DNA from: a virus
Lineage: Duplodnaviria; Heunggongvirae; Uroviricota; Caudoviricetes
Reading direction: 5' to 3' (one strand)
DNA: 20,091 bases
IMG/VR virus record: IMGVR_UViG_2693429524_000017
Coordinates: 1-20,091 of that record
Part shown: one piece after another, positions 1 to 20,091 of the stretch
How the letters are laid out: every line of letters begins with the position of its first letter
How positions within the stretch are numbered: position 1 is the stretch's first letter
Notes under the pieces: generated by a model
Seen by the model: only the letters and a program-made list of their open reading frames with translations
Told to the model about the DNA's origin: nothing
Databases searched by the model: none
Program-made: the position numbers and the translations under genes

Positions 1-243
1 ATGGCAGAGATTATTCCCATGACTGAAGAACAGAAATTCCAGTTAGAGATTTACAAGCTGGTCATGAACCAGAACGCAGCCGCAGAGGAAGCATTTTAGT
101 TCATTGGCACTGACGAACTGAAGCTTGAGCTATTCAAAATTCACTTCCAGTCAGGCGGCGCTAATTCAGATATCACGACCCGCACTATCGAAGCGGTGCG
201 TAAATCGAAGGAAGCGTTAGACCTGTTCACCACCGGAGCATAA
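1..243 (+). pseudogene. Small ORF upstream of the terminase genes, about 80 codons in frame 1, interrupted by an in-frame TAG at 97-99; may be truncated at the window edge
   Basis: Frame 1 reads ATG at 1 to TAG at 97-99 (32 codons), then continues open for 47 more codons to TAA at 241-243. The second segment has no in-frame ATG near its start. Confidence 0.3.
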
Positions 244-322
244 ACATGGCAACTCAAGGTTTCGACAACCCATCCAAATTCCGCGATGAATGGGATAAGC
301 AAGCAGAAGGGAAATAATCAAT

Positions 323-811
323 ATGGCAGCACCAAAGGGCAACCGATTTTGGGAGGCCCGCAGTAGTCATGGGCGAAATCCTAAATTCGAATCGCCTGAG
401 GCGCTGTGGGCTGCTTGTTGTGAATACTTCGAGTGGGTAGAAGCTAACCCGCTATGGGAGATGAAGGCGTTCTCGTATCAGGGTGAAGTGATACAAGAAC
501 CTATCGCCAAGATGCGAGCGATGACCATTACAGGCCTCACTCTGTTCATTGATGTGACGCTTGAAACATGGCGCACATATCGCCTGCGAGAAGATTTATC
601 TGAAGTCGTTACGCGAGCAGAGCAGGTCATCTACGACCAGAAATTCTCTGGCGCAGCCGCTGACCTTCTCAACGCTAACATCATCGCCCGTGATTTGGGC
701 CTCAAAGAGCAGTCGCAAGTTGAAGACGTGACACCTGATAAGGGAGATCGCGATAAGCGACGCTCTCGTATCAAGGAGCTATTCAACCGTGGAACTGGAC
801 GCGATTCTTGA
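323..811 (+). CDS. terS: Terminase small subunit (P22 gp3-type), 162 aa
   Basis: ATG at 323 preceded by a GAAGGGA Shine-Dalgarno-like stretch. The translation matches my recollection of P22 gp3 along its whole length, and a P22 pac-like 22-mer lies inside it. Immediately upstream of and overlapping the large terminase gene. Confidence 0.9.
590..611 (+). other. pac: pac-like packaging recognition site inside the small terminase gene (GAAGATTTATCTGAAGTCGTTA)
   Basis: The 22-mer at 590-611 matches the P22 pac sequence as I recall it, and sits at about the same relative position within gene 3. Not verified against a reference. Confidence 0.5.
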
Positions 812-2285
812 TAACCTGAGCGACGAAGAGCAAATCGAGTTGCTCGAGCTACTCGAAGAAGAAGAGAACTACCGGAACACACACCTGCTATATGAATTTA
901 CGCCATACAGCAAACAGCGTGAGTTCATCGACGCCGGGCATGACTATCCAGAGCGATGTTTTATGGCTGGCAACCAGCTTGGTAAGTCATTTACTGGTGC
1001 TGCTGAAGTCGCGTTTCACCTTACCGGGCGTTATCCGGGCACAAAAGGCTATCCTGCTGATGGTAAATATGGCGGTGAGTGGAAAGGTAAGCGTTTCTAT
1101 GAGCCTGTTGTCTTCTGGATTGGTGGCGAGACAAACGAGACTGTAACCAAAACGACTCAACGCATCCTGTGCGGTCGTATCGAAGAGAATGATGAGCCTG
1201 GCTACGGTTCCATACCGAAAGAAGACATCATTAGCTGGAAGAAGTCTCCTTTCTTTCCGAACCTTGTTGATCATCTTCTGGTTAAGCATCACACGGCTGA
1301 TGGCGTTGAAGATGGCATTTCAATCTGCTACTTCAAGCCATACTCGCAAGGCCGTGCTCGCTGGCAGGGTGACACAATCCACGGCGTGTGGTTTGACGAA
1401 GAGCCACCATACAGCATTTATGGCGAAGGTCTTACCCGTACCAACAAATACGGGCAATTCTCAATTCTGACGTTTACCCCGCTGATGGGGATGTCTGACG
1501 TTGTTACCAAGTTCCTGAAGAATCCCAGCAAGTCGCAGAAAGTGGTCAACATGACCATCTATGACGCAGAGCACTACACCGACGAGCAGAAAGAGCAAAT
1601 CATCGCATCCTATCCTGAGCATGAGAGAGAGGCGCGTGCTCGCGGTATTCCAACGATGGGTAGCGGTCGAATCTTCCAGATACCGGAAGAGACGATTAAG
1701 TGTCAGCCGTTCGAGTGTCCTGATCACTTCTACGTCATCAATGCAATGGACTTCGGATGGGATCACCCACAGGCACATATCCAGCTTTGGTGGGATAAAG
1801 ACGAGGACGTGATTTATCTTTCTCGCGTCTGGAAGGCCAAACAGAAGAAGGCGACAGAGGCATGGAGTGCTGTTAAAGCATGGAGCAAAAACACCCCTAC
1901 GGCTTGGCCTCATGACGGGCATCAGCACGAAAAGGGAGGCGGCGCTCAGCTCAAGGAACAATACGCCGACGCTGGGTTCGACATGTTGCCAGATCATGCA
2001 ACATGGCCTGATGGAGGTAATGCGGTCGAACCCGGGATAGCAGAGATACGCGACATGATGCTCGACGGTCGTTTCAAGGTATTTAACACCTGCGAGCCAT
2101 TCTTTGAAGAGTTTCGCCTGTATCACCGCGATGAGAACGGGAGGATCGTCAAGCTAAATGACGACATCCTTTCTGCTGTTCGCTATGGCTACATGATGAG
2201 GCGTTTTGCAATACAGATGCGAGACATCAAAGATCCTAAAGAGATTGATTACTCAAGCTACAACATACCTTGCGGAGTTGGATGA
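789..2285 (+). CDS. terL: Terminase large subunit (P22 gp2-type), 498 aa
   Basis: GTG start at 789 overlapping the end of terS; TGA at 2283-2285 overlaps the portal ATG. Size, position and translation are consistent with P22-family large terminase. Confidence 0.9.
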
Positions 2286-4486
2286 TGGCTGATGATAGAA
2301 AGATGACTGACTGGCATCGCAAGGTGCTGTGCAACTTTGATAATGCCTGGTCAGCAACGCAGGATATGCGTGAGCAGATTATTGAGGCTCAACGTTTCGT
2401 CCGGGTATCCGGCGCACAGTGGGAAGGCAGCACAAACGCTGGTTACTCATTTGATGAAGGAAGGTTTGAGCATTACCCGCGCTTTGAGCTGAATAAGATT
2501 GCCCGTGAATGTGATCGCATCATTGGCGAGTATCGACAGAATCGCATCAGCGTTAAATTCAGGCCGAAGGACGATAAGGCATCGGAAGCGTTAGCCGAAA
2601 AGATGAACGGCAAATTCCGCGCTGACTATCAGGAAACATCCGGTGGCGAAGCGTGTGATAACGCATTTGATGATGCTGTAACGGGCGGATTCGGTTGTTT
2701 CCGCATGTGTGCCGATTACGAAGATGAAATGGATCCGAGTAACGAGCAGCGCCGTATAAGCCTTCTTCCTGTTTACGACCCAGCGACATGCGTCTTCTTC
2801 GATCAGGACAGCAAGCAATATGACCGCTCTGATGCTATGTGGGCTATGGAAATGTTCTCCATGACGCCTAAAGCGTTCGAGGCTGAATACCCTGACTCCA
2901 TCGCGGCAAGTCTTTCTCGTGATGACACTGGTACTCAGTATGACTGGTCAACGCCTGATGCCATCTATGTTGGACGCTACTACGAAGTTCGCATAGAGAA
3001 GGTGAAGCTCACGGCGTGGCGCAATCCTGTCAGCGGAGAAACGGCAATCTATGATGAAGAGCAAATCAAAGATATTGTCGACGAGCTGACCGATGGTGCA
3101 TTCGAACTGATTGGCGAGCGAACGGTGAAGAAGCGCCGCGTTTATTGCGGTCTTCTGTCTGGCGCTGAATGGCTGGAAGAACCGAAGCGTATTCCGGGCG
3201 AACATATTCCTCTCATCCCGGTATATGGGCGTCGCTCATTTGTTGATAATCAGGAGCGAATAGAAGGCCACGCAGCAAAAGCGATGGATGCACAGCGTCT
3301 TGAGAACCTGATGGTTTCCATGATTGCAGATAACGCTACTCAGGCTGGCGGTGATGGCATTCCTGTAGTTGATGTTGACATGATTCCTGGTCCTCTCGCC
3401 AATCATTGGGCGGAGCGCAACAAAAAGCGCCCGGCGTTCCTGCCGATGGTAAGTCTGAAAAACAAAAACGGAGATATTACTGCGCAGGCTCAGGTCAGCA
3501 GTTATACACCTCCGACACAAATGCCTCCTGCTCTTGCCGGGTTATTGCAGTACACCGGAACGGCTATTCAGCAAATTACCGGGGCTTCGCAGCTTGAGAA
3601 CATGCCGAGCAACGTCGCCACCGATACCGTTGATAGCATCTTTAACCGGATGGACACGCAGTCCTATATCTACATGGACAACATGGCTAAATCCATGCGT
3701 CGCGCTGGCGTTGTGTGGCTTTCTATGGCGCGTGAGGTCTATGGCAGTGATACGCCGATGCGTATCGTGAATGAGGACGACAGCGATGACGTGGCGCTGA
3801 TGACTGGTGAAGTGGTTGACCGTCAGACAGGGCAGGTTATCGCGCTTAACGACCTTTCGCAGGGTAACTATGAAGTGACTGTCGATGTCGGTCAGTCGTT
3901 CGCTACTCGCCGTGATGCAACGGTTAAGTCGTTACTTTCCATGCTGGCACTTATCCCACCAGGAACGCCGAAGCACGACCTTGTATCGTCGATGATTCTC
4001 GACAATATGGACGGCGAAGGGATGGACGACCTGAAAGAATACAACCGCAATCAGTTGCTTCTGTCTGGCGTTATCAAGCCGAGAACGCCTGAAGAACAGC
4101 AAATGGTTGAGCAGGCGAAACAACAACAGGCCAGTCAGCCAGATCCGGCTATGGTTGCTGCGCAAGGTCAGCTTCTTGCTGGCCAGGCTGAATTGCAGAA
4201 AGCGCAGAACGAACAGGCAGCCATTCAGGTTAAAGCATTCCAGGCACAGACTGATGCTCAGGTTGCAGCGGCAAATGTTGTGAAAATACTCGCATCTGCC
4301 GATAGTCAGCAGAAATCTGATATCCGCGAGGCTCTGAAACTGCTCGGACAGTTCCAGCAACAGCAAGGAGATAATGCCCGTGCTGATGCAGAGCTTGTCC
4401 TGAAAAGTCAGGCACAGGGCCATGCGCAGCGCATGGACATCAGCAGCATCCTGCAAAAATCAACTCAGCAACAACCACAGCAGTAA
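2285..4486 (+). CDS. Portal protein (P22 gp1-like), about 733 aa
   Basis: Tandem ATGs at 2282 and 2285 overlap the terL stop; the track ORF begins at a TTG at 2270. Length and position fit a portal, with a Q/A-rich helical C-terminus like the P22 portal barrel. Shared motifs include KKRRVY, GEHIPLIPVYG and RMDISSILQ, but the sequence is clearly divergent from P22 gp1 as I recall it. Confidence 0.85.
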   Translation: MADDRKMTDWHRKVLCNFDNAWSATQDMREQIIEAQRFVRVSGAQWEGSTNAGYSFDEGRFEHYPRFELNKIARECDRIIGEYRQNRISVKFRPKDDKASEALAEKMNGKFRADYQETSGGEACDNAFDDAVTGGFGCFRMCADYEDEMDPSNEQRRISLLPVYDPATCVFFDQDSKQYDRSDAMWAMEMFSMTPKAFEAEYPDSIAASLSRDDTGTQYDWSTPDAIYVGRYYEVRIEKVKLTAWRNPVSGETAIYDEEQIKDIVDELTDGAFELIGERTVKKRRVYCGLLSGAEWLEEPKRIPGEHIPLIPVYGRRSFVDNQERIEGHAAKAMDAQRLENLMVSMIADNATQAGGDGIPVVDVDMIPGPLANHWAERNKKRPAFLPMVSLKNKNGDITAQAQVSSYTPPTQMPPALAGLLQYTGTAIQQITGASQLENMPSNVATDTVDSIFNRMDTQSYIYMDNMAKSMRRAGVVWLSMAREVYGSDTPMRIVNEDDSDDVALMTGEVVDRQTGQVIALNDLSQGNYEVTVDVGQSFATRRDATVKSLLSMLALIPPGTPKHDLVSSMILDNMDGEGMDDLKEYNRNQLLLSGVIKPRTPEEQQMVEQAKQQQASQPDPAMVAAQGQLLAGQAELQKAQNEQAAIQVKAFQAQTDAQVAAANVVKILASADSQQKSDIREALKLLGQFQQQQGDNARADAELVLKSQAQGHAQRMDISSILQKSTQQQPQQ

Positions 4487-4576
4487 TTAACCCATAACGT
4501 GCAATGGCTGTCTTTATGAGGCCTGGCACCCTATTGCCTTCCGATGGGCTGAACATCGAGTAAACAGGGGTAACAA

Positions 4577-5470
4577 ATGGACCAGATGGCAGAAAACACA
4601 CCAGAAGTTGAAATCGAAACCGACGCGTCAGAGCAGATTCCTGATGATGTCGAACTGGCTGAAGAAGTCGAAACAGTAGATGGCAGTGAGTCCTCCGGCA
4701 ATGATGCAGAGGAAGCTACTGAAACTGATGACGACGAATCAGAACAGGAATTCTACTTTGGTGACGAAAAGCTGGATTCGCCAACCAGCGAAGATGGCGC
4801 AGAGCATGGACTGGTAAAACACCTGCGCAAGACGATTAAAGAGAAAGACCGCGAGCTGAAAGAGCTGATGCGTCAGTCTCAGAAACCCGTCGAGCAGCAG
4901 CCGGTAATCACTCAACCACCGCGAATGCCAAAACTGGATGATGAGGACATCGGTTTCGATGAAGAAATCTACCAGCAACGCATGGCTAAGTGGGCAGAGG
5001 ATAACGGCAAGTACCAGCAACAGGAGATGGCTCGCAAGCAGAAGGAGCAGGAGCTTCAGGCTGCCTATCAAGAGCGATTATCCAAATATCAGCAACGTGT
5101 TAAGGCTCTCAAAGTTCCTGGCTATCAGGAAGCTGAGCAGGCCGTACTCGAGGAAATCCCAATCGAGACACAAAACGCGATCCTGTTTGAGTCAGAGAAG
5201 CCGGAGATCGTTGTTCTGGCACTCGGTCGCAACGCTGAACTGCGCAAGCAACTGGCAGAAGCTACCAACCCCGTAGCAATTGGTCGTCTGCTGGAACGTA
5301 TCGAATCGAAGGCCAGAATCATGCCAAAAGCAAAAACCACGGCAGCCACAACCCCGACAGTTAAGGGGAGCAACGGCGCAGTAATCAATAACCTCGACAA
5401 ACTGAAAGCCAAGGCGCTGGAAACTGGTGACTGGACGCCGTATTTCGCCGCCAAAAAGGCAAAAAAATAA
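4577..5470 (+). CDS. Scaffolding protein (P22 gp8-like), 297 aa
   Basis: Sits between portal and coat. Very acidic N-terminus, charged coiled-coil-like middle, Lys-rich C-terminus. RBS-like GGGG upstream of ATG at 4577. Confidence 0.8.
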   Translation: MDQMAENTPEVEIETDASEQIPDDVELAEEVETVDGSESSGNDAEEATETDDDESEQEFYFGDEKLDSPTSEDGAEHGLVKHLRKTIKEKDRELKELMRQSQKPVEQQPVITQPPRMPKLDDEDIGFDEEIYQQRMAKWAEDNGKYQQQEMARKQKEQELQAAYQERLSKYQQRVKALKVPGYQEAEQAVLEEIPIETQNAILFESEKPEIVVLALGRNAELRKQLAEATNPVAIGRLLERIESKARIMPKAKTTAATTPTVKGSNGAVINNLDKLKAKALETGDWTPYFAAKKAKK

Positions 5471-5488
5471 CCTATCGGAGCATTAAGC

Positions 5489-6742
5489 ATGGCTAACCAA
5501 TTAGCAAAAGACCTTGAAATCATGTTCGAAAACTACGTTGAAGGCTTTGAGGCCGCCTGCGTAGTTTCCCGTAACGCTAAAAAATTCCGTCCCGGTGATA
5601 CAGCAATGCAGCGAGCAGGTGATGTTCTGTATCGTCCGCAGCATTACCACATGAACATTGAGGAAGGCCTAGACCTCAGCGGCAAAACGCCAACAGCACT
5701 GGTTCAGCGCCTTGTTCCTTCTGTGTTCAAGGAGCCGAAAAACATTCTGTACACTCTGGATGCGCGTGAAATGCGTGACCCGGAACATAAAACTGAAGCT
5801 GGTCGCGCCGCAGGTATGCGCCTTGCTGCACAGATTGACTCTGACCTGATTTCCATGGTTACGCAGCGTGCTACTAACGTGATCACGATGGCTGACTCAA
5901 CCACAGGTTCACAGGGCCGTGATTTGTGGAACTGTGCGGCAGGTATTGATGCCACCATGACGGCGATTGGTGTACCTCAGGGTATCAACCGTCGCTCTTT
6001 CTGGAACCCCTTCAACTACAAAGACCTTGCTGGCGAGCTTAGTCACCGTGCCTATGCTCAGGGCGCAACCCTGACAGCATACGAAAAAGCGCAAATCCCT
6101 CCGGTTGCGTCCTTCGATAGCTACAAGACCGATATTTCTGGTCGTGTTCCGAAGGGTACAGCAACTTCCATTACGCTGGCAGCAGCACCTGCGCACAAGG
6201 TTGAAGCGAAAGATGCTAACGATATGCCAGTGGATAACCGACAGGGGACCATTACGGTATCTGCTGAAGGTTTGCAGGTTGGCGATGCGTTTACCATCGC
6301 AGGGGTGAATTCTGTACACCAGATCACCAAAGATACCACCGGGCAGCCGCAGGTATTCCGCGTTCTGGCAGTAAGCGGAACGACAGTAACTATCTCCCCG
6401 AAAATTCTGCCGCCTGACAACGCGGATGTCGCCAGCCGACCATATGCAAACGTTGATGCTAACGCGGCAAATGGTGCAGCAATTACCATTCTCAACAAAA
6501 ATGCCGCACCGGCTAACCTATTCTGGGCTGATGGTTCTGTTGAGCTGATGTACGGCAAACTGGCGTTCCCGACTGGTCAGGGTCCACAGGTAATGACAGC
6601 AACCACCGAGCAGGGCGCTACGCTGATCATGTCTTACGCCTTCGACCACATCAAAGGCGTAACCACTGCTCGTTTCACCACTCTGTATGGTTGCTCTGTA
6701 CTTGTTCCTGAATATACGGGCATCGTTATTGCCGGGCAGTAA
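5489..6742 (+). CDS. Major capsid (coat) protein (P22 gp5-like), 417 aa
   Basis: Position directly after scaffold, length, GGAG RBS, and a strong intrinsic terminator immediately downstream as expected for a highly expressed coat gene. Divergent from P22 gp5 itself. Confidence 0.85.
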   Translation: MANQLAKDLEIMFENYVEGFEAACVVSRNAKKFRPGDTAMQRAGDVLYRPQHYHMNIEEGLDLSGKTPTALVQRLVPSVFKEPKNILYTLDAREMRDPEHKTEAGRAAGMRLAAQIDSDLISMVTQRATNVITMADSTTGSQGRDLWNCAAGIDATMTAIGVPQGINRRSFWNPFNYKDLAGELSHRAYAQGATLTAYEKAQIPPVASFDSYKTDISGRVPKGTATSITLAAAPAHKVEAKDANDMPVDNRQGTITVSAEGLQVGDAFTIAGVNSVHQITKDTTGQPQVFRVLAVSGTTVTISPKILPPDNADVASRPYANVDANAANGAAITILNKNAAPANLFWADGSVELMYGKLAFPTGQGPQVMTATTEQGATLIMSYAFDHIKGVTTARFTTLYGCSVLVPEYTGIVIAGQ

Positions 6743-6749
6743 TTTTGGT

Positions 6750-6772
6750 GGGGCTTCGGCCCCATTTTTATT
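6750..6772 (+). terminator. Rho-independent terminator after the coat gene
   Basis: GGGGC-TTCG-GCCCC hairpin (6750-6763) followed by ATTTTTATT. Confidence 0.7.
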
Positions 6773-6783
6773 GGGAGAAGACA

Positions 6784-6972
6784 ATGGCACGAACAATGCT
6801 CTATAAGCCTGGCAACATGATCACCTGTGGTCAGTTTGCTGTCGATTACATCATTGTTGATGACGAAGAAGTTAAATCTCACCTGAAAAAAGGCTGGGTA
6901 AAAACTCCTGAAGAAACCGCAACGAAGCATAAAGTGGCTAAGGCGGAAGAAGATGGCGAAAACGAAGGGTGA
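6784..6972 (+). CDS. Small hypothetical protein between coat and gp4, about 62 aa
   Basis: ATG at 6784 preceded by GGGAGAAG RBS. The 3' end overlaps the gp4 start by 20 nt in another frame. I recall a small ORF at this position in P22 but cannot confirm it. Confidence 0.5.
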   Translation: MARTMLYKPGNMITCGQFAVDYIIVDDEEVKSHLKKGWVKTPEETATKHKVAKAEEDGENEG

Positions 6973-7414
6973 TCTCGTTCTTAAGGCTTTACGAAAAGCC
7001 GGGCTGTATTCCAATGCCACGTTGACAGATGCCGACCCTCAGGCAATTGAAGATTCCATTAATGACCTCGAAGACATGATGGCAGCATGGCAGGCGAAAG
7101 GTATCGAGCTTGGGTATCAGTTTGCTGATACAGAAAACGGCATCATGCCGTTGCCTGACGATGATTCAGGTATCCCTGCATGGGCAAATGATGGCGTCGC
7201 TTTGAAACTCGCTGTGCAAGTGTGCATGGATAACGTCATTCAGCCGTCAGACGCTCTCCTTACCGCTGCTGACAGTGCATATCAAACAATCTGTATCGCT
7301 TTAACCAAAATACCACCACTTGAGCGGCGAAATGACATGCCTCGCGGTAGTGGTAACAAAAGCGCGTTTACGTGGAATCGGTTTTACATCGAGAAAGATG
7401 ATCCGAGTACGTGA
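6953..7414 (+). CDS. Head completion / tail adaptor protein (P22 gp4-like), 153 aa
   Basis: N-terminus MAKTKGDLVLKALRKAGL resembles P22 gp4; conserved position upstream of gp10. Confidence 0.8.
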   Translation: MAKTKGDLVLKALRKAGLYSNATLTDADPQAIEDSINDLEDMMAAWQAKGIELGYQFADTENGIMPLPDDDSGIPAWANDGVALKLAVQVCMDNVIQPSDALLTAADSAYQTICIALTKIPPLERRNDMPRGSGNKSAFTWNRFYIEKDDPST

Positions 7415-7423
7415 GGTGAATAA

Positions 7424-8842
7424 ATGCCGATTCAGCAACTTCCGCTTATGAAAGGTGTCGGCAAAGACTTTCGAAACGCCGACTATATCGACTATCTGCC
7501 AGTGAATATGTTGGCTACACCCAAAGAAATCCTGAACAGCAGCGGATATCTTCGCTCATTCCCGGGCATTGCCAAACGTTCTGATGTGAACGGAGTATCG
7601 CGAGGCGTCGAGTACAACATGGCGCAGAATGCTGTTTATCGCGTGTGTGGTGGCAAGCTGTACAAAGGAGAAAGTGAAGTCGGTGACGTCGCCGGAAGTG
7701 GTCGTGTATCAATGGCGCATGGTCGGACATCACAGGCGGTAGGTGTTAATGGTCAACTGGTCGAGTATCGCTATGATGGCACTGTTAAAACCGTCTCAAA
7801 CTGGCCTACAGACAGCGGTTTTACGCAGTATGAGTTAGGTTCAGTTCGCGACATTACGCGCTTACGTGGGCGTTATGCGTGGTCAAAAGACGGTACTGAT
7901 TCATGGTTTATCACTGACCTTGAAGACGAATCGCACCCTGACCGCTACAGCGCACAATATCGTGCAGAATCGCAGCCTGACGGCATCATCGGCATAGGTA
8001 CATGGCGAGACTTTATCGTCTGCTTTGGTTCATCGACAATTGAATATTTCTCCCTGACTGGTGCAACCACCGTTGGTGCCGCTTTGTATGTCGCACAGCC
8101 ATCGCTGATGGTGCAGAAAGGTATTGCCGGGACTTACTGCAAAACGCCATTCGCTGATTCTTATGCGTTCATCAGCAATCCGGCAACAGGTGCGCCGTCT
8201 GTATACATCATCGGCTCCGGTCAGGTATCACCAATCGCCAGCGCGAGCATTGAGAAAATCCTCCGCTCCTACACTGCTGATGAACTGGCTGATGGTGTGA
8301 TGGAATCGCTGCGGTTTGATGCTCATGAGTTGCTGATTATCCACCTTCCTCGCCATGCTCTCGTGTACGACGCATCTTCAAGCGCAAATGGTCCGCAATG
8401 GTGTGTGCTGAAAACAGGCCTGTATGACGATGTGTACCGCGCTATCGACTTCATTTACGAAGGCAATCAGATAACGTGCGGCGATAAGCTGGAATCCGTG
8501 ACCGGGAAACTGCAGTTCGATATCAGCAGCCAGTATGGTCTTCAACAGGAACACCTGCTGTTTACTCCACTCTTCAAAGCAGATAACGCCAGATGCTTTG
8601 ATCTGGAGGTGGAATCATCGACGGGTGTTGCGCAGTACGCCGACCGCCTTTTTCTCTCTGCAACCACTGACGGCATCAATTACGGTCGTGAGCAGATGAT
8701 TGAGCAGAATGAACCGTTCGTTTACGACAAACGCGTTTTGTGGAAGAAAGTAGGGCGCATCAGGAAAAACATTGGTTTCAAATTGCGCGTTATCACGAAG
8801 TCACCTGTCACTCTGTCAGGCTGCCAGATAAGGATTGAGTAA
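7424..8842 (+). CDS. Head completion / tail hub protein (P22 gp10-like), 472 aa
   Basis: Same length as P22 gp10 as I recall it; GAGGTGA RBS; stop overlaps the next ATG (TAATG). Confidence 0.85.
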
Positions 8843-9690
8843 TGGCTGATTCGAATCTCAATACACCTGTTATTGTTCAGGCTACACGGCTCGACACATC
8901 AGTCCTTCCACGCAATATCTTCTCGCAGTCGTATCTGCTTTACGTTATCGCACAGGGCACTGATGTTGGTAACGTGGCTAACAAGGCCAACGAGGCCGGA
9001 CAGGGCGCTTATGATGCACAGGTTAGGAACGATGAGCAGGATGTGATTCTCGCTGACCATGAGCAGCGAATTTCTGCTGCGGAAGCAACGCTTGTTAATC
9101 ATGAGGAGCGAATCAGCCAGGCAGAATCAACTCTTCAGGAACATGAAACACGAATAGCTCAGAATGAAAGCGATATTGCGTCGCTTGATACCAGAGTTCA
9201 GTCGCTCGAATCGCAGGTTTCAGACCATGAAACGCGCATCGATGCTCTGGAGTATGCCACTACTCGCAAGAAGTCAGAGGTTGTTTACTCTGGCGTATCT
9301 GTAACCATCCCGACAGCGCCGACCAACCTTGTTAGCCTGCTGAAAACGCTCACGCCGTCATCCGGCACGTTGGCACCATTCTTCGACACCGTTAACAACA
9401 AGATGGTTGTGTTCAACGAGAACAAAACCTTGTTCTTCAAGCTGTCGATCGTCGGGACGTGGCCCAGCGGAACCGCCAACAGGTCAATGCAGCTAACCTT
9501 TTCCGGCTCTGTTCCTGACACACTGGTAAGCAGTCGCAACTCGGCGACAACAACCGACAACATCCTGTTAGCTACGTTCTTCAGCGTGGATAAAGACGGC
9601 TTTCTTGCCACAAATGGCAGTACGTTAACCATTCAGTCGAATGGTGCGGCGTTTACTGCCACAACCATCAAGATAATCGCGGAGCAGTGA
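8842..9690 (+). CDS. Tail needle (P22 gp26-like) with a C-terminal knob domain, 282 aa
   Basis: N-terminus matches the gp26 type. The centre has heptad-type repeats (HEQRIS, HEERIS, HETRIA, HETRID) typical of the trimeric coiled coil. The C-terminal ~140 aa is a Ser/Thr/Asn-rich extension, as in Sf6/HK620-type knobbed needles, which P22 lacks. Confidence 0.85.
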
Positions 9691-10145
9691 TGATTACATT
9701 CAAACCAACGCGAAACATCGACCTGATAGAAGCAGTCGGAAATCACCCTGACATTATCGCCGGGAGCAACAACGGTGATGGATACTACTACAAACCTGAA
9801 TGCCGTTACTTTGAGGTGAACGTGCACGGTCAGTTTGGCGGCATTGTTTACTATCAGGAGATTCAGCCGCTGACATTCGATTGCCACGCCATGTACCTGC
9901 CAGAGATTCGCGGCTTCAGCAAGGAAATCGGGCTGGAGTTCTGGCGATACATTCTGACTAACACCACTGTTCAGTGTGTCACATCGTTCGCTGCACGCAA
10001 ATTCCGCCACGGGCAGATGTACTGCGCAATGATTGGCCTTAATCGTGTAGGAACCATCAAGAAATACTTCAAAGGCGTGGATGACGTGACGTTTTACAGC
10101 GCAACACGCGAAGAACTAATCGACTTCCTGAATCACGGGAGATAG
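9690..10145 (+). CDS. gp14-like virion assembly / ejection-associated protein, about 151 aa
   Basis: Conserved position between needle and gp7; ATG at 9690 overlaps the needle TGA (track starts at a GTG at 9687). Confidence 0.7.
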   Translation: MITFKPTRNIDLIEAVGNHPDIIAGSNNGDGYYYKPECRYFEVNVHGQFGGIVYYQEIQPLTFDCHAMYLPEIRGFSKEIGLEFWRYILTNTTVQCVTSFAARKFRHGQMYCAMIGLNRVGTIKKYFKGVDDVTFYSATREELIDFLNHGR

Positions 10146-10147
10146 CC

Positions 10148-10837
10148 ATGTTATATGCATTTAAGCTGGGCAGAAAACTGCGCGGCGAGGAACCTTGGTG
10201 CCCTGAAAAAGGCGGGAAAGGTGGAGCCGATAAAAGCGCAAAGTATGCAGCAGAAACTCAGAAGTATGCCGCAGACCTGCAAAATCAGCAGTTCAACACC
10301 ATCATGAACAACCTGAAGCCGTTTACTCCTCTGGCTGGGAAGTATGTCGGCAGCCTTGAGAACTTATCGTCTCTGGAGGGGCAAGGTCAGGCGCTTAACC
10401 AGTATTACAACTCTCAGCAGTACAAAGACCTTGCTGGTCAGGCTCGCTATCAGAGTCTGGCGGCAGCGGAAGCAACAGGTGGATTGGGTTCCACTGCAAC
10501 CAGTAATCAGTTAGCAACAATCGCACCAACGCTTGGTCAGCAATGGCTATCTGGTCAGATGAACAACTACCAGAATCTGGCAAATATTGGGCTTGGTGCT
10601 CTGCAAGGTCAGGCAAACGCCGGGCAGACATATGCCAACAACATGAGTCAGATTTCGCAGCAAAGTGCGGCTCTTGCAGCGGCAAATGCCAACAGACCAT
10701 CAGCAATGCAATCTGCTATTGGCGGAGGTGCGTCTGGTGCGATTGCCGGTGCAGGTCTTGCCAGCCTTTTGGGAACATCAACGCCTTGGGGCGCTGGCAT
10801 TGGTGCTGGTATCGGATTGCTTGGCTCGTTGTTTTAA
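10148..10837 (+). CDS. Ejection (internal virion) protein gp7-like, 229 aa
   Basis: Same length as P22 gp7 as I recall it; GGGAG RBS; Gln/Ala/Gly-rich with a glycine-rich hydrophobic C-terminus. Confidence 0.8.
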   Translation: MLYAFKLGRKLRGEEPWCPEKGGKGGADKSAKYAAETQKYAADLQNQQFNTIMNNLKPFTPLAGKYVGSLENLSSLEGQGQALNQYYNSQQYKDLAGQARYQSLAAAEATGGLGSTATSNQLATIAPTLGQQWLSGQMNNYQNLANIGLGALQGQANAGQTYANNMSQISQQSAALAAANANRPSAMQSAIGGGASGAIAGAGLASLLGTSTPWGAGIGAGIGLLGSLF

Positions 10838-10846
10838 GGGGTAATC

Positions 10847-12253
10847 ATGGCTACTTGGCAAGGAACAAACGGCGGATTGTTGGCTGGTATCGGCGGCGTC
10901 AACTCAAACGCTCCGAGCGTAAATGACATCGGCAATACGCTTCAGCTTATCAGGCAGAACAATGATATTGAGCGTTCAGGCGCTAACAATGTTGGGCTGA
11001 CTGCTTTGCAAGGCCTTTCAGGTATTGCGGGGGTGTTTCAGCAGGAAAAGCAGGCTCAGCGGCAGAAAGAATTTCAGCAGGCATACGCTAATGCTTATGC
11101 GTCTGGTGATCGCGGTGCTTTGCGTCAGTTGGCTACTCAATATCCAGACCAGATTGAATCCGTTCGTAAAGGCATGGGATTCATTGATGAAGACCAGCGT
11201 AATTCTATCGGCACATTAGCGGCTGGCGCACGCCTTGCGTCATCGTCTCCAGAAGCAATGCAATCATGGCTGCAAAACAACGCCAAGGAACTGACTCGCG
11301 TCGGTGTTGACCCTAACAGCGTTGCTCAGATGTATCAGCAAAACCCTTCAGGATTTGGTGAGTTTGTTGATCACCTTGGGATGGCTGCTCTCGGTCCGAT
11401 TGATTACTTCAATGTTCAGGACAAGATGGCTGGTCGTGAAATTGACCGAGGCAGGCTGGCAGAGACAATCCGCAGCAATCAGGCTGGTGAAGCACTTCAG
11501 GCGAGAGGGCAAAACCTTTCCTATCAGTCAGCAATGACTGGGCACAATATCGCAGCACAACGCTTGGCTCTGGATCAGCAAGAGTTCGGGTTTAAGATGC
11601 AGCAAGCGCAGGAAAAGGCTCAGCAGTTGATTAGTGAAGCACCTAAGCTGTCAGTAAACATGGAAAAAGCCATCGAGACGGCTGTAAACAATGCCACAGC
11701 ATCATCAAACTCAGCCAATTCTATGAGTGCGCTTGCTCAACAGTTCAGAGCAGAAAAACCAACGACAGGTTTGTTCGGTAACGCACAGAACATGTTCGCA
11801 AAACTTACCGGAAGCGATACGACATTGCGTGATTTGCGCATTCGCCAAAATGCCCTTGTTAACAGTCAGGTTCTTAAATTCCTACCTCCCGGCCCCGCAA
11901 CGGATAAAGACGTTGAGATCGTTCGTCAGGGTGCACCAACTGACATGGATAACCCTGAGACGGTCGCAAGATGGCTTGATGCTATGGCAAACCTTGAGCG
12001 ACGAAACGCGCAGTTTAATGAGTTTAAAGCCGAGTGGATGAGCGCGAATGGCAACCCTGGACAATCGCGTAATGGCGGTCAGATATTGGGGTTGGATGTT
12101 AAAAAAGGTGAATCATTGGGGAGTGCCGTTAAGCGGTATATGTCAATGAATACTGACGCAGCGCCAGCACAAGATTCGACACCTTCAGGTGAACCACGGA
12201 ATCAGGTTGGATCATATACCTCAAAATCAGGCATTCAATTTACGGTGGAATGA
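10847..12253 (+). CDS. Ejection protein gp20-like, 468 aa
   Basis: Position and size match P22 gp20 (recalled as ~471 aa); AAGGGG RBS. Confidence 0.8.
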   Translation: MATWQGTNGGLLAGIGGVNSNAPSVNDIGNTLQLIRQNNDIERSGANNVGLTALQGLSGIAGVFQQEKQAQRQKEFQQAYANAYASGDRGALRQLATQYPDQIESVRKGMGFIDEDQRNSIGTLAAGARLASSSPEAMQSWLQNNAKELTRVGVDPNSVAQMYQQNPSGFGEFVDHLGMAALGPIDYFNVQDKMAGREIDRGRLAETIRSNQAGEALQARGQNLSYQSAMTGHNIAAQRLALDQQEFGFKMQQAQEKAQQLISEAPKLSVNMEKAIETAVNNATASSNSANSMSALAQQFRAEKPTTGLFGNAQNMFAKLTGSDTTLRDLRIRQNALVNSQVLKFLPPGPATDKDVEIVRQGAPTDMDNPETVARWLDAMANLERRNAQFNEFKAEWMSANGNPGQSRNGGQILGLDVKKGESLGSAVKRYMSMNTDAAPAQDSTPSGEPRNQVGSYTSKSGIQFTVE

Positions 12254-14130
12254 TGAAAGTAACTGCAAACGGTAAGACATTTACCTTCCCTGATGGTACG
12301 AGCACGGAAGATATTGGCACCGCCATTGATGAGTATTTTGCTGGTCAGGCTGTTCAGCAACAAACAGTTAATCAGGCCAATAATGCACCAACACGGGAAG
12401 AACCATCATTAATGCAACAAGCTGGCGATTGGCTCACTGGTGGTCAAAGTGCAGGGCAAATTGCAGAACAGGCTGGTCGTGGTCTGGTAAACATACCATT
12501 CGACGTATTACAGGGCGGCGCAAGCCTGATTAATGCAATCAGCCAGGGGCTTGGTGGCCCCAAGGTTTTGGATGATGTTTATCGTCCAGTCGATCGACCG
12601 ACAGACCCTTACGCGCAAGCTGGTGAAACAATTGGTGGGTATCTCCTGCCAATTGGCACAGCGGCAAAAGCTGCTGGAGCGCCAGCAAAGCTCGCTGGAG
12701 ATATCGGTTCCGCAGGAAACATGATTGCAGGTTCTCTTGCTGATGCTGCAAATCAGGAGGGCGATTTCGCACAAAATGCAGCTAAAAATGCCGGAGTTAA
12801 CCTTGCCGCTCAGGGGGTTCTTTCCGCAGCAGCAAAGGGAATAGGGCGTGGAATTACTGCTGTTCGTGGCGAAATATCACCAGCAGATCAGCAATTGCTC
12901 AAGCGTGCCGCTGCGGCAGATGTACCAGTTATGACATCGGATGTAGTTTCTCCAAAAACAAAACTTGGCAATCAACTGCAGGGTTACTCAGAAGGAGTCA
13001 TAGCTGGTACTGGACCAATGAGAGCCGCACAGCAGGATGCCAGAACCAAGCTTGTTAATCGCTTCACCGAAAAATACGGCGACTACGATCCATCTGTAGT
13101 CGTTGATAGTCTAAAGTCAGGCGTTGCAAGGGAAAAATCGTTAGCCAAGTCAAAACTAAACAGCCTGTCAGGAAGAATGGTTGGAAAGCCAGTTGATACA
13201 AGTGGCGCCATAAGAGCTATCGACGGAGCAGTAAACGAACTTGGGAAACTTAAAGGTGTTTCTGACACCCAGACCATTTCTGCGCTTAATGATTATAAGA
13301 ATGCCATTCAGGAGATAACAAATGGAGATGATGCCTTTGAGTTACTTGATAAGCTGAGAACTCAGTTCCGCATTGACGTAAAAGGCGATCGTACAGTTCT
13401 GCCATCAATGTCGCAAACAATGGTCGACAGGGTCTATAACTCGCTAACCAATAGCCTTAGTAAATCTATAGCGAAAGGACTTAGCCCAAAAGATGCTTCA
13501 GCATGGAGAGCGGGAAAAGCTGATTATGCAAAAATGGCAACACATGCAACTCAAACGCGCCTTAAAAACGTTCTAAACAAAGGAGATTTAACTCCCGAGG
13601 CTGTAAATACCATTGTGTATGGACAATATGGGTCAGATATAGCTCGATTGTACGGGAAACTCGATCAAAAAGGTAAAGACATGCTAAGGGCGGCATATAT
13701 CAGCAAAATAGCTGACAAGGTAGGTGACAGCCCTCAGAAAATGATGACCGAGCTTGGCAAGCTGCAAAAACAAGCAAATGGTCAGGTGTTTAAAACTGTA
13801 TTTGGTGGGAAGAACGGAAAAGAGATAGAGGGGATGTTATCTATTCTCGATGCTACCAAAAGAGCATCTGAGGCTAATGTTGTGACGAAGACTGGCATGA
13901 CACTCGCGCCTTTGGTAAGGGTTATTGGTAACCTAAAAACCGGAGGCGCGCTATTGGCTGGGGAAACAGGGATTGGCCTTATGTCGAGGGTTTATGAAAG
14001 CCCTATGACCAGGAATGCGCTCTTACGTCTGGCAAACACCAAAGCAGGAACGCCAGCCTATGAAAGAGCATTAAGTAACGCTGCAAATGCCATCAGACCG
14101 CTGCTTGCCACTGAGGCAACACAGCAGTAA
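12250..14130 (+). CDS. Ejection protein gp16-like, 626 aa
   Basis: Start overlaps the gp20 stop (ATGATG); last gene of the conserved ejection-protein block; Ala/Gly-rich. Confidence 0.8.
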   Translation: MMKVTANGKTFTFPDGTSTEDIGTAIDEYFAGQAVQQQTVNQANNAPTREEPSLMQQAGDWLTGGQSAGQIAEQAGRGLVNIPFDVLQGGASLINAISQGLGGPKVLDDVYRPVDRPTDPYAQAGETIGGYLLPIGTAAKAAGAPAKLAGDIGSAGNMIAGSLADAANQEGDFAQNAAKNAGVNLAAQGVLSAAAKGIGRGITAVRGEISPADQQLLKRAAAADVPVMTSDVVSPKTKLGNQLQGYSEGVIAGTGPMRAAQQDARTKLVNRFTEKYGDYDPSVVVDSLKSGVAREKSLAKSKLNSLSGRMVGKPVDTSGAIRAIDGAVNELGKLKGVSDTQTISALNDYKNAIQEITNGDDAFELLDKLRTQFRIDVKGDRTVLPSMSQTMVDRVYNSLTNSLSKSIAKGLSPKDASAWRAGKADYAKMATHATQTRLKNVLNKGDLTPEAVNTIVYGQYGSDIARLYGKLDQKGKDMLRAAYISKIADKVGDSPQKMMTELGKLQKQANGQVFKTVFGGKNGKEIEGMLSILDATKRASEANVVTKTGMTLAPLVRVIGNLKTGGALLAGETGIGLMSRVYESPMTRNALLRLANTKAGTPAYERALSNAANAIRPLLATEATQQ

Positions 14131-14154
14131 CGTATGGGAAATTGGATTCAATCG

Positions 14155-14544
14155 CTAACATTTTCTTTTTACTTTCCCAACAAAAGCTTTGGTTGAATCC
14201 ATATTTCCATAACCGGAAATGGTTTTTGACATTAAAACTGTTCCAGTAGGATGTATTACCCATGAGTCGATAACGCGTTGAGTTTCGCCATTTGCGCCGA
14301 TTCCTATGATGGAGTTTTTAGACAATGCTTTGTAAGCCATGCCGCCCGCATCTGTCCCAGAATATGTGATGCTGGCATCTTCACCGCTTGTCTTAATGAT
14401 GAATGTTCCACTAAAACCATCTTCTTCCGGATGGAAATTATTTCGTTCTGAATAGCTTATTCCGCGCATATCTCCAACGACCCAGCACTCTGCTGTAGCC
14501 CCAAAAGATATGAATAAGAACATAGCAGCAAGAAATTGCTTCAC
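14155..14544 (-). CDS. Exported hypothetical protein with an N-terminal signal peptide, 129 aa (accessory gene)
   Basis: GTG start with a perfect AGGAGG 5 nt upstream (reverse complement of 14550-14555). N-terminus MKQFLAAMFLFISFGATA-E is a signal peptide with an AXA-type cleavage site and no lipobox. Opposite strand to the late operon and AT-rich. Confidence 0.65.
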   Translation of the reverse strand: MKQFLAAMFLFISFGATAECWVVGDMRGISYSERNNFHPEEDGFSGTFIIKTSGEDASITYSGTDAGGMAYKALSKNSIIGIGANGETQRVIDSWVIHPTGTVLMSKTISGYGNMDSTKAFVGKVKRKC

Positions 14545-14848
14545 ACCAACCTCCTTAGTTTTGCGCAGGATACCAGATGATACTTTATTGGTGGAGTGGT
14601 GTGTGAAAACGTGTCAACGACAAACCATCCACAACTTGGACGAATGATTTAGCAAAAAGTGCTATTTTTGGTGTTTGGTGTCATAGAAACGTGAATAGCT
14701 TACTTTTCAACATTGCATGAAACTTGCAGGAAATGTGACATTACCTTATAGGTAACTTCGGTGAAAATGCAGTAAATGTGAAACGTAATGGTTTAAACAT
14801 GTCGCTAAAGTGGTTGTAAGTTAGCCTCCGAAGGATTGCTGATAGCTT

Positions 14849-14857
14849 TGTTATAGT
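14849..14857 (+). promoter_or_regulatory. Candidate extended -10 promoter (TGtTATAGT) for the 14919-15790 cassette
   Basis: TG at 14849-14850, one nt, then TATAGT at 14852-14857. No good -35 upstream, and the TTGACA at 14870-14875 has no matching -10. Hand-scanned, weak call. Confidence 0.3.
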
Positions 14858-14918
14858 ATTAAATGACATTTGACATAGTTGGATACTTAGCTGCGGCTAT
14901 CAAGATGGAGGTATGTTT

Positions 14919-15362
14919 ATGCTCACTTGTTTTGATGTCGCCGACTACTTCTTGGCGCATTGCGATGAAGAAAGTGGCGACATTATCTCTAACCTAAAAA
15001 TTCAGAAGTTGACGTATTATGCCCAAGGGTTTTCTCTGGTTCTTCTGGGTAAGCCGCTATTTAATGAGAAAATTGAAGCCTGGATGCATGGGCCAGTAGT
15101 TCCTGAATTGTATCGTAAATATAGGGACTGTGGTAACGGCGCTTTACCTGCGCCAGAAAACTTTGACGCTAAAAAATTCAGTGAAGATGAAATTGAATTG
15201 CTGGATGAGGTGTATAAAGTTTATGGTCAGTTTTCTGCCTGGAAACTGCGCAATATGACTCACGAAGAGCAGCCATGGAAAGATGCTTACATTGAGGGTG
15301 CGGTTAGCCAAGAAATCACGCTTGATTCTATGAAAGGTTTTTTCAAAACGTTAATTAACTGA
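14919..15362 (+). CDS. Panacea (DUF4065, COG3600 GepA/SocA-like) domain protein; putative antitoxin or immunity component, about 147 aa
   Basis: Translation contains NLKIQKLTYYAQGFSLVLLGKPLFNEKIEAWMHGPVVPELYRKY, which I recognise as the Panacea core pattern. GGAGG at 14907-14911 favours the ATG at 14919 over the track start at 14913. Stop is 5 nt before the next ORF. Confidence 0.6.
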   Translation: MLTCFDVADYFLAHCDEESGDIISNLKIQKLTYYAQGFSLVLLGKPLFNEKIEAWMHGPVVPELYRKYRDCGNGALPAPENFDAKKFSEDEIELLDEVYKVYGQFSAWKLRNMTHEEQPWKDAYIEGAVSQEITLDSMKGFFKTLIN

Positions 15363-15367
15363 CGTGT

Positions 15368-15790
15368 ATGTCTAGAGTTAAGGGAAGAATAAAACAGAGG
15401 GATAAAGAGAGCTCTGCTACTGTTGGCCTCTCTATCCATCACGAATCTCATGATGTAGACAAAAGTCCGCCTGTATTTTCTCTTAGATACCTACAAAAGG
15501 GGTATTGCCTAGATTGCTGCCAAAAGCATGAAAAGGCAGCATTTGCAGATAGGCTGTTCAGGTTAAGTCAGATGTCATGGGATGAGATACGAAAATCTGA
15601 TAAACACGGGCTTGGGACGGAAAAAATTGCCAGAAACGCGATAAAGGCTCCGATTCCTAAGCATGTTACTCAAGATGTGGATTTCATTGCGTTCAGATTT
15701 TGCTCTAAGGCACCTATGGTTGGTTATAAGATAGGAGCCACTTTTTATGTCTTATGGCTCGACAGGGAGTTCAAGCTATACAAGCACTAA
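15368..15790 (+). CDS. Hypothetical basic protein, 140 aa; candidate toxin/effector partner of the upstream Panacea-domain protein
   Basis: ATG 5 nt after the upstream stop with no independent Shine-Dalgarno, so probably translationally coupled. K/R/H-rich, with a C-terminal segment VDFIAFRFCSKAPMVGYKIGATFYVLWLDREFKLYKH. I cannot assign a family. Followed directly by an intrinsic terminator. Confidence 0.55.
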   Translation: MSRVKGRIKQRDKESSATVGLSIHHESHDVDKSPPVFSLRYLQKGYCLDCCQKHEKAAFADRLFRLSQMSWDEIRKSDKHGLGTEKIARNAIKAPIPKHVTQDVDFIAFRFCSKAPMVGYKIGATFYVLWLDREFKLYKH

Positions 15791-15791
15791 T

Positions 15792-15817
15792 AAAACCCAC
15801 CGTCAGGTGGGTTTTTT
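15792..15817. terminator. Intrinsic terminator, probably bidirectional, between the convergent genes 15368-15790 (+) and 15834-16037 (-)
   Basis: CCCACC-GTCA-GGTGGG hairpin flanked by AAAA upstream and TTTTTT downstream, giving a U-tract in either orientation. Confidence 0.75.
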
Positions 15818-15833
15818 GTTGGAGATAAAATGG

Positions 15834-16037
15834 TTAACCAAATCGATCCTTAAAGCGCCTATCGCTGTTGCGTCTCTCCATTTTACTGTTGCAGTACGGA
15901 CAAAGATGCTGTTTCTTTCCATCGATAGTCCATGTGAAGTACTTTTTCTTAAATCCAGCACCACAGATATCGCAACTTCTTGGTTTAAACATACTGGCTA
16001 TGAAGATAAGAACAACAAATCCTATGATCCATTCCAT
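15834..16037 (-). CDS. Small membrane-anchored protein with a CxxC...CxxC zinc-ribbon motif, 67 aa
   Basis: N-terminal hydrophobic helix WIIGFVVLIFIASMF, then CDIC...CPYC and a basic tail. AT-rich; ends at the bidirectional terminator. Confidence 0.5.
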   Translation of the reverse strand: MEWIIGFVVLIFIASMFKPRSCDICGAGFKKKYFTWTIDGKKQHLCPYCNSKMERRNSDRRFKDRFG

Positions 16038-16178
16038 ATCATGTACCTGTTTTAACTTTATTTTTTGATTTTTAGGGATTAATCAGAAACTTTATCTTGC
16101 GATTAAGCAAAGCTACTAGCTAACAAAAGAGTGCGTATACAATCAATCGTTTCACATCAACCTCAACAAGGAGAAATC

Positions 16179-16364
16179 ATGACCATAGAAGAACGCCTGA
16201 ACAACATTGAGTTGAACCAAACCCTGCTTGACCAGCGACTTTCAGATCTTGAGCTTAAAGATCTTGATGCGCAAATATCAGAAGCAGAAGCCAAGCTCTC
16301 CAGCTTAAACCACCGCAAGAAGCAAATCCGCAACAGAATTACTCAGGGACGCGGAAGCTGTTGA
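16179..16364 (+). CDS. Small coiled-coil hypothetical protein, about 61 aa
   Basis: ATG at 16179 with AAGGAG 5 nt upstream. Heptad-like leucine pattern. Its 3' end overlaps the convergent minus-strand ORF by 26 nt. Confidence 0.45.
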   Translation: MTIEERLNNIELNQTLLDQRLSDLELKDLDAQISEAEAKLSSLNHRKKQIRNRITQGRGSC

Positions 16365-16548
16365 GGTGGGATGCTAGGTCTCTATCGTTAAAATCAAGGC
16401 TGCTAATCATTTCATTGTAAATGGCGTTTTTATCTTCCATTGGCAGTCTTGAGTAAACCAGGCACAGAGCATATTTCAGGGAGTTTAGCTCCTTCTCTAG
16501 CTCTTCCTTGCTTGACGTTGTTGACTTAATAAACTGTTTTTTGTTCAT
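16339..16548 (-). CDS. Small hypothetical protein co-transcribed downstream of mnt, 69 aa
   Basis: ATG overlaps the mnt stop (ATGA on the minus strand), so probably translationally coupled to mnt. No family recognised. Confidence 0.5.
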   Translation of the reverse strand: MNKKQFIKSTTSSKEELEKELNSLKYALCLVYSRLPMEDKNAIYNEMISSLDFNDRDLASHLNSFRVPE

Positions 16549-16796
16549 TTTTCATCCTTACCATACATGGTCTTTAGCGCCTCAACATCGTGTTCAAGAT
16601 CTATCAATCGTGATGCTATAGTTGCAAGGTCTAGTGCTTGAATGTGTTTATTTTTTTCGGTCCACGCTTCAAGTGCCGCGACCATCTCAGCATTTAATGA
16701 ACGAGAATTAGCCTCAGCCAGTTCAATAAGACGTTCCTTTATCTCTACAGGAAGCCTCAGATTCACTTGAGGGTTTTTGTACTTACGATCAGACAT
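16545..16796 (-). CDS. mnt: Mnt-like ribbon-helix-helix repressor, 83 aa
   Basis: N-terminal RHH motif NLRLPVEIKERLIELAEANSRSLNAEMVAAL aligns with my recollection of P22 Mnt; same length; transcribed divergently from arc/ant as in P22 immI. Confidence 0.8.
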   Translation of the reverse strand: MSDRKYKNPQVNLRLPVEIKERLIELAEANSRSLNAEMVAALEAWTEKNKHIQALDLATIASRLIDLEHDVEALKTMYGKDEK

Positions 16797-16824
16797 CGGC
16801 GCATCCTGAATAATTTTTTACCAC

Positions 16825-16853
16825 AGGATATGTAGGTATCTATTGACTATCAA
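16825..16853 (-). promoter_or_regulatory. Pmnt-like promoter (minus strand: -35 TTGATA, 17-bp spacer, -10 TATCCT)
   Basis: The -35 is the reverse complement of 16848-16853 and the -10 of 16825-16830. An AGGA Shine-Dalgarno lies 7 nt before the mnt ATG. Overlaps Pant back-to-back. Confidence 0.5.
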
Positions 16854-16871
16854 TGCGTACCTAAATACTAT
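16843..16871 (+). promoter_or_regulatory. Pant-like promoter (-35 TTGACT, 17-bp spacer, -10 TACTAT) driving arc, ORF67 and ant
   Basis: TTGACT at 16843-16848 and TACTAT at 16866-16871; GGAGGA RBS at 16893-16898 before the arc ATG. Confidence 0.6.
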
Positions 16872-16889
16872 GTATGCGTACCACATACA
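16871..16889. promoter_or_regulatory. Operator-like palindrome TGTATG-N7-CATACA over the Pant -10/start region (candidate Mnt- or Arc-type operator)
   Basis: Inverted 6-bp arms at 16871-16876 and 16884-16889. In P22 the Mnt operator overlaps the Pant start point. Which repressor binds here is not determined. Confidence 0.4.
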
Positions 16890-16901
16890 ACGGAGGATGC
16901 A

Positions 16902-17042
16902 ATGAAGGTAAAAACACTGCGTATGCCAGAGAAGCTAGAAAAAATTCTTGAAGAAAAAGCAAAGGAAGAGTGTCGCTCATTCAGCGCAGAAGTAATTAAA
17001 CGGGTGATGGACAGCCTGAAGAGAGAGGGGATAACTGTATGA
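16902..17042 (+). CDS. arc: Arc-like ribbon-helix-helix repressor, 46 aa (absent from the ORF track because it is under 60 aa)
   Basis: ATG at 16902 with GGAGGA upstream. Translation MKVKTLRMPEKLEKILEEKAKEECRSFSAEVIKRVMDSLKREGITV aligns with P22 Arc as I recall it, notably RSFSAEVIKRVMDSLKREG against RSVNSEIYQRVMESFKKEG. Confidence 0.8.
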   Translation: MKVKTLRMPEKLEKILEEKAKEECRSFSAEVIKRVMDSLKREGITV

Positions 17043-17242
17043 GTAAAGAATGTTGTTTCTGCGGCATTAGCGAATCAGACGCTGATCAAACATACATTTA
17101 CTCTAAAGAAACAGGTCGGATGCTGTGTAGTGACTGCGTGTTGGACATCATAAGATACAAGCATCTTGGATGTTCTGCCAGCATTAGCAATATAGGTGAA
17201 GTATATGAAGGGAAAGATATAACTGATAGAGCAGAAAGTTGA
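17039..17242 (+). CDS. Small Cys-rich (zinc-ribbon-like) hypothetical protein, 67 aa, translationally coupled to arc
   Basis: ATG overlaps the arc TGA (ATGA). Cys cluster CCFCG...CSDC...C. Sits between arc and ant, where I recall P22 having only an intercistronic region. Confidence 0.55.
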   Translation: MSKECCFCGISESDADQTYIYSKETGRMLCSDCVLDIIRYKHLGCSASISNIGEVYEGKDITDRAES

Positions 17243-17340
17243 AGCCCCAACTGCTGGAACAGTCAGGGCTTCGGTATCGTAAAACCACACATAGGAATTA
17301 ACGACATGAAAAGTATAGCAACAGCAGTATCTACTATCAA
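17236..17340 (-). ncRNA. sar: Candidate sar-like antisense RNA locus: minus-strand promoter inside the ant 5' end, transcript running antisense across the ant RBS to a hairpin at 17241-17272
   Basis: Minus-strand -35 TTGATA (reverse complement of 17335-17340), 17-bp spacer, -10 TATACT (reverse complement of 17312-17317), placing the start near the ant ATG. An extended hairpin GAAGCCC..ACTG-CTGGAA-CAGT..GGGCTTC lies at 17241-17272. The predicted length of about 65-70 nt is similar to the P22 sar RNA as I recall it. The span includes the promoter. Confidence 0.45.
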
Positions 17341-18172
17341 TGTACCATTCCACGGCGCAGAGCTTTATGTTGTCAATCACAACGGCGAACCGTATACCCC
17401 AATGAAACCTATCGTTGAAGGCATGGGTATGGATTGGGCTTCACAGTTTACGAAAATGAAGCAGCGGTTTAAAACCTCCATTGTGAAAATCACAATGCAG
17501 CTTCCTGGTGATGAACAACGCCGTGAGATTATTTGTTTGGCACTTCGCAAACTTGCAGGTTGGCTGCAAACCATTAGCCCTAACAAAGTCCGCCCTGAAA
17601 TCCGCGACAAGGTAATCCAGTATCAGGAAGAGTGTGACGATGTGCTCTACGAATACTGGACTAAAGGTCATGTAGTTAACCCACGCAAAGCTAAAAAGGC
17701 GTTGCCGGGTAAAATTACCACTGAACAGCAGGAAGCCATTAAACAACTCGTCATGAGTCGCGGTCAGTCTCTGCCAAAAGAAAAACAGGCGAAGGCGATG
17801 ATCACCATGTGGTCGTCACTGAAATCTCATTTTGGGTGTTCATACAAAGAAATCAGCGATGAGCAGTTTACCGAAGCTCTGTCACTTGCAGCTCGTATTC
17901 CACTTGAAGGCGAGTTCATTGGCAAGTCGAAACATAATGAGATGAGTTGTTTTGATTGGAGGATGAATGTTCATAACCTGAACTCGGCGTGCATTCATCT
18001 TGATGCCATGTACAGAATATGGAGAGACGAAATGGAACCCGCTTTGCGATTGCTTGGCTCTCCGGTTGCGACCAGATTTTGCGGAAGAATTGCAGATTGC
18101 TATTCCGTAACTGCAAGCGTTAAGAAAAGTCTGGAGAATGCCGCAGGGCTGAAAGGCTTACAACCATTTTAA
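17306..18172 (+). CDS. ant: Antirepressor Ant (P22 Ant-like), 288 aa
   Basis: N-terminal segment YTPMKPIVEGMGMDWASQFTKMKQRF...ICLALRKLAGWL...YQEECDDVLYEYWTKG is typical of phage antirepressor N-domains; located after arc as in P22 immI. Confidence 0.8.
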   Translation: MKSIATAVSTINVPFHGAELYVVNHNGEPYTPMKPIVEGMGMDWASQFTKMKQRFKTSIVKITMQLPGDEQRREIICLALRKLAGWLQTISPNKVRPEIRDKVIQYQEECDDVLYEYWTKGHVVNPRKAKKALPGKITTEQQEAIKQLVMSRGQSLPKEKQAKAMITMWSSLKSHFGCSYKEISDEQFTEALSLAARIPLEGEFIGKSKHNEMSCFDWRMNVHNLNSACIHLDAMYRIWRDEMEPALRLLGSPVATRFCGRIADCYSVTASVKKSLENAAGLKGLQPF

Positions 18173-18212
18173 CTACCTGCACGAAAAGTGCAGGTCAATC
18201 ATCAACGCAACG

Positions 18213-18236
18213 ACCCAGCTTCGGCTGGGTTTTTTT
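18213..18236 (+). terminator. Rho-independent terminator after ant
   Basis: ACCCAGC-TTCG-GCTGGGT hairpin followed by a T-run (18231-18236). Confidence 0.75.
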
Positions 18237-18294
18237 ATGCCCAAAATTCACCGTAGCCATGCTGCGGCGATTCCTTGTATCTGGAGCAAATTAA

Positions 18295-20091
18295 ATGACA
18301 GACATTACAGCCAATGTTGTAGTGAGCATGCCTTCGCAACTCTTCACTATGGCGCGTTCTTTTAAAGCGGTTGCCAATGGCAAAATTTATATTGGTAAAA
18401 TTGACACTGACCCTGTAAATCCTGAAAACCAGATTCAGGTTTATGTGGAGAACGAAGATGGTTCTCACGTCCCTGTTTCGCAACCAATCACCATTAACGC
18501 TGCTGGTTATCCGGTATATAACGGACAGATTGCCAAGTTCGTAACTGTACAGAATCACTCCATGGCTGTTTATGATGCATATGGTGCACAACAATTCTAT
18601 TATCCTGATCTACTTAAATATTCTCCAGACCAGTTAAGGGCTGAGCTTTCTGGCCCTGATGGCGCATCTCTGGTTGGTTATGGAGGCACAACCGTAAAGA
18701 TTGAGCTGGAGATCTTGAAAGCTACACATGATTCATTAATTGATAAAACAGGATTTAACGCTATTGGCCGCTTTCTCAATCTTTCAGAGCTTCGCTCCTG
18801 TGTTCCAGAGGAGGCAGGGCAGATTGTATACGTAGCATCAGCAGCTAGCACTACACATGCTGAAAACCACCTTGGTGGCGGCTTTTTCGAGTCTGTTGAT
18901 AACATTCAGGCGTGGGCTGATGATGGTGGAATTGTAATCAAGCCAGAAACTGGAACGATGGTATGGAGACGAATTAATTTTACCACTTACGACATGCAAT
19001 TTTGGGGGGTGAAACCTGACGGAGTCACAGATAACGCAACAGCTATAACTCTTGCAACTAACTTTGCCCGCTCAAACAAATGCATTCTAGAGGCTCCTGC
19101 TGGAAACATAAATACATCAAAAACAATCCCAATTTATGACAATATGGGAATTAGAGGACAGGGAAAGGCTGAAGCGACAGTTTTTTATAAAACAACAAAT
19201 GACAAAATAGATCTCACAAAAAATGGAGAAGTAATTCTTCAGGTGGATGCATTATGTGCTTTTATACCAAAACAATGGGATCTAACAGATAACTCAATGA
19301 GTTCATTTTGTGTTAACGGTAGAGTTGAAAACTGCATGTTTAGAAGGCTTGGCTTAACACAAGAAAATGTAGATTCTTATAGAAATTATTACGGACTGTT
19401 TTTAGGAAAATCAGCAGCACCAGTTATCAGACAGTCAATTTTTGAATGTGCTTATATCGGATGCTTCTCTTATGCGCCGTTCTCTGGCGTAATGGAAATG
19501 GTCGGTTTCCCACAATATCCAGGGAAAGGATATGCTGGAGTTTTATTTGAAGATTTTAGGGATGGTCAAATAAAAGTAATAGGCACTTCTATGGATATGC
19601 GCCTTGTTCAGGTTAACGGTTACCAGTTGTCATTTAGAATGTCAGGAATGCAATATACCACCATGACCAATTGTACTGCTGAAAACTGCACGCCAATGGA
19701 TGGGGAGTCAATTTGCTATGCATTTGATTTTGTAAATCCGTATTGCATTGTCATGAATACTTGTGCAACAGAATTTGTTAAGGGTGGGCAACTTCGTGTT
19801 AGCGTTCAGGGAAACCCATCATTCAGACCATCTATTATTGTCAATGGCTTTCTGCCAATTGATCAACAAAGCCCGGTAGTGCAAACACCTATAATAGATA
19901 TTGATAATGGTGGCGTAGTTGAAATGAGTGTCATATTAAATGGTGGAGATTGGGCTATAAATCCATCTGCTACAAATTTAGCCGTACCAAGAGCAAGCGG
20001 AAATGGGTTGAAAGCAAGGTTAATAGGTGTAAACGGGTCGCCTGTTTCGATCTGGAGCGTGTCTCCTGGCGCAGATGTGAAGGAGTTCTAA
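18295..20091 (+). CDS. Tailspike protein (P22 gp9-family N-terminal head-binding domain fused to a divergent receptor-binding domain), 598 aa
   Basis: N-terminus [50 protein letters not shown] matches the conserved P22/Sf6/HK620 particle-binding domain. The remainder is a different, AT-richer domain. GGAG RBS; the TAA is the last codon of the window. Confidence 0.85.

Follow-up and report, generated by a model that had tools for sequence, protein, structure and literature searches.

An interrupted reading frame upstream of terS

The window, that is, the whole stretch of 20,091 nucleotides that was analysed (IMG/VR record IMGVR_UViG_2693429524_000017), opens with a reading frame that is interrupted once. 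An ATG at position 1, a TAG at 97-99 and a TAA at 241-243 all lie in frame 1, and translation of positions 1-243 gives MAEIIPMTEEQKFQLEIYKLVMNQNAAAEEAF, a stop, FIGTDELKLELFKIHFQSGGANSDITTRTIEAVRKSKEALDLFTTGA and a second stop. This bears out the split frame described in the initial annotation, as well as its statement that the distal segment has no start codon of its own. Indeed, no canonical start (ATG, GTG or TTG) is found in frame downstream of the TAG over codons 34-65; the first one past it, a GTG at 196, yields just 15 codons, and the earlier distal candidates are weak non-canonical codons alone (ATT at 103 and CTG at 118). The features at this end of the window are listed below.

1..243, + strand: DUF2560 / P22 orf80 / hkbM homologue of 80 codons with an internal amber, a probable pseudogene (Pfam PF10834, CUS-3 identity)
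1..99, + strand: translatable ORF for a 32-aa N-terminal fragment (ORF list, AlphaFold model, 67 public contigs)
97..99, + strand: TAG (amber) at codon 33, probably an ancestral CAG (Gln) changed by a C-to-T transition at base 97 (alignment with CUS-3 and Sf6)
100..243, + strand: distal 47 codons and original TAA, in frame, with no start codon (no difference from CUS-3)
246..317, + strand: putative 23-codon ORF in the variable orf80-terS spacer (ORF list)
323..811, + strand: intact terS, P22 gp3-type small terminase (Pfam PF16677 GP3_package, E 3.5e-33; length as in annotated relatives)

The start of the frame was settled with two relatives for which upstream DNA is available, E. coli Z1323CEC0019 and IMG/VR UViG_2703719355. 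In both, a GGAG lies 7-10 nt 5′ of the ATG and an in-frame TAA five codons 5′ of it. As these relatives are identical to the window here, the orf80 ORF begins at base 1 of the window, and the upstream extension past the window edge that the initial annotation had left possible is not seen. The length of the open run is by itself not above chance: a run of 48 open codons is not rare, so ORF length is uninformative and homology decides. The placement of this ORF upstream of terS in a P22-like genome was also correct. The terS start lies 79 nt past the orf80 stop, and terS is followed on its 3′ side by terL, portal, scaffold, coat and the rest of a P22-type morphogenetic module.

Homology to the DUF2560 family

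With the stop masked, the 243-nt frame matches Pfam PF10834 over the complete model (positions 1-72 of 72, residues 5-76, E 7.6e-43) with 145 bits against a curated cut-off of 25 bits, and the first 32 amino acids alone match model positions 1-28 (50.5 bits). PHROGs places the protein in phrog_571, labelled as unknown function. In DNA searches, 107 phage records and 903 of 5,426 complete E. coli genomes contained the homologous 243-bp gene. Where it is annotated, it is a single gene directly 5′ of the packaging genes, as with CUS-3 hkbM, Sf6 gene 67 and P22 orf80. The hkbM genes of HK620 and CUS-3 and Sf6 gene 67 (NP_958241.1) belong to the same family as the gene in the window (PF10834, phrog_571) but are intact. 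CUS-3 hkbM (ABQ88403.1) is identical to window positions 1-243 except at base 97. P22 orf80 (NP_059625.1, P22gp71) encodes the same 80-residue protein as the window, if the stop is read as Gln, except for K70R; it too lies in the late operon 5′ of gene 3 (terS), but its ORF is intact, with Gln at codon 33.

The position of the window copy is typical of the family: it lies on the late-operon strand, between the lysis/rha region and terS, and holin, lysozyme and Rz/Rha genes are found upstream of the identical allele in relatives. What it lacks is an uninterrupted ORF of about 80 codons, and its TAG at codon 33 marks it as a DUF2560 pseudogene, not a functional member of the family. Because the relatives annotate one 80-codon gene and one Pfam domain covers both halves, the two segments are best read, by homology, as one DUF2560 (PF10834) gene.

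We compared 91 copies of this gene from IMG/VR, GTDB genomes and annotated records. Their 81 distinct DNA alleles encode essentially one protein: of the variable changes, 54 are synonymous and 4 nonsynonymous, a ratio that is biased upward because the copies were picked by protein identity. This pattern points to intact orf80 being maintained as a coding sequence under purifying selection.

Neither Pfam, PHROGs nor a literature search gave anything informative on the function of DUF2560. A sequence search of the PDB gave a best match at E 0.14, and a Foldseek search of the PDB with the AlphaFold model gave a best E of 1.4. Against BFVD, the sole significant Foldseek match was another uncharacterised phage protein.

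The mutation at codon 33

CUS-3 and the window are 99.6% identical over window positions 1-250, the sole difference being base 97 (C in CUS-3, T in the window). No nucleotide differs from CUS-3 across positions 100-243. Codon 33 is also CAG in the Sf6 alignment, and among the 91 copies it is CAG in 48, CAA in 41 and TAG in 2. All 89 intact copies thus have Gln at this codon (90 of 90 once P22 is added). More distant members of the family, some just about 60% identical (Shimwellia, Serratia), have Q, A, S or G at position 33 and in no case a stop. A stop that lies a single substitution from the sense codon of the relatives, in a frame that otherwise retains its homology, is the picture of a nonsense pseudogene, and from these alignments the TAG is evidently a C-to-T nonsense mutation of CAG (Gln33).

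The initial annotation had raised a nonsense-inactivated accessory gene as one of its readings and had proposed an alignment of positions 97-99 with P22-like relatives as the check. The sense codons found there support that reading. A TAG shared across the relatives, which would have spoken against it, is not what we observed: a stop at codon 33 recurs merely as a rare minority, in approximately 0.2-0.3% of copies in complete E. coli genomes.

By eye, the intact relatives have an 8-bp inverted repeat that spans the mutated base (TTCAGTTC at 95-102 and GAACTGAA at 115-122), and the C-to-T change at 97 converts a C:G pair of its stem into T:G. The idea of a mutational hot spot at C97 was considered and dropped, as there is no Dcm site and positions 70-150 do not fold better than shuffled sequences.

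Occurrence of the stop allele

The same allele is present in several other assemblies. E. coli Z1323CEC0019 is 100% identical to window positions 1-663 (663 nt), TAG included, and its copy is annotated in RefSeq by PGAP as a pseudogene, "DUF2560 family protein, internal stop" (WHU41_RS09920; NZ_CP148401.1, 2015294-2015536). IMG/VR UViG_2703719355, which is 99.2% identical to window positions 1-9065, also has the TAG, and E. coli A28 has it in both copies of its prophage, in two places. In Z1323CEC0019, the prophage that carries the allele is heavily decayed: IS1203 interrupts terS after 342 nt and no structural genes are left, whereas the window keeps its full packaging, head and tail module. 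This strain has two P22-like prophages, the decayed one at 2012294-2018623 of NZ_CP148401.1 and an intact one at 2486872-2514434; the latter has an uninterrupted orf80 and shares about 99% identity with window positions 317-10861. From these alignments, the window seems to be either a relative of the two that escaped the deletion or a recombinant between them.

The exact 32-aa product is encoded on 67 public contigs. The ten contexts listed for it have differing upstream genes and different terminase types (GP3_package with Terminase_6, Terminase_3 and Sf6_terminase), and they represent ten different intragenic haplotypes, of which seven have TAG and three TAA. A C at position 105 is present in two of the TAA alleles; among intact copies, 105C is found solely alongside 99A and hence with CAA (11 of 11). 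The codon-33 stop would thus have arisen at least twice, because the 105C TAA alleles point to an independent C-to-T change on a CAA background. The remaining haplotype diversity can be explained by recombination, which, judging from the reticulate haplotypes, is evidently rampant in orf80. Most stop-bearing copies show no further decay 3′ of the stop.

The allele is nevertheless rare. A megablast search with a 30-mer query, which matches only if the T is present (a 61-mer cannot tell TAG from other single mismatches), detected the TAG allele in 2 of the 903 orf80-bearing complete E. coli genomes and in none of 50,697 phage records. The exact TAG 22-mer had no match in the GTDB representative genomes.

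Other truncating alleles are also on record, as expected for a dispensable prophage gene. By number of contigs, these are S51* (42), E39* (37), E64* (21), E43* (16) and Q50* (8), so that Q33* is the commonest of the nonsense products counted; some records of truncated products are partials at contig ends. Several frameshift forms of orf80 are found in the databases, one of them with 63 cluster members. The intact 80-aa protein exists as two variants, each on at least 1000 contigs.

Product of the truncated gene and downstream genes

The AlphaFold model of a full-length member with 96% identity (pLDDT 80.9) has four predicted helices, at residues 9-20, 25-35, 39-51 and 58-78. A stop at codon 33 leaves the first helix and most of the second, and on this model we infer that the 32-aa fragment is non-functional or unstable.

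All genes downstream of orf80 have open frames and normal lengths. P22-like phages depend on a Q-type antiterminator for late transcription, and relatives carry annotated Q-family genes upstream. Since transcription would be Q-antiterminated, by analogy with lambda Q and P22 gp23, and the downstream genes have their own ribosome-binding sites, the nonsense mutation is probably not polar on them. In P22, orf80 is reported in the literature to be non-essential for lytic growth and lysogeny, and a P22 delta(orf25-orf80) prophage still gives viable phage (PMC11016777). Phages bearing the stop allele are thus presumably viable.

A probable inactivation of a dispensable gene

The explanation that we consider highly probable is that an orf80-type gene was inactivated by a single C-to-T change, which turned Gln33 into an amber codon, and that this is an ordinary, tolerated loss-of-function allele. 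The gene, which lies in the late operon of a P22-like phage (Lederbergvirus) between the lysis/rha region and terS, is predicted to encode an accessory protein that is small and all-helical. The change at base 97 would turn CAG into TAG, and translation from the ATG at position 1 would end after 32 residues, or about one and a half of the four predicted helices. The remaining 47 codons would then go untranslated, leaving a young pseudogene. The mutation is probably tolerated because orf80, as reported for P22, is dispensable both for lytic growth and for lysogeny, and a polymerase antiterminated by Q, together with ribosome-binding sites belonging to the downstream genes themselves, would make it non-polar. 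The comparisons described above establish the identity of the gene, its ancestral codon and its true start, and they show that the allele is real and heritable and that the genes that follow are intact. Both the family and the type of defect are known, and the defect is already flagged by public annotation in an identical sequence.

Nevertheless, some observations count against a purely incidental loss. Q33* is the most frequent of the nonsense products counted (67 contigs vs 42, 37, 21, 16 and 8), and it is found in at least ten intragenic haplotypes and with several terminase modules, a spread that is wider than a one-off neutral mutation would suggest. One could imagine that there is positive selection for orf80 inactivation in some hosts, where the full-length protein might be costly in the lysogen or trigger a defence, and that Q33* spreads by recombination. 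The inferred repeat origin of the codon-33 stop, with the 105C TAA alleles on the CAA-105C haplotype, would fit such a scenario, as would the occurrence of Q33* in at least ten prophage contexts and the many further truncating alleles of the same 80-codon gene. In addition, the codons downstream of the stop are mostly undecayed, as expected if the alleles are young or recurrent. We nevertheless regard selection for loss as unlikely. Only 2 of the 903 complete E. coli genomes with orf80 have the allele, whereas each of the two intact variants is on at least 1000 contigs, and the nearly synonymous-only variation indicates that the protein is normally maintained. The eightfold gap between Q33* (67) and Q50* (8), which belong to the same CAG-to-TAG mutational class, argues for sampling or clonal effects over a site-specific mechanism, and does not look like general selection for loss. 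Recurrent C-to-T changes at any CAG or CAA are also expected, given the hundreds of thousands of E. coli and Salmonella genomes that have been sequenced, and a literature search found no defence system that senses Orf80.

A related idea is that truncation at Q33 itself is recurrently selected, either as an escape from a host defence or cost, or because the 32-residue peptide is active. If true, a selected truncation would explain the repeat origin, the many P22-like backgrounds and the pristine distal codons. Recurrence alone backs this reading and is no proof of selection, and we consider it quite improbable.

It is also very unlikely that the TAG is suppressed or leaky, so that some full-length protein is made. 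The attraction of this proposal is that the 47 codons past the stop have kept their frame and match intact relatives exactly. Gln-inserting suppressors restore CAG-to-TAG ambers, and a host supE-type tRNA would thus return exactly the wild-type residue. However, the relatives have a sense codon at this position, so it is not a conserved recoding site; conservation of the stop among relatives, which is expected of programmed readthrough, is not observed (2 of 903 genomes and no phage record). No tRNA gene was found in the window. Positions 70-150, which include the region past the stop, have no significant RNA structure (minimum free energy z-score of 0.51 vs shuffles), and Rfam has no match near the stop, at 1-400. 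The base that follows the stop is U, and termination at UAGU is efficient in E. coli. The gp14 homologue at 9687-10145 also terminates with TAG, which therefore probably works as an ordinary stop in this genome. Finally, the same truncation exists in TAA versions, which an amber suppressor cannot read, and programmed readthrough at codon 33 is therefore unlikely.

The initial annotation had also raised the possibility of a sequencing error, in which case the true base 97 would be C and the gene intact. Over positions 1-250 the window does differ from CUS-3 by a single base, but the same T is present in independent assemblies (Z1323CEC0019, A28 in two places, UViG_2703719355 and NCBI/ENA/Logan contigs), and the change is a substitution, not a homopolymer-length error, so we consider an error at this base extremely unlikely. 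Least probable of all, to a point where we dismiss it, is its suggestion of two unrelated short frames (a gene at 1-99 and another inside 100-243) or of non-coding DNA, for which the stop codon is the sole support, whereas a single domain of 72 positions spans both halves, all annotated relatives have a single 80-codon, 243-bp gene, no canonical distal start precedes codon 66 and variation is almost purely synonymous over the whole 243 nt.

The preferred reading, a tolerated nonsense mutation in orf80, has a practical consequence, as the correct annotation for positions 1-243 is a DUF2560/orf80 pseudogene with an internal stop and neither two ORFs nor an error. It also lends support from natural populations to laboratory work in which P22 orf80 proved dispensable. 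From a biological perspective, this is a very conserved gene that collects many independent knock-outs in prophages, and whether loss of the gene is neutral or favoured might hint at the role of the protein.

The orf80-terS spacer and other features of the window

Just past the orf80 stop, from about base 244-251 on, similarity to relatives is lost completely. The position of window 244-322 is taken by at least four sequences that are unrelated to one another, namely, the CUS-3 terS start, hkbN/orf59c, a 129-aa ORF and the 79-nt spacer of the window. In CUS-3, terS starts directly after the hkbM stop, with its ATG at the position of window 246, whereas terS of the window starts at 323. Sf6 and P22 carry hkbN/orf59c at the spacer position; in P22, orf59c lies between orf80 and gene 3, and the 79-nt spacer found there in the window, with its 23-codon ORF, is unrelated to it. 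We considered whether this ORF, at 246-317, is a remnant of hkbN/orf59c, and rejected this, as the alignment shows no relationship. This pattern of conservation and divergence suggests that orf80 is a conserved linker at which modules recombine. In one 105-aa database protein, intact Orf80 is fused in frame to the 23-codon ORF (window 241-317), apparently through a 1-nt insertion at the orf80 stop.

The other features that we noted lie toward the 3′ end of the window.

14913-15362, + strand: ORF with a SocA/Panacea antitoxin domain (Pfam PF13274, E 2.2e-24)
15368-15790, + strand: 140-aa ORF with no Pfam match, 6 nt past the SocA/Panacea ORF
16545-16796, - strand: Arc/Mnt-like repressor (immI region)
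17237-17304, - strand: sar antisense RNA (Rfam RF00262, 80.9 bits)
17306-18172, + strand: antirepressor with a P22_AR_N domain
18295-20091: tailspike ORF with a Head_binding domain

Positions 16545-18172 form a typical P22 immI region. The SocA/Panacea ORF and its neighbour lie between the ejection-protein genes and this region, and, judging from the domain content, the pair at 14913-15790 could be a PanA-type toxin-antitoxin system or a defence moron. Finally, the window begins with the orf80 ATG at base 1 and ends with the tailspike TAA at 20089-20091, which suggests cuts at gene boundaries and not at random points.

Follow-up and report, generated by a model that had tools for sequence, protein, structure and literature searches.

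The window analyzed here, a stretch of 20,091 nucleotides from an IMG/VR virus record (IMGVR_UViG_2693429524_000017), corresponds to the late region of a genome of the P22-like group (Lederbergvirus), with its genes in the P22 order. It begins with the small and large terminase, portal, scaffold, coat, gp4-like (PF11650) and hub (PF11134) genes and the tail needle gene, continues with genes for gp14-like (PF11039), gp7-like (PF25688), gp20-like (PF16928) and gp16-like proteins, and ends with an immI-type Arc and antirepressor region followed by a tailspike gene with the P22 head-binding domain. The features of the needle gene and its immediate surroundings are the following.

7424-8842, + strand: tail hub gene (like P22 gp10 and Sf6 gp8), 472 aa; PF11134, E = 2e-299.
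8842-9690, + strand: tail needle gene, homologous to gene 9 of Sf6 and gene 26 of P22; 282 aa, ATG start.
8842-9021 (aa 1-60), + strand: N-terminal domain, predicted from homology to P22 gp26 to bind and plug the tail hub.
9028-9042, + strand: polar core motif N63-x-x-Q66-D67 (sequence RNDEQD) at heptad positions a, d and e.
9049-9261 (aa 70-140; taken as about aa 61-140 elsewhere in the text), + strand: coiled-coil shaft of about ten heptads with four HExRI units, from the heptad register and AlphaFold2.
9058 (aa 73), + strand: HEQRIS, from a motif scan.
9100 (aa 87), + strand: HEERIS, from the same scan.
9142 (aa 101), + strand: HETRIA, from the same scan.
9226 (aa 129), + strand: HETRID, from the same scan.
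9262-9687 (aa 141-282), + strand: C-terminal knob domain, TNF-like jellyroll; PF16532, 3RWN, 4K6B.
9690-10145, + strand: gene like P22 gene 14 and Sf6 gene 10 (DUF2824); PF11039, E = 2e-51.
9285-9632 and 9633-10010, - strand: antisense ORFs of 115 and 125 aa within the knob and gene-14-like coding regions.

The needle gene, at the coordinates named in the original prediction, lies between the gp10-like and gene-14-like genes, in the same order as in Sf6, HK620 and JEP4. The stop codon of the hub gene overlaps the start codon of the needle gene (TAATG), and the needle stop codon overlaps the ATG of the gene-14-like gene (TGATG); overlapping stop and start codons are the usual sign of translationally coupled late genes. 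A mechanical ORF list begins the gene-14-like ORF at GTG 9687; ATG 9690 is the likelier start, given the TGATG overlap and the agreement with the annotated starts of Sf6, HK620 and JEP4.

By tblastn and multiple alignment, the protein is 99% identical to the needles of Louie and N7 (both 282 aa), 98% identical to that of Sf6 (282 aa, six substitutions and no indels), 90% identical to that of JEP4 (317 aa, with 35 additional residues in the shaft), and 46% and 45% identical to those of HK620 and P22 (233 aa each). The exact protein is present in NCBI as WP_053877695.1, "tail needle knob protein," on 33 contigs, and belongs to a 90%-identity cluster of 3620 members. The same cluster holds 153-159-aa proteins named "DUF2824 family," which are the product of the downstream gene; their inclusion seems to be an artefact of the clustering or of the gene calls. 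In one NCBI record, CTX98919.1, the identical protein goes under the name "Tropomyosin [Escherichia coli]," a misannotation due to the coiled coil. The original prediction, that the gene encodes a tail needle in which a coiled-coil shaft carries a C-terminal knob of the Sf6 type, is borne out by PF16532, by identity to the structure 3RWN and by the heptad register, which all agree, and nothing counts against the identification. The gene at 8842-9690 may therefore be annotated, with near certainty, as coding for a tail needle of the Sf6 type, with a short shaft and a knob at its tip, in a temperate P22-like (Lederbergvirus) phage or prophage whose host is E. coli. The Sf6-type knobbed needle is already known and published (Bhardwaj 2011; Leavitt 2013).

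A C-terminal domain homologous to aa 140-282 of Sf6 gp9 is present. In Pfam, aa 108-282 belong to family PF16532 (Sf6-type phage tail needle knob; E = 1.2e-117), with a score of 390 bits where the cut-off is 27; other Pfam matches of the protein all fall below their own cut-offs and are generic coiled-coil cross-matches. Residues 130-282 are identical to the crystal structure of the Sf6 gp9 knob (3RWN) at 152 of 153 positions, and residues 131-282 match the HS1 knob (4K6B) nearly as strongly (E = 3.9e-90). The AlphaFold2 single-sequence model of this domain is beta-rich and of low confidence (pLDDT about 40-66), and the fold is assigned from the 99% identity to solved structures rather than from the model. 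Ser, Thr and Asn together make up 34.8% of aa 142-282 versus 22.7% of aa 1-141, in keeping with the Ser/Thr/Asn-rich C-terminus of about 140 aa that had been noticed beforehand. In the knobs of Sf6 and HS1, L-glutamate is contacted by E146, K200, S248, D250, L255 and K277, and phosphate by the triad S231, R232 and N233 (PMC3741392). All nine contact residues are found at the same positions in the present needle, and ligand binding is predicted by analogy with those knobs. Of 5426 complete E. coli genomes, 819 (about 15%) contain the knob-coding DNA and 281 the full short shaft.

What the protein does can be proposed by analogy with published work on Sf6, HS1 and P22, the source of its likely trimeric state, plug function, glutamate binding and kinetic role; its probable position as a trimer at the tip of the virion tail follows the crystal structures known for Sf6 and HS1, together with the cryo-EM map of Sf6. 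Three needle chains would form a trimer with residues of about 61-140 as a trimeric coiled-coil shaft; the N-terminal quasi-sixfold helical hairpin, as in Sf6 (PMC9728967), would plug the hexameric tail hub so that DNA is retained; the shaft would hold the knob out past the tailspikes; and the knob (aa 141-282) would bind L-glutamate at the subunit interfaces. During infection, the needle would touch the outer membrane and be expelled, opening the channel, and its release would be followed by the exit of the gp7-like, gp20-like and gp16-like ejection proteins and of the DNA. In this scheme, the knob would set the rate of DNA delivery, not the host range.

The knob might instead be a receptor-binding domain that sets host range, analogous to the fibre knobs of adenovirus and PRD1, and knob-type needles of P22-like phages have been reported solely from Escherichia and Shigella hosts (PMC3741392). 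However, chimeric P22 that carries the HS1 knob infects Salmonella efficiently, needles tipped with foldon are functional, and the authors of those experiments considered a host-specificity role unlikely (Leavitt 2013, PMC3741392). Sf6 uses OmpA and OmpC as secondary receptors, and expansion of the host range maps to the tailspike. A receptor-binding knob is accordingly unlikely. Glutamate-site mutants and knob swaps in P22 chimeras gave normal plaque yields, whereas an altered needle tip slowed the release of K+, so that a role in the kinetics of DNA delivery was favoured, although a specific role of the knob in native hosts was left possible by the authors (PMC3741392). The earlier statement that knobs have been implicated in interaction with the host envelope thus needs qualifying, in that the published tests favour DNA-delivery kinetics and speak against host specificity (PMC3741392).

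The shaft is a heptad-repeat helix that joins the N-terminal domain to the knob. With Ile77 fixed as position a, the heptad register is unbroken over aa 63-139: position a is occupied in turn by N, L, I, L, I, L, I, I, V, V and I, and position d by Q, H, A, H, A, H, N, L, L, H and L, while position e is nearly all Glu or Asp and position g alternates Arg with another residue. Of 5000 shuffled sequences, only 7 reached the hydrophobic power that aa 61-140 show at period 3.5. AlphaFold2, given the single sequence, models aa 42-141 as one uninterrupted helix (pLDDT 81-94 over aa 61-130), and the shaft aligns with the helical core of P22 gp26 as far as aa 137-144. The check on the coiled coil that the original prediction had proposed therefore gives one answer from the register, the 3.5-residue periodicity and the predicted helix. 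In the P22 gp26 structure 3C9I, an NxxQD motif coordinates Ca2+ (PMC13580157); the same motif is formed here by N63, Q66 and D67 at positions a, d and e, which is independent support for the register. By the same analogy, N63-Q66-D67 of the needle may bind an ion.

A repeat of HExRI(S/A/D) with a period of about 42 nucleotides had been claimed near 9050-9250; the repeat is real and has four copies. Consecutive HExRI units are separated by 42, 42 and 84 nucleotides, and the degenerate DNA pattern CAYGARNNNMGNAT has four matches in the window, every one of them at an HExRI site, where 0.49 would be expected; none of 100 shuffles reached that count. However, Tandem Repeats Finder did not call a 42-nucleotide array within 8700-9800, and outside the 14-nucleotide motif the units are just 65-82% alike over 17-23 nucleotides. 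The periodicity is therefore one of 14 residues (two heptads) at the level of the protein, not a DNA tandem repeat. In the register given above, the motif reads H(d)-E(e)-x(f)-R(g)-I(a), so that copies 14 residues apart are two heptads apart. The shaft of JEP4, about 30% diverged, contains six HExRI units (alignment read by eye).

The motif places the histidines H73, H87, H101 and H129 at core position d of the shaft. It is conceivable, yet very unlikely, that this ladder of histidines serves as a switch responding to pH or metal, by which the shaft is loosened or the needle set free at the cell envelope, or that the shaft gains or loses 42-nucleotide units and so matches its length to the tailspike or the O-antigen layer. 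The HExRI motif may simply be a stable heptad pair that specifies the trimer.

A plug domain homologous to aa 1-60 of P22 gp26 is present at the N-terminus and matches the P22 gp26 structures 2POH, 3C9I and 8EAP_B (aa 3-64). In the multiple alignment, the first 71 residues have 80% identity to P22 gp26 and 93%, 93% and 97% identity to the needles of HK620, JEP4 and Sf6. The N-terminus of the Sf6 needle is a quasi-sixfold plug of helical hairpins (PMC9728967), and the plug function of the present domain is carried over, by analogy, from published work on Sf6, HS1 and P22.

With its first 71 residues 80-93% identical to P22 and HK620 gp26 and its coiled coil alignable with P22 gp26 as far as aa 137-144, the protein could be taken for a needle of the P22/HK620 type that carries a P22-type C-terminal tip and lacks an extra globular domain. 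That reading has next to no chance of being correct: the gp26 proteins of P22 and HK620 are only 233 aa long, a forced alignment with them past aa 71 gives 23-28% identity with many gaps (55 gaps), nucleotide identity to HK620 and P22 over 9055-9690 drops to 33-47%, and the knob structures of Sf6 and HS1 cover aa 130-282. The C-terminus was aligned in search of a match to P22 gp26 that leaves no extra domain, the result that would have told against the original prediction, and no such match appeared. By phmmer, P22 gp26 matches nothing beyond aa 144, and the structures 2POH, 3C9I, 4LIN and 4ZKP cover only aa 1-137/144; a C-terminal stretch of about 90 aa homologous to P22 gp26 aa 140-233 was not found in the needle, and the DNA there is unalignable. 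The knob had been attributed to the needles of Sf6 and HK620 and denied to P22 gp26; this is right for Sf6 and for P22, and wrong for HK620, of which the gp26 of 233 aa ends in a P22-type tip. HK620 is listed under P22-type tip subtype A (Leavitt 2013, PMC3741392).

As a needle of the Sf6 type, the protein is best compared with Sf6 gp9 (PDB 3RWN; Bhardwaj et al. 2011), with which it shares the three-part layout, the knob, the ligand-contact residues, the short shaft and the position of its gene between homologues of gp8 (hub) and gene 10. It differs from Sf6 gp9 by T8V, V12I, S92R, E100D, A113S and A270S, and the head genes around it are of another type, the coat of Sf6 being unrelated in sequence to the coat here. 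The long-shaft needle of HS1 and JEP4 (PDB 4K6B; Leavitt et al. 2013) has a knob 99% identical and an N-terminal domain 93% identical to those of the present needle and keeps the two-heptad HExRI motif, and JEP4 has its head genes in common with the window, including a coat protein 98% identical; its shaft, however, is 35 aa (five heptads) longer and is identical at only 70% of amino acids and 65% of nucleotides. Shafts of 16 heptads in HS1 and 11 in Sf6 carry the same knob (PMC3741392). P22 and HK620 gp26 (2POH, 3C9I, 4LIN, 5BU5) resemble the needle in the plug domain, the NxxQD motif, the trimeric coiled-coil shaft, the gene position and the function, but are 233 aa long with an unrelated C-terminal tip and no knob; DNA homology to them stops near nucleotide 9050, and that to HK620 restarts at 9687. 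Homologues of the knob outside the P22-like phages, in T4-like phages, Mu-like Vibrio prophages and Aeromonas, have 37-63% identity (PMC3741392), and their glutamate-contact residues are conserved (Leavitt 2013, PMC3741392). By tblastn, Edwardsiella phages match the knob only, and full-length matches of 43-58% identity are found in Aeromonas, Shewanella and other E. coli phages. The outside homologues of the knob, including the TNF-like fibre knobs of PRD1 and adenovirus, differ in their N-terminal parts and virion context.

The nucleotide identities of successive segments were computed as sliding identity over a MAFFT alignment, in which values of 33-47% mean that the sequences are effectively unalignable. 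They are as follows, in percent.

Hub gene, 7424-8842: Sf6 94.4, Louie 94.6, N7 94.2, JEP4 94.2, HK620 93.6, P22 84.0.
Needle aa 1-71: Sf6 93.4, Louie 93.0, N7 94.8, JEP4 87.8, HK620 87.8, P22 72.3.
Shaft, 9055-9264: Sf6 95.2, Louie 99.5, N7 95.7, JEP4 64.8, HK620 47.3, P22 41.0.
Knob, 9265-9690: Sf6 97.7, Louie 96.9, N7 98.1, JEP4 96.5, HK620 43.8, P22 32.8.
Gene-14-like gene, 9687-10145: Sf6 96.1, Louie 46.0, N7 95.4, JEP4 95.0, HK620 96.3, P22 not in the record.

Mosaic breakpoints lie near nucleotides 9020-9050, near 9245 and at 9687. The coat protein encoded in the window is 98% identical to that of JEP4 and has no significant similarity to that of Sf6 (28% over 58 aa, E = 0.018). The coat and segment identities together indicate that a head module of the JEP4/CUS-3 type has been joined to an Sf6-type short shaft and the common knob. 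The mosaic ancestry suggested by the original prediction is thus supported by the JEP4-like coat, the Sf6-type shaft and the nucleotide identities segment by segment, and mosaicism of this kind is well documented. Sf6-type knobs were reported in 69 of 164 P22-like genomes (Leavitt et al. 2013, PMC3741392), differing among them by no more than 4.9%; among P22-like phages they occur only in those of Escherichia and Shigella, and the knob is probably a recent arrival in the group (PMC3741392).

That the protein is tropomyosin or some other coiled-coil protein with no relation to tail needles, as the label of CTX98919.1 and a Pfam Tropomyosin match at E = 1.5e-5 might suggest, or that the real gene is the antisense ORF 9285-9632, one of two antisense ORFs (115 and 125 aa) that are open here and remain open in relatives, can be dismissed, since the Tropomyosin match scores 25 bits against a cut-off of 38.6 and is a generic coiled-coil cross-match, the third codon positions of the antisense ORF coincide with those of the + frame so that its apparent conservation is uninformative either way, and the + frame matches a Pfam family and solved structures. 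Third codon positions of the + frame hold 22-27 of the 27-33 nucleotide differences from Sf6, Louie and N7, which identifies the + strand as the coding strand. In Sf6, Louie and N7 the antisense ORF 9285-9632 is likewise uninterrupted, and its product differs at few amino acids; it was rejected as a gene because its wobble positions are common with the + frame.

The nearest match to the window among complete genomes is a prophage of E. coli Z1323CEC0019, a chicken isolate, with 99.1% identity over 69% of the window. It is 100% identical from about 4800 to about 10600 and then diverges. From about 10650 its identity falls to 64-79%; no blastn match was reported from 11007 to 12397, after which matching resumes with 93% identity over 12397-12824. 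The divergence suggests that recombination took place about 1 kb downstream of the needle gene, with its breakpoint within the genes for the gp7-like and gp20-like ejection proteins. Two further features lie toward the end of the window.

14913-15790, + strand: a protein of 149 aa containing a SocA/Panacea antitoxin domain (PF13274, E = 2e-24) and, 5 nucleotides later, a protein of 140 aa.
18295-20091, + strand: tailspike gene, incomplete because the window ends within it; PF09008 (P22 head-binding domain), E = 6e-65.

The pair at 14913-15790 is placed between the gene-16-like ejection gene and the immI region, where sieA lies in P22. The 140-aa protein has no Pfam match and a weak PADLOC match to NsnC (E = 2e-7), and the pair may be a toxin-antitoxin or defence cassette. 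At the corresponding place, the closest E. coli prophage is annotated with a single hypothetical gene of 139 aa (locus 15086-15505). The body of the tailspike has only a weak pectate-lyase-like match, and homology to JEP4 stops at about 18307, which indicates that the receptor-binding body of the tailspike is another exchanged module.

The finding matters little beyond the correct annotation of the needle, the knob type having been structurally solved and genetically tested. The needle gene is a textbook case of sub-gene mosaicism in P22-like phages, with the plug, the shaft and the tip as three exchangeable modules.

Follow-up and report, generated by a model that had tools for sequence, protein, structure and literature searches.

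What is the role of a short gene that lies behind the DNA-ejection genes of a P22-like phage and is read against the late operon? The stretch of DNA that raises this question (the window, 20,091 nucleotides in length) represents the late region of a phage or prophage that is P22-like, of the Lederbergvirus type. The original prediction had described the product as an exported protein that is not a lipoprotein, encoded by an antisense moron after gp16, and had recognised no family for it. The first part of this description held up well. The second part had to be given up, since the protein belongs to phrog_2651, which also contains Hex of phage 434 (gene 38 in Sf6). The coordinates of the gene, its parts and its neighbours are compiled in Table 1.

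Judged by its substitution pattern, the ORF is a genuine gene on which purifying selection acts. Comparison with three other alleles gave pN/pS values of 0.09 (Salmonella phage Emek), 0.30 and 0.19, and the values over the mature part were 0.14-0.15 for the two diverged ones among them. A gene for a 129-aa protein, antisense and immediately after gp16, was confirmed; it converges on gp16, with 24 nt between the two stop codons. The predicted AGGAGG ribosome binding site is also present, within the sequence AAGGAGG. This heptamer occurs once in the window, against about two copies that chance would produce, and by itself it is therefore not significant. However, three diverged alleles use the same aligned start codon (GTG, GTG and ATG), each preceded by a purine run resembling a Shine-Dalgarno sequence, and this supports the 129-aa start. 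RefSeq/PGAP calls the start at Met8, which results in a protein of 122 aa. This call is probably wrong, because the Met8 form would drop the n-region of the signal peptide.

Table 1. Features of the Hex-like gene and of its surroundings in the window (positions count from the first nucleotide of the window)
Feature	Position	Strand	Remarks
gp20-like gene	10847-12253		
gp16-type DNA-ejection protein gene	12250-14130	+	phrog_770 'DNA transfer protein', E 7e-248; convergent with the Hex-like ORF
Hex-like precursor CDS, 129 aa	14155-14544	-	GTG start, TAG stop included; phrog_2651, E 9e-61
Predicted mature domain, 111 aa	14158-14490	-	predicted 8-9-stranded meander beta-barrel
Cys129 codon, last residue	14158-14160	-	invariant (108/108); predicted disulfide partner of Cys20
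Cys20 codon, second mature residue	14485-14487	-	invariant (108/108)
Signal peptide, codons 1-18, MKQFLAAMFLFISFGATA	14491-14544	-	predicted signal peptidase I cut A18/E19
Shine-Dalgarno sequence AAGGAGG	14550-14556	-	5 nt upstream of GTG
-10-like hexamer TATCAT	14577-14582	-	candidate promoter; 33 nt upstream of the start; weak -35 CACACA at 17 nt
Panacea/SocA gene	14913-15362		divergent from the Hex-like ORF; immI-like region
140-aa partner of the Panacea/SocA gene	15368-15790		immI-like region
Mnt-like Arc-family gene	16545-16796	-	immI-like region
Arc-like gene	16902-17042		immI-like region
sar RNA	17237-17304	-	immI-like region
Antirepressor gene	17306-18172		immI-like region
ORF running to the window end	18295-20091		related loci have a tailspike gene with Head_binding domain there

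The N-terminus, MKQFLAAMFLFISFGATA/ECW, carries a lysine at position 2 in the n-region, a core 9-mer with a mean Kyte-Doolittle value of 2.9 and alanines at both -3 and -1. The signal peptide that had been read from these residues is not a peculiarity of one sequence, as the same features are kept across 108 relatives: 106 have K or R in the n-region, the best 9-mer has a median hydrophobicity of 2.8, about 95 have a small or aliphatic residue at -3, and the -1 residue is alanine in 82 and one of A, S, G or T in 100. Removal of the signal peptide would leave a protein of 111 aa (11.9 kDa, pI 7.0), and no transmembrane segment was found in this mature chain (maximal 19-mer Kyte-Doolittle mean 0.77). 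A lipoprotein was considered and rejected, since glutamate precedes the cysteine. The lipobox [LVI][ASTVI][GAS]C of the lipoproteins that act as exclusion factors (Cor, Llp and Ltp type) contrasts with T-A-E-C in the window protein, with Glu at -1, and the absence of a lipobox had been predicted correctly. In 70 of the 108 members, the residue before the cysteine is E, D, Q, N or K. From these sequence features we infer that the protein is Sec-exported and periplasmic. An extracytoplasmic location is also to be expected from the cysteine counts of the family, which are always even, as in disulfide-bonded proteins.

The PHROGs family to which the protein was assigned is labelled 'unknown function'. 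The protein had no match in Pfam, NCBIfam or PADLOC, and a profile search of the PDB sequences gave nothing below E 0.3. While a word-indexed protein search found 22 relatives, an exhaustive profile search yielded 127 clusters at 50 % identity, about 120 of which are small proteins like that of the window, some of them truncated copies. The others, a handful of long repeat proteins, look like matches by chance. Full-length members follow a common plan that consists of a signal peptide, a cysteine at mature position 2 followed by W, Y or F, and a C-terminal FVGxVxGxC. The window protein conforms to it, with x-C-[WYF] after the signal peptide and VGxxxGxC at the C-terminus. In the 108-sequence alignment, the cysteines at these two positions (Cys20 and Cys129) are the only invariant residues. 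The number of additional cysteines between them is zero in 47 sequences, two in 60 and four in one, and never odd. When the 108 relatives were searched against Pfam, there were only two single-member chance matches and no known immunity or inhibitor family.

Conservation within the family extends to identities of about 20 %, and the few members with a named source all come from Gammaproteobacteria (Escherichia, Salmonella, Silvania, Rahnella, Plesiomonas, Vibrio and Moritella). Close copies of the window gene are carried by the Salmonella phages Emek and ST-35 and by 147 of 5426 complete E. coli genomes (146 at a coverage of at least 80 %), where the annotation is always hypothetical. In a variant that is frequent in E. 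coli (cluster P0012, 642 member sequences), the C-terminus differs and the terminal cysteine is absent. Distant members with four cysteines, from Moritella, an NCBI assembly and a metagenome contig, reside in variable islands, and no informative partner gene was found beside them.

AlphaFold2, supplied with the 108-sequence alignment, produced a model with a pLDDT of 93.4 and a pTM of 0.81. It consists of an N-terminal helix, which corresponds to the signal peptide, followed by nine strands (residues 18-32, 39-44, 48-53, 56-61, 69-75, 78-85, 89-97, 102-110 and 117-128; DSSP ranges) that form a small up-and-down barrel. If strands 18-32 and 117-128 are antiparallel end to end (32 with 117), Cys20 would lie opposite Cys129, as derived from the strand boundaries and not from distances; a disulfide between these two residues probably closes the barrel. 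Structure prediction followed by Foldseek had been proposed together with the original prediction, and this check resulted in a confident small barrel with no significant structural match. Neither the PDB nor BFVD contained a Foldseek hit at E <= 1e-3, so that the fold searches provide no functional analogue, and we found no solved structure that matches the family. Ligand-binding barrels (FABP/CRABP, lipocalin, avidin, nitrobindin) are as close to the fold as any other protein. An outer-membrane barrel was rejected: the chain is too short, it has no C-terminal aromatic residue, and it has conserved cysteines.

The connection to Hex emerged from a relaxed tblastn search against phage genomes, which gave full-length matches with 29 % identity in 434, lambda imm434, Sf6 (gene 38), HK446, HK633, Sf101 and others. 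When the profile of the window subfamily was aligned to 434 Hex with hhalign, residues 1-129 matched residues 1-133 at a probability of 99.45 % and an E-value of 4.9e-22, and 434 Hex itself also matches phrog_2651 (E 1.4e-58). By sequence, the window protein is thus a distant member of the Hex family, with 27-29 % identity to Hex. The product of 434 and Sf6, MIRIAALLSILLTTSANS/ECW...FVGDVVGTCNQ, has the complete family plan. The two proteins are homologous over their full length and of the same size, and they share a signal peptide that ends in small-x-small/E-C-W as well as the C-terminal FVGxVxGxC. Both genes also occupy non-essential positions of temperate lambdoid or P22-like phages. However, hex follows cI and is carried on the PRM transcript, whereas the window gene follows gp16 and is antisense to the late operon. 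In 434 and Sf6, hex starts at the cI stop codon, between cI and PL, and the 434-type gene abuts cI in 79 of 79 IMG/VR loci. The position downstream of cI is therefore a property of the locus of the 434 subfamily and not of the protein family. The 434-type gene was found in 207 of the 5426 complete E. coli genomes. Both paralogs occur together in one 41-kb prophage, and for this reason the two are probably not redundant.

The position of the window-type gene is equally fixed. It is antisense to gp16 and adjoins it in all 80 IMG/VR loci, and its other flank is the tailspike gene wherever the contig reaches that far. The coding regions of gp16 and the window-type gene end within about 25-30 bp of each other in 73 of 76 loci. 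Even a member with only 26 % identity is found in the same slot of a very diverged P22-like prophage whose gp16 analogue has no Pfam match, and a member from Rahnella with 21 % identity adjoins the remnant of a Head_binding tailspike gene. The slot between genes 16 and 9 is known from P22-like phages, 22 of 66 sequenced examples of which carry sieA there (Leavitt et al. 2024, PMC10883804). There is no sieA-like gene in the window.

Which genes precede the window-type gene varies. In 13 of the 80 IMG/VR loci, there is a mnt-rap1a-hexL arrangement, and an allele with 87 % identity is the third and last gene of such an operon, with gaps of -4 and 15 bp. Another allele is located after an Arc-like gene and a lipoprotein gene and before a further gene for an exported protein, and in three IMG/VR loci a repressor-like gene (HTH + Peptidase_S24) is located upstream on the same strand. 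In lysogens of P22, the antirepressor is kept off by the Mnt repressor. Because mnt heads their operon, these relatives are placed for expression in the lysogen, like hex behind cI.

At the window gene itself, the transcription signals are less clear. The gene is monocistronic and shares a 368-bp spacer with the divergent Panacea gene, so that its upstream neighbour is not a repressor gene. A scan for sigma-70 promoters on the minus strand of this spacer (14545-14912) returned nothing. There is a perfect TTGACA at 14617-14612, but no -10 element follows it at 16-18 nt, and a -10-like hexamer nearer to the start is the candidate listed in Table 1. In most related loci, the similarity to the upstream sequence of the window stops 25-45 nt before the start codon, which suggests that expression depends on a variable context. 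No convincing terminator was detected between the ends of the convergent ORF and gp16 (z -1.6), and a search of Rfam gave nothing near the gene. By analogy with its relatives, the window gene would be expressed in lysogens.

Several observations on Hex have been published. P22 is excluded by Salmonella(lambda imm434) lysogens but not by hex- lysogens, according to the introduction of PMC3564112, which cites Susskind and Botstein 1980 for this result. In the same study, RT-PCR showed that hex is part of the PRM transcript (Shkilnyj, Colon and Koudelka 2013, PMC3564112). Replacement of hex increased spontaneous induction 30-fold in recA+ hosts but not in recA- hosts, and plasmid-borne sHex restored about 7-fold (PMC3564112). 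In vitro, a purified 6-kDa fragment, sHex, inhibited RecA-stimulated cleavage when the substrate was the 434 or the P22 repressor, whereas it had no such effect with lambda cI or LexA (PMC3564112). In the 434 records, Hex is annotated as 'repressor protection protein'. Hex is missing from a 2024 review of superinfection exclusion.

The constructs on which these data are based can be compared with the family plan. The printed hex DNA (PMC3564112) corresponds to the 434 ORF plus 24 extra N-terminal codons, which overlap cI. The sHex fragment starts at Glu43 of this 158-aa ORF, a residue numbered Glu19 in the 134-aa form, and the DNA of the fragment begins with GAATGCTGG (E-C-W). The N-terminus of sHex thus coincides exactly with the predicted signal-peptidase site ANS/ECW. 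The fragment ends at Asn79 of the 134-aa form, and residues 19-79 make up about half of the predicted barrel. Lethality is a common effect of overproduced secretory precursors. Overproduced full-length Hex was lethal, sHex was produced from a construct that lacks the signal peptide and went through a guanidine step during purification, and the hex mutant was a replacement by a cat cassette directly downstream of cI (PMC3564112). A cis effect of this cassette on cI expression is conceivable. PMC3564112 makes no mention of a signal peptide, a membrane, the periplasm or export. The export signals, the cysteine pattern, the start of sHex at the cleavage site and the use of a half-barrel fragment together make a native cytoplasmic role of Hex doubtful. 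As far as sequence features can tell, the Hex family acts outside the cytoplasm. This is difficult to square with the one mechanism that has been published for Hex.

For the window gene, our leading interpretation is a periplasmic protein that is expressed in the lysogen and protects the cell envelope, probably by excluding superinfecting phages. We hold it tentatively, at somewhat less than an even chance. Exclusion, which the original prediction had named beside lysogenic conversion as a frequent role of such proteins, gains indirect support because the protein is a homolog of 434 Hex and hex, the one studied homolog, is reported, in the introduction mentioned above, to be required for the exclusion of P22 (PMC3564112), because the gene occupies the sieA slot between genes 16 and 9 (PMC10883804), and because the operons of its relatives are headed by lysogeny repressors (cI434-hex and mnt-rap1a-hexL). 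The gene, a moron at the junction between gp16 and the tailspike gene in P22-like prophages, would probably be transcribed from the prophage at a time when the late operon that crosses it in antisense is off. The precursor would be exported by Sec and processed by signal peptidase to a periplasmic beta-barrel of 111 aa, with a disulfide between its second and last residues. This barrel most likely acts as an envelope binding protein that would block a periplasmic step of superinfecting phages; a binding protein is favoured because no catalytic-looking residues are conserved. In P22-like phages, candidate steps would be the gp7/gp20/gp16 ejection conduit's assembly or function, or a wall-degrading activity borne by the virion. 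Such a block would parallel the exclusion of P22 that has been attributed to 434 hex.

Some points speak against exclusion. The identity to Hex is only 27-29 %, and the specificity may differ. A moron hot spot is weak evidence for function, as toxin-antitoxin genes are found at this position as well. In addition, no sigma-70 promoter was found upstream, a cytoplasmic activity has been published for a Hex fragment, and the recurrent linkage to a Rap1a-family gene for T6SS immunity points to another type of envelope protection.

Comparison with known systems helps to delimit this interpretation. P22 SieA uses the same slot and likely serves the same purpose, namely to block the entry of related phages. 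Unlike the window protein, SieA is polytopic in the inner membrane and carries the motif FxRYPxEAxxFNK (PMC10883804), and the two are not homologous. Lacking both transmembrane helices and the motif, the window protein was rejected as a SieA. T4 Sp (spackle) is a small periplasmic protein, made with a signal peptide, that blocks a periplasmic step in the infection by a related phage. To Sp and similar small periplasmic exclusion proteins there is a functional analogy only, as no relation in sequence or fold was detected. Immunity proteins of the Rap1a family and lysozyme inhibitors of the PliC/MliC type are likewise small, exported, disulfide-containing and free of enzyme motifs; PliC-type inhibitors are 8-stranded barrels, and Rap1a-family genes share an operon with the window-type gene in related prophages. 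However, neither the window protein nor any of the 108 relatives matches the Rap1a Pfam model PF18602, while the neighbouring gene in related loci does, and there was no match to the PliC/MliC, Ivy or PliG family models and no specific structural match to these proteins. The outer-membrane barrels NspA, OmpW and OmpX/Ail/Lom differ from the window protein in several ways. The mature chain has only 111 aa, and several of its strands comprise six residues, where membrane barrels have strands of about ten or more. The chain ends in GxC without the C-terminal aromatic signal, the terminal cysteines are conserved, and none of the family models of these barrels is matched. All this points to a soluble barrel and not a membrane barrel.

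The recurrent Rap1a-family partner in related prophages also suggests another explanation, in which the protein would be an orphan periplasmic immunity protein that protects the lysogen from competitors by acting against a T6SS peptidoglycan hydrolase, a bacteriocin or a lysozyme-like enzyme. We consider this unlikely, as no gene for an effector, VgrG, PAAR, Rhs or bacteriocin was found beside any member examined, a Pfam search with all 108 members gave no known immunity or inhibitor family, and a match to PhiA scores below generic barrels. Moreover, the phenotype reported for the homolog, in the introduction cited above, is the exclusion of a phage. Quite unlikely, too, is a different form of lysogenic conversion, in which a calycin-like barrel binds a small hydrophobic ligand or an envelope component and alters envelope physiology, stress tolerance or host interaction, with no action on phages or toxins. 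It would fit the likeness of the fold to FABP/CRABP, lipocalin, avidin and nitrobindin, and the fact that some members do not reside in prophage late regions but in variable islands, in Moritella and in other Gammaproteobacteria.

The protection of repressors in the cytoplasm, as published for 434 Hex, would mean that the window protein binds 434 cI or P22 C2, blocks its RecA-stimulated autocleavage and thus lowers spontaneous induction. The induction experiments and the in vitro cleavage data for the 434 and P22 repressors (PMC3564112) argue for this role, as do the P22-like nature of the window and the three IMG/VR loci with an HTH + Peptidase_S24 gene upstream of the window-type gene. We nevertheless regard it as very unlikely. 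A cleavable signal peptide throughout the family, even cysteine numbers and invariant terminal cysteines argue for a native protein outside the cytoplasm, and in many relatives the upstream repressor is of the Mnt/Arc type, which is not cleaved by RecA. The data themselves come from a half-barrel fragment (residues 19-79) without signal peptide, purified with guanidine, in a study that never considered export, and from a cat-cassette mutant just downstream of cI, for which an effect in cis is conceivable. Finally, the absence of a detected promoter and the loss of the terminal cysteine in the E. coli variant P0012 (642 member sequences) might suggest a decaying or silent ORF without function in the window phage. 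Given pN/pS values of 0.09-0.30, an intact gene in 146 of 5426 complete E. coli genomes (at least 80 % coverage) and in 80 IMG/VR contigs, and a family conserved to about 20 % identity, this is extremely improbable. Periplasmic envelope protection, probably with exclusion of superinfecting phages, is the reading that we prefer.

A wider proposal can be derived from it: the Hex family might be a widespread and so far unrecognised group of soluble periplasmic barrels with which prophages block the periplasmic stage of infection by other phages (in P22-like phages, the gp7/gp20/gp16 ejection conduit), with targets that differ between paralogs, two of which may share a prophage, and the published anti-RecA mechanism might be an artefact of a signal-less half-barrel and a cassette mutant. 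We consider this proposal doubtful as a whole. If P22-type DNA delivery is indeed blocked from the periplasm, this would complement SieA, which acts from the inner membrane, and the protein could serve as a soluble probe for the ejection-protein conduit. The main message is the sequence evidence that places the Hex family, which comprises about 120 clusters at 50 % identity and has neither a Pfam model nor a solved structure, outside the cytoplasm, a location that is difficult to bring into agreement with the published mechanism.

By this route, an anonymous moron that about 3 % of complete E. coli genomes carry, as do Emek and ST-35, is linked to the classical phage gene hex. The gene is already contained in the databases but is labelled hypothetical everywhere, and it represents a distinct Hex subfamily with a fixed, different locus. 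The annotation of Emek already records the similarity to Sf6 gene 38.

Both paralogs occur together in IMGVR_UViG_648276644_000012, a P22-like prophage of 41,039 bp (loci L077 and L167), in which the window-type gene adjoins gp16 and the 434-type hex lies behind cI. Their presence in one prophage suggests that the window-type gene and the 434-type hex are not redundant.

The published Hex ORF of phage 434 is listed in the table together with the other features discussed here. On the level of sequence, the family alignment supports a 134-aa form of the protein instead, the ATG of which overlaps the cI stop codon (ATGA). A 103-aa form that starts from an internal Met is also present in the databases (cluster P0144), and the N-terminus of the published fragment sHex coincides with the predicted signal-peptidase site. 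At the other end of the protein, a frequent variant of the window-type sequence (E. coli cluster P0012, comprising 642 member sequences) diverges past about residue 112 and does not have the C-terminal Cys that is invariant in the family. This variant has likely arisen through rearrangement or decay.

Coordinates of features in the window and in loci with family members
Feature	Location	Strand	Remarks
Two-gene module	window 14913-15790	+	domain/family matches of both products
sar antisense RNA of P22 immI region	window 17237-17304	-	Rfam RF00262, 80.9 bits, E 2e-16
Published Hex ORF, 158 aa	L011 (phage 434) 2875-3351		start 72 nt inside cI
161-aa lipoprotein gene	L017 5482-5967		lipobox LLAG|C, phrog_6067
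99-aa exported helical protein gene	L017 6401-6700		phrog_19844
Rap1a-family + Hex-like genes	L013 5399-6390		also L014-L016
Rap1a-family + Hex-like genes	L003 5646-6387		
HExxH-protein gene (example)	L028 4605-5009	-	

The genes upstream of the Hex-like gene vary between loci. In related P22-like prophages, a Rap1a-family gene (PF18602, T6SS immunity) is located between mnt and the Hex-like gene, and the same pair was found in an island of Silvania confinis (identities of 67 % and 47 %), where it adjoins an integrase gene and a Zorya-like pair of EH_Signature and SNF2 helicase genes. Orphan T6SS immunity genes carried by prophages in the mnt operon may be of separate interest. Three loci (L068, L074, L081) contain, within the gp16-tailspike region, an HTH_3 + Peptidase_S24 (cI/LexA-like) gene on the same strand as the Hex-like gene and about 130-310 bp upstream of it, an arrangement that echoes, at another locus, the cI-hex order of phage 434. 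Many IMG/VR loci lack the immI genes; there, the immediate upstream neighbour of the Hex-like gene is divergent and codes for a small protein (about 130 aa) that contains an HExxH motif (HECAH). In L017, the context of another allele, the Hex-like gene is flanked by the phrog_6067 lipoprotein gene and the phrog_19844 gene, and these three genes are a run of envelope-targeted morons with no assigned function.

Within the immI region of the window, the first gene of the two-gene module encodes a 149-aa protein with a Panacea/SocA-like antitoxin domain (PF13274, E 2e-24). The 140-aa product of the second gene was assigned to phrog_8366; it weakly resembles the C-terminus of PADLOC NsnC (E 2e-7) and, below the cutoff, the NCBIfam MAG6450 family. 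The two genes probably constitute a PanA-type toxin-antitoxin pair or a defence pair. The sar RNA in the same region is flanked by the Arc-like gene and the antirepressor gene.

What the first reader, a model, noticed from the sequence alone, without database searches (positions are those of the whole stretch)
15792..15817. Bidirectional terminator that late transcripts must read through to reach the tailspike gene
Three intrinsic terminators (6750-6772, 15792-15817, 18213-18236) and three antisense-oriented genes lie between the late genes and the tailspike gene. Tailspike expression from the late promoter would require antiterminated read-through, which would also produce antisense RNA against the minus-strand accessory genes and mnt during lytic growth.
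Basis: inference. Interest (0 to 1): 0.2.

Follow-up and report, generated by a model that had tools for sequence, protein, structure and literature searches.

The report
Two-way terminator inside P22-like late operon
This is a real, strong transcription stop signal that works in both directions, sitting where two sets of prophage accessory genes meet head-on inside the late gene block of a P22-like phage; the need for late transcripts to run through it to reach the tailspike gene is ordinary, already published P22 biology.

Summary
The hairpin at 15792-15817 (AAAA-CCCACC-GTCA-GGTGGG-TTTTTT) is real and far beyond chance. It is the only bidirectional one. It lies 1 nt after the stop of a + strand Panacea-antitoxin/140-aa cassette and 16 nt after the stop of a minus-strand 67-aa gene.

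The surroundings are the "ant moron" (immI region) of P22-like phages: mnt, arc, sar RNA and ant, plus a terminator identical to P22's annotated ant terminator, then the tailspike gene.

The same 25-mer occurs in 82 viral contigs, with gene 16 upstream and mnt/ant/tailspike downstream wherever those markers were found. It has about 10 upstream and 12 downstream contexts. In several it encodes the last codons (KKPT-stop) of mnt, so it is the ancestral gene-16/mnt convergence terminator and a mosaic joint.

Read-through by Q-modified late RNA polymerase is inferred from P22 literature, not shown here; the late promoter and Q gene lie outside the window.

Verdict: correct, ordinary, already known.

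The parts
15792..15817 (.). T2: bidirectional intrinsic terminator hairpin (AAAA-CCCACC-GTCA-GGTGGG-TTTTTT). This is the finding.
   Evidence: Sequence; folding; terminator scores of +35.7 and -15.0 against 0.03 signals per shuffled window. The same sequence is annotated as a rho-independent terminator in phage Emek. It is 100% conserved in 82 IMG/VR contigs.
6747..6772 (+). T1: + strand-only terminator-like hairpin just after the coat protein gene (5489-6742).
   Evidence: d = 28.7 on +, negative on -. A comparable intra-operon terminator at the end of the procapsid module is described for phage L (PMC8022706).
18212..18236 (+). T3: + strand-only terminator between ant and the tailspike gene, identical to the annotated P22 ant terminator.
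   Evidence: d = 36.5 on +, -30.5 on -. The P22 annotation is and the identical sequence is printed.
12250..14130 (+). Gene 16-like DNA transfer/ejection protein, the last virion gene before the island.
   Evidence: ORF; homologous records annotate it as an injection or DNA transfer protein.
14155..14544 (-). 129-aa minus-strand gene (Sf6 gp38-like, phrog_2651) with a signal-peptide-like N terminus. Its leader (14545-14581) matches the leader of P22 sieA.
14913..15362 (+). PanA: Panacea/SocA-domain antitoxin.
   Evidence: Pfam PF13274, E = 2.2e-24. RefSeq names it a 'Panacea domain-containing protein'.
15368..15790 (+). 140-aa partner of PanA (phrog_8366), inferred to be the toxin or effector. 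Its stop codon lies 1 nt before T2.
   Evidence: Weak matches to the PADLOC NsnC C-terminal part (1.8e-7) and to NCBIfam MAG6450 below its cut-off. The structure model was poor.
15834..16037 (-). 67-aa minus-strand gene with an N-terminal hydrophobic helix and a CxxC...CxxC zinc ribbon. Its stop codon lies 16 nt from T2.
   Evidence: Full-length homologues at 66-69% identity occur in Klebsiella and Edwardsiella phages. In Edno5 the homologue sits directly after mnt in the same orientation.
16179..16364 (+). orf61 (phrog_7586), a + strand coiled-coil ORF. In Emek-type loci it starts 13 nt after T2.
16339..16548 (-). 69-aa gene (phrog_16466) whose start overlaps the end of mnt by 4 nt.
16545..16796 (-). 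mnt (Arc/Mnt ribbon-helix-helix repressor).
   Evidence: Pfam Arc, E = 3e-10; annotated as such in relatives.
16825..16871 (.). Overlapping divergent Pant (+, 16843-16871) and Pmnt (-, 16853-16825) promoter-like sites.
   Evidence: The layout matches the annotated P22 region.
16902..17042 (+). arc.
   Evidence: Pfam Arc, E = 2.9e-9.
17237..17304 (-). sar antisense RNA.
   Evidence: Rfam RF00262, 80.9 bits, E = 7e-16. A Psar-like promoter lies at 17340-17312.
17306..18172 (+). ant (antirepressor).
   Evidence: Pfam P22_AR_N, E = 4.9e-45; PHROG anti-repressor Ant.
18295..20091 (+). Tailspike gene (P22 gene 9 homologue with a head-binding N terminus).
   Evidence: annotated as tailspike in relatives.

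Best explanation
T2 is a Rho-independent terminator that works in both directions. It sits where two prophage-expressed accessory transcription units converge inside the late operon of a P22-like (Lederbergvirus) phage.

Rightward, it ends the PanA/140-aa cassette. Leftward, it ends the mnt operon transcript (Pmnt, mnt, orf69, 67-aa gene). In the lysogen it would keep each unit from transcribing antisense into the other. In particular it would stop rightward transcription from running on toward Pant and ant.

It descends from the gene-16/mnt convergence terminator of this phage group, and it serves as a joint at which cargo cassettes have been exchanged.

During lytic growth, RNA polymerase that started at the single late promoter and was modified by the Q/gp23-type antiterminator ignores T1, T2 and T3. 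It continues through the island, antisense to the four minus-strand genes, into the tailspike gene.

Shown here: the hairpin anatomy, its statistical significance, its position, its conservation and the mosaic contexts. Inferred: termination itself, antitermination, and the biological role of the insulation.
For: - Anatomy and scores. T2 is the only site in 20 kb that scores as a terminator on both strands.
- Position: 1 nt after the + strand stop codon and 16 nt after the minus-strand stop codon.
- No other minus-strand terminator-like signal lies between Pmnt and T2.
- The immI parts are all present: mnt, arc and ant, sar, Pant/Pmnt/Psar, and T3 identical to P22 t_ant.
- The exact 25-mer occurs in 82 viral contigs. 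gp16/gp20 hits lie only upstream on + (49 and 43 contigs). Mnt (-) and Ant, Arc and tailspike (+) lie downstream, apart from 3 P22-Mnt hits on the + strand. 78 of 82 contigs have at least one marker.
- The simplest arrangement is gene 16, 59 nt, the hairpin, then mnt ending inside it.
- Five divergent Mnt proteins end KKPT-stop inside the hairpin, and P22 Mnt ends KKTT-stop in a degenerate copy.
- Island G+C is 38-42% against about 50% in the virion genes.
- Evidence that + strand transcription crosses the hairpin: in Emek-type loci the Shine-Dalgarno site and ATG of orf61 start 13 nt after it.
- Literature: the 'ant moron' concept, PLate polymerase transcribing through it into gene 9, and a single late promoter with intra-operon terminators (PMC2629481, PMC8022706). 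Morons carry their own promoter and terminator (PMC3594210).
- The close relative E212 has the same cassette and hairpin, and a Q gene upstream of the lysis and virion genes.
- The same 25-mer recurs at intergenic, gene-end-like positions in 12 unrelated bacterial genomes. This supports its being an efficient generic terminator.
Against: - No expression data of any kind were available.
- The late promoter and the Q/gp23 gene are not in the window.
- The minus-strand U tract (UUUUAUUAG) is weaker than the + strand one, so leftward termination may be partial.
- Only a weak extended -10 candidate was found upstream of PanA, and no consensus promoter for the 67-aa gene. The independent expression of these units is therefore inferred.
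- There is no covariation support. The hairpin is essentially invariant, and the few variants are G.U-compatible or disruptive.
- The terminator score formula was recalled from memory.
Confidence: 0.75

Rival explanations
1. T2 (with T3) is a partial attenuator rather than a signal that the late polymerase fully ignores. A fraction of late transcripts stops here, and this sets the lower dose of tailspike relative to the head proteins.
For: [quoted passage not shown] The phage L paper lists partial termination as a possible role of intra-operon terminators (PMC8022706). Three strong + strand terminators lie in series.
Against: From established knowledge, Q-modified polymerase in lambda-type systems is highly resistant to intrinsic terminators. 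Nothing in the sequence distinguishes partial from complete read-through.
Confidence: 0.25
2. T2 works only rightward, as the terminator of the PanA cassette. Leftward mnt-operon transcripts end elsewhere, for example by Rho, or run into the PanA cassette.
For: The minus-strand score is much lower (15.0 against 35.7). In P22 the homologous hairpin scores as a terminator on the + strand only (23 against -44), because a G.U pair on + becomes an A.C mismatch on -.
Against: In this window the stem is perfect on both strands. The minus-strand reading is still the only minus-strand signal with d >= 10 in 20 kb, against 0.03 expected. The convergent 67-aa gene ends 16 nt away.
Confidence: 0.15
3. The tailspike gene is transcribed mainly from Pant or an unrecognised local promoter, so read-through of T2 does not matter for tailspike expression.
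For: Pant lies 1.4 kb upstream on the same strand. Promoter scans by consensus can miss real promoters.
Against: No promoter-like site lies between ant and the tailspike gene. A strong terminator identical to P22 t_ant separates them. P22 literature places gene 9 in the late operon, reached by PLate polymerase (PMC2629481, PMC8022706).
Confidence: 0.08
4. The hairpin is chiefly a recombination scar or linker, a relic of the mnt 3' coding end carried along by cassette exchange, with no regulatory role in this genome.
For: The identical 25-mer joins about 10 upstream and 12 downstream contexts. It encodes KKPT-stop of mnt in many loci but is non-coding here.
Against: It has the complete anatomy of a terminator and lies precisely between two convergent stop codons. 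The same sequence occurs at intergenic positions typical of terminators in unrelated bacteria. Serving as a linker and as a terminator are not mutually exclusive.
Confidence: 0.08

Closest known systems
Phage P22 immI region or 'ant moron' within the late operon (sieA, hkcC, orf59a, mnt, arc, sar, ant, t_ant, gene 9)
   Same: It occupies the same position between gene 16 and the tailspike gene. mnt, arc, sar and ant are present with Pant/Pmnt/Psar-like sites, and the ant terminator is identical. Convergent + and - accessory genes meet at a hairpin, and P22 has a degenerate copy of T2 at the 3' end of mnt.
   Different: The cargo differs: a PanA/140-aa cassette, a 129-aa Sf6 gp38-like gene, a 67-aa zinc-ribbon gene, orf61 and orf69 replace sieA, hkcC and orf59a. 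Here T2 is detached from mnt by inserted genes and is a perfect hairpin on both strands. The P22 copy is terminator-like only on the + strand.
Salmonella phage vB_SemP_Emek, annotated rho-independent terminator at 15643-15666
   Same: The hairpin sequence is identical and follows the homologous PanA-partner gene.
   Different: In Emek the hairpin is followed after 13 nt by + strand orf61. The window has about 350 bp inserted there, carrying the minus-strand 67-aa gene. The partner proteins are only 57% identical.
Morons of lambdoid phages (Juhala et al. 2000; reviewed in PMC3594210)
   Same: These are accessory genes inserted into a late operon, with lower G+C and their own terminator, presumably expressed from the prophage.
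   Different: A convincing promoter of its own was not found for the PanA cassette. The island is a composite of several units rather than a single gene.
Intra-operon terminators read through by Q/gp23-modified RNA polymerase (lambda tR', P22 and phage L late operons)
   Same: Strong intrinsic terminators lie within a block of late genes that, in relatives, is driven by one promoter with a Q gene upstream (PMC8022706).
   Different: The Q gene and its qut site are outside the window, so this could not be examined here.

Membership tests
Rho-independent (intrinsic) terminator | G+C-rich stem-loop immediately followed by a U-rich tract | tested here: met
   6-bp stem with 5 G-C pairs (10 bp with the A/U extension), a 4-nt loop and six T. 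dG is -10.9 for the core and -18.6 for the context; d = 35.7.
Rho-independent (intrinsic) terminator | Located at the 3' end of a transcription unit | tested here: met
   It starts 1 nt after the double TAA stop of the 140-aa gene.
Rho-independent (intrinsic) terminator | Causes transcript release in vitro or in vivo | not testable with these tools
   No expression data were available. Term-seq or a reporter assay is needed.
Bidirectional terminator | A tract 5' and T tract 3' of a perfect palindromic stem, so that both strands give a hairpin followed by U | tested here: met
   AAAA...TTTTTT. The minus-strand reading gives UUUUAUUAG, dG -15.4 and d = 15.0, and is the only minus-strand signal in 20 kb. 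It is weaker than the + strand reading.
Bidirectional terminator | Flanked by convergent genes | tested here: met
   A + strand gene ends at 15790 and a minus-strand gene ends at 15834. The minus-strand gene is supported by full-length homologues.
P22-type immI region / ant moron | mnt, arc, ant and the sar antisense RNA lie between gene 16 and the tailspike gene | tested here: met
   Pfam Arc (twice) and P22_AR_N; Rfam sar at 80.9 bits; gene order.
P22-type immI region / ant moron | A terminator between ant and the tailspike gene (t_ant) | tested here: met
   The sequence is identical to the annotated P22 terminator.
Moron | Present in some related genomes and absent from others at the same site | tested here: met
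   L013-type loci have gene 16, the hairpin and mnt with no cargo. EC28 has a P63C-domain gene in place of PanA. There are 10 upstream contexts in all.
Moron | Own promoter and own terminator | tested here: inconclusive
   The terminator is present. Only a weak extended -10 candidate (TGTTATAGT, about 14849-14857) lies upstream of PanA.
Moron | Base composition differs from the surrounding genes | tested here: met
   38-42% G+C in the island against about 50% in genes 20 and 16.
Q-dependent late operon | A Q/gp23 antiterminator gene and a late promoter with qut upstream of the lysis and virion genes in the same genome | not testable with these tools
   The window starts just before the small terminase gene. 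A Q gene was seen only in the relative E212.
PanAT toxin-antitoxin pair | Antitoxin with a Panacea (DUF4065) domain | tested here: met
   PF13274, E = 2.2e-24.
PanAT toxin-antitoxin pair | The adjacent gene is a toxin neutralised by PanA | tested here: inconclusive
   There is no Pfam or PDB match. Weak matches to PADLOC NsnC and NCBIfam MAG6450. The AlphaFold model was poor (pLDDT 52.6) and Foldseek found nothing. Toxicity cannot be tested with these tools.

The most novel reading that the evidence does not exclude
The 25-nt hairpin may be more than a generic terminator. It could be a selectively maintained, portable joint of the ant moron. On this reading its exact sequence is kept because it does three jobs at once: it terminates both convergent units, it encodes the C terminus and stop codon of mnt, and it provides the short homology at which accessory and defence cassettes (PanA pairs, P63C-domain genes, lipoproteins, ClpP-like genes) are swapped between P22-like phages. 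That would make it a dedicated cargo-exchange site.
Probability: 0.2. Interest if true: 0.4.

Novelty: already known. Interest (0 to 1): 0.12.

Why it matters
This matters little beyond careful annotation. It confirms that this phage follows the P22 plan: accessory and immunity genes are embedded in the late operon, fenced by terminators, and crossed by antiterminated late transcription to reach the tailspike gene. The modest added value is threefold. First, the hairpin is the conserved gene-16/mnt convergence terminator of E. coli and Salmonella P22-like phages. Second, it marks the point where cargo such as a Panacea antitoxin pair is exchanged. Third, it helps to correct gene calls: PGAP places a + strand ORF across it in one genome.

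Tried and rejected
- The generic promoter/terminator scan did not list T2, because its stem extension consumed the T run. I replaced it with my own scored scan.
- A narrower variant scan (analysed) found only six homologous variants. Four are G.U-compatible, two are disruptive and none is compensatory, so there is no covariation evidence.
- The species-genome scan found the same 25-mer only in unrelated bacteria without P22 markers. This argues against any phage-specific identity of the sequence.
- Function of the 140-aa PanA partner: no Pfam or PDB sequence match, a single-sequence AlphaFold model with pLDDT 52.6, and no Foldseek PDB hit with E below 1. It remains unresolved.
- The primary paper by Adams, Brown and Casjens (1985; PMC255003) is not held. 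Its content is cited only through PMC2629481.
- A search for RNA-seq papers on P22 late transcription across immI gave nothing usable.
- The idea that the + strand ORF 15747-16055, annotated by PGAP in UMNK88, is a real gene was rejected. It starts inside the 140-aa gene and runs through the terminator, while the opposite-strand 67-aa ORF has conserved homologues.

Full report
**What the window is.** The ORF map, family scans and similarity searches show the late region of a P22-like phage or prophage (genus Lederbergvirus) of E. coli and its relatives.
- The virion genes run in this order: small and large terminase, portal, scaffold, coat (5489-6742), head completion and needle genes, then ejection proteins up to a gene 16 homologue (12250-14130).
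- A 4-kb low-G+C island follows (38-42% against about 50%).
- The tailspike gene follows the island (18295-20091).
- No record in the phage or E. coli collections covers the whole window. The island in particular is mosaic.

**The observation.**
- Positions 15792-15817 read AAAA-CCCACC-GTCA-GGTGGG-TTTTTT.
- The 41-nt context folds at -18.6 kcal/mol on the + strand and -15.4 on the minus strand, with z-scores of -4.4 and -3.6.
- I used a terminator score of the d'Aubenton-Carafa type: hairpin energy per nucleotide plus a weighted T-tract term. I recalled the formula from memory, so its absolute values are approximate.
- With that score, the site gives 35.7 on + and 15.0 on -.
- A scan of all 20 kb on both strands returns only four signals with a score of 10 or more. 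They are 6749-6764 (+), 15796-15811 (+), 18214-18229 (+) and the minus-strand reading of 15796-15811. Forty dinucleotide shuffles gave 0.03 signals per window.
- The generic scan missed it for a technical reason: its stem extension consumed the T run.

**Anatomy around it.** The hairpin lies between convergent genes.

On the + strand:
- A Panacea/SocA-domain antitoxin gene lies at 14913-15362 (Pfam E = 2e-24).
- A 140-aa partner gene follows at 15368-15790. Its double stop codon ends 1 nt before the A tract.

On the minus strand:
- A 67-aa gene (15834-16037) ends 16 nt from the hairpin.
- This ORF has a hydrophobic N terminus and a CxxC...CxxC motif.
- It has full-length homologues at 66-69% identity in Klebsiella and Edwardsiella phages.
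- In Edwardsiella phage Edno5 the homologue sits directly downstream of mnt in the same orientation. It is followed there by a different hairpin facing the late genes.

Further right lie:
- + strand orf61 (16179-16364);
- minus-strand orf69 (16339-16548), which overlaps the end of mnt (16545-16796);
- overlapping Pant and Pmnt-like promoters (16825-16871);
- arc, a 67-aa ORF, the sar antisense RNA (Rfam, 80.9 bits) and ant (17306-18172);
- a terminator at 18212-18236 that is base-for-base the annotated P22 ant terminator.

The island thus has four minus-strand protein genes plus sar, not three, and six + strand genes. No minus-strand terminator-like signal other than T2 lies downstream of Pmnt. 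The leftward mnt transcript therefore plausibly runs through orf69 and the 67-aa gene and ends at T2.

**Comparative evidence.**
- The same hairpin follows the PanA partner gene in phages Emek, E212, EC.P3 and phiv205-1 and in many E. coli prophages. The Emek record annotates it as a rho-independent terminator.
- Homology to E212 and EC.P3 stops exactly at 15817, the last T of the hairpin.
- Other prophages share only 15790 onward. In strain EC28 the upstream gene is a P63C-domain gene.
- The exact 25-mer occurs in 82 IMG/VR contigs, with about 10 different upstream and 12 different downstream contexts in many combinations.
- In these contigs, gp16 and gp20 homologues are found only upstream on the + strand (49 and 43 contigs). 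Ant, Arc and tailspike homologues are found only downstream on the + strand (36-44 contigs each). Mnt homologues are downstream on the minus strand in up to 66 contigs, with three hits on the + strand. 78 of the 82 contigs carry at least one marker.
- The simplest arrangement is gene 16, 59 nt, then the hairpin, with mnt ending inside it.
- Five divergent Mnt-family proteins all end KKPT, with their TGA stop in the hairpin loop.
- P22 Mnt ends KKTT-stop in a degenerate copy, CCGCC-GTCA-GGTGG. That copy scores as a terminator only on the + strand, because a G.U pair on + becomes an A.C mismatch on -. This fits the P22 mnt operon continuing into orf59a.
- T2 is therefore the ancestral convergence terminator between the virion genes and the mnt operon, and a mosaic joint at which cargo has been inserted or exchanged. 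Relative to Emek, the window has about 350 bp inserted right after the T run, and this insert carries the 67-aa gene.
- Variants are rare and give no compensatory changes, so there is no covariation support.
- The same 25-mer also occurs as an ordinary intergenic hairpin in 12 unrelated bacterial genomes without P22 markers. The sequence is thus a generic, evidently effective terminator shape rather than a phage-specific signal.

**Does late transcription have to cross it?** This cannot be shown from the window, because the late promoter and the antiterminator gene lie upstream of it. The indirect evidence is consistent:
- No sigma-70-like site lies between ant and the tailspike gene.
- A strong terminator identical to P22 t_ant sits there.
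- In Emek-type loci (11 contigs) a conserved + strand ORF with an AAGGAG Shine-Dalgarno site starts 13 nt after the hairpin. There is no room for a promoter, so + strand transcription must pass the hairpin at least some of the time.
- The close relative E212, which carries the same cassette and hairpin, has the standard layout of Q gene, lysis genes, virion genes and tailspike gene.

The model is already in the literature:
[quoted passage not shown] - In P22 it is thought to influence tailspike level through the frequency with which PLate-initiated polymerase transcribes through it. This is stated in PMC2629481, citing Adams, Brown and Casjens 1985, a paper I could not open.
- The P22 late operon has a single promoter. 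Intra-operon terminators, including one at the end of the procapsid module that corresponds to T1 here, are noted for phage L (PMC8022706).
- Resistance of Q-modified polymerase to intrinsic terminators is established knowledge from lambda-type systems.
- Antisense transcription of mnt and the other minus-strand genes during late growth follows logically from this model.

**Most likely mechanism.**
- In the lysogen, T2 ends the rightward PanA cassette and the leftward mnt operon. It keeps either from transcribing antisense into the other.
- In particular it keeps rightward transcription from running on toward ant.
- After induction, antiterminated late polymerase passes T1, T2 and T3 and reaches the tailspike gene.
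- Whether passage is complete or partial, acting as a dosage attenuator, is open.
- Confidence in the composite explanation is about 0.75. The anatomy, significance, position and conservation are shown. Termination, antitermination and insulation are inferred.

**Side work that led nowhere.**
- The 140-aa PanA partner has only weak matches: the PADLOC NsnC C-terminal part (1.8e-7) and NCBIfam MAG6450 below its cut-off.
- It has no PDB sequence match, a poor single-sequence model (pLDDT 52.6) and no structural hit.
- Its role as a toxin or effector is inferred only from its pairing with a Panacea antitoxin (PMC8832971 describes such pairs).

**Verdict.**
- The identical hairpin is already annotated as a terminator in a public phage record.
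- The finding is ordinary and of low interest.
- The only mildly new point is that this exact hairpin is the conserved joint of the ant moron across many mosaic contexts.

Noticed in passing
window 15792-15817; loci L010-L091: The exact 25-mer joins about 10 different upstream and 12 different downstream contexts in 82 viral contigs. In five divergent Mnt families it encodes the last four codons (KKPT) and the TGA stop, which falls in the loop. In this window it is non-coding.
   Followed up: yes
window 18212-18236; L092 4513-4536: The terminator between ant and the tailspike gene is identical in sequence to the annotated P22 ant terminator.
   Followed up: yes
L092 3010-3035 (P22, 3' end of mnt): P22 carries a degenerate copy of the hairpin that scores as a terminator on the + strand only (23 against -44). 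A G.U pair on + becomes an A.C mismatch on -. This fits the P22 mnt operon reading on into orf59a.
   Followed up: partly
window 14913-15790: A Panacea (PanA/SocA) antitoxin gene is paired with a 140-aa gene of unknown function. The partner matches phrog_8366 and weakly matches the PADLOC NsnC C-terminal part. This is a likely toxin-antitoxin or defence cassette carried in the ant moron. Two variants of the partner, only 57% identical, share the identical hairpin.
   Followed up: partly
window 15747-16055 (+) versus 15834-16037 (-); L008 4703-5011: RefSeq (PGAP) annotates a 102-aa + strand ORF that runs through the terminator in strain UMNK88. The opposite-strand 67-aa ORF, with a membrane helix and a zinc ribbon, has 66-69% identical full-length homologues in Klebsiella and Edwardsiella phages and is the more credible gene.
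   Followed up: yes
window 16179-16364 (+) and 16339-16548 (-): orf61 (+) and orf69 (-) converge and overlap by 26 nt with no terminator between them. No usable promoter was predicted for orf61, so it probably depends on read-through of T2.
   Followed up: partly
window 14545-14581: A 37-bp block upstream of the minus-strand 129-aa gene matches the leader of P22 sieA with one mismatch. It is 100% identical in many E. coli prophages that share nothing else nearby, so it is another short mosaic boundary.
   Followed up: partly
window 17039-17242: A 67-aa ORF (phrog_7150, with two CxxC motifs) sits between arc and ant, where P22 has none. The sar RNA match (17237-17304) begins at its 3' end.
   Followed up: no
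L275-L286: The identical 25-mer occurs as an intergenic hairpin in 12 unrelated species genomes (Pseudomonas, Halomonas, Pantoea and others) with no P22-like genes nearby. These appear to be convergent generic terminators.
   Followed up: yes
window 19000-19600: G+C drops to 36-40% in the receptor-binding part of the tailspike gene, while the N-terminal head-binding part resembles many relatives. This is the usual mosaic tailspike pattern.
   Followed up: no

Follow-up and report, generated by a model that had tools for sequence, protein, structure and literature searches.

The window, by which we mean the whole stretch of 20,091 nucleotides analysed here, is by its gene content a P22-like prophage with a complete P22-type immI region. 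Ejection proteins are encoded at 10847-14130; a gene-16-like ejection gene, placed by comparison with the P22 map, occupies positions 12250-14130, and mnt, which encodes an Arc-family RHH repressor (Pfam Arc, 3e-10), occupies 16545-16796 on the minus strand. The gene studied here lies between these two, in the interval that holds sieA in P22, which is where a sequence-only reading of this DNA had placed it. It is an entry of the ORF list on the minus strand (15834-16037; ATG at 16037-16035, TAA at 15836-15834) encoding 67 aa, and we refer to it as the mini-gene and to its product as the mini-protein. The same interval of P22 has the order 16 / sieA / orf59a-mnt / arc-ant / 9. In the window, the mini-gene is accompanied by a gene whose 129-aa product seems, as read from its sequence, to begin with a signal peptide (14155-14544, minus strand; phrog_2651); by a SocA/Panacea antitoxin gene (14913-15362, plus strand; Pfam, 2e-24) and the gene for its 140-aa partner (15368-15790, plus strand; phrog_8366, with weak NsnC and MAG6450 matches); by orf61, whose product is coiled-coil-like (16179-16364, plus strand; phrog_7586); and by orf69, the second gene of the mnt operon (16339-16548, minus strand; phrog_16466, 5.5e-51). 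The antitoxin gene and its partner, 5 nt apart, look like a PanA-type toxin–antitoxin pair sitting in the sieA interval.

The mnt gene is on the strand of the mini-gene and 508 bp upstream of it, the two being separated by orf69 and the convergent orf61; orf61 and orf69 overlap by 26 bp at their converging ends (16339-16364). The placement of orf69 between mnt and the mini-gene position recurs in Salmonella phage Emek and in Escherichia coli UMNK88. Divergent from mnt is arc (16902-17042, plus strand; Pfam). The arc stop codon is overlapped by an ORF (17039-17242, plus strand; phrog_7150) that precedes ant and encodes a second 67-aa protein, also with a CxxC...CxxC pattern of four cysteines, for which there is no TM helix and no Pfam match. 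The sar antisense RNA follows (17237-17304, minus strand; Rfam RF00262, 80.9 bits, E 1.6e-16), and a 288-aa ORF (17306-18172, plus strand) was identified as ant by its position after arc and sar. The tailspike gene runs from 18295 onwards on the plus strand.

Translation of the 67 codons gives MEWIIGFVVLIFIASMFKPRSCDICGAGFKKKYFTWTIDGKKQHLCPYCNSKMERRNSDRRFKDRFG. Residues 1-19 are the sole hydrophobic segment (Kyte-Doolittle 15-residue mean 2.68), and hydropathy together with an AlphaFold2 model computed with the family alignment (mean pLDDT 83) places an N-terminal TM helix at residues 2-17 (15987-16034, minus strand). The model has helix 2-16, a beta-hairpin with strands 34-38 and 41-45, and a second helix, 47-66. 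Two cysteine pairs, C22xxC25 and C46xxC49, are spaced as CxxC-x20-CxxC; alignments and the modelled strands delimit a putative zinc-binding core of residues 22-49 that includes the hairpin (15891-15974, minus strand), with W36 and G40-K41-K42 conserved. The basic C-terminal helix of the model, residues 47-66 (15840-15899, minus strand), carries the pattern CPxCN..M.RR.S...FK.RFG. Over the 50-residue tail, 14 K+R stand against 5 D+E, giving a computed pI of 9.9 and a net charge of +9. The single N-terminal TM helix, the four cysteines and the basic tail described in the sequence-only reading were all recovered. Its term 'zinc ribbon' applies only loosely: the two CxxC pairs are there, but every Pfam zinc-ribbon match falls below the gathering score and the predicted fold is treble-clef-like, with a knuckle at C22xxC25, a hairpin and then a helix that begins at the second CxxC. 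In this model the finger resembles a treble clef more than it does a zinc ribbon with two knuckles, and from the four cysteines we infer that it binds zinc. No positive residue precedes the TM helix and KPR follows it; the helix is presumably a signal anchor with the N-terminus out and the C-terminus in. A Shine-Dalgarno-like AGGT (16045-16048, minus strand), read from the sequence, lies 8 nt 5' of the ATG, and homologues have GGAG or GAGA in its place.

The strand of the true gene had to be settled against an existing annotation. In E. coli UMNK88, RefSeq/PGAP annotates a plus-strand ORF (15747-16055; WP_158414285.1) and not the mini-gene. We compared the mini-gene with four homologous loci (Klebsiella phage KP12, two Yersinia lineages and Edwardsiella phage Edno5) and counted 15/7/44, 12/5/43, 10/7/34 and 20/11/36 differences at the three codon positions; synonymous codon changes equalled or exceeded non-synonymous ones. 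The opposite frame is open in KP12, whereas stops interrupt it in the other three loci (both Yersinia lineages and Edno5). Because the opposite-strand frame is broken in homologues and third-position differences are in excess, we take the mini-gene as the true CDS, and this pattern of substitution marks it as a real coding sequence under purifying selection. The 102-aa plus-strand ORF was rejected: it starts within the neighbouring gene, crosses a terminator hairpin and meets stops in the homologues. The WP_158414285.1 annotation is probably a mis-call, which puts the gene of at least one genome on the wrong strand.

That hairpin, AAAACCCACC-GTCA-GGTGGGTTTT (about 15792-15819), has a T-run on the plus strand and TTTTATT on the minus strand. 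Its fold has -18.6 kcal/mol on the plus and -15.4 kcal/mol on the minus strand (z -4.2 and -3.8), values that none of 200 shuffles equalled; it was found by folding (~15792-15817), a simple terminator scan having overlooked it, and in the annotation of phage Emek the same hairpin is a rho-independent terminator. The mini-gene stop is 14 nt from the hairpin, which begins 2 nt past the stop of the convergent gene 15368-15790, bearing out the earlier proposal that the mini-gene converges on a shared terminator. The Panacea pair on the far side is replaced by other DNA in many related prophages, and the point of the swap is again the hairpin (15789/15790).

The mini-gene and 130 bp of AT-rich non-coding DNA upstream of it make up a 350-bp cassette (15818-16167, minus strand), as defined by alignment with Emek and by blastn boundaries at 15817/16168. 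Emek, which is collinear on both sides, does not have the cassette, and its DNA passes without a break from the equivalent of 15817 to that of 16168; at this left joint phage EC.P3 diverges too; and in many IMG/VR prophages homology either begins exactly at 15789/15790 and runs rightwards or stops at 15817. Because the boundaries in Emek, EC.P3 and the IMG/VR prophages coincide, we regard 15818-16167 as an insertion and the hairpin as a joint at which recombination has recurred. The full cassette occurs at >=99% identity in 32 of 5,426 complete E. coli genomes, chromosomal in all of them, and is 100% identical between the window and UMNK88. Like a moron, it comes or goes as one block when collinear relatives are compared (Emek). 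As for the promoter and terminator that a moron would bring along, its terminator is present but shared, and no sigma-70-like promoter site (>=9/12) was found in the 130 bp of cassette upstream of the mini-gene. For that reason, transcription of the window mini-gene should depend on read-through. No sequence that would make a convincing terminator was found in the DNA from orf69 to the mini-gene; the 146 bp upstream of the mini-gene are unmatched in the phage collection, and Rfam gave no match inside the cassette. Read-through from Pmnt, antisense to orf61, would be the most economical expression route. In Emek, orf61 itself has no room for a promoter, because its start is 11 nt past the terminator.

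A sceptical reading of these features is that the family is real and the window copy is silent or a decaying remnant, given that no promoter is recognisable in the cassette and that the convergent orf61 separates the mini-gene from mnt. This seems most unlikely: 11 IMG/VR prophage contigs carry an unbroken ORF of 99-100% identity, the cassette is preserved at >=99% in the 32 E. coli genomes mentioned above, a Shine-Dalgarno-like sequence and a terminator are in place, and read-through from mnt meets no terminator that would block it.

In most viral members of the family, linkage to mnt is closer than in the window. Among 42 IMG/VR contigs that encode a relative, 26 have an Mnt-like RHH gene that ends <=30 bp upstream of the relative on the same strand, with an Arc-like gene divergent and 340-510 bp away. 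In these 26, the relative is accordingly placed as an immI gene is, co-oriented with and directly downstream of mnt and divergent from arc-ant, whereas the window mini-gene is co-oriented with mnt but 508 bp distant from it. Eleven further contigs of the 42, all E. coli P22-like prophages, have mnt 500-950 bp upstream. The arrangement of mnt followed by the mini-gene was also observed in Edno5, KP12 and a Yersinia contig in which the two genes abut (L010). The partners vary greatly. The Mnt proteins beside family members are very diverse; the antirepressors nearby are of unrelated types (P22 Ant, Bro-N/ORF6N, Rha and KilA); the tail genes in the background are those of podoviruses, of myoviruses (baseplate hub, wedge) and of siphoviruses (lambda-like major tail protein, tape measure); and in E. 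coli prophages an identical mini-protein accompanies at least three Mnt types. Because its partners are so varied, the mini-gene is best described as a terminal gene of the mnt operon that is bound to no given Mnt, Ant or virion. In P22, Mnt is the lysogen-time repressor of ant. Expression of the mini-gene in the prophage state is expected because the gene sits in the operon of this repressor, and from this gene order we infer that the mini-protein is made in the lysogen together with Mnt.

Such tight, co-oriented adjacency to mnt, kept across three virion types and very divergent Mnt proteins, could suggest that the mini-protein is a functional fourth component of immI, for example one that adjusts antirepressor activity by keeping Ant, Mnt or a protease at the membrane. 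The exchangeability of the partners makes this very unlikely, as the identical protein occurs with at least three Mnt types and the family with unrelated antirepressors, and orphan copies exist without any immI. Moreover, P22 has an unrelated gene, orf59a, at the same position. Like the mini-gene, orf59a is a small ORF placed right after mnt and ahead of the mnt terminator, as the second gene of the mnt operon, but its 59-aa product is soluble and Gly/Lys/Pro-rich, with no TM helix and no cysteine. The two proteins are unrelated (profile comparison probability 0.1%).

To gauge the breadth of the family, we searched cluster databases. A word-indexed search returned 18 close clusters, every one labelled 'hypothetical', and a profile search of 1.84 billion representatives returned 297 clusters at E <=1e-3, of which 74 were at <=1e-10. 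The four-cysteine motif is kept in 140 of the 150 best representatives, and in 126 of these 140 a hydrophobic segment directly precedes it. Loss of the cysteine pairs in homologues, which the sequence-only reading had named as a result that would speak against it, was not seen: in 61 aligned members, ranging down to ~30% identity, C25, C46, C49 and S58 are invariant and C22, W36 and N50 are >=90% conserved. In the same alignment the TM segment keeps its hydrophobicity and is otherwise poorly conserved in sequence. Because the TM sequence is not conserved while the finger is, the helix is probably a mere tether. Ser58 (15864-15866) lies in the basic helix, within the motif M-E-R-R-x-S, and its invariance in the 61 sequences equals that of the zinc ligands.

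The TM-finger unit occurs in three contexts. It stands alone in proteins of 64-100 aa; it forms the C-terminus of proteins that begin with a signal peptide and continue with a periplasmic LprI/DUF1311 or Sel1 domain; or it forms the N-terminus and is followed by a second TM helix and an outside domain. In the homologues with the periplasmic domain, this domain and the signal peptide stand ahead of the same TM helix; the finger is therefore assigned to the cytoplasm, and on this comparison it faces the cytoplasm in the mini-protein. The neighbourhood of one fused homologue (P0061, LprI-TM-zinc-finger, on metagenome contig L087) contains StiP/PELOTA_1, C-C_Bond_Lyase and a ParS/MbcA-type antitoxin and resembles stress-response or defence islands.

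Curated databases gave no name to this unit. Scans of the mini-protein against Pfam, PHROG, NCBIfam and PADLOC yielded subthreshold generic zinc-finger matches at most. The best Pfam match of the query was Zn_ribbon_8 (16.8 bits against a cut-off of 34.4) and the best among relatives was zf_Tbcl_Rhp7 (26.9 bits against 27; P0015); no Pfam family matched more than 16 of the 61 relatives, and none did so above threshold. Four conserved putative ligands are present, on the knuckle and at the helix start (alignment, AlphaFold2), as expected of a zinc finger, and neither the query nor any relative scores above a gathering threshold. Matches to aMBF1 (the N-terminal finger of TIGR00270; 22.8 bits against a cut-off of 110) and to a Lar-like entry (E 0.02, subthreshold) were not accepted. 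PADLOC-DB v2 gave 0 defence families at E <=0.1, and Foldseek comparison of the model with PDB and BFVD gave nothing at E <=0.001. A profile search of PDB aligned only C2H2 arrays, each match spanning two fingers, and was judged spurious. A second database search returned 'hypothetical protein' only, plus an automatic 'aMBF1' label due to the zinc finger, and literature searches found no description of the mini-protein. Zinc-ribbon and treble-clef families (Zn_ribbon_8, DZR_2, zf_Tbcl_Rhp7 and aMBF1) share with it the CxxC...CxxC spacing and the predicted knuckle-hairpin-helix order, but none of these curated families has an obligatory preceding TM helix, whereas the mini-protein family has one. 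Taken together, these comparisons describe a new, unclassified family that is without a Pfam entry and extends far beyond phages.

In other Enterobacterales the gene also occurs away from phages. Morganella, Proteus, Photorhabdus and Enterobacter each have copies of 59-69% identity that stand as orphans at a chromosomal site which is specific to the genus and not of phage origin; Xenorhabdus, Serratia and other genera, as well as F-type plasmids, have copies too. The orphan chromosomal copies point to a cellular role unconnected with phages, and their stability in several genera argues against a purely anti-phage role. About 85-100 bp before the ATG, the Enterobacter and Lelliottia copies (L018, L021, L025, L031, L032, L034 and L037) share a conserved sequence, TGTGA-N6-TCAC(A/T), that resembles a CRP site. 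It reads TGTGAATCTGATCACA in L021 and TGTGAACATGATCACT in others, and the DNA surrounding it is variable.

These observations bear on the possibility that the mini-protein is a small regulatory membrane protein of host physiology, whose finger would bind its target and which phages and plasmids would have taken up as a fitness or lysogenic-conversion gene that has nothing to do with phage exclusion. Other small membrane proteins of bacteria modulate a transporter, a sensor kinase or a protease. The orphans occupy the same site within a genus, between housekeeping genes (ABC transporters, dxs/rbsD, GH31/MFS), the CRP-like site precedes the gene in Enterobacter and Lelliottia, and the periplasmic LprI and Sel1 domains of fused members suggest envelope-related signalling. 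Set against this are the poorly conserved TM helix, unlike that of small proteins that dock on partners within the membrane, and the strong, repeated linkage to immI modules, toxin–antitoxin loci and plasmids. In addition, no conserved neighbour gene that would identify a target was found, whether beside the chromosomal orphans or in the contexts of distant and fused members. On balance, we consider a host regulator somewhat unlikely.

The same survey linked the family to toxin–antitoxin genes. On the 5.1-kb ColE1-type Klebsiella plasmid pKC25-20651D, a homologue directly follows an RHH (TraY-like) antitoxin-RelE/ParE pair (L081, 4219-4940), and the order of RelE followed by the mini-gene also occurs in Rosenbergiella (L013 and L016). 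Expression of the two Rosenbergiella homologues should depend on terminator read-through, because a terminator-like hairpin lies ~20 nt before their ATG. Recurrence at the ends of RHH operons, whether after mnt or after an RHH antitoxin-RelE pair, is what would be expected if the mini-protein were a membrane-acting toxin, an abortive-infection effector or an addiction factor, whose TM helix would oligomerise and damage the membrane once the finger sensed a trigger or expression rose; it would do no harm as long as its place at the 3' end of an autoregulated RHH operon kept expression low. Consistent with this idea, the window mini-gene adjoins the Panacea-domain pair, and a YafO toxin gene lies near the mini-gene in two other loci (L007 and L008). 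We nevertheless rate such a toxin as quite improbable, given that orphan chromosomal copies have no antitoxin-like gene beside them, that the TM helix has no conserved oligomerisation motif, that the conserved part is the soluble finger and not the helix, and that PADLOC gave no match.

The sequence-only reading had also called the position of the mini-gene a sieA-equivalent locus. Exclusion of the SieA type acts by blocking DNA injection by P22-like phages. SieA of P22 is a multi-pass inner-membrane superinfection exclusion protein of 164 aa with its own promoter, and members of its family have ~160-200 aa and a cytoplasmic motif FxRYPxEAxxFNK (PMC10883804). With SieA the mini-protein shares the character of a prophage-encoded inner-membrane protein, the minus strand, an occurrence in some P22-like phages only and the location from the gene-16 homologue to mnt/gene 9, an interval that in the window runs from the end of the gene-16-like gene (14130) past mnt (16545-16796) to the tailspike start (18295). 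The equivalence holds for location and fails for sequence: BLASTP against P22 SieA gave E 1.3 over 9 TM residues, on which a relationship to SieA was rejected, and SieA is multi-pass, whereas the mini-protein has 67 aa, a single hydrophobic segment, four cysteines and no FxRYPxEAxxFNK. The interval also holds five more accessory ORFs, and no window ORF between 16 and mnt resembles SieA.

Small single-pass inner-membrane exclusion proteins made by a resident or early phage include T4 Imm and HK97 gp15, the latter a classic moron with its own terminator. Like the mini-protein these are short inner-membrane proteins, but no sequence or fold match was obtained in BFVD/PDB, and we know of no small phage exclusion protein of the Imm/gp15 kind with a cytoplasmic zinc finger. 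A functional analogy may be drawn with ToxR/CadC-type activators and zinc-binding anti-sigma factors, which also join a small cytoplasmic binding domain to one TM helix. The mini family differs from these in its reversed order (periplasmic part first, finger last) and its other fold, and the window mini-protein has no sensor domain at all. The mini-protein thus resembles known small prophage membrane proteins in kind, as a moron product of lysogen time in the inner membrane, and appears to be set apart from them by its cytoplasmic finger and its broad cellular family.

Our preferred reading, which we put forward tentatively and on grounds of sequence, is that the mini-protein is a binding protein tethered to the membrane, where it would hinder incoming DNA or the entry apparatus from the cytoplasmic side. 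By its predicted topology it is a bitopic inner-membrane protein, with two or three residues in the periplasm, a 16-residue signal-anchor helix, and a 50-residue, basic (net +9), presumably zinc-stabilised, treble-clef-like finger held against the cytoplasmic face of the membrane. The mini-gene would be prophage cargo (a moron), and it stands last in the mnt operon of a P22-type immI in most of the temperate phages that carry it; the window cassette would probably receive read-through from Pmnt, and the transcript would end at the shared hairpin. The TM helix would serve only as a tether, and the conserved finger and helix would form the working surface. A net charge of +9 would suit a polyanion, for instance nucleic acid or an anionic lipid, or else an acidic partner. 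At the membrane, the surface may bind a ligand that is polyanionic or cytoplasmic: incoming DNA, for example, or part of the entry or transfer apparatus, or a domain of a host membrane protein. The benefit to the lysogen or to the plasmid host would be exclusion or defence; the sequence-only reading had likewise proposed, as a guess from the architecture, a membrane-localised sensor or an exclusion factor. Inner-membrane proteins of the lysogen state typically have exclusion or conversion functions, SieA being an example (PMC10883804). Against exclusion stands the absence of similarity to any known exclusion or defence protein in the PADLOC (0 families) and SieA (E 1.3) comparisons.

Prophage accessory genes expressed in the lysogen rank among the main sources of exclusion and defence, and the immI-adjacent interval of P22-like phages is a classic site for them. 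With 67 aa, the mini-protein would be a very small candidate for a new exclusion or membrane-signalling activity. If binding of DNA or of an entry component at the membrane is correct, both the mechanism and the domain family would be new; otherwise, the mini-protein would be another small membrane protein without an assigned role. A bolder proposal, which we think unlikely, is that the TM helix and the cytoplasmic CxxC-x20-CPxCN-x7-S finger constitute a new widespread domain whose stand-alone form is an unnoticed fourth immI gene that excludes incoming phage or plasmid DNA. Exclusion would then act from the cytoplasmic side of the inner membrane, by a mechanism unlike those of SieA, Imm or receptor masking. 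What appears to be new here, as far as sequence comparison can tell, is the mini-protein family and its linkage to mnt.

Finally, the gene at 14155-14544 occupies in the window precisely the site that sieA has in P22, immediately past the gene-16 homologue and on the strand opposite to it. Its phrog_2651 product, for which the Emek annotation gives similarity to Sf6 gene 38, is a further candidate for a lysogen-expressed envelope protein.

Follow-up and report, generated by a model that had tools for sequence, protein, structure and literature searches.

[quoted passage not shown] The immI region of phage P22 is a textbook regulatory region. It belongs to the "ant moron" located between gene 16 and the tailspike gene, where an Arc-family Mnt repressor is encoded divergently from arc and ant, a sar RNA is present, and variable small genes of unknown function follow mnt on the same strand (Villafane et al. 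2008, PMC2629481). The variable genes described for the ant moron of P22-like phages include sieA, hkcC, and orf59a, and the region is mosaic and crossed by late transcription (PMC2629481).

The window analyzed here is a stretch of 20,091 nt from a tailed phage (IMG/VR record IMGVR_UViG_2693429524_000017). It contains a true P22-type immI with an Arc-family Mnt, whose homolog is annotated as mnt in CUS-3, together with arc, a sar RNA, and ant. The 46-aa Arc matches the Pfam Arc family with E = 3e-9, the sar RNA is found at 17237-17304 on the minus strand (Rfam RF00262, 80.9 bits against a gathering score of 43), and an ant-like ORF of 288 aa occupies positions 17306-18172. Downstream of mnt lies a cassette of two small genes, here named orf61 and orf69.

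Organization of the locus

The features of the region are the following, in window coordinates. The two promoter-like sites come from a consensus scan only, and their position is analogous to that in the P22 annotation.

15792..15819, both strands: bidirectional intrinsic terminator, AAAACCCACC-GTCA-GGTGGGTTTT, with U-runs on both strands
15834..16037, minus strand: 67-aa ORF with a predicted transmembrane segment and a zinc-ribbon-like motif (weak zinc-ribbon matches only)
16168..16173, plus strand: strong Shine-Dalgarno of orf61 (AAGGAG), doubling as the left mosaic breakpoint of the cassette
16179..16364, plus strand: orf61 (ATG 16179, stop 16364), 61 aa, phrog_7586, a single-helix, coiled-coil-like protein
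16339..16364, both strands: convergent 3' overlap of orf61 and orf69, 26 nt
16339..16548, minus strand: orf69 (ATG 16548, stop 16339), 69 aa, phrog_16466, the distal cistron after mnt
16545-16548, minus strand: ATGA stop/start overlap, mnt TGA (16547-16545) overlapping the orf69 ATG (16548-16546)
16559-16555, minus strand: Shine-Dalgarno of orf69 (AAGGA), inside the last mnt codons, 6 nt before the orf69 ATG
16545..16585, minus strand: mnt/orf69 coupling junction, consisting of the last mnt codons (…LKTMYGKDEK*), the orf69 Shine-Dalgarno, and the ATGA
16545..16796, minus strand: mnt, 83 aa, Arc-family ribbon-helix-helix repressor (Pfam Arc, E = 3e-10)
16853-16825, minus strand: Pmnt-like promoter site
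16843-16871, plus strand: Pant-like promoter site, back to back with the Pmnt-like site (16825..16871)

orf61 and orf69 are convergent and share 26 nt at their 3' ends (16339-16364), exactly where the first-pass annotation had placed the overlap. Its observation that orf69 starts on the mnt stop codon holds as well, in the form of the ATGA at 16545-16548. Neither a terminator nor a conserved hairpin was found between the two genes; transcripts arriving from either side would therefore be antisense to the opposite gene, in support of the mutually antisense transcripts that had been proposed. In every locus seen, orf61 has the orientation of its late-operon neighbors, gp16 upstream and the tailspike gene downstream. 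The 67-aa ORF, encoded on the strand of mnt and orf69, sits between the terminator and orf61, and read-through from the mnt operon may reach it. On the left side of the cassette, homology to relatives begins at 16168/16169 or at the orf61 ATG (16179), while the recurrent right breakpoints are located at 16567 and 16585.

The locus departs from P22 downstream of mnt. In contrast to orf69, which would be coupled to mnt by the ATGA, P22 orf59a is annotated 99 nt downstream of mnt, without overlap, and is followed by the mnt terminator. No homology between orf69 and orf59a was found (BLASTP E = 0.53; hhalign probability 0.2%). P22 also lacks a plus-strand equivalent of orf61 in this region, and the cassette is absent from P22, CUS-3, and Gally. 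The earlier statement that P22 mnt has no such coupled partner holds in that orf59a is uncoupled and non-homologous, but the slot is not empty in P22.

Compared with phage morons in general, the cassette is similarly patchy among close, syntenic relatives and has sharp mosaic boundaries and an adjacent intrinsic terminator, and the genes that can take the place of orf69 include a typical host-benefit gene (Rap1a/Tai immunity). In contrast to a moron with its own promoter and terminator, the cassette contains no promoter, and the terminator is adjacent in only 20/63 loci. orf69 would borrow the mnt promoter by translational coupling, and orf61, which has no travelling promoter, is oriented in the opposite, late direction.

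Coding capacity and overlap of orf61 and orf69

A comparative alignment of the locus had been suggested by the first-pass annotation. In this comparison both reading frames are intact in all 44 related loci (35 distinct DNA versions) and show the signature of purifying selection. Variable sites are distributed 17/13/44 over the own-frame codon positions in the part belonging to orf69 only (chi-square p = 3e-9) and 23/12/42 in the part belonging to orf61 only (chi-square p = 2.5e-8). Pairwise dN/dS ranges from 0.08 to 0.17 for orf61 and from 0.04 to 0.12 for orf69. Both products have full-length HMM matches to PHROG families of unknown function, orf61 to phrog_7586 (E = 3.3e-44, positions 1-61 of 61) and orf69 to phrog_16466 (E = 5.5e-51, positions 1-69 of 69). 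The pattern of substitutions indicates that orf61 and orf69 are genuine, conserved coding genes under purifying selection.

It might be suspected that one of the ORFs, or both, are open merely by chance and that only the RNA or DNA is functional, as a 3' UTR or terminator region belonging to the mnt operon, given their short length, the lack of a family annotation, and the frequent omission of one of the two by gene callers. This suspicion is difficult to reconcile with the strong own-frame third-position bias, dN/dS values of 0.04-0.17, frames intact in all loci, Shine-Dalgarno motifs retained across at least 20 different contexts, and protein-level homologs at 37-50% identity. We regard it as barely credible, the substitution pattern having effectively refuted it.

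Searches of Pfam, NCBIfam, and PADLOC with the orf61 and orf69 products gave nothing above threshold, leaving the two PHROGs as the only family matches, and sequence-profile searches of the PDB returned only chance-level coiled-coil or helicase fragments. The AlphaFold2 model of orf61 is one long helix (residues 3-59, pLDDT 94) of a soluble, amphipathic protein devoid of hydrophobic segments, consistent with the coiled-coil label initially given to it. The orf69 product is predicted to be a small cytoplasmic three-helix protein (AlphaFold2, pLDDT 75); a Foldseek search with this model gave 0 PDB hits and only BFVD hits with E > 4.

PGAP applies the name XhlA family haemolysin to N-terminally extended calls of orf61. 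We rejected this assignment, as PF10779 scores 14.1 bits against a cutoff of 34.7 bits (E = 0.056), a weak coiled-coil resemblance, and a C-terminal membrane anchor is expected in the XhlA family whereas orf61 has no transmembrane segment. The extended calls (89-92 aa) run into the divergent upstream gene, and the extension is not conserved. The conserved start of orf61 is MTIEERL, preceded by its own Shine-Dalgarno.

Within the overlap, one strand encodes the conserved C-terminus of orf69 (LNSFRVPE*) and the other a poorly conserved orf61 tail (QGRGSC*). Only 7 of the 26 sites are variable, mostly at orf69 third positions. The overlap measures 26 nt in Enterobacteriaceae, 23 nt in Proteus, and 10 nt in Providencia. 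A conserved hairpin or bidirectional terminator inside it was considered and rejected: an imperfect hairpin at about 16310-16369 has folding z-scores of 0.03 and -1.3, and its fold is not kept in the diverged copies L004, L005, L052, and L054. Given its variable length and the lack of a conserved RNA structure, the overlap looks incidental. It would be a by-product of compaction, with an unconstrained orf61 tail crossing a constrained orf69 C-terminus, and mutual antisense probably follows from this arrangement rather than being the selected function.

The mnt junction and its exchangeable cargos

The Mnt tail is joined to the next gene by a portable junction (…YGKDxK*, AAGGATGnAAAATGA) that is conserved across all cargo loci. 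Both the ATGA and the Shine-Dalgarno in the mnt tail are kept across at least four Mnt sequence types, as far as Proteus and Rahnella. In loci without orf69, the same junction precedes a 105-aa secreted protein, a ClpP-like protein, or a Rap1a/Tai immunity protein (locus L063). Lambda-like PhiR12 phages share a 39-nt stretch of the junction at 97% identity, followed there by a ClpP-like gene. The junction is also kept on the transmembrane protein orf77 in Emek and as a relic in Providencia; in both, another ORF lies between mnt and the orf69 homolog. A stop/start overlap combined with a Shine-Dalgarno within mnt, as expected of a translationally coupled pair, was found in all orf69 loci and with the other cargos.

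Free combination is seen between at least four types of Mnt and three or more cargos. Each of the types MSDRKYKN, MSREEPQI, MAKGVSIS, and MARDDPHF was found with several cargos, and the overlap at the junction is -4 or -1 nt. These combinations demonstrate, at the level of the genomes compared, a combinatorial shuffling of Mnt types and cargos. Locus L050 retains mnt but has lost the orf69 next to it.

We propose that orf69 is a passenger, or moron, of mnt, occupying a cargo slot directly behind it and translated via the portable junction. The junction would supply the orf69 Shine-Dalgarno within the mnt tail as well as the ATGA overlap, and may double as a recombination linker by which Mnt types and cargo genes are freely shuffled. 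It resembles the boundary or linker sequences of lambdoid phages (e.g., the "bsq" features of CUS-3), in which short conserved gene-boundary sequences recur as recombination junctions. Unlike these, the mnt linker is coding, forming the C-terminal tail of Mnt, and carries a ribosome-binding site and a stop/start overlap. In the literature examined, no description of a conserved coupling junction or a combinatorial cargo slot was found. By analogy with the alternative cargos and with other prophage morons, we infer that orf69 is most likely a small cytoplasmic accessory factor expressed in the lysogen, where it would bind proteins and thereby serve host protection, superinfection exclusion, or host modulation.

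Type II toxin-antitoxin operons, too, can consist of a small ribbon-helix-helix gene and a second small gene that overlaps it by 4 nt, and the Mnt-like protein and orf69 could be read as such a pair, antitoxin first and toxin second. Gene order, the ATGA overlap, and gene sizes agree with this, and the mnt product gives weak FitA-like and RelB-like matches. Toxin-antitoxin operons, however, have fixed partners, whereas here both sides of the junction are swapped: orf69 stands behind four or more unrelated Mnt types and, in Emek, even behind the transmembrane orf77, and the same Mnt types precede the unrelated secreted, ClpP-like, and Rap1a/Tai cargos. Moreover, locus L050 kept mnt after losing orf69, the orf69 product has no toxin-family, PADLOC, or NCBIfam match, and the immI to which mnt belongs is complete, with arc, sar, and ant. 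A toxin-antitoxin pair is thus highly improbable.

Pairing and expression of orf61 and orf69

Among 5426 complete E. coli genomes, orf61 is present in 130 and orf69 in 74, and every genome with orf69 (74/74) also has orf61. The reverse does not hold, as orf61 occurs without orf69 in 56/130 of these genomes and in 26/63 viral contigs. The 63 IMG/VR loci with orf61 comprise 37 with orf69, 12 with the 105-aa cargo, 9 with the ClpP-like cargo, and 5 with a 3' remnant of orf69. orf61 is up to 99.5% identical irrespective of the presence of orf69 (H48). A homologous convergent pair is found in P22-like prophages of Proteus and Providencia at 37-50% protein identity. More distant relatives of orf69 (33-50% identity) occur in Providencia, Proteus, Rahnella, and Enterobacter; those of Rahnella and of an Enterobacter siphovirus have no orf61 at all. 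A scan of GTDB representative genomes for orf61 yielded no confirmed locus, because the family is too patchy to be sampled by one genome per species. Three additional HMMER hits (P0089, P0092, P0094) were repetitive, non-homologous sequences and were discarded. Judged from these occurrences, orf61 and orf69 are not an obligate pair, although the retained convergent arrangement and the 74/74 co-occurrence could reflect a functional link in addition to physical linkage.

The bidirectional terminator folds as such on both strands (-18.6 and -15.4 kcal/mol; z = -4.7 and -3.3), and the same hairpin is annotated as a terminator in Emek. In 20/63 related loci it is located directly upstream (4-5 nt) of the orf61 Shine-Dalgarno, and the gene further upstream differs among these loci, with at least six unrelated ones; in this window, the 67-aa minus-strand gene and 141 nt are inserted between them. 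In many other loci, a divergent gene starts within 25-35 nt upstream of orf61. Across at least 20 different upstream contexts of orf61, no conserved promoter was found, and upstream of orf61 in this window the consensus scan gave only a weak site that overlaps the orf61 Shine-Dalgarno. With a terminator 4-5 nt ahead, orf61 therefore lacks its own promoter in such loci, and since the homology block begins only at the Shine-Dalgarno, a promoter does not travel with the gene. We infer that orf61, a small, independent coiled-coil gene, is probably expressed from late transcripts, mainly Q-antiterminated ones; in P22, late transcription is described as crossing the ant moron into gene 9 (PMC2629481). 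In one direction, the terminator would stop transcription of the mnt operon; in the other, it would block transcripts of upstream morons. In the lysogen, the mnt operon transcript would cover orf61 with its antisense 3' end.

The only RNA-seq found for a lysogen carrying the cassette is that of Kapi1. [quoted passage not shown] This pattern does not fit simple co-transcription of mnt and orf69. The first-pass annotation had held orf69 to be co-regulated with the maintenance repressor. The conserved ATGA and Shine-Dalgarno junction favors such co-expression, but coupling is not specific to orf69, and with Kapi1 mnt undetected while the small genes are not so listed, co-regulation with mnt is no more than plausible. 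In the LF82 Gally prophage, mnt is induced 40-fold in macrophages (PMC9928086). Gally has mnt but neither arc, ant, orf61, nor orf69, and this induction is therefore uninformative about the cassette.

Two further explanations give orf61 a different role. The two genes could form a dedicated module in which they are expressed in opposite phases, orf69 in the lysogen from Pmnt and orf61 from late or other plus-strand transcripts, and antagonize each other. The antagonism could act across the overlap, through convergent transcription and antisense interference, or through direct neutralization of one protein by the other; one version would pair a lysogen effector with a lytic-phase antidote. The conservation of the convergent overlapping pair in Enterobacteriaceae, Proteus, and Providencia at 37-50% identity speaks for a module, as do the constant company of orf61 wherever orf69 occurs (74/74 E. 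coli genomes, 44/44 loci), the absence of a detectable terminator between the genes, and the 3' remnant that stays under the orf61 tail when orf69 is lost. Physical linkage of overlapping genes, however, accounts for the co-occurrence, and neither the length nor the sequence of the overlap is conserved, nor any RNA structure. The many orf61 copies without orf69, often beside unrelated cargo, and the orf69 relatives without orf61 also weigh against a module; being essentially identical next to unrelated cargo, orf61 is not co-adapted to orf69. We consider such a module rather unlikely. Still less likely is its extension to a functional overlap, a phase switch by which lytic orf61 expression would turn off the mnt operon on entry into late development, through reciprocal antisense and/or through a coiled-coil orf61 that directly binds orf69 or the oligomerization helix of Mnt. 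If it were true, orf61 would be a general late-phase "cap" or antagonist of whatever cargo mnt carries. A related anti-Mnt idea, with orf61 resembling the C-terminal helix of Mnt, was dropped since no such similarity was found.

orf61 could instead be expressed not late but in the lysogen, alongside other morons, from context-specific promoters such as one in the intergenic region of 141 nt (16038-16178), possibly damping the mnt operon by convergent transcription. In this window a promoter could indeed lie in these 141 nt, which together with the divergent minus-strand gene form a context common to 10 loci, and Kapi1_061 is not among the genes given as undetected in the lysogen RNA-seq. Elsewhere, the terminator 4-5 nt before the Shine-Dalgarno (20/63) or the divergent gene within 25-35 nt leaves no room for a promoter; the start of the homology block at the Shine-Dalgarno and the weak, overlapping nature of the sole promoter-like site point the same way, and we find lysogenic expression of orf61 unlikely.

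On balance, and with moderate confidence, we read the locus as the distal end of a prophage-expressed mnt operon within the variable ant moron, holding two independently selected accessory genes. With orf69 as one of several swappable mnt passengers and orf61 independent of it, the locus is a case of ordinary phage mosaicism rather than a new regulatory device, and the cassette reveals no new kind of mechanism. Its significance lies in the slot behind mnt: many P22-like prophages, and at least one lambda-like phage, appear to use it as a standardized docking site. The conserved Mnt tail would serve both as ribosome-binding site and as recombination linker for the exchange of diverse prophage-expressed cargos; apart from orf69, these include a ClpP-like, a T6SS-immunity-like, and a secreted protein. 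About 1.4% of complete E. coli genomes carry orf69 and about 2.4% carry orf61. Both genes are candidates for superinfection exclusion or host modulation, and the Mnt-tail junction may provide a simple rule for finding accessory genes expressed in the lysogen.

orf61 and orf69 in the immI region

The window represents the late region of a phage or prophage that is P22-like (Lederbergvirus-type), and contains a complete immI region between the gp16-like gene and the tailspike gene. Its relevant features are the following.

12250–14130, + strand, gp16-like injection protein, last of a run of + strand structural genes
14913–15790, + strand, upstream operon of two genes, within the same moron region
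15792–15819, bidirectional terminator
15834–16037, − strand, 67-aa ORF between this terminator and orf61
16179–16364, + strand, orf61 (61 aa; AAGGAG 5 nt before the ATG)
16339–16548, − strand, orf69 (69 aa)
16545–16796, − strand, mnt-like gene of the Arc family
16755–16780, + strand, hairpin resembling a terminator, with a T-run after it (CCTCAGATTCACTTGAGG GTTTTTG), within the 5′ part of mnt
16902–17042, + strand, arc
17039–17242, + strand, 67-aa cysteine-rich ORF (CCFC…CSDC, phrog_7150) coupled to arc, between arc and sar/ant
17237–17304, − strand, full-length sar antisense RNA (Rfam RF00262, 80.9 bits)
17306–18172, ant
18295, start of the tailspike gene, beyond the immI region

Both orf61 and orf69 are genuine genes. 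They lie where the first-pass annotation placed them, with 3′ ends overlapping by 26 nt, and the orf69 ATG indeed overlaps the mnt TGA as ATGA, preceded by AAGGA 6 nt upstream in the final mnt codons. The products are full-length matches to phrog_7586 (orf61) and phrog_16466 (orf69), both PHROGs of unknown function, and annotations of the pair already exist: orf61/orf69 in Salmonella phage Emek, Kapi1_061/062 in E. coli phage Kapi1. Protein searches returned 42–46 clusters per protein, with identities down to about 72–75%, from E. coli, Salmonella, E. albertii, E. marmotae, and Serratia. Across 44 collected loci (37 IMG/VR contigs, Emek, Kapi1, and four diverged metagenome or genome contigs; 35 distinct DNA versions), both frames are intact in every case. 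Variable sites at own-frame codon positions 1/2/3 number 17/13/44 in the orf69-only part (chi-square p = 3e-9) and 23/12/42 in the orf61-only part (p = 2.5e-8), and pairwise dN/dS is 0.04–0.17 for both genes. A non-coding reading of the ORFs was rejected. In the AlphaFold2 models, orf61 forms one helix (residues 3–59, pLDDT 94) and orf69 three short ones (pLDDT 75); neither protein has a signal peptide or membrane segment.

Judging from an ATGA at 17039–17042, arc, too, appears to have a translationally coupled passenger, the 67-aa cysteine-rich ORF, whose ATG overlaps the arc stop. This ORF is absent from P22; Emek has orf73 in the same position, and the gene coupled to arc in Kapi1 is ant itself. 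A strong promoter-like site (17340–17312, TTGATA-17-TATACT with TG) overlaps the ant start, an arrangement shared with P22. The first product of the upstream operon (14913–15790) is a protein of 149 aa with a Panacea/SocA-like antitoxin domain (Pfam PF13274, E = 2e-24), the second a protein of 140 aa whose NsnC-like (PADLOC) and MAG6450-family matches are weak; the operon looks like a PanA-type toxin–antitoxin or defence pair, and also stands before orf61 in Emek and in L051, a comparison locus.

The Mnt-tail junction and its cargo

In its DNA, the orf61/orf69 cassette is a mosaic block with standard ends. Leftward, homology to relatives extends as far as the orf61 Shine-Dalgarno or ATG (16168/16179), or beyond; rightward, it extends into the last 7 or 13 mnt codons (16567/16585), or beyond. 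All genes preceding orf69 share one tail, …(M/I)YGKD(E/G/A)K followed by the stop codon, encoded by AAGGATGnAAAATGA. This tail is seen on four Mnt types (MSDRKYKN…, MSREEPQI…, MAKGVSIS…, and the P22-type MARDDPHF…) and on Emek orf77, a small membrane protein. The junction therefore carries the Shine-Dalgarno and stop/start overlap of the downstream gene and functions as a linker in recombination.

Several alternative cargos occupy the slot behind mnt, orf69 being one of them. In orf61 loci without orf69, the same junction joins mnt to another gene, with an overlap of −4 or −1 nt: a 105-aa secreted protein (S.Kent 1-2-1, L061), a ClpP-like 178-aa protein (L062; lambda-like PhiR12), or a Rap1a/Tai-family immunity protein (E. 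coli ETEC1747, NZ_CP122722.1). Among 63 IMG/VR contigs with orf61, 37 have orf69 as the convergent gene facing it, 12 have the 105-aa gene, nine the ClpP-like gene, and five a truncated orf69 remnant; each Mnt type is found with several cargos. Escherichia phage PhiR12_1 (PV340549.1, 39120–41132) is a lambda-like siphovirus carrying an mnt–arc–antirepressor module with the ClpP-like cargo. The entire module lies between the tail (tail-tip) genes L and K. Its mnt matches the window at 97% identity over the final 39 nt; thus the immI module and its cargo junction move between phage types. In the P22-like prophage of ETEC1747, the predicted translational coupling of the Rap1a/Tai-family (T6SS effector immunity-like) gene to mnt suggests that prophages may shield the lysogen from T6SS attack via the mnt operon.

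A dedicated orf61/orf69 switch module is possible but disfavoured. In DNA searches of 5426 complete E. coli genomes, orf69 was found in 74, always together with orf61; orf61 was found in 130, 56 of them without orf69. In these 56, homology ends at or just past the orf61 stop codon, and their orf61 copies are up to 99.5% identical to that of the window and therefore not co-adapted to orf69. One locus (L050) has orf61 with a 36-aa C-terminal remnant of orf69, and L051 has two orf61 copies and lacks orf69. orf61 is thus independent of orf69. A toxin–antitoxin reading was rejected.

A profile search and an exhaustive HMMER search found orf69 relatives at 33–50% identity. In Proteus, a 64-aa gene is ATGA-coupled to a P22-type mnt and overlaps an orf61 homologue (37% identity, E = 2e-8) by 23 nt. 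The 63-aa gene of Providencia stands behind mnt and a 92-aa ORF, with a Mnt-tail relic in front, and overlaps an orf61 homologue (hhalign probability 91%) by 10 nt; both orf61 homologues start MTIEERLE…. No orf61 homologue accompanies the 69-aa gene of Rahnella, which is coupled to mnt, or the 71-aa gene of a siphovirus-like Enterobacter kobei prophage, which is beside the tape-measure gene with no mnt. This last gene has no companion and lies on the opposite strand, flanked by the tape-measure and DUF6246 genes of the tail cluster, a classic moron position.

Overlap, terminator and expression

The overlap is of variable length (26, 23 or 10 nt) and contains no terminator or conserved structure; mutual antisense of the two transcripts, as initially proposed, is thus unavoidable. 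Its orf69 strand encodes a conserved LN(S)F/YR motif; its orf61 strand encodes a tail (QGRxxC, KGAYL or NRQ) that is poorly conserved and modelled at low pLDDT. Most of the few substitutions are at orf69 third positions. This pattern is expected if the orf61 stop merely drifted into the neighbouring gene, and nothing indicates that antisense pairing is a selected feature.

No promoter travels with orf61 in the at least 20 different upstream contexts compared. In 20 of 63 loci, with at least six unrelated genes upstream, a hairpin (AAACCCACC-GTCA-GGTGGGTTTTTT) lies 4–5 nt ahead of the orf61 Shine-Dalgarno. It is annotated as a terminator in Emek, and its fold is that of an intrinsic terminator, with each strand having a U-run. 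On the + strand it would stop upstream-moron transcripts right before orf61; on the − strand it would end the Pmnt transcript once this is antisense through all of orf61. In the window, the same terminator is separated from orf61 by the 67-aa − strand gene and 141 nt. This gene, common to 10 loci, encodes a product with a hydrophobic segment at its N-terminus and a zinc-ribbon-like CxxC…CxxC motif, and may be the last gene that the mnt operon transcript reaches. orf61 always points in the late-operon direction, and P22 late transcription is described as crossing the ant moron into gene 9 (PMC2629481), from which we infer that orf61 is probably expressed mainly from late transcripts. The hairpin within mnt could halt + strand transcripts from orf61 short of Pant.

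The only RNA-seq of a lysogen with the cassette is that of E. coli MP1/Kapi1 (PMC12922286). That study describes mnt (Kapi1_063) as undetectable, below the detection threshold, in Kapi1 lysogens in LB and simulated intestinal fluid; its list of undetected genes does not include Kapi1_061 or Kapi1_062, and abundant + strand 'antisense' signal is described for the last third of the genome. These data fit + strand (late or spontaneous-induction) transcription across the region, and mnt–orf69 co-transcription stays putative. In contrast, mnt of the LF82 Gally prophage is up 40-fold inside macrophages (PMC9928086). The mnt operon, and its cargo with it, may be expressed in a strongly condition-dependent manner.

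Place in the ant moron

The region is not new: it is the highly mosaic 'ant moron' known from P22-like phages (PMC2629481). The earlier statement that P22 mnt has no coupled partner was half right: the slot is filled by orf59a, non-homologous to orf69, which lies 99 nt past mnt and ahead of the annotated mnt terminator. orf61 and orf69 are new members of the ant-moron accessory gene pool, of uncharacterised function and already listed in databases as hypothetical proteins. Two features seem to be undescribed in the literature surveyed: the standardised coupling junction in the Mnt tail, with its interchangeable cargo, and the recurrence of orf61 as a late-oriented 'cap' behind a bidirectional terminator. 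The case is a tidy example of modular phage evolution rather than a new mechanism, and the locus is a pointer to candidate lysogen-expressed factors.

Follow-up and report, generated by a model that had tools for sequence, protein, structure and literature searches.

We identify the 65-bp stretch at positions 16,825 to 16,889 as the control region, with promoters and operators, of an immI (antirepressor) module of the CUS-3 type from a P22-like (Lederbergvirus) prophage of Escherichia coli. The window, by which we mean the whole analyzed stretch of 20,091 nucleotides from the IMG/VR record IMGVR_UViG_2693429524_000017, is the late region of such a phage or prophage, with about 95% identity to JEP4, EC.P3, E212, and CUS-3. 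The probable architecture of this control region is that of three phased 11-bp units laid over two back-to-back promoters and bound by the Mnt-like repressor. The module is the immI of P22 at the level of its genes, but it departs from P22 in promoter geometry and operator sequences, and it forms a distinct class. It represents a common version of a textbook phage switch rather than a new kind of system.

The control region is located between a divergent mnt-like gene on the minus strand and an operon composed of the arc-like gene, a 67-aa ORF, sar, and ant (Table 1). According to the open reading frames and the annotation of close relatives, mnt and arc-ant diverge from each other within the late region, and ant is followed by a tailspike gene with a P22-type head-binding end. 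P22 has its module at this same place, with DNA-transfer genes on one side and the tailspike gene on the other, and likewise has the divergent arrangement with two Arc-family ribbon-helix-helix repressors. The Mnt-like protein matches the Pfam family Arc (PF03869, E=3e-10), is 42% identical to the N-domain of P22 Mnt, and has 1mnt as its top match among the solved structures (PDB). In a low-confidence single-sequence AlphaFold model (pLDDT 69.6) it forms helices at residues 17-48 and 55-77, the second of which may correspond to the C-terminal oligomerization helix of Mnt. The Arc-like protein matches the same family (E=3e-9) with 38% identity to P22 Arc, and RefSeq E. coli genomes label the product as an "Arc family DNA-binding protein". 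The predicted ORF of 67 amino acids between arc and sar/ant, for which no Pfam match was found, overlaps the arc stop codon and is not present in P22. The sar RNA is full-length and lies opposite the ribosome-binding site of ant. As in P22, Ant carries the P22_AR_N domain, and the Psar-like promoter is placed inside the first ant codons, starting 6 nt into the gene, at an offset equal to that of the P22 Psar (BK000583). The gene set is thus a complete immI module.

Table 1. Promoter elements, repeats, and genes of the module, numbered from the first letter of the window.
Feature	Position	Strand	Remarks
mnt-like gene	16545..16796	minus	83 aa; ribbon-helix-helix N-domain and (modeled) C-terminal helix
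Pmnt -10, TATCCT	16825..16830	minus	17-nt spacer after TTGATA; sequence and consensus scan
Unit L, TAGGTATCTAT	16833..16843	plus	In Pmnt spacer; core GTAT 16836-16839
Pant -35, TTGACT	16843..16848	plus	Read in sequence and consensus scan
Pmnt -35, TTGATA	16848..16853	minus	Sequence and consensus scan
Unit M, ATGCGTACCTA on plus, TAGGTACGCAT on minus	16853..16863	minus	In Pant spacer; core GTAC 16857-16860
Pant -10, TACTAT	16866..16871	plus	17-nt spacer after TTGACT; sequence and consensus scan
19-bp dyad, TGTATG-N7-CATACA	16871..16889		TGTATG 16871-16876, CATACA 16884-16889; encloses unit R
Unit R, ATGCGTACCAC on plus	16874..16884	minus	At inferred Pant start; core GTAC 16878-16881
arc-like gene	16902..17042	plus	46 aa; ribbon-helix-helix; first in ant operon
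67-aa Cys-rich ORF (CCFCG...CSDC)	17039..17242	plus	phrog_7150, E=3e-50
sar antisense RNA	17237..17304	minus	Rfam RF00262, 80.9 bits (gathering score 43), E=9e-17
ant (antirepressor)	17306..18172	plus	Pfam P22_AR_N (PF10547), E=5e-45; phrog_524 anti-repressor Ant
Psar-like promoter, TTGATA-17-TATACT	17312..17340	minus	preceded by TG; 10/12 matches

The two promoters, TTGACT-17-TACTAT for Pant and TTGATA-17-TATCCT for Pmnt, had been proposed in the initial annotation to share their -35 regions, and this placement proved exact, with a one-base overlap of the two -35 hexamers at T16848 and with hexamers conserved in 22 relatives. Each promoter matches the consensus at 9 of 12 positions. Such promoter-like matches are not enriched in the surroundings (three in 1.2 kb, against 2.4 +/- 1.6 expected), and the case for the promoters is therefore built on context and comparison. 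The relatives comprise 80 IMG/VR loci and 18 genome loci, all encoding Mnt-like homologs; 89 loci anchored on the -35 motif gave 22 non-redundant control regions. In all 22 the Pmnt -35 reads TTGnnn (TTGATA in 18 of them) and the Pant -35 reads TTGAC[TA], while TACTAT or TAATAT occupies the Pant -10 in 17. At the Pmnt -10 position ten different hexamers occur, each of which conforms to TAnnnT (22/22). Fixed key positions around a free middle are characteristic of a functional -10. The conservation supports both predicted promoters, whose sigma-70 hexamers and 17-bp spacers are kept across the relatives. Judging from the hexamer spacing, Pant transcription would start at about 16878-16880, and the positions of the Pmnt hexamers would put its start at about 16817-16818.

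The arrangement of the promoters differs from that of P22 (X01916, BK000583). There, the Pant hexamers occupy 302-307 and 325-330 and the Pmnt hexamers 335-330 and 312-307, which is the same 34 bp; each -35 abuts the -10 of the other promoter, and the inferred starts are about 37 bp apart, compared to about 60 bp for the back-to-back promoters of the window. The P22 geometry is thus absent from the window when the annotation and sequence of P22 are compared with the hexamers of the window and how these are conserved. In a MAFFT alignment the -10 and -35 of the window Pmnt correspond position for position to those of P22 Pmnt, and Pant is displaced rightward by about 41 bp relative to P22. This displacement equals two 21-bp units and fits the tandem 21-nt repeat described below. 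The operators differ as well: P22 has one 21-bp dyad and one 17-bp dyad, with Oarc between the hexamers and Omnt at the Pant start, and the window has three phased 11-bp units in their place. Neither Oarc (ATGATAGAAGCACTCTACTAT) nor Omnt (AGGTCCACGGTGGACCT) of P22 has a match anywhere in the window at up to three mismatches, in line with the earlier proposal that the operator sequences are not those of P22. The resemblance to the P22 immI switch, which was part of the same proposal, therefore stands for the gene content (two PF03869 proteins, P22_AR_N, and sar) but not for the promoter geometry, since the P22 promoters overlap fully.

The repeats on which the initial annotation was based are all present. 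TAGGTA (16833-16838) and TACCTA (16858-16863) form arms centered on 16848, within the -35 regions; the 9-mer ATGCGTACC occurs at 16853-16861 and, 21 bp further, at 16874-16882; and TGTATG-N7-CATACA lies at the Pant start. A repeat finder additionally returned inverted arms at 16829-16846 and 16850-16867 with 78% complementarity and a tandem 21-nt direct repeat at 16836-16856 and 16857-16877 with 71% identity. To estimate the contribution of chance, the 105-bp intergenic region was shuffled 5000 times with its dinucleotide counts preserved. Of the shuffles, 2.5% contain an exact direct repeat of at least 9 nt, and 1.6% a palindrome with 11 of 15 pairs. Perfect 6-bp arms with a loop of up to 9 nt occur in as many as 28%, which makes the arms alone non-significant; the three features occur jointly in 0.06%.

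These repeats are best read as three 11-bp units, ATGCGTACCTA / TAGGTAYnYAT, placed exactly 21 bp apart and termed L, M, and R. The core of unit R is 21 bp from that of unit M and 42 bp from that of unit L, and since 21 bp corresponds to two helical turns, the three units would be exposed on one face of the DNA. The RTAY core at 16836, 16857, and 16878 is kept in 18 of 18 enterobacterial representatives. An example of this pattern is the Photorhabdus-type locus L082, in which three copies (GGTACGCA / GGTACGTA / GGTACGCA) are spaced by 21 + 21 bp; in L087, GGTACGCAT recurs at 42 bp. In the window, unit L is a weaker copy (GTAGGTATCTA), oriented opposite to M and R, and it is exchanged for a direct-orientation copy in four loci (GCGTACCTA in L082, L087, and L099; ACATACCTA in L085). 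Such flips weaken the reading of the region as one large palindrome. Of the nine symmetric pairs in the TGTATG/CATACA dyad, most lineages retain seven, but L061, L063, L075, L085, L087, and L102 retain only 2-5. In Photorhabdus-type loci (L082) an extra copy of CATACAAA is located 10 bp downstream of the dyad, which hints that the dyad arms are a separate recognition element. The symmetric operators assumed initially thus describe repeats that exist, but the description is incomplete, as the conserved elements are the three phased units, of which L flips, and the dyad decays.

The core of the region, 16832-16889, has 79-98% identity in lineages in which the mnt coding sequence has 56-77%, the mnt leader 34-68%, and the arc 5′ end 50-64%. 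The core is better conserved than the mnt coding sequence, which points to a stronger constraint on it than on the genes. The region is rich in GTA/TAC, and several alternative dyads can be drawn in it. The degenerate motif RCRTACC occurs six times in the window, with 5.5 copies expected, and the control-region pair of GCGTACC represents the only copies of this motif in the window. The direct repeat TACCACA (16819, 16879) was also considered; it is not conserved in the relatives and is therefore probably due to chance. Decayed loci were encountered as well. In L008 and L033 the control region gives way to other sequence immediately beyond the mnt leader, L095 ends directly past the GTA of unit M, and in L072 the arc gene is truncated (MKVKTLRMPEWLM*) and the right half is rearranged.

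The units are predicted, with moderate confidence, to be bound by the Mnt-like protein. Its DNA-reading strand, YK[NH]PQVNLRLP, shows no variation among homologs with 48-99% identity, and an invariant strand is what invariant units would call for. Units and strand also occur together in orphan mnt-like genes, which have neither arc nor ant (L090-L093, from Moellerella and Providencia). These genes encode the same strand and carry TAGGTAT / GCGTACC / TAGGTAT upstream at a spacing of 10-11 bp, and the 14-mer TATCAATGCGTACC at unit M is found upstream of three of them (L090, L092, and L093, that is, Moellerella and two Providencia loci). The retention of the units upstream of genes that lack arc and ant is the second reason for the assignment to Mnt. 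The third is provided by P22. The strand of the window protein, PQVNLRLP, contains the Gln-Asn-Arg triad of P22 Arc (PQFNLRWP), whereas P22 Mnt (PHFNFRMP) has His-Asn-Arg, and P22 Arc applies the same Gln-Asn-Arg strand to TAGA boxes. The Emek Mnt (PQFNVRMP), which adjoins a TAGTAC-G-GTACTA dyad, was also counted in favor of the pairing of Mnt-like strand and units. Knight and Sauer are said to have reported in 1989 that the N-terminal residues set the specificity of Arc and Mnt. Ribbon-helix-helix dimers normally cooperate at distances of 7-11 bp, and the 21-bp spacing of the units is unusual in this respect. In Arc binding, 4-bp inverted boxes take part (PMC2724298). The orphan mnt-like genes (e.g., L091 1040-1200) also adjoin LexA boxes (CTGT-N8-ACAG), and L091 has a divergent umuD-like gene.

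The sites of the Arc-like protein are harder to place. Its strand in the window, VKTLRMP (Val-Thr-Arg), differs from the PQFNLRWP of P22 Arc, and depending on the lineage it reads VKT[LIV]RMP, SSVRFP, or VSVRMP, with Ser/Thr and Arg kept throughout. No DNA difference specific to a strand type was seen among the relatives, and because all variants keep Ser/Thr and Arg, covariation cannot separate the Arc sites from the Mnt sites. The units could therefore belong to the Arc-like protein or to both repressors. Our best guess for the Arc-like site is the pair of dyad arms around unit R, and the alternative would be the mirrored elements of L and M. Arc-like homologs paired with another class of Mnt (EC.P3, 611R6) were examined and set aside as uninformative, as their strands and repeats are unrelated. 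A distant Mnt-like gene with the strand DPQFKLRLP was noticed in an Armatimonadia MAG (L103). Upstream of position 1201 of this locus there are two good copies of GGACCACGGTGGTYC, which share the 9-mer core CCACGGTGG with P22 Omnt, and a third, related copy (GGTGGACCACCGTGG).

In the proposed mechanism, Pmnt would drive the Mnt-like repressor gene leftward, and Pant would drive the arc-like gene, orf67, and ant rightward. The Mnt-like ribbon-helix-helix protein would bind units L, M, and R, probably oligomerizing through its C-terminal helix. Occupation of R and M would shut Pant in the lysogen, so that no antirepressor is made, and occupation of L would allow the Mnt-like protein to limit its own synthesis. 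After infection Pant would fire, and the Arc-like protein would then shut it by binding close by, with the TGTATG/CATACA arms on either side of unit R as the most plausible site. Blocking of ant translation by the sar RNA would constitute the third layer of control. A working analogy for this behavior, taken from general knowledge, is the OR region of phage lambda, in which three operators of one repressor lie between the divergent PR and PRM. Multiple sites over back-to-back promoters would in the same way permit repression of the lytic side together with self-limitation of the repressor. The window differs from lambda OR in that its repressors are of the ribbon-helix-helix and not the helix-turn-helix type, its units are 21 bp apart, and its -35 hexamers overlap. 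A more elaborate version, which we put forward tentatively and regard as rather unlikely in its entirety, is that a Mnt-like oligomer acting on three units two turns apart forms a graded switch resembling lambda OR, in which R and M would keep Pant tightly repressed and the weaker L would let the repressor limit itself. Such a switch would have developed out of the arrangement in P22 through 21-bp duplications and the acquisition of the Gln-Asn-Arg strand, so that specificity would have been exchanged between the paralogous repressors.

A different assignment of the same repeats, implicit in the initial annotation, follows from the positions of the P22 operators. The TAGGTA...TACCTA palindrome (16833-16863) would then be the operator at which a single complex of the Arc-like protein silences both promoters, as P22 Oarc lies between the hexamers of both, and TGTATG-N7-CATACA would be the operator of the Mnt-like protein, as P22 Omnt lies at the Pant start. 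We consider this unlikely, though it has more in its favor than analogy: the rarity of the 11/15 palindrome among the shuffles, its persistence at 8-13/15 in the enterobacterial relatives, and the identity of the Pant and Pmnt spacers, each read in its own orientation, at 13 of 17 positions. The symmetry of the palindrome, however, is partly imposed, because the TTGA motifs of the two -35 hexamers, which face each other, by themselves dictate five of its pairs, and the TAGGTA arms, being 25 bp apart from center to center, would be on different faces of the helix. The left arm is moreover the element that is exchanged for a direct-orientation copy in four loci, and the TAGGTA/TACCTA units occur upstream of the orphan mnt-like genes, where there is no arc to use them. 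Against the dyad as the Mnt-like operator stands its decay in six lineages in which the Mnt strand is unchanged.

The repeats may also have no operator role and may be what is left of the duplication of a 21-bp tandem and a promoter, conserved only as promoter DNA. The tandem 21-nt repeat and the shift of Pant by about two units next to an aligned Pmnt are as this account would have them, but we hold it to be very improbable. Spacers and the first transcribed bases, which are normally free to vary, are here the best-conserved DNA of the module, with an identity exceeding that of mnt; by contrast, variation is free at the three central positions of the Pmnt -10; and the orphan mnt-like genes are preceded by the units in another arrangement. 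Improbable in the extreme, in our estimation, are a P22-like full overlap with Pant starting from TTTACC (16817-16822) or a function of TGTATG/CATACA as an RNA hairpin or terminator. The alignment does set TTTACC beneath the TTGACA of P22, yet TTTACC is not conserved in the relatives and no usable -10 follows it. The terminator scan likewise flags 16889..16871 on the minus strand, but the RNA fold of the dyad is no better than that of shuffled sequences (z = -0.05), the T-run is poor (TAGTATTTAG), and the inferred Pant start would fall within the hairpin.

Among phages, CUS-3 (CP000711) with its "ant moron" is the closest, with 97% identity over window positions 16581-17400. In the library searched, the only literature found on the CUS-3-type immI control region or its motif is the 2008 comparison of epsilon34, according to which CUS-3 apparently lacks arc (PMC2629481). 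In the CUS-3 record (L001), the stretch containing arc, 2735-3216, is labeled only "bsq2; boundary sequence", and arc is not annotated. In the same stretch, the Arc-like ORF is intact at 46 aa and has 93.5% identity to its counterpart in the window, and the 67-aa ORF is present too, which corrects the published impression of CUS-3-type modules without arc. CUS-3 also differs from the window in having a second mnt, of the P22 type and promoterless, immediately downstream of its own (L001 2187-2458). The P22 leader in CUS-3 (gccatcactccaagttagt) is cut off immediately ahead of the site that the Pant -35 occupies in P22, and this suggests that a recombination joint lies at the promoter. A further sign of exchange is found at the end of the window mnt. 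The C-terminal residues LKTMYGKDEK of the Mnt-like protein and the corresponding DNA (window 16545-16583) are 97% common to the EC.P3 (L106) and PhiR12 phages, whose Mnt is otherwise unrelated, and this points to mosaic recombination inside mnt.

SEN22 has 81.5% identity over 334 aligned bases and a nearly identical control core, and it does not have the 67-aa ORF. The Emek/N7 type and the EC.P3/611R6 type have the same module, each class with strands and repeats of its own. The Emek Mnt resembles that of the window in the Gln-Asn-Arg strand and in the GTAC-containing dyad, and a 73-aa ORF takes the place of the 67-aa ORF, but Emek keeps the fully overlapping promoter geometry of P22. In EC.P3 and 611R6, whose strands TTVRIP and ILVRMP are unrelated to those of the window, the Pmnt -35 TTGATA and the Pant -35 TTGACT appear by eye to be about 25 bp apart and are read as separated back-to-back promoters; no Pmnt -10 was found in these two when the sequence was read by eye. 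The layouts of P22 and Emek, of the window, and of EC.P3 and 611R6 together indicate that promoter geometry appears to vary among the immI classes.

The module is widespread. With the 501-bp segment from mnt to arc as the query, DNA that is at least partly similar is present in 563 of 5426 complete E. coli genomes, and in 111 of those 563 at least 80% of the query is present. Relatives of the module are also found in prophages of Salmonella, Yersinia, Xenorhabdus, Photorhabdus, and Arsenophonus. Arc and Mnt of P22 are classic models of DNA recognition by a beta-sheet and of control by overlapping promoters. In the CUS-3-type module the genes are kept and the promoter geometry and operator grammar are rewired, which makes it a natural experiment on new immunity specificities in a two-repressor switch. 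For annotators, the regulatory sites and small genes of the module are now located. A last observation concerns the borders of the control region, where a perfect 7-bp inverted repeat, GCATCCT / AGGATGC, occupies 16801-16807 and 16894-16900. AGGATGC is the ribosome-binding motif of both the mnt-like and the arc-like gene, and the two copies are placed in mirror image around the control region.

Follow-up and report, generated by a model that had tools for sequence, protein, structure and literature searches.

A probable free-standing ClpX-type zinc-binding domain encoded in a swappable arc-sar cassette of a P22-type immI region

The window analyzed here, 20,091 nucleotides of the Caudoviricetes record IMGVR_UViG_2693429524_000017, carries a P22-type immI region with an extra short reading frame, ORF67, between the genes for the Arc repressor and the Ant antirepressor. 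Judged by its conservation, ORF67 is very probably a real protein-coding gene. Sequence profiles indicate that its product is probably a divergent, free-standing ClpX-type zinc-binding domain (ZBD) with a short tail, and comparison of related loci leaves us in little doubt that the arc-sar slot behaves as a swappable single-gene cassette. The explanation that we find best overall, and that we hold tentatively, at a little short of even chances, combines these points: a genuine middle cistron of an arc-ORF67-ant operon, carried in the cassette, would supply a stand-alone ClpX ZBD that acts as a decoy. The descriptive result is solid and, for a classic system, somewhat surprising; the mechanism is put forward as a testable hypothesis.

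Layout of the immI region

The region has the organization of a P22-type immI: mnt and arc are divergent, ant lies 3' of arc, and sar runs across the start of ant (Table 1). The divergent promoter-like sites found in a consensus scan mirror the annotated Pant/Pmnt pair of P22 (BK000583). In P22, as the preliminary description stated, arc is followed by an intercistronic region and then by ant; the annotation of BK000583 agrees, with no ORF between arc and sar/ant, an arc stop codon (15022) that abuts or overlaps the sar 3' end (sar 15021-15090), and ant from 15091. Here an extra Cys-rich ORF of 67 aa intervenes, as had been reported; it is present in the ORF list with its six Cys, and Pfam identifies both flanking genes. 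The ATGA overlap with arc is present as well, the ORF67 start codon overlapping the arc stop codon (TGA, 17040-17042) in an arrangement that fits translational coupling. At the other end, the ORF67 stop codon lies in the base of the sar terminator, 63 nt upstream of ant.

Table 1. Features of the immI region and of ORF67, in window coordinates
Feature	Position	Strand	Description	Basis
mnt	16545..16796	-	83 aa, Arc/Mnt-type ribbon-helix-helix repressor, divergent from Pant	ORF list; Pfam Arc, E 3.1e-10; position as P22 mnt
Pant-like site	16843-16871	+	TTGACT-17-TACTAT; putative function	consensus scan
Pmnt-like site	16853-16825	-	TTGATA-17-TATCCT; overlaps Pant-like site; putative function	consensus scan
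arc	16902..17042	+	46 aa, first cistron of Pant operon	ORF list; Pfam PF03869, E 2.9e-9, above cut-off
arc 3' end, conserved AGCCTGAAGAGAGAGGGG	17013..17030	+	codes for ..SLKREG..; left cassette junction	
Shine-Dalgarno-like run GAGAGGGG	inside 17013..17030	+	8 nt before ORF67 ATG	
ORF67	17039..17242	+	67 aa; ATG 17039-17041; stop TGA 17240-17242	
ORF67 zinc-binding domain (probable)	17039-17167	+	residues 1-43, ClpX-type C4; ligands C5, C8, C30, C33	
ORF67 tail	17168-17239	+	residues 44-67, predicted disordered	
sar antisense RNA	17237..17304	-	full length	Rfam RF00262, 80.9 bits (gathering score 43), E 9.1e-17
sar terminator stem	17241-17272		right cassette junction; sar 3' tail complementary to last ORF67 codons	
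Psar-like promoter	17312..17340	-	TTGATA-17-TATACT with TG extension; just upstream of Rfam sar 5' end (17304), as in P22	consensus scan
ant	17306..18172	+	288 aa antirepressor, third cistron	ORF list; Pfam P22_AR_N, E 4.9e-45
Terminator-like stem-loop and T run after ant	18212..18231	+	a terminator is annotated at the corresponding place in P22	consensus scan

A sar element is also present in CUS-3, in O157, in ET734, and in the Salmonella loci described below. Two further weak Rfam matches in the window, to ctRNA_pGA1 and rsmX, fall on the sar stem-loop and the ant terminator; both are below their gathering scores and were dismissed as chance.

ORF67 as a gene

An open frame of 67 codons arises by chance with a probability of about 0.04 per frame, (61/64)^67, and the length by itself is not significant. 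What raises ORF67 above chance is that the frame and its Cys are kept in diverged homologues at the same position. The protein, MSKECCFCGISESDADQTYIYSKETGRMLCSDCVLDIIRYKHLGCSASISNIGEVYEGKDITDRAES, has six Cys, including C5-x2-C8 and C30-x2-C33. An identical protein is encoded by phage CUS-3, within a stretch annotated only as "bsq2 boundary sequence". CUS-3 was described in the epsilon34 genome paper as apparently lacking arc (PMC2629481); this is contradicted by the sequence of the unannotated bsq2 stretch, which holds arc, ORF67, and sar. At least 80% of window positions 16800-17400 (arc, ORF67, sar, and the start of ant) was held by 54 of 5,426 complete E. coli genomes. A prophage with ORF67 is present in UTI89. 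In RefSeq E. coli entries usually only arc and ant are annotated at this region, and PGAP makes no ORF67 call.

An exhaustive HMMER (phmmer) search of 1.84 billion representatives returned one true distant relative, the 68-aa Salmonella protein P0014, with 37% local identity; the top-ranking matches were long fish immunoglobulin-repeat proteins, spurious hits brought in by repeated low-complexity stretches. Over the alignment, the Salmonella 68-aa homologues are 26-31% identical to ORF67. P0019, which is 84% identical to P0014, has records in 536 blocks of the assembly collection. In each of the six Salmonella loci that were fetched (L005-L010), the homologue is preceded by arc (52 aa) and followed by ant (298 or 303 aa); its start again overlaps by 4 nt, and ant is again 63 nt away. 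When species-representative genomes were scanned for relatives, 31 pattern matches were obtained and none was confirmed. The family is narrow, with five clusters at ≥85% identity plus two Salmonella clusters among 5.8 billion proteins. Within IMG/VR, 25 of 36 ORF67 loci are intact and the other 11 are frameshifted. The reading frame is kept in related genomes, both in the Salmonella loci and in the IMG/VR census, a point on which the preliminary description had let its proposal depend.

The module occurs at 93% identity in a lambdoid O157:H7 prophage (L002), between tail genes and adjoining nleL, and ORF67 is therefore found outside P22-like podoviruses as well. In that prophage an extra T after codon 6 destroys the ORF67 frame, and Arc is 36 aa long. 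The same partial match, at 90-95% identity, was seen in ~450 complete E. coli genomes; the loci that were read individually, that of TW14359 and 11 in IMG/VR, all have the frameshift.

A cassette between arc and sar

IMG/VR was scanned for the conserved arc 3' end, AGCYTGAAGAGAGAGGGG, and the interval between arc and the sar stem was parsed, giving 100 slot occurrences. In 97 of 97 IMG/VR stretches with the arc 18-mer, a cargo ORF or a frameshifted ORF67 allele lies directly downstream. Each locus holds exactly one small ORF, which starts on the arc stop codon as (A/G)TGA, and all intact cargo ORFs among the 100 slot occurrences terminate at a TGA that lies 2 nt into the stem of the sar terminator. 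ORF67 has both of these junctions together with the ..SLKREG.. end of arc. The last codons of each cargo (..KS, ..KQ, or ..ES before the stop) are the complement of the sar terminator tail, which places the right junction just inside the ORF.

At least ten interchangeable cargo types fill the slot: nine in the arc-anchored census, of 57, 60, 63, 67, 68 (Salmonella), 73, 74, 80, and 89 aa, and a tenth at locus L155, which came from a sar-anchored scan. ORF67 is the commonest type in the arc-anchored census (25 intact and 11 frameshifted copies). A CxxC...CxxC pattern is found in six of the ten types, namely, those of 60, 63, 67, 68, and 74 aa and that of L155. The 73-aa cargo is orf73 of Salmonella phage vB_SemP_Emek (JQ806763), where it is annotated as hypothetical. 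PHROGs lists the cargo without the Cys4 motif (57, 73, 80, and 89 aa) as "unknown function"; weak FlbD-like matches were obtained for two of these, and in one the N terminus carries a hydrophobic (transmembrane-like) stretch and all Pfam matches are sub-threshold.

A second census was anchored on the sar stem and taken in collection order, and is hence free of arc-type bias. It comprised 73 classifiable loci. About 47 of them have no cargo, including 26 of P22 type, in which arc ends 4 nt before the stem; some other cargo-free arcs end within the sar stem. Cargo is present in ~24 of the 73 loci, or about one third, and is ZBD-like in 13 of the ~24 (about half). The arc termini differ accordingly: arcs followed by cargo end in ..SLKREG(I/V)(T/M/V)V and supply the GAGAGGGG run 8 nt before the cargo start, whereas P22-type arcs without cargo end in ..SFKKEGRIGA. 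ET734 was considered as an "empty" allele and rejected, since its slot contains a 12-codon internal-deletion remnant, MIRLDAAKKSKQ, of the 57-aa cargo (MIRLDAVV...EVMLDAAKKSKQ); arc, sar, and ant are retained there.

Cross-tabulation of the loci showed free reassortment among cargo, Arc type, and Ant type. ORF67 was seen together with Ant clusters of 268, 292, 296, and 307 aa (at least four) and with at least two Arc types, and every Ant cluster is combined with several types of cargo. Free reassortment argues against a dedicated Ant regulator and is better fitted by an independent accessory gene. The proposal, made in the preliminary description, of an added regulator of the antirepressor circuit is not supported as stated, the slot being otherwise occupied by unrelated cargo or empty. 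In such a role the ORF67 protein would bind to Ant or to Arc, or would adjust the translation of ant, and would thereby control how strong Ant activity is or when it sets in. We consider this unlikely, even though the gene would be co-transcribed, lies between arc and ant, and overlaps arc in a coupling arrangement. Its stop codon falls in the stem-loop of sar and the ant mRNA, where terminating ribosomes could affect sar pairing, and all cargo types stop at that one position. Cargo-free loci, P22-type and others (~47 of the 73 sampled), work without such a gene, however, and in them arc itself stops at, or 4 nt before, the same stem, so the termination position is a property of the operon that is kept, not added, by cargo.

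A ClpP-fold gene adjoins mnt in Salmonella loci. It was examined as a partner of the ZBD-like cargo and rejected, as it accompanies cargo of the non-Zn kind no less often, in 12 of 20 orf57 loci versus 21 of 55 ORF67 loci; it is absent from this window. As unrelated cargo types share the slot, position is silent on any connection to ClpX.

The ORF67 protein

On its own, the ORF67 sequence falls below every Pfam and NCBIfam threshold and gives no match to Pfam zf-C4_ClpX at E up to 10; a Pfam UPF0167 match (E 0.26) was disregarded. Against zf-C4_ClpX, the Salmonella homologues score 13.2 and 10.2 bits, under the cut-off of 27, and a 60-aa sibling from the same slot passes it with 42.2 bits (E 7.6e-11). 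The sibling also aligns to the N terminus of the NCBIfam ClpX models. ORF67 has the ligand pattern of the ClpX type, CxxC-x21-CxxC (C5, C8, C30, and C33). In an alignment of the Zn types of 60, 63, 67, 68, and 74 aa (A3), M1, C5, F7, C8, C30, and C33 are invariant at 17-31% identity to ORF67.

Profile searches point to ClpX. With profile A3, the best seven PDB matches were all ClpX chains (top E 1.3e-7). A second profile, A4, was built from ORF67, the Salmonella type, and the 63-aa type, leaving out the 60-aa protein; its sole PDB match was ClpX 6vfs (E 0.013). When aligned with hhalign to residues 1-60 of E. coli ClpX, A3 and A4 gave probabilities of 92.8% and 62.8%, respectively, and A4 against the 60-aa protein gave 85%. 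Consistently, phrog_5259 links ORF67 (6.7e-5) with the 60-aa (1.2e-7) and 63-aa (1.3e-3) types. Weaker lines are a five-sequence profile whose sole PDB match is ClpX (E 0.74), sub-threshold tblastn and Pfam matches of relatives to ClpX zinc fingers, and the UniRef label of a Salmonella homologue, "ClpX-type ZB domain-containing protein". A single-sequence phmmer search of the PDB gave a weak match to the RNF4 RING, reaching E 0.005 only through a tandem-duplicated chain; because the profiles point to ClpX alone, we took it as a generic cross-brace/treble-clef resemblance.

An AlphaFold model from a shallow alignment (mean pLDDT 62) predicts for residues 1-43 (pLDDT ~72) a beta-hairpin and then a helix beginning at the second CxxC, and for residues 44-67 disorder. 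A Foldseek search against viral predicted structures gave no match at E ≤0.001. The protein, which had been described as zinc-ribbon-like, is, going by the profile searches, more precisely a probable ClpX-type treble-clef zinc-binding domain. It is not a ClpX orthologue or fragment: the AAA+ ATPase that is fused to this domain in ClpX is missing from a protein of 67 aa that ends at the sar terminator, and the flanking genes are arc and ant.

Could the frame be open for reasons other than its protein? It might be a remnant in decay, or a passive spacer that stays open simply because translation has to reach the sar stem from arc; in our judgment neither is at all probable. The four zinc ligands and F7 are invariant although the aligned types are only roughly 20-37% identical, one sibling is a significant match to the ClpX zinc finger, and a repeated, foldable C4 domain is not expected of a passive spacer. 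Frameshifts in the O157 prophage and in 11 IMG/VR loci would suit a remnant, as would the collapse of the 57-aa sibling to 12 codons in ET734 next to intact arc, sar, and ant, the very narrow family, and the missing PGAP annotation; yet at least 80% of the query is present in 54 complete E. coli genomes, and the frame is intact in 25 of 36 IMG/VR loci with ORF67. ORF67 alleles differ at no more than three sites, so dN/dS is uninformative and selection on the ORF67 allele is not measurable. For the 74-aa Zn cargo, dN/dS is 0.19 over 33 differences, which indicates purifying selection on this sibling and is a further argument against loss of function. The two Salmonella alleles give dN/dS ~1.2 over 17 differences, with nonsynonymous changes mostly in the tail, where the ratio is ~3 (small numbers).

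Expression and possible function

The biology of P22 immI is known from the work of Susskind, Youderian, Sauer, and McClure; the Pant transcription unit is kept off by Mnt in lysogens, and its operators are annotated in BK000583. By analogy, ORF67 is most likely an accessory protein made in an early burst from Pant, an expectation that follows from its place as a Pant cistron between arc and ant. Placed second of the three cistrons (arc, ORF67, ant) behind the Pant-like promoter, it would be translated in coupling with arc. Expression would come in a burst just after infection or on loss of Mnt and would last until Arc represses it, the pattern of Arc and Ant in P22; in a stable lysogen the gene should be silent.

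This expectation bears on whether ORF67 could be a lysogenic-conversion or superinfection-exclusion gene, expressed from the prophage to the benefit of the host. The "ant moron", in which ORF67 sits, is known for accumulating genes of this kind (PMC2629481), and neighbors in the window resemble a toxin-antitoxin pair. We nevertheless regard such a role as highly improbable: the gene is inside the Pant unit, which by established P22 biology is Mnt-repressed in lysogens, the consensus scan found no promoter-like site of its own, and it has decayed in the resident O157 prophage.

The ZBD of ClpX recognizes substrates of the lambda O and MuA type. It is also the docking site for SspB and RssB, and isolated ClpX ZBD supplied in trans inhibits the RssB-mediated breakdown of sigma-S by ClpXP (PMC7226468). 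A free ZBD such as ORF67 would mimic the adaptor/substrate docking platform of host ClpX and would sequester adaptors or substrates that depend on the ZBD (clients of the SspB, RssB, or lambda-O type); alternatively, it would pair with the ClpX N-domain itself. By either route, ClpXP proteolysis would be transiently re-routed early in infection, which would shield phage proteins or dampen a host response that depends on proteases, within the first minutes. That ORF67 acts as a docking-domain decoy of this kind is possible, at clearly less than even chances. The general form of the idea, that enterobacterial temperate phages carry free-standing ClpX docking-domain mimics as Pant-cassette decoys that blind ClpXP to adaptor-delivered or ZBD-dependent substrates, is more speculative, and we advance it with some doubt. 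Such mimics could also trigger toxin-antitoxin systems that guard the protease, for example, a SocA-family pair. Such a pair is encoded 1.7 kb upstream in the window, at 14913-15790.

A different target is conceivable. As anti-defense or anti-immunity cargo directed at something other than ClpX, ORF67 would use its zinc finger as a compact scaffold for binding an immunity protein of host or prophage, or else a nucleic acid, a reading that we think doubtful. Equally doubtful, on the analogy available, is that the early-burst, autorepressed operon serves to deliver an anti-defense gene, as happens for anti-CRISPR genes with Aca repressors. An anti-immunity or anti-defense role had been suggested in the preliminary description and is compatible with the cassette behavior and the early-burst operon. 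Several observations speak for it: the polymorphism of the cassette, which comes in at least ten types and is found in about a third of loci that bear sar; reassortment independent of Arc and Ant; an operon that combines a strong consensus promoter with the autorepressor Arc; the elevated dN/dS of the two Salmonella alleles; and decay of the ORF in the O157 prophage with its shortened Arc, which is expected of a gene needed only during infection. No known defense or anti-defense family is matched, however (PADLOC gave none, and PHROGs lists "unknown function"), and six of the ten cargo types are ClpX-ZBD-like, a hint that the fold itself matters and not a generic scaffold. We keep the ClpX docking-domain decoy as the tentatively preferred reading.

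Prior knowledge and significance

In PHROGs, ORF67 belongs to phrog_7150; the database also holds other stand-alone ZBD-like phage families, all of unknown function. Literature searches returned no paper on a gene or cassette between arc and sar/ant, and none on stand-alone ClpX zinc fingers of phages or their function. The textbook P22 circuit of Mnt, Arc, sar, and Ant hides a precisely bounded small-gene slot in about one third of the relatives sampled, and the commonest occupants appear to be stand-alone copies of the domain with which ClpX recognizes adaptors and substrates. If these are decoys, they would give the phage a simple genetic means to reprogram a central host protease a few minutes after infection, with a bearing on lysis-lysogeny decisions, on protease-controlled toxin-antitoxin defenses, and on the design of ClpXP modulators. 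Should the mimic-decoy reading prove true, it would reveal a previously unrecognized form of phage control over host proteolysis.

Comparison with known systems

The region shares with P22 immI its genes, their order and orientation, the divergent promoters, and a full-length sar. In P22, arc runs straight into sar and ant, whereas here a third cistron lies between arc and sar, Arc has 46 aa instead of 53, and the arc 3' end would also serve as the ribosome-binding site of the extra gene. Emek orf73 and the 57-, 80-, and 89-aa cargo agree with ORF67 in position, in the ATGA overlap with arc, and in the TGA within the sar stem, but are unrelated in sequence and have no Cys4 motif.

With the ClpX ZBD, ORF67 has in common the CxxC-x(18-21)-CxxC arrangement, the local motif "C.FCG" ... 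"IC..CV", and a beta-hairpin followed by a helix from the second CxxC, which in ORF67 is predicted; ClpX is also the sole family matched by sequence profiles of the ORF67 group. The two differ in that ORF67 is free-standing, without the AAA+ motor, has 21 residues between the zinc knuckles instead of 18, and has two additional Cys (C6 and C45) and an unrelated disordered tail.

Anti-CRISPR (acr) operons have Aca autorepressors, a strong early promoter, and highly variable small cargo. The present operon resembles acr-aca operons in its strong early promoter, in the small DNA-binding autorepressor encoded within it, and in the variable small cargo beside a conserved regulator. It differs in that the ORF67 cargo is downstream of the repressor gene, with a large antirepressor gene following it.

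Among modulators of ClpXP or Lon delivery, T4 PinA and T7 Gp4.5 are inhibitors of host proteases made by phages. The anti-adaptors IraD, IraM, and IraP act on RssB (PMC7226468). All of these are small proteins that divert the AAA+ proteolysis of the host by interfering with docking and not with catalysis, as ORF67 may do; in contrast to the probable ZBD of ORF67, none of them is known to copy the protease's own docking domain.

Altered Alleles of ORF67 and Related Cargo

ORF67, the 67-aa ClpX-ZBD-like reading frame between arc and sar/ant, is found in disrupted as well as intact form. In E. coli O157:H7 TW14359, a module comprising the 3' end of arc, ORF67, and sar lies inside a lambdoid prophage, where it is flanked by tail genes and adjoins nleL; here ORF67 is disrupted by an additional T in the T-run after codon 6. 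Partial matches to this module, at 90-95%, were found in ~450 complete E. coli genomes; the loci read were confined to TW14359 and 11 IMG/VR loci. The seemingly empty arc-sar slot of E. coli ET734 holds a 12-codon remnant (MIRLDAAKKSKQ) of the 57-aa cargo, which arose when two TTGGATGC (..LDA..) repeats served as the endpoints of a deletion. A 112-aa Arc-ORF67 fusion protein (P0001; ..SLKRGGDGMSKECC..) is called in a subset of contigs assembled from reads. An altered length of the GAGAGAGGGG run at the arc-ORF67 junction would explain this fusion, and the alteration itself could be either a sequencing error or genuine variation at a slippage-prone site.

Salmonella carries 68-aa homologues of ORF67. 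Between the two alleles (L005 versus L010), 14.5 changes are non-synonymous and 2.5 are synonymous, giving a dN/dS of ~1.2 overall and ~3 in the C-terminal tail, all from small numbers. Comparison of these alleles hints at diversifying change in the tail, again with small numbers.

Features of the window and of comparison loci
Feature	Location	Strand	Evidence or content
SocA/Panacea-domain antitoxin-like gene (149 aa) and 140-aa ORF	window 14913-15790	+	Pfam, NCBIfam, and PADLOC matches
67-aa ORF, hydrophobic N-terminal segment then CxxC...CxxC	window 15834-16037	-	weak Zn_ribbon_8 match, E 0.0068
69-aa ORF, 4-nt overlap with mnt end	window 16339-16548	-	ORF list
Tailspike gene, cut by window end	window 18295-20091	+	P22-type head-binding domain, E 5.8e-65
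178-aa ClpP-fold protein gene	L005-L010 (Salmonella), ~2967-3503	-	Pfam CLP_protease, E 1.2e-11
68-aa Salmonella alleles	L005 and L010, 4001-4207		ORF67 homologues
arc-3' end/ORF67/sar module	TW14359 (L002), 2500-2801		disrupted ORF67
12-codon cargo remnant	ET734 (L003), 1741-1780
arc/ORF67/sar module	CUS-3 (L001, CP000711), 2735-3216		annotated 'bsq2 boundary sequence' only

Other Genes of the ant Moron and Its Surroundings

Judged by its sequence, the 67-aa minus-strand ORF is a candidate second small zinc ribbon in the ant moron (a gene-collecting region), unrelated to ORF67. A family search with the 69-aa ORF gave no match; this ORF is present in 21 loci, most of them with non-Zn cargo.

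The 149-aa protein matches Pfam PF13274 (SocA/Panacea domain, E 2.2e-24), and its match to NCBIfam SocA_antitoxin (6.5e-17) is under the model's cut-off. The 140-aa ORF starts 5 nt after this gene and has MAG6450 and PADLOC NsnC matches, both weak. Together, the two genes are probably a PanA-type toxin-antitoxin pair of the ant moron. SocA of Caulobacter is a ClpXP adaptor, a role that echoes the ClpX-like ORF67 in the same window. The echo is tempered by the presence of the pair in only 7-8 of 55 ORF67 loci and by the direct binding through which most PanA antitoxins act (PMC8832971).

In many immI regions (54 loci overall), the ClpP-fold gene is the next one downstream of mnt; it showed no specific linkage to ZBD-like cargo across the loci compared. 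A HicA-type toxin gene is also present in the Salmonella loci L005-L009, with a DUF1902 gene ahead of it.

Comparison with CUS-3

A published comparison inferred that arc is absent from CUS-3 (PMC2629481). The 'bsq2' stretch of that phage contains a 46-aa arc, an ORF67 identical to the one in the window, and a complete sar RNA that scores 84.6 bits. The tailspikes of the two phages differ: the one encoded here joins a pectate-lyase-like body to the P22-type head-binding domain, whereas the body in CUS-3 is an endosialidase.

Follow-up and report, generated by a model that had tools for sequence, protein, structure and literature searches.

A sar-type antisense RNA element opposite the ant leader in the immI region of a P22-like phage

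The sar RNA has been a textbook cis-antisense regulator since 1987. The primary work on sar of phage P22 is that of Liao et al. 1987, Wu et al. 1987 and Schaefer & McClure 1997, as cited in PMC2629481. The P22 RNA, of 68/69 nt, pairs with ant mRNA and blocks translation initiation (PMC12197685; PMC7968456; PMC2629481), and it keeps the antirepressor at the low level that lysogeny needs (PMC12197685; PMC7968456). It is listed as trans-acting in a review table (PMC12197685), and small-RNA sequencing during infection gave reads over its locus (PMC13397905). In the annotated P22 region (BK000583), sar occupies 15021–15090 on the complement, with its terminator at 15021–15058, Psar at 15097–15125, the ant ATG at 15091 and the end of arc at 15022. 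The immI region, or 'ant moron', in which these genes lie has been described for both P22 and epsilon34 (PMC2629481).

The sequence analysed here, referred to as the window, is a stretch of 20,091 nt from a P22-like phage or prophage of the genus Lederbergvirus and represents its late-gene half. By megablast it showed 94–97 % identity, over 44–60 % of the window, to the Escherichia phages JEP4, EC.P3, E212, CUS-3 and Kapi1, with matches spanning the terminase, portal, coat, DNA-stabilisation and ejection-protein genes. The layout opposite ant was found to be the same as in P22. In both, the −10 element reaches to 6 nt inside ant, and the RNA, annotated in P22 and predicted in the window, begins at position −1 and has its 3′ end directly at the stop codon of the preceding gene. 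The window and P22 also share an extended −10 (TGCTATACT), a two-hairpin architecture and a position antisense to the ant leader in immI. The layout of the annotated epsilon34 sar is identical to that of the window.

Identity and structure of the sar element

A sequence-only reading of the window had proposed a P22 sar-type antisense RNA across the ant ribosome-binding site. This proposal was supported by a match to the Rfam sar family, by the P22 geometry, by the homology of Ant and by the presence of Arc, Mnt and facing promoters upstream. The features of the locus are as follows.

17237–17305, minus strand: predicted sar RNA of about 69 nt, 5′ GUCGUUAAUUCCUAUGUGUGGUUUUACGAUACCGAAGCCCUGACUGUUCCAGCAGUUGGGGCUUCAACU 3′, ends uncertain by about 1 nt
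17276–17305, minus strand: 5′ stem-loop of sar, with stem GUCGU.AA / UU.ACGAU in the minimum-energy fold
17241–17272, minus strand: 3′ terminator hairpin of sar, 14 bp with the 4-nt loop UCCA, then the tail AACUUUCU
17312–17340, minus strand: Psar promoter, −35 TTGATA at 17340–17335, 17-nt spacer, −10 TATACT at 17317–17312
17243–17308, plus strand: sar target, the orf67–ant intercistronic leader of the ant mRNA, read from the sequence
17306–18172, plus strand: ant, antirepressor gene, 288 aa (Pfam P22_AR_N, E=4.9e-45)

In a covariance-model search of the window against Rfam, sar (RF00262) was the only family to reach its own threshold. The match lay on the minus strand at 17304–17237, covered model positions 1–68 of 68 and scored 80.9 bits (E=7.3e-16), almost twice the gathering score of 43, while the plus strand at the same locus scored only 16.5 bits. 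The same model gave 97.8 bits for the annotated sar of P22, 95.6 bits for that of epsilon34 and 84.6 bits for the CUS-3 copy. A chance origin of the element is excluded by this full-length homology. Weaker Rfam matches were rejected as sub-threshold, namely ctRNA_pGA1 on the same hairpin (25.4 bits, gathering score 45) and a number of snoRNA and miRNA models. The element is very probably the sar gene of a P22-like temperate phage, an identity based on homology in sequence and structure, on where the promoter lies, on the fold and its strand specificity, on covariation and on the surrounding genes. The sar family is already known, and the window copy is recognised by the standard curated model. 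Production of the RNA, its exact ends and translational repression are predicted by analogy with P22.

The ends of the RNA were set by homology with the annotated sar RNAs of P22 and epsilon34. A start at the ant ATG had been predicted in the sequence-only reading, and this was correct to within one base, with P22 homology placing the start at G17305, the base before the ATG. The same reading had the RNA lying across the ant translation start. The Shine–Dalgarno sequence (AGGAA, 17293–17297) is indeed within the RNA, but the start codon (ATG, 17306–17308) is outside it and is only abutted by the RNA. Relative to ant, the RNA spans −1 to about −69, and its complementarity to the leader is complete by construction.

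The 69-nt RNA (17305 to 17237) folded at −29.9 kcal/mol, compared with −14.5±2.9 kcal/mol in 200 shuffles, none of which was as stable (z=−5.3). The minimum-energy fold was the same as the centroid fold and consisted of two hairpins. In the loop of the 5′ stem-loop is UUCCU, which is complementary to the ant Shine–Dalgarno sequence. The long hairpin that had been noticed at 17241–17272 is real and has 14 uninterrupted pairs on the minus strand. Its stability is −22.0 kcal/mol on this strand versus −16.0 kcal/mol on the plus strand, a difference of 6 kcal/mol. The plus-strand version is weaker because three G-U pairs turn into C-A mismatches, leaving 7+4 pairs with internal loops. The 3′ hairpin is therefore perfect only on the minus strand, which indicates that the structure was selected on the minus-strand transcript.

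The sar hairpin was absent from the output of a simple intrinsic-terminator scan of the window, as its tail (AACUUUCU) has fewer than five T in eight bases and only three consecutive U. The placing of the 3′ end consequently rests on the P22 analogy, and this end is the weakest point of the model. In the annotated P22 sar terminator the tail (AACUUUAC; AACTTTAC) is equally U-poor as judged by sequence, the scan itself covering the window only, and for this reason the terminator rule was not counted against the sar call.

The near-consensus minus-strand promoter that the earlier reading had placed in the first codons of ant (TTGATA-17-TATACT) was present, with 10 of 12 matches to consensus. It lies within ant codons 3–12 and is the top sigma-70-like site of the 20-kb window and the sole site with a TG (extended −10 TGc-TATACT, TG at 17320–17319). 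It stands at the same distance from the ant ATG as Psar does in the P22 annotation (BK000583). The window contained 20 sigma-70-like sites versus 25.9±5.3 in shuffled sequences. Since this class of site is not enriched, the Psar match alone proves nothing and the promoter call depends on conservation.

Conservation and variation across related loci

IMG/VR was scanned with one arm of the hairpin as an exact 15-mer. This gave 120 hits, some of which were chance matches in unrelated sequence that were removed by requiring the second arm, and 102 loci were retained. These loci held 59 distinct sar sequences with 35 distinct 5′ domains. In a separate alignment of ten phages, no variation was seen in TTGCTA, which comprises the TG and the first −10 bases, in TCATGT at the start of ant, or over most of the two hairpin arms. 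The rest of the −10 differed only in SPN3UB (TACAAT), and the 5′ domain varied between lineages.

The 102 related loci yielded 29 distinct promoter stretches. A TAnnnT −10 hexamer was found at a constant position, 3 nt from the complement of the ant start codon, in all 29 variants, and the TG was at its standard offset in 25. The −35 was variable, with between two and five matches to consensus, and the best of the 29 was the TTGATA of the window and CUS-3 type (5/6). Given this −35, the window-type Psar may depend less on the extended −10, and the near-consensus hexamer could make the window copy convenient for experimental work. In the −10 hexamer, the invariant A and T coincide with positions 1 and 2 of the codons Ser (AGT) and Ile (ATA), which specify Ant residues 3–4. 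With its key bases at first and second codon positions, the hexamer does not permit a silent −10 knock-down.

These data bear on the reading that the hairpin is a plus-strand terminator, attenuator, processing site or recombination joint and that the minus-strand promoter is a chance match in ant. The position of the hairpin exactly at the end of orf67, at a mosaic joint between gene cassettes, would be compatible with such a role, as would the lack of enrichment of promoter-like matches in the window. However, on the plus strand the hairpin contains C-A mismatches, is weaker by 6 kcal/mol and lacks a U run in the sequence after it (GGUAUCGUAAAACC), and RF00262 reaches just 16.5 bits there. 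A chance promoter is also difficult to reconcile with a −10 hexamer and TG that hold their position across the 29 variants despite differing Ant residues. Furthermore, the P22 record (BK000583) annotates the element as an antisense transcript, and small-RNA reads lie over it (PMC13397905). A plus-strand element with a fortuitous promoter is thus extremely unlikely.

The 5′ domain was compared at the level of pairing. When 35 sar variants were aligned with MAFFT, the 68-nt and 69-nt classes had their 5′ stems one column out of register. This register was unsuitable for column-wise pair counting, so each 5′ domain was folded separately and the stems were tabulated. A hairpin starting at nt 1 was present in 35 of the 35 5′ domains, compared with 3.3 of 35 expected from shuffles of these domains, and an anti-Shine–Dalgarno sequence was located in or beside the loop in every one. 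The 5′ hairpin occurred as 13 stem variants with compensatory changes at stem positions 3–5. Position 4 was occupied by G-C, G-U, A-U or U-A pairs, and position 5 by U-A, G-C, A-U or U-G pairs. This shows that the 5′ stem is retained through genuine compensatory change. Covariation of the 3′ hairpin cannot be tested with the 102-locus set because the loci were picked by an exact match to a hairpin arm. Variant 3′ hairpins that still pair were limited to those of TL-2011b and SPN3UB, both of which were found by BLAST.

An alternative is that Psar is real but acts mainly in cis, with convergent polymerases colliding or occluding each other, or with the open complex blocking elongation into ant, the RNA being a by-product. 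Psar is oriented head-on to transcription from Pant, about 470 bp away, and from the late operon, and its occupancy could be high since the window copy is unusually good (5/6 −35 plus extended −10). However, a compensatory 5′ stem in 13 variants and an anti-Shine–Dalgarno sequence in or by the loop would be unexpected if the RNA were irrelevant, and the P22 RNA is listed as trans-acting, blocking initiation by pairing with ant mRNA (PMC12197685). This cis-only action is considered very unlikely, and an RNA that acts by pairing with the ant leader is preferred.

The two hairpins differed in their patterns of variation. Across the comparative set, the 5′ hairpin has evolved together with the ant leader that it opposes, while the terminator hairpin is fixed and marks a mosaic joint. 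The 102 loci comprised 17 ant-side types and 34 upstream-gene types in 47 combinations, including 10 quartets with all four combinations. The nucleotide sequence of the 32-nt hairpin hardly varies, even among phages with only about 40 % identity in their Arc and Ant proteins. A role as a mosaic joint fits the modular exchange long described for P22-like phages. We tentatively suggest, as a possibility that is rather doubtful at present, that the 32-nt hairpin is also a fixed recombination 'linker' for P22-like phages and that its invariance is partly maintained by or for exchange. If so, recombination within the hairpin would join ant/sar alleles to different upstream cassettes (arc, orf67 and others), with each ant keeping its matching sar 5′ domain, so that regulation would never be broken.

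The sar hairpin pattern (GAAGCCCTGACTGTTNNNGCAGTTGGGGCTTC) was also observed among representative genomes in Pectobacterium brasiliense, Tatumella terrea, Entomohabitans teleogrylli and Lonsdalea quercina. As these are four Enterobacterales outside E. coli and Salmonella, the family reaches beyond the phages of Salmonella and Escherichia.

Genes of the immI region and the CUS-3 type

The region containing the element, towards the right end of the window, is a complete P22-type immI with mnt, facing Pant/Pmnt promoters, arc and ant. Upstream of ant, it comprises the following features.

16545–16796, minus strand: mnt-like ribbon-helix-helix repressor gene, 83 aa (Pfam Arc-like domain, E=3e-10)
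16825–16871, no single strand: facing, overlapping Pant/Pmnt promoter candidates, laid out as in the annotated P22 region
16902–17042, plus strand: arc, first gene of the Pant operon, 46 aa (Pfam Arc, E=3e-9)
17039–17242, plus strand: orf67, small CxxC...CxxC gene of 67 codons between arc and ant (full-length match to phrog_7150, E=3e-50)

The product of ant matched PHROG 524 'anti-repressor Ant' (E=5e-76) and has 41 % amino-acid identity to P22 Ant, and Arc has 38 % identity to its P22 counterpart. The mnt-like gene has the position and orientation of P22 mnt. The Pant candidate is on the plus strand at 16843–16871 (TTGACT-17-TACTAT) and the Pmnt candidate on the minus strand at 16853–16825 (TTGATA-17-TATCCT). 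Operator-like repeats are present at these promoters as an 18-nt imperfect inverted repeat (16829–16846 / 16850–16867). The same area also holds a 21-nt direct repeat (16836–16877), and ATGCGTACC occurs in it twice, 21 bp apart (16853 and 16874).

The gene directly upstream of sar and ant is orf67 and not arc. Its ATG overlaps the arc stop codon as ATGA, and its last two codons and stop (TGA, 17240–17242) overlap the 3′ end of sar. PHROG 7150 carries a function-unknown label and no Pfam family was matched by orf67; identification as a ClpX-like zinc finger was rejected, with no such Pfam match even at E=10. Among the related loci that were fetched, orf67 was found in 13. The copies differ by at most two bases, too few differences for an estimate in the dN/dS analysis that was attempted. 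One further locus (L054) holds an orf67 homologue with 37 % identity.

The same arc–orf67–sar–ant arrangement is found in the E. coli K1 phage CUS-3 (CP000711) and related E. coli prophages. CUS-3 and the window are 98 % identical over 17200–17345, and their RNAs differ by two loop substitutions, with U17289 of the window being C in CUS-3 and the terminator-loop A also being C. In the CUS-3 record this stretch is labelled only as 'bsq2; boundary sequence', with arc, orf67 and sar unannotated, and the PGAP annotation of E. coli E50 is without sar and without orf67. The CUS-3-type immI of E. coli prophages thus carries an intact sar, arc and a Cys-rich orf67 that are unlabelled in public records. 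The significance of the element extends little beyond correct annotation.

An identical copy of the window sar variant was not found in the phage, E. coli or representative-genome collections, the last of which was scanned by exact match. This would be compatible with a sar that has decayed in a defective prophage and lost its function, still recognisable by homology but neither expressed nor required any more. However, the promoter, both hairpins, the Shine–Dalgarno complement, full-length ant, arc, mnt, the late operon and the tailspike are all intact, and the two differences from the RNA of CUS-3, an inducible phage, are both in hairpin loops. The probability of decay is considered negligible, and the window copy is treated here as an intact sar.

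Several other features were observed around immI. A Panacea (SocA-like antitoxin) domain protein is encoded at 14913–15362 on the plus strand (E=2e-24), and an ORF of 140 codons without a Pfam match (15368–15790, plus strand) starts 5 bp past it. These two genes may be a toxin–antitoxin or defence pair in the 'ant moron'. Downstream of mnt are two small leftward ORFs: one of 69 codons (16339–16548, minus strand) that matched PHROG 16466, of unknown function, and one of 67 codons (15834–16037, minus strand) with a CxxC...CxxC arrangement and a weak zinc-ribbon match (E=0.007). In CUS-3 this position is taken by a second mnt-like gene. On the other side of immI, ant and the tailspike gene are separated by a strong intrinsic terminator (18212–18231, plus strand) that consists of an 8-bp stem and a T run after it. 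The tailspike gene (18295–20091, plus strand) encodes the conserved P22 head-binding domain in residues 1–113. Its similarity to related phages ends near 18600–18640, which is the usual tailspike mosaic boundary, and the remainder is a pectate-lyase-like receptor-binding part.

Proposed action and comparison with known antisense RNAs

Translation of ant is the predicted target of sar repression. In the proposed mechanism, which is modelled on P22, host sigma-70 RNA polymerase would start at Psar, using the extended −10 promoter within the first ant codons, and would transcribe leftward from G17305 for about 69 nt before stopping at the 14-bp hairpin (17272–17241). The resulting RNA would be complementary to the ant leader from −1, through the Shine–Dalgarno AGGAA, to the stop codon of the upstream gene, and would display the anti-Shine–Dalgarno UUCCU in the loop of its 5′ hairpin. 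Pairing with ant mRNA, whether from Pant or from late-operon read-through, would block 30S binding and lower the amount of Ant. sar would in this way add a post-transcriptional layer to Mnt and Arc, which would prevent untimely inactivation of the prophage repressor by Ant.

The window element differs from P22 sar in detail. The 3′ hairpins are identical except for two loop bases. The 5′ stem is GUCGU/ACGAU with the loop UUCCU in the window, compared with GUUGGU/ACUGAC and the loop UCUCC in P22, a difference that tracks the divergent ant leader. There is one extra 5′ nucleotide in the window sar, and the lengths are equal within one nucleotide. The −35 of the window (TTGATA, 5/6) is closer to consensus than that of P22 (GTGTTA, 3/6), and the sar terminator coincides with the end of orf67 (phrog_7150) in the window but with that of arc in P22.

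Other small RNAs provide parallels of function or design. The c4 RNA of phages P1/P7 is released by processing of the transcript that also carries its target, with which it pairs via short loop sequences, whereas sar is a fully complementary convergent transcript. Like sar, c4 blocks the ribosome-binding region of an ant message and protects lysogeny (PMC12197685), but the two have no relationship in sequence or structure. The targets are the 3′ end of cII for OOP RNA of lambdoid phages and the transposase start for RNA-OUT of IS10, and these RNAs belong to different families that are not homologous to sar. The design that they share with sar is that of a short, highly structured, convergent cis-antisense RNA with its own promoter and terminator hairpin, acting post-transcriptionally (PMC12197685, PMC7968456).

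Follow-up and report, generated by a model that had tools for sequence, protein, structure and literature searches.

Genomic context of the tailspike gene

The window, i.e. the whole stretch of 20,091 nt that was analysed, covers the late arm, with the morphogenetic genes, of a prophage of the P22-like type (Lederbergvirus) and contains a complete tailspike gene at its right end (Table 1). The terminase, portal, coat and ejection genes are 95-97% identical to those of the phages JEP4, E212, EC.P3 and CUS-3, and in these four phages the match does not go beyond nt ~310-345 of the spike gene. The tail needle possesses an Sf6-type knob, and two Arc-family genes as well as a P22-type antirepressor gene (P22_AR_N) are located upstream of the spike gene. 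The latter thus closes a P22-type morphogenetic module, past the ejection proteins and the immI region. This is the place of a P22-type tailspike gene; in P22, Sf6, HK620 and CUS-3 it likewise follows immI, at the right-hand end of the late operon. A GGAG motif is found 7-10 nt 5' of the ATG. Between the antirepressor gene (17306-18172) and the start of the spike gene there is a GC-rich hairpin with an 8-bp stem including 5 GC pairs, followed by TTTTTAT.

The last 7.8 kb of the window match contig CYFD01000002.1 of assembly GCA_001284405.1 base for base. In this contig, a gene for a 369-aa protein of the Acyl_transf_3 family follows 3' of the spike gene and is itself followed by torT-torR-torC; the same order of spike, acyltransferase and tor genes is present in strain Z1323CEC0019. 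The element is a P22-like (Lederbergvirus) prophage of E. coli that is inserted beside torT. Both GCA_001284405.1 and Logan run ERR178206 contain the identical 598-aa protein, and public assemblies label it merely as a "phage head-binding domain-containing protein".

Table 1. Features of the tailspike locus (positions refer to the window; nt and aa in the feature column refer to the spike gene and its product)
Feature	Position	Strand	Characteristics
Terminator-like GC-rich hairpin, then T-run	18212..18231	+	consensus match only
Complete tailspike gene	18295..20091	+	598 aa, single ORF; the stop codon is the final codon of the window
Segment A: P22-type head-binding (particle-anchor) domain, aa 1-113	18295..18633	+	PF09008; N-domains in PDB; nucleotide identity to Lederbergvirus spikes
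Segment B: linker and neck helix, aa ~114-161	18634..18777	+	as in the S56-type spike, unlike TL-2011b (~50-63%)
Segment C: 246-nt tract, nt 484-729, aa 162-243	18778..19023	+	hardly any differences between this gene, TL-2011b gp48 and S56
Segment D: start and core of the predicted beta-helix, nt 730-1317, aa 244-439	19024..19611	+	AT-rich (GC 0.37, GC3 0.25)
Segment E: distal beta-helix and C-terminal part, nt 1318-1797, aa 440-598	19612..20091	+	TL-2011b identity ~82%

The head-binding domain

The N-terminal 113 residues match the full profile of Pfam PF09008 Head_binding (E 5.8e-65, 217 bits vs a cut-off of 24). When all chains in the PDB were searched with phmmer, Sf6 gp14 (7sg7) was matched by aa 1-118 with E 4e-62 and the P22 tailspike by aa 1-117 with E ~1e-47. 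At the nucleotide level, megablast revealed 82-92% identity of nt 1 to ~307-347 to the spike genes of HK620, Sf6, CUS-3 and epsilon34, among others, whereupon the matches end. The earlier note had described the first ~115 residues as near-identical to the particle-binding domain of Sf6, HK620 and P22. This holds for Sf6 (86-87% aa identity of the N-domain according to Foldseek) and for HK620 (88% nt identity in this region), but less so for P22, where the identity amounts to 68-70%. Since the AlphaFold2 model, which is a monomer, is poor in the N-domain (pLDDT <50, most rows of the alignment carrying other anchors), the assignment of the anchor rests on its sequence homology to solved N-domains. 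By analogy with P22 and Sf6, the anchor is presumed to attach the spike, which would form a trimer, to the tail hub of gp4, gp10 and gp26.

The head-binding domain is thus homologous to that of P22 gp9, Sf6 gp14, HK620 gp9 and the CUS-3 spike, and the general fold class of the predicted beta-helix is shared with them as well. In contrast, their catalytic domains (endorhamnosidase, endo-N-acetylglucosaminidase and endosialidase) have no significant similarity to aa 119-598, and their receptors differ. It had been claimed before that the remainder of the protein is unrelated to the P22 endorhamnosidase domain, and indeed no significant alignment to P22 or Sf6 extends past aa 118.

Mosaic structure and base composition of the gene

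We compared the spike gene with 50,697 phage records by megablast and mapped the nucleotide mismatches against the spike genes of TL-2011b and S56. Within these records, nt 446-1797 match only TL-2011b gp48 (94.8%), which is annotated as a "hypothetical protein" (YP_007001999.1) and originates from a Uetakevirus of E. coli O103:H25. TL-2011b gp48 comprises 697 aa and has a ~205-aa anchor of the epsilon15/phiV10 type instead of the P22 head-binding domain. The second reference, the S56 / APEC20/16-type spike of Lederbergvirus prophages (WP_074014729.1, 597 aa), has the same architecture as the spike described here and is 93-99.5% identical to it over nt 1-729.

The two comparisons change abruptly, but at different positions. 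Mismatches to TL-2011b are dense up to nt 445, become sparser by nt 483 and number just 8 in nt 484-1317 (99%); the neck (aa 114-160) is only ~50-60% identical. Past nt ~1317, the identity drops to ~82% in the 3' third of the gene and to 77% at its very end. The S56 spike shows only 2 mismatches in nt 322-729 (99.5%) and none at all in nt 322-483, the region in which AlphaFold2 predicts helices at aa 111-118, 123-126 and 134-149. From nt 730 on, the mismatches to S56 are dense, with identities of ~50-70% at the nucleotide and 58% at the amino acid level, whereas segment D is 99% identical to TL-2011b. Segment C differs from TL-2011b at nt 513 only and from S56 at nt 513 and 618 only.

The gene is therefore a mosaic with at least four junctions, most probably assembled by homologous recombination. 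The first junction (nt ~310-347) corresponds to the classical head-binding boundary and falls on what the CUS-3 record annotates as a "boundary sequence". The second one (nt ~446-484) is the left edge of the TL-2011b-like tract, the S56-like tract ends at the third one (nt 729/730), and at the fourth one (nt ~1317) the identity to TL-2011b declines from 99% to ~82%. Since nt 484-729 are essentially identical in three lineages, they present themselves as an obvious site for homologous crossover, and judging from the alignments this 246-nt tract is a likely substrate for it.

These results bear on two claims of the earlier note. The proposed horizontal exchange of the host-specificity module is borne out, and its sources can now be named as a Lederbergvirus anchor and a TL-2011b-type receptor-binding domain (RBD). 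The proposed anatomy of the fusion stands as far as the mosaic itself is concerned, but there are at least four junctions and not one, and the AT-rich part begins at aa ~244 and not at aa ~115. A full-length co-linear match to a single known tailspike of uniform GC content would speak against such an exchange. Co-linear full-length matches were found in six E. coli chromosomes (96.9-98.7%), next to the identical protein in GCA_001284405.1. None of these copies of the mosaic has been characterised, however, and they are uneven in composition, so that they do not constitute a match of that kind.

The unevenness of the composition is obvious from the windowed GC content. It amounts to 0.41-0.47 in nt 1-729 of the gene, 0.371 in nt 730-1320 and 0.419 in nt 1321-1797. 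The morphogenetic genes of the window have a GC content of ~0.50, and its right arm is already at ~0.40-0.45 from ~14000 on. The onset of AT-richness had been placed at roughly 19000, which agrees well with the drop from ~0.47 to ~0.37 that we located at ~19024; positions 19101-19400 have the lowest GC content of any 300 nt in the entire 20 kb (0.327 vs a median of 0.49). This break lies ~380 nt past the boundary between head-binding domain and RBD (~18635-18650), at the first rungs of the predicted beta-helix, and coincides with the breakpoint at nt 729/730 and not with the head-binding boundary. The low GC content continues into the downstream acyltransferase gene (GC 0.297). We also considered AT-richness as a general property of the RBD family, which can be ruled out: in the S56 allele, the GC content of the corresponding segment amounts to 0.445, and AT-richness therefore belongs to the TL-2011b-type allele, TL-2011b gp48 itself being AT-rich, too.

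One could argue that no recent recombination occurred at all and that the steps in identity as well as the GC dip only reflect uneven constraint and amino acid composition in a vertically inherited gene. Beta-helix bodies are often odd in composition, and aa 155-243 are the best conserved part of the RBD family at the protein level (conservation 0.71). However, the identity to TL-2011b rises from ~50-63% to 99-100% within ~40 nt, synonymous sites included, and that to S56 falls from 99.5% to ~60% at nt 730. Moreover, TL-2011b belongs to another genus and has a wholly different 205-aa anchor, and the S56 allele of the AT-rich segment does not share its composition. We therefore regard vertical inheritance as extremely improbable and retain the interpretation as a recombinant mosaic.

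Fold of the receptor-binding domain

Neither our local copy of Pfam-A nor NCBIfam yielded a family for aa 119-598, apart from a weak match to PF12708 at aa 238-304, i.e. at the start of the predicted beta-helix. For the identical protein, a precomputed assignment to PF27114 Phage_tail_beta exists, a family absent from the local copy. Searching the PDB with the RBD by phmmer gave only weak matches (E ~1e-5) to Depo32/DpK2 and 24qi, which indicates that no close relative has been solved.

The AlphaFold2 model, built on 28 homologues, has a pLDDT >90 over aa ~240-598, including all of segment D, and shows successive short strands in the pattern of a parallel beta-helix. The best match among solved folds obtained with Foldseek is gp86 of the Acinetobacter phage Belisarius (24qi, E 2e-16, 20% identity). 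Further matches are tailspike depolymerases as well, namely AS12 gp42, Klebsiella Depo32/DpK2, K2-2 TSP and CBA120 TSP2, and a Foldseek probability of 1.00 was reached for 24qi, 6eu4, 7vz3, 6w4q and 8iq9. The C-terminal part of the protein is thus predicted to be a right-handed parallel beta-helix of the pectate-lyase-like tailspike-depolymerase type.

Receptor specificity

Over at least 95% of its length, the RBD is 96.6% identical to that of TL-2011b (aa 155-598), 53% to that of PAS7 (vB_EcoP_PAS7, Cepavirus) and 43% to that of Ro103C3lw (Kayfunavirus). These three are all the E. coli phages with this RBD in the phage collection, and every one of them has an O103 host. The RBD family occurs behind at least three kinds of anchors, which are the P22 head-binding domain, the Uetakevirus anchor and PF18668 Tail_spike_N. 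PAS7 and Ro103C3lw are lytic podoviruses whose spikes have a different anchor or lack a separate one, and, unlike for the prophage studied here, no linked acyltransferase has been reported for them; their spikes share the predicted beta-helix and the conserved acidic residues, and their O103 specificity is known from host range and RBD grafting. An R2 tailocin equipped with the PAS7 RBD kills O103 strains (PMC11762384), and the Ro103C3lw RBD in CBA120 confers entry into O103 cells (PMC12737597). An O103 RBP subtype has been defined by Pas et al. 2023 (PMC10408124; see also PMC11522302), and by the identity criterion of that study (PMC10408124) the present RBD belongs to it. The O103 assignment of TL-2011b in the same study was itself made by inference (group C, "HGT").

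A published precedent for the combination of a P22-like anchor with an O103 RBD exists in the RBP of a Lederbergvirus prophage of E. coli RHB38-C21 (CP057085.1), which has been assigned to O103 (PMC10408124 Table S1) and whose anchor was delineated at aa 123. Strain RHB38-C21 is not among the O103 wzy-positive genomes described below, and the phage collection contains no cultured P22-like phage with this RBD.

The association with O103 hosts was examined by searching the O103 wzy gene of strain 12009 in 5,426 complete E. coli genomes. It is present in 32 of them, while the RBD-specific part of the spike gene was found in 8 of the 5,426. The subtype further calls for a host of the corresponding serogroup (PMC10408124), and all four genomes with an intact full-length copy (96.9-98.7% identical) possess the O103 wzy gene, as do both carriers of a C-terminal fragment. 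For the intact copies alone, Fisher's exact test gave p = 1e-9, and for all carriers p = 7e-13, although relatedness of the strains inflates the significance of both. Two clonal-looking pairs (the GPEC pair and the pair 33-6/58-3) leave about four independent O103 lineages; the carriers differ in country of origin and in source (chicken, dog and others). The remaining two carriers are wzy-negative, but as counter-evidence they are uninformative, since IS3 interrupts their spike gene, which sits in a decayed, IS-ridden prophage remnant without morphogenetic genes. The S56-type allele with its 58% identical beta-helix is likewise confined to O103 wzy-positive genomes. Spikes of the 697-aa TL-2011b type, which we had also expected in complete O103 genomes, were not detected there at the sensitivity of megablast; they seem to be confined to draft assemblies.

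The earlier note had suspected that the spike recognises a different O-antigen or a capsule. Its first alternative fits the data: the RBD is of the O103 subtype, and every complete genome with an intact copy is O103 wzy-positive. It is conceivable that the RBD targets another glycan, be it a capsule, colanic acid or some modification linked to O103, and that the association with O103 results from hitch-hiking of the prophage with the clones of a few O103 lineages. Among solved folds, the nearest are indeed capsule depolymerases of Acinetobacter and Klebsiella phages, and a further match, over aa 1-302, is to phrog_8280, described as a "tail spike protein with colanic acid degradation activity". 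That match, however, covers the anchor and the neck and leaves the beta-helix body outside. There are also just about four independent O103 lineages with intact or fragmentary copies, but the strains differ in source and country, the RBD family is present in three unrelated phage genera isolated on O103, and the grafts of two of its members result in O103 targeting (PMC11762384, PMC12737597). Another glycan is therefore a very unlikely target. Most likely, aa ~155-598, comprising the neck subdomain and the beta-helix, bind the O103 O-polysaccharide. Since a second, 58% identical beta-helix allele also occurs in O103 hosts, the label "O103" may hide a finer specificity, for instance for acetylated vs glucosylated forms.

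Candidate active site

For PAS7, acidic residues of the active site have been proposed in silico (PMC11522302). In the alignment they correspond to D282, E293, E384, E463, N464, E493 and D523 of the present spike, of which the conserved D282, E293 and E384 are located in segment D and the conserved E463, E493 and D523, together with E471, in segment E. E463 and E493 do not vary in any of the 28 homologues, which reach down to 44% identity, and E293 and E384 are nearly invariant. The set of E293, E384, E463, E471 and E493 is invariant or conserved to at least 93%. These residues are candidates for catalysis by a putative hydrolase.

It has to be considered whether the spike binds the O103 antigen without being an endoglycosidase, either as a non-catalytic adhesin or as a deacetylase or lyase-type enzyme. 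The active site of PAS7 is only an in silico prediction, and its residue E348 is an asparagine both here and in TL-2011b. Furthermore, some tailspikes are esterases, an example being the petal domain of epsilon15 (bioRxiv 10.64898/2026.07.31.742079). Our searches of Pfam and NCBIfam, however, revealed no SGNH or esterase domain, PAS7 forms plaques with halos that are typical of depolymerase activity (PMC11522302), and the four acidic residues E293, E384, E463 and E493 are invariant or nearly so. A lyase would require a uronic acid in its substrate. The O103 unit, which we take to consist of Glc, Fuc3N-acyl, GlcNAc and GalNAc (the content of the latter three being partly supported by references), presumably contains no uronic acid, and a lyase mechanism is thus unlikely. 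Taken together, a spike of this non-endoglycosidase type appears unlikely to us.

Our preferred reading, to which we assign a probability of about 0.8, is that the gene encodes an O103-directed mosaic tailspike of a P22-like E. coli prophage, the beta-helix of which would cleave the O103 O-polysaccharide as an endoglycosidase. This cleavage would allow the virion to descend to the outer membrane.

Linked genes for probable O-antigen modification

The acyltransferase gene that follows the spike gene in the source contig, just beyond the window, has its counterpart in the O-acetyltransferase-type gene downstream of TL-2011b gp48. The two are 84.5% identical at the nucleotide and 82% at the amino acid level, and the homology to TL-2011b runs on past the stop codon of the spike gene. 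The AT-rich beta-helix travels with the downstream gene for a putative O-antigen acyltransferase. By analogy with Oac of Sf6 and phiV10, the acyltransferase would modify the O antigen of the lysogen and block superinfection. The S56-type spike gene, in contrast, is followed by gtrC-gtrB-gtrA (glucosylation) and not by an acyltransferase gene.

One could speculate that the two O103 beta-helix alleles, the acyltransferase-linked and the gtrABC-linked one, form matched pairs of spike and O-antigen modification that are swapped via the 246-nt tract, each being tuned to a differently decorated O103 antigen in order to escape the superinfection block of the other. The conserved neck would then be the border of a recombination cassette in temperate phages, for which conserved RBP motifs have been reported to be absent. 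We put this forward as a tentative idea that is, on balance, rather doubtful.

Conclusions

Much of what is described here was known before: the O103 RBP subtype has been defined, the spike of a Lederbergvirus prophage has been assigned to O103, and the protein itself is present in public assemblies. New are the breakpoints at nucleotide resolution, the identical tract of 246 nt as a likely crossover site in temperate phages, the link between an acyltransferase and the AT-rich beta-helix, and the coexistence of two beta-helix alleles in O103 hosts. The spike represents a natural, predicted O103-directed receptor-binding module on the well-understood P22 scaffold, with possible uses in typing, detection and the engineering of tailocins or phages. 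For the latter, the breakpoints might serve as natural splice points for the construction of chimeric spikes, the main one being at aa 162-243, just ahead of the beta-helix. Biologically, this is an ordinary host-range module swap of a previously described kind. It confirms, but does not extend, the picture that the anchors of tailspikes follow the phage genus and their RBDs the serogroup of the host.

Spike alleles and remnants in other genomes

There is a second Lederbergvirus allele of the tailspike gene in the E. coli strains S56 and APEC20/16, both of whose genomes carry the O103 wzy marker. It is nearly identical to the window gene through nt 729, and thereafter the two proteins share 58% amino acid identity. 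Unlike the window gene, the second allele is not AT-rich past this point, and it is followed downstream by gtrC-gtrB-gtrA.

Other copies are broken. An IS3-family element splits the spike gene of WP8-S18-CRE-02 and GSH8M-2 at gene nt ~1365, and the surrounding prophage remnant also contains IS1 and ISSen4 and is devoid of morphogenetic genes. Among the complete E. coli genomes, these two are the sole RBD (receptor-binding domain) carriers without O103 wzy. The C-terminal spike fragment in the wzy-positive strains 33-6 and 58-3 is 93.5% identical to gene nt 1302-1793 at the nucleotide level. Its neighbours, near dsdC/torI, are gtr genes and an acyltransferase gene, and all that remains of this prophage is the serotype-conversion end.

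According to phage records, the RBD family also occurs in two Aeromonas veronii phages (44% identity) and in one entry that bears the name Enterococcus faecium phage Efm 3-10 (32% identity). The latter is a surprising host label for a tailspike of Gram-negative type.

Features of the late arm upstream of the spike

The tail needle protein ends in a C-terminal knob of the type found in Sf6, whereas the needle tip of P22 is of a different type. A gene pair within an island of GC ~0.40 separates the last ejection-protein gene from the immI region. The first product is assigned to the SocA/Panacea antitoxin type by Pfam, its NCBIfam SocA match falling under the NCBIfam cut-off, and the gene of the 140-aa protein lies directly 3' of it. 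The pair may represent a Panacea-type toxin-antitoxin system or a defence moron.

The terminator-like hairpin lies 64 nt 5' of the spike ATG, so spike expression would depend, as it does in P22, on late-operon transcription that reads through or is antiterminated.

Coordinates of the features (L-numbers, loci outside the window)
Feature	Location	Strand	Basis or source
Tail needle protein, Sf6-type C-terminal knob	window 8842-9690	+	PF16532, E 1e-117
SocA/Panacea antitoxin-type protein, 149 aa	window 14913-15362	+	PF13274, E 2e-24
Function-unknown protein, 140 aa	window 15368-15790	+	phrog_8366; weak MAG6450-family match
Terminator-like hairpin with T-run, strong	window 18212-18231	+	consensus match
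Acyl_transf_3 gene, 369 aa	L007 7868-8977 (source contig, directly past window end)		window-identical contig
Acyltransferase gene, further loci	L004 5868-6977; L001 5423-6529		
Second spike allele	L002 3001-4794; L010 4001-5797		S56 and APEC20/16
IS-split spike gene	L009 5001-8133		WP8-S18-CRE-02; likewise GSH8M-2
C-terminal spike fragment, 147 aa	L003 3053-3496		33-6 and 58-3
RBD family, non-E. coli phages			PV296136.1, PV296137.1, OR844942.1

The acyltransferase gene downstream of the spike

In the source contig and in Z1323CEC0019, the spike is followed by the Acyl_transf_3 gene, which has a GC content of 0.297 and shares 84.5% nucleotide identity with the O-acetyltransferase gene 3' of the spike of the Uetakevirus TL-2011b. 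This gene is probably a serotype-converting gene. It recurs 3' of the spike in all three, and RBD and acyltransferase thus move together as a single cassette.
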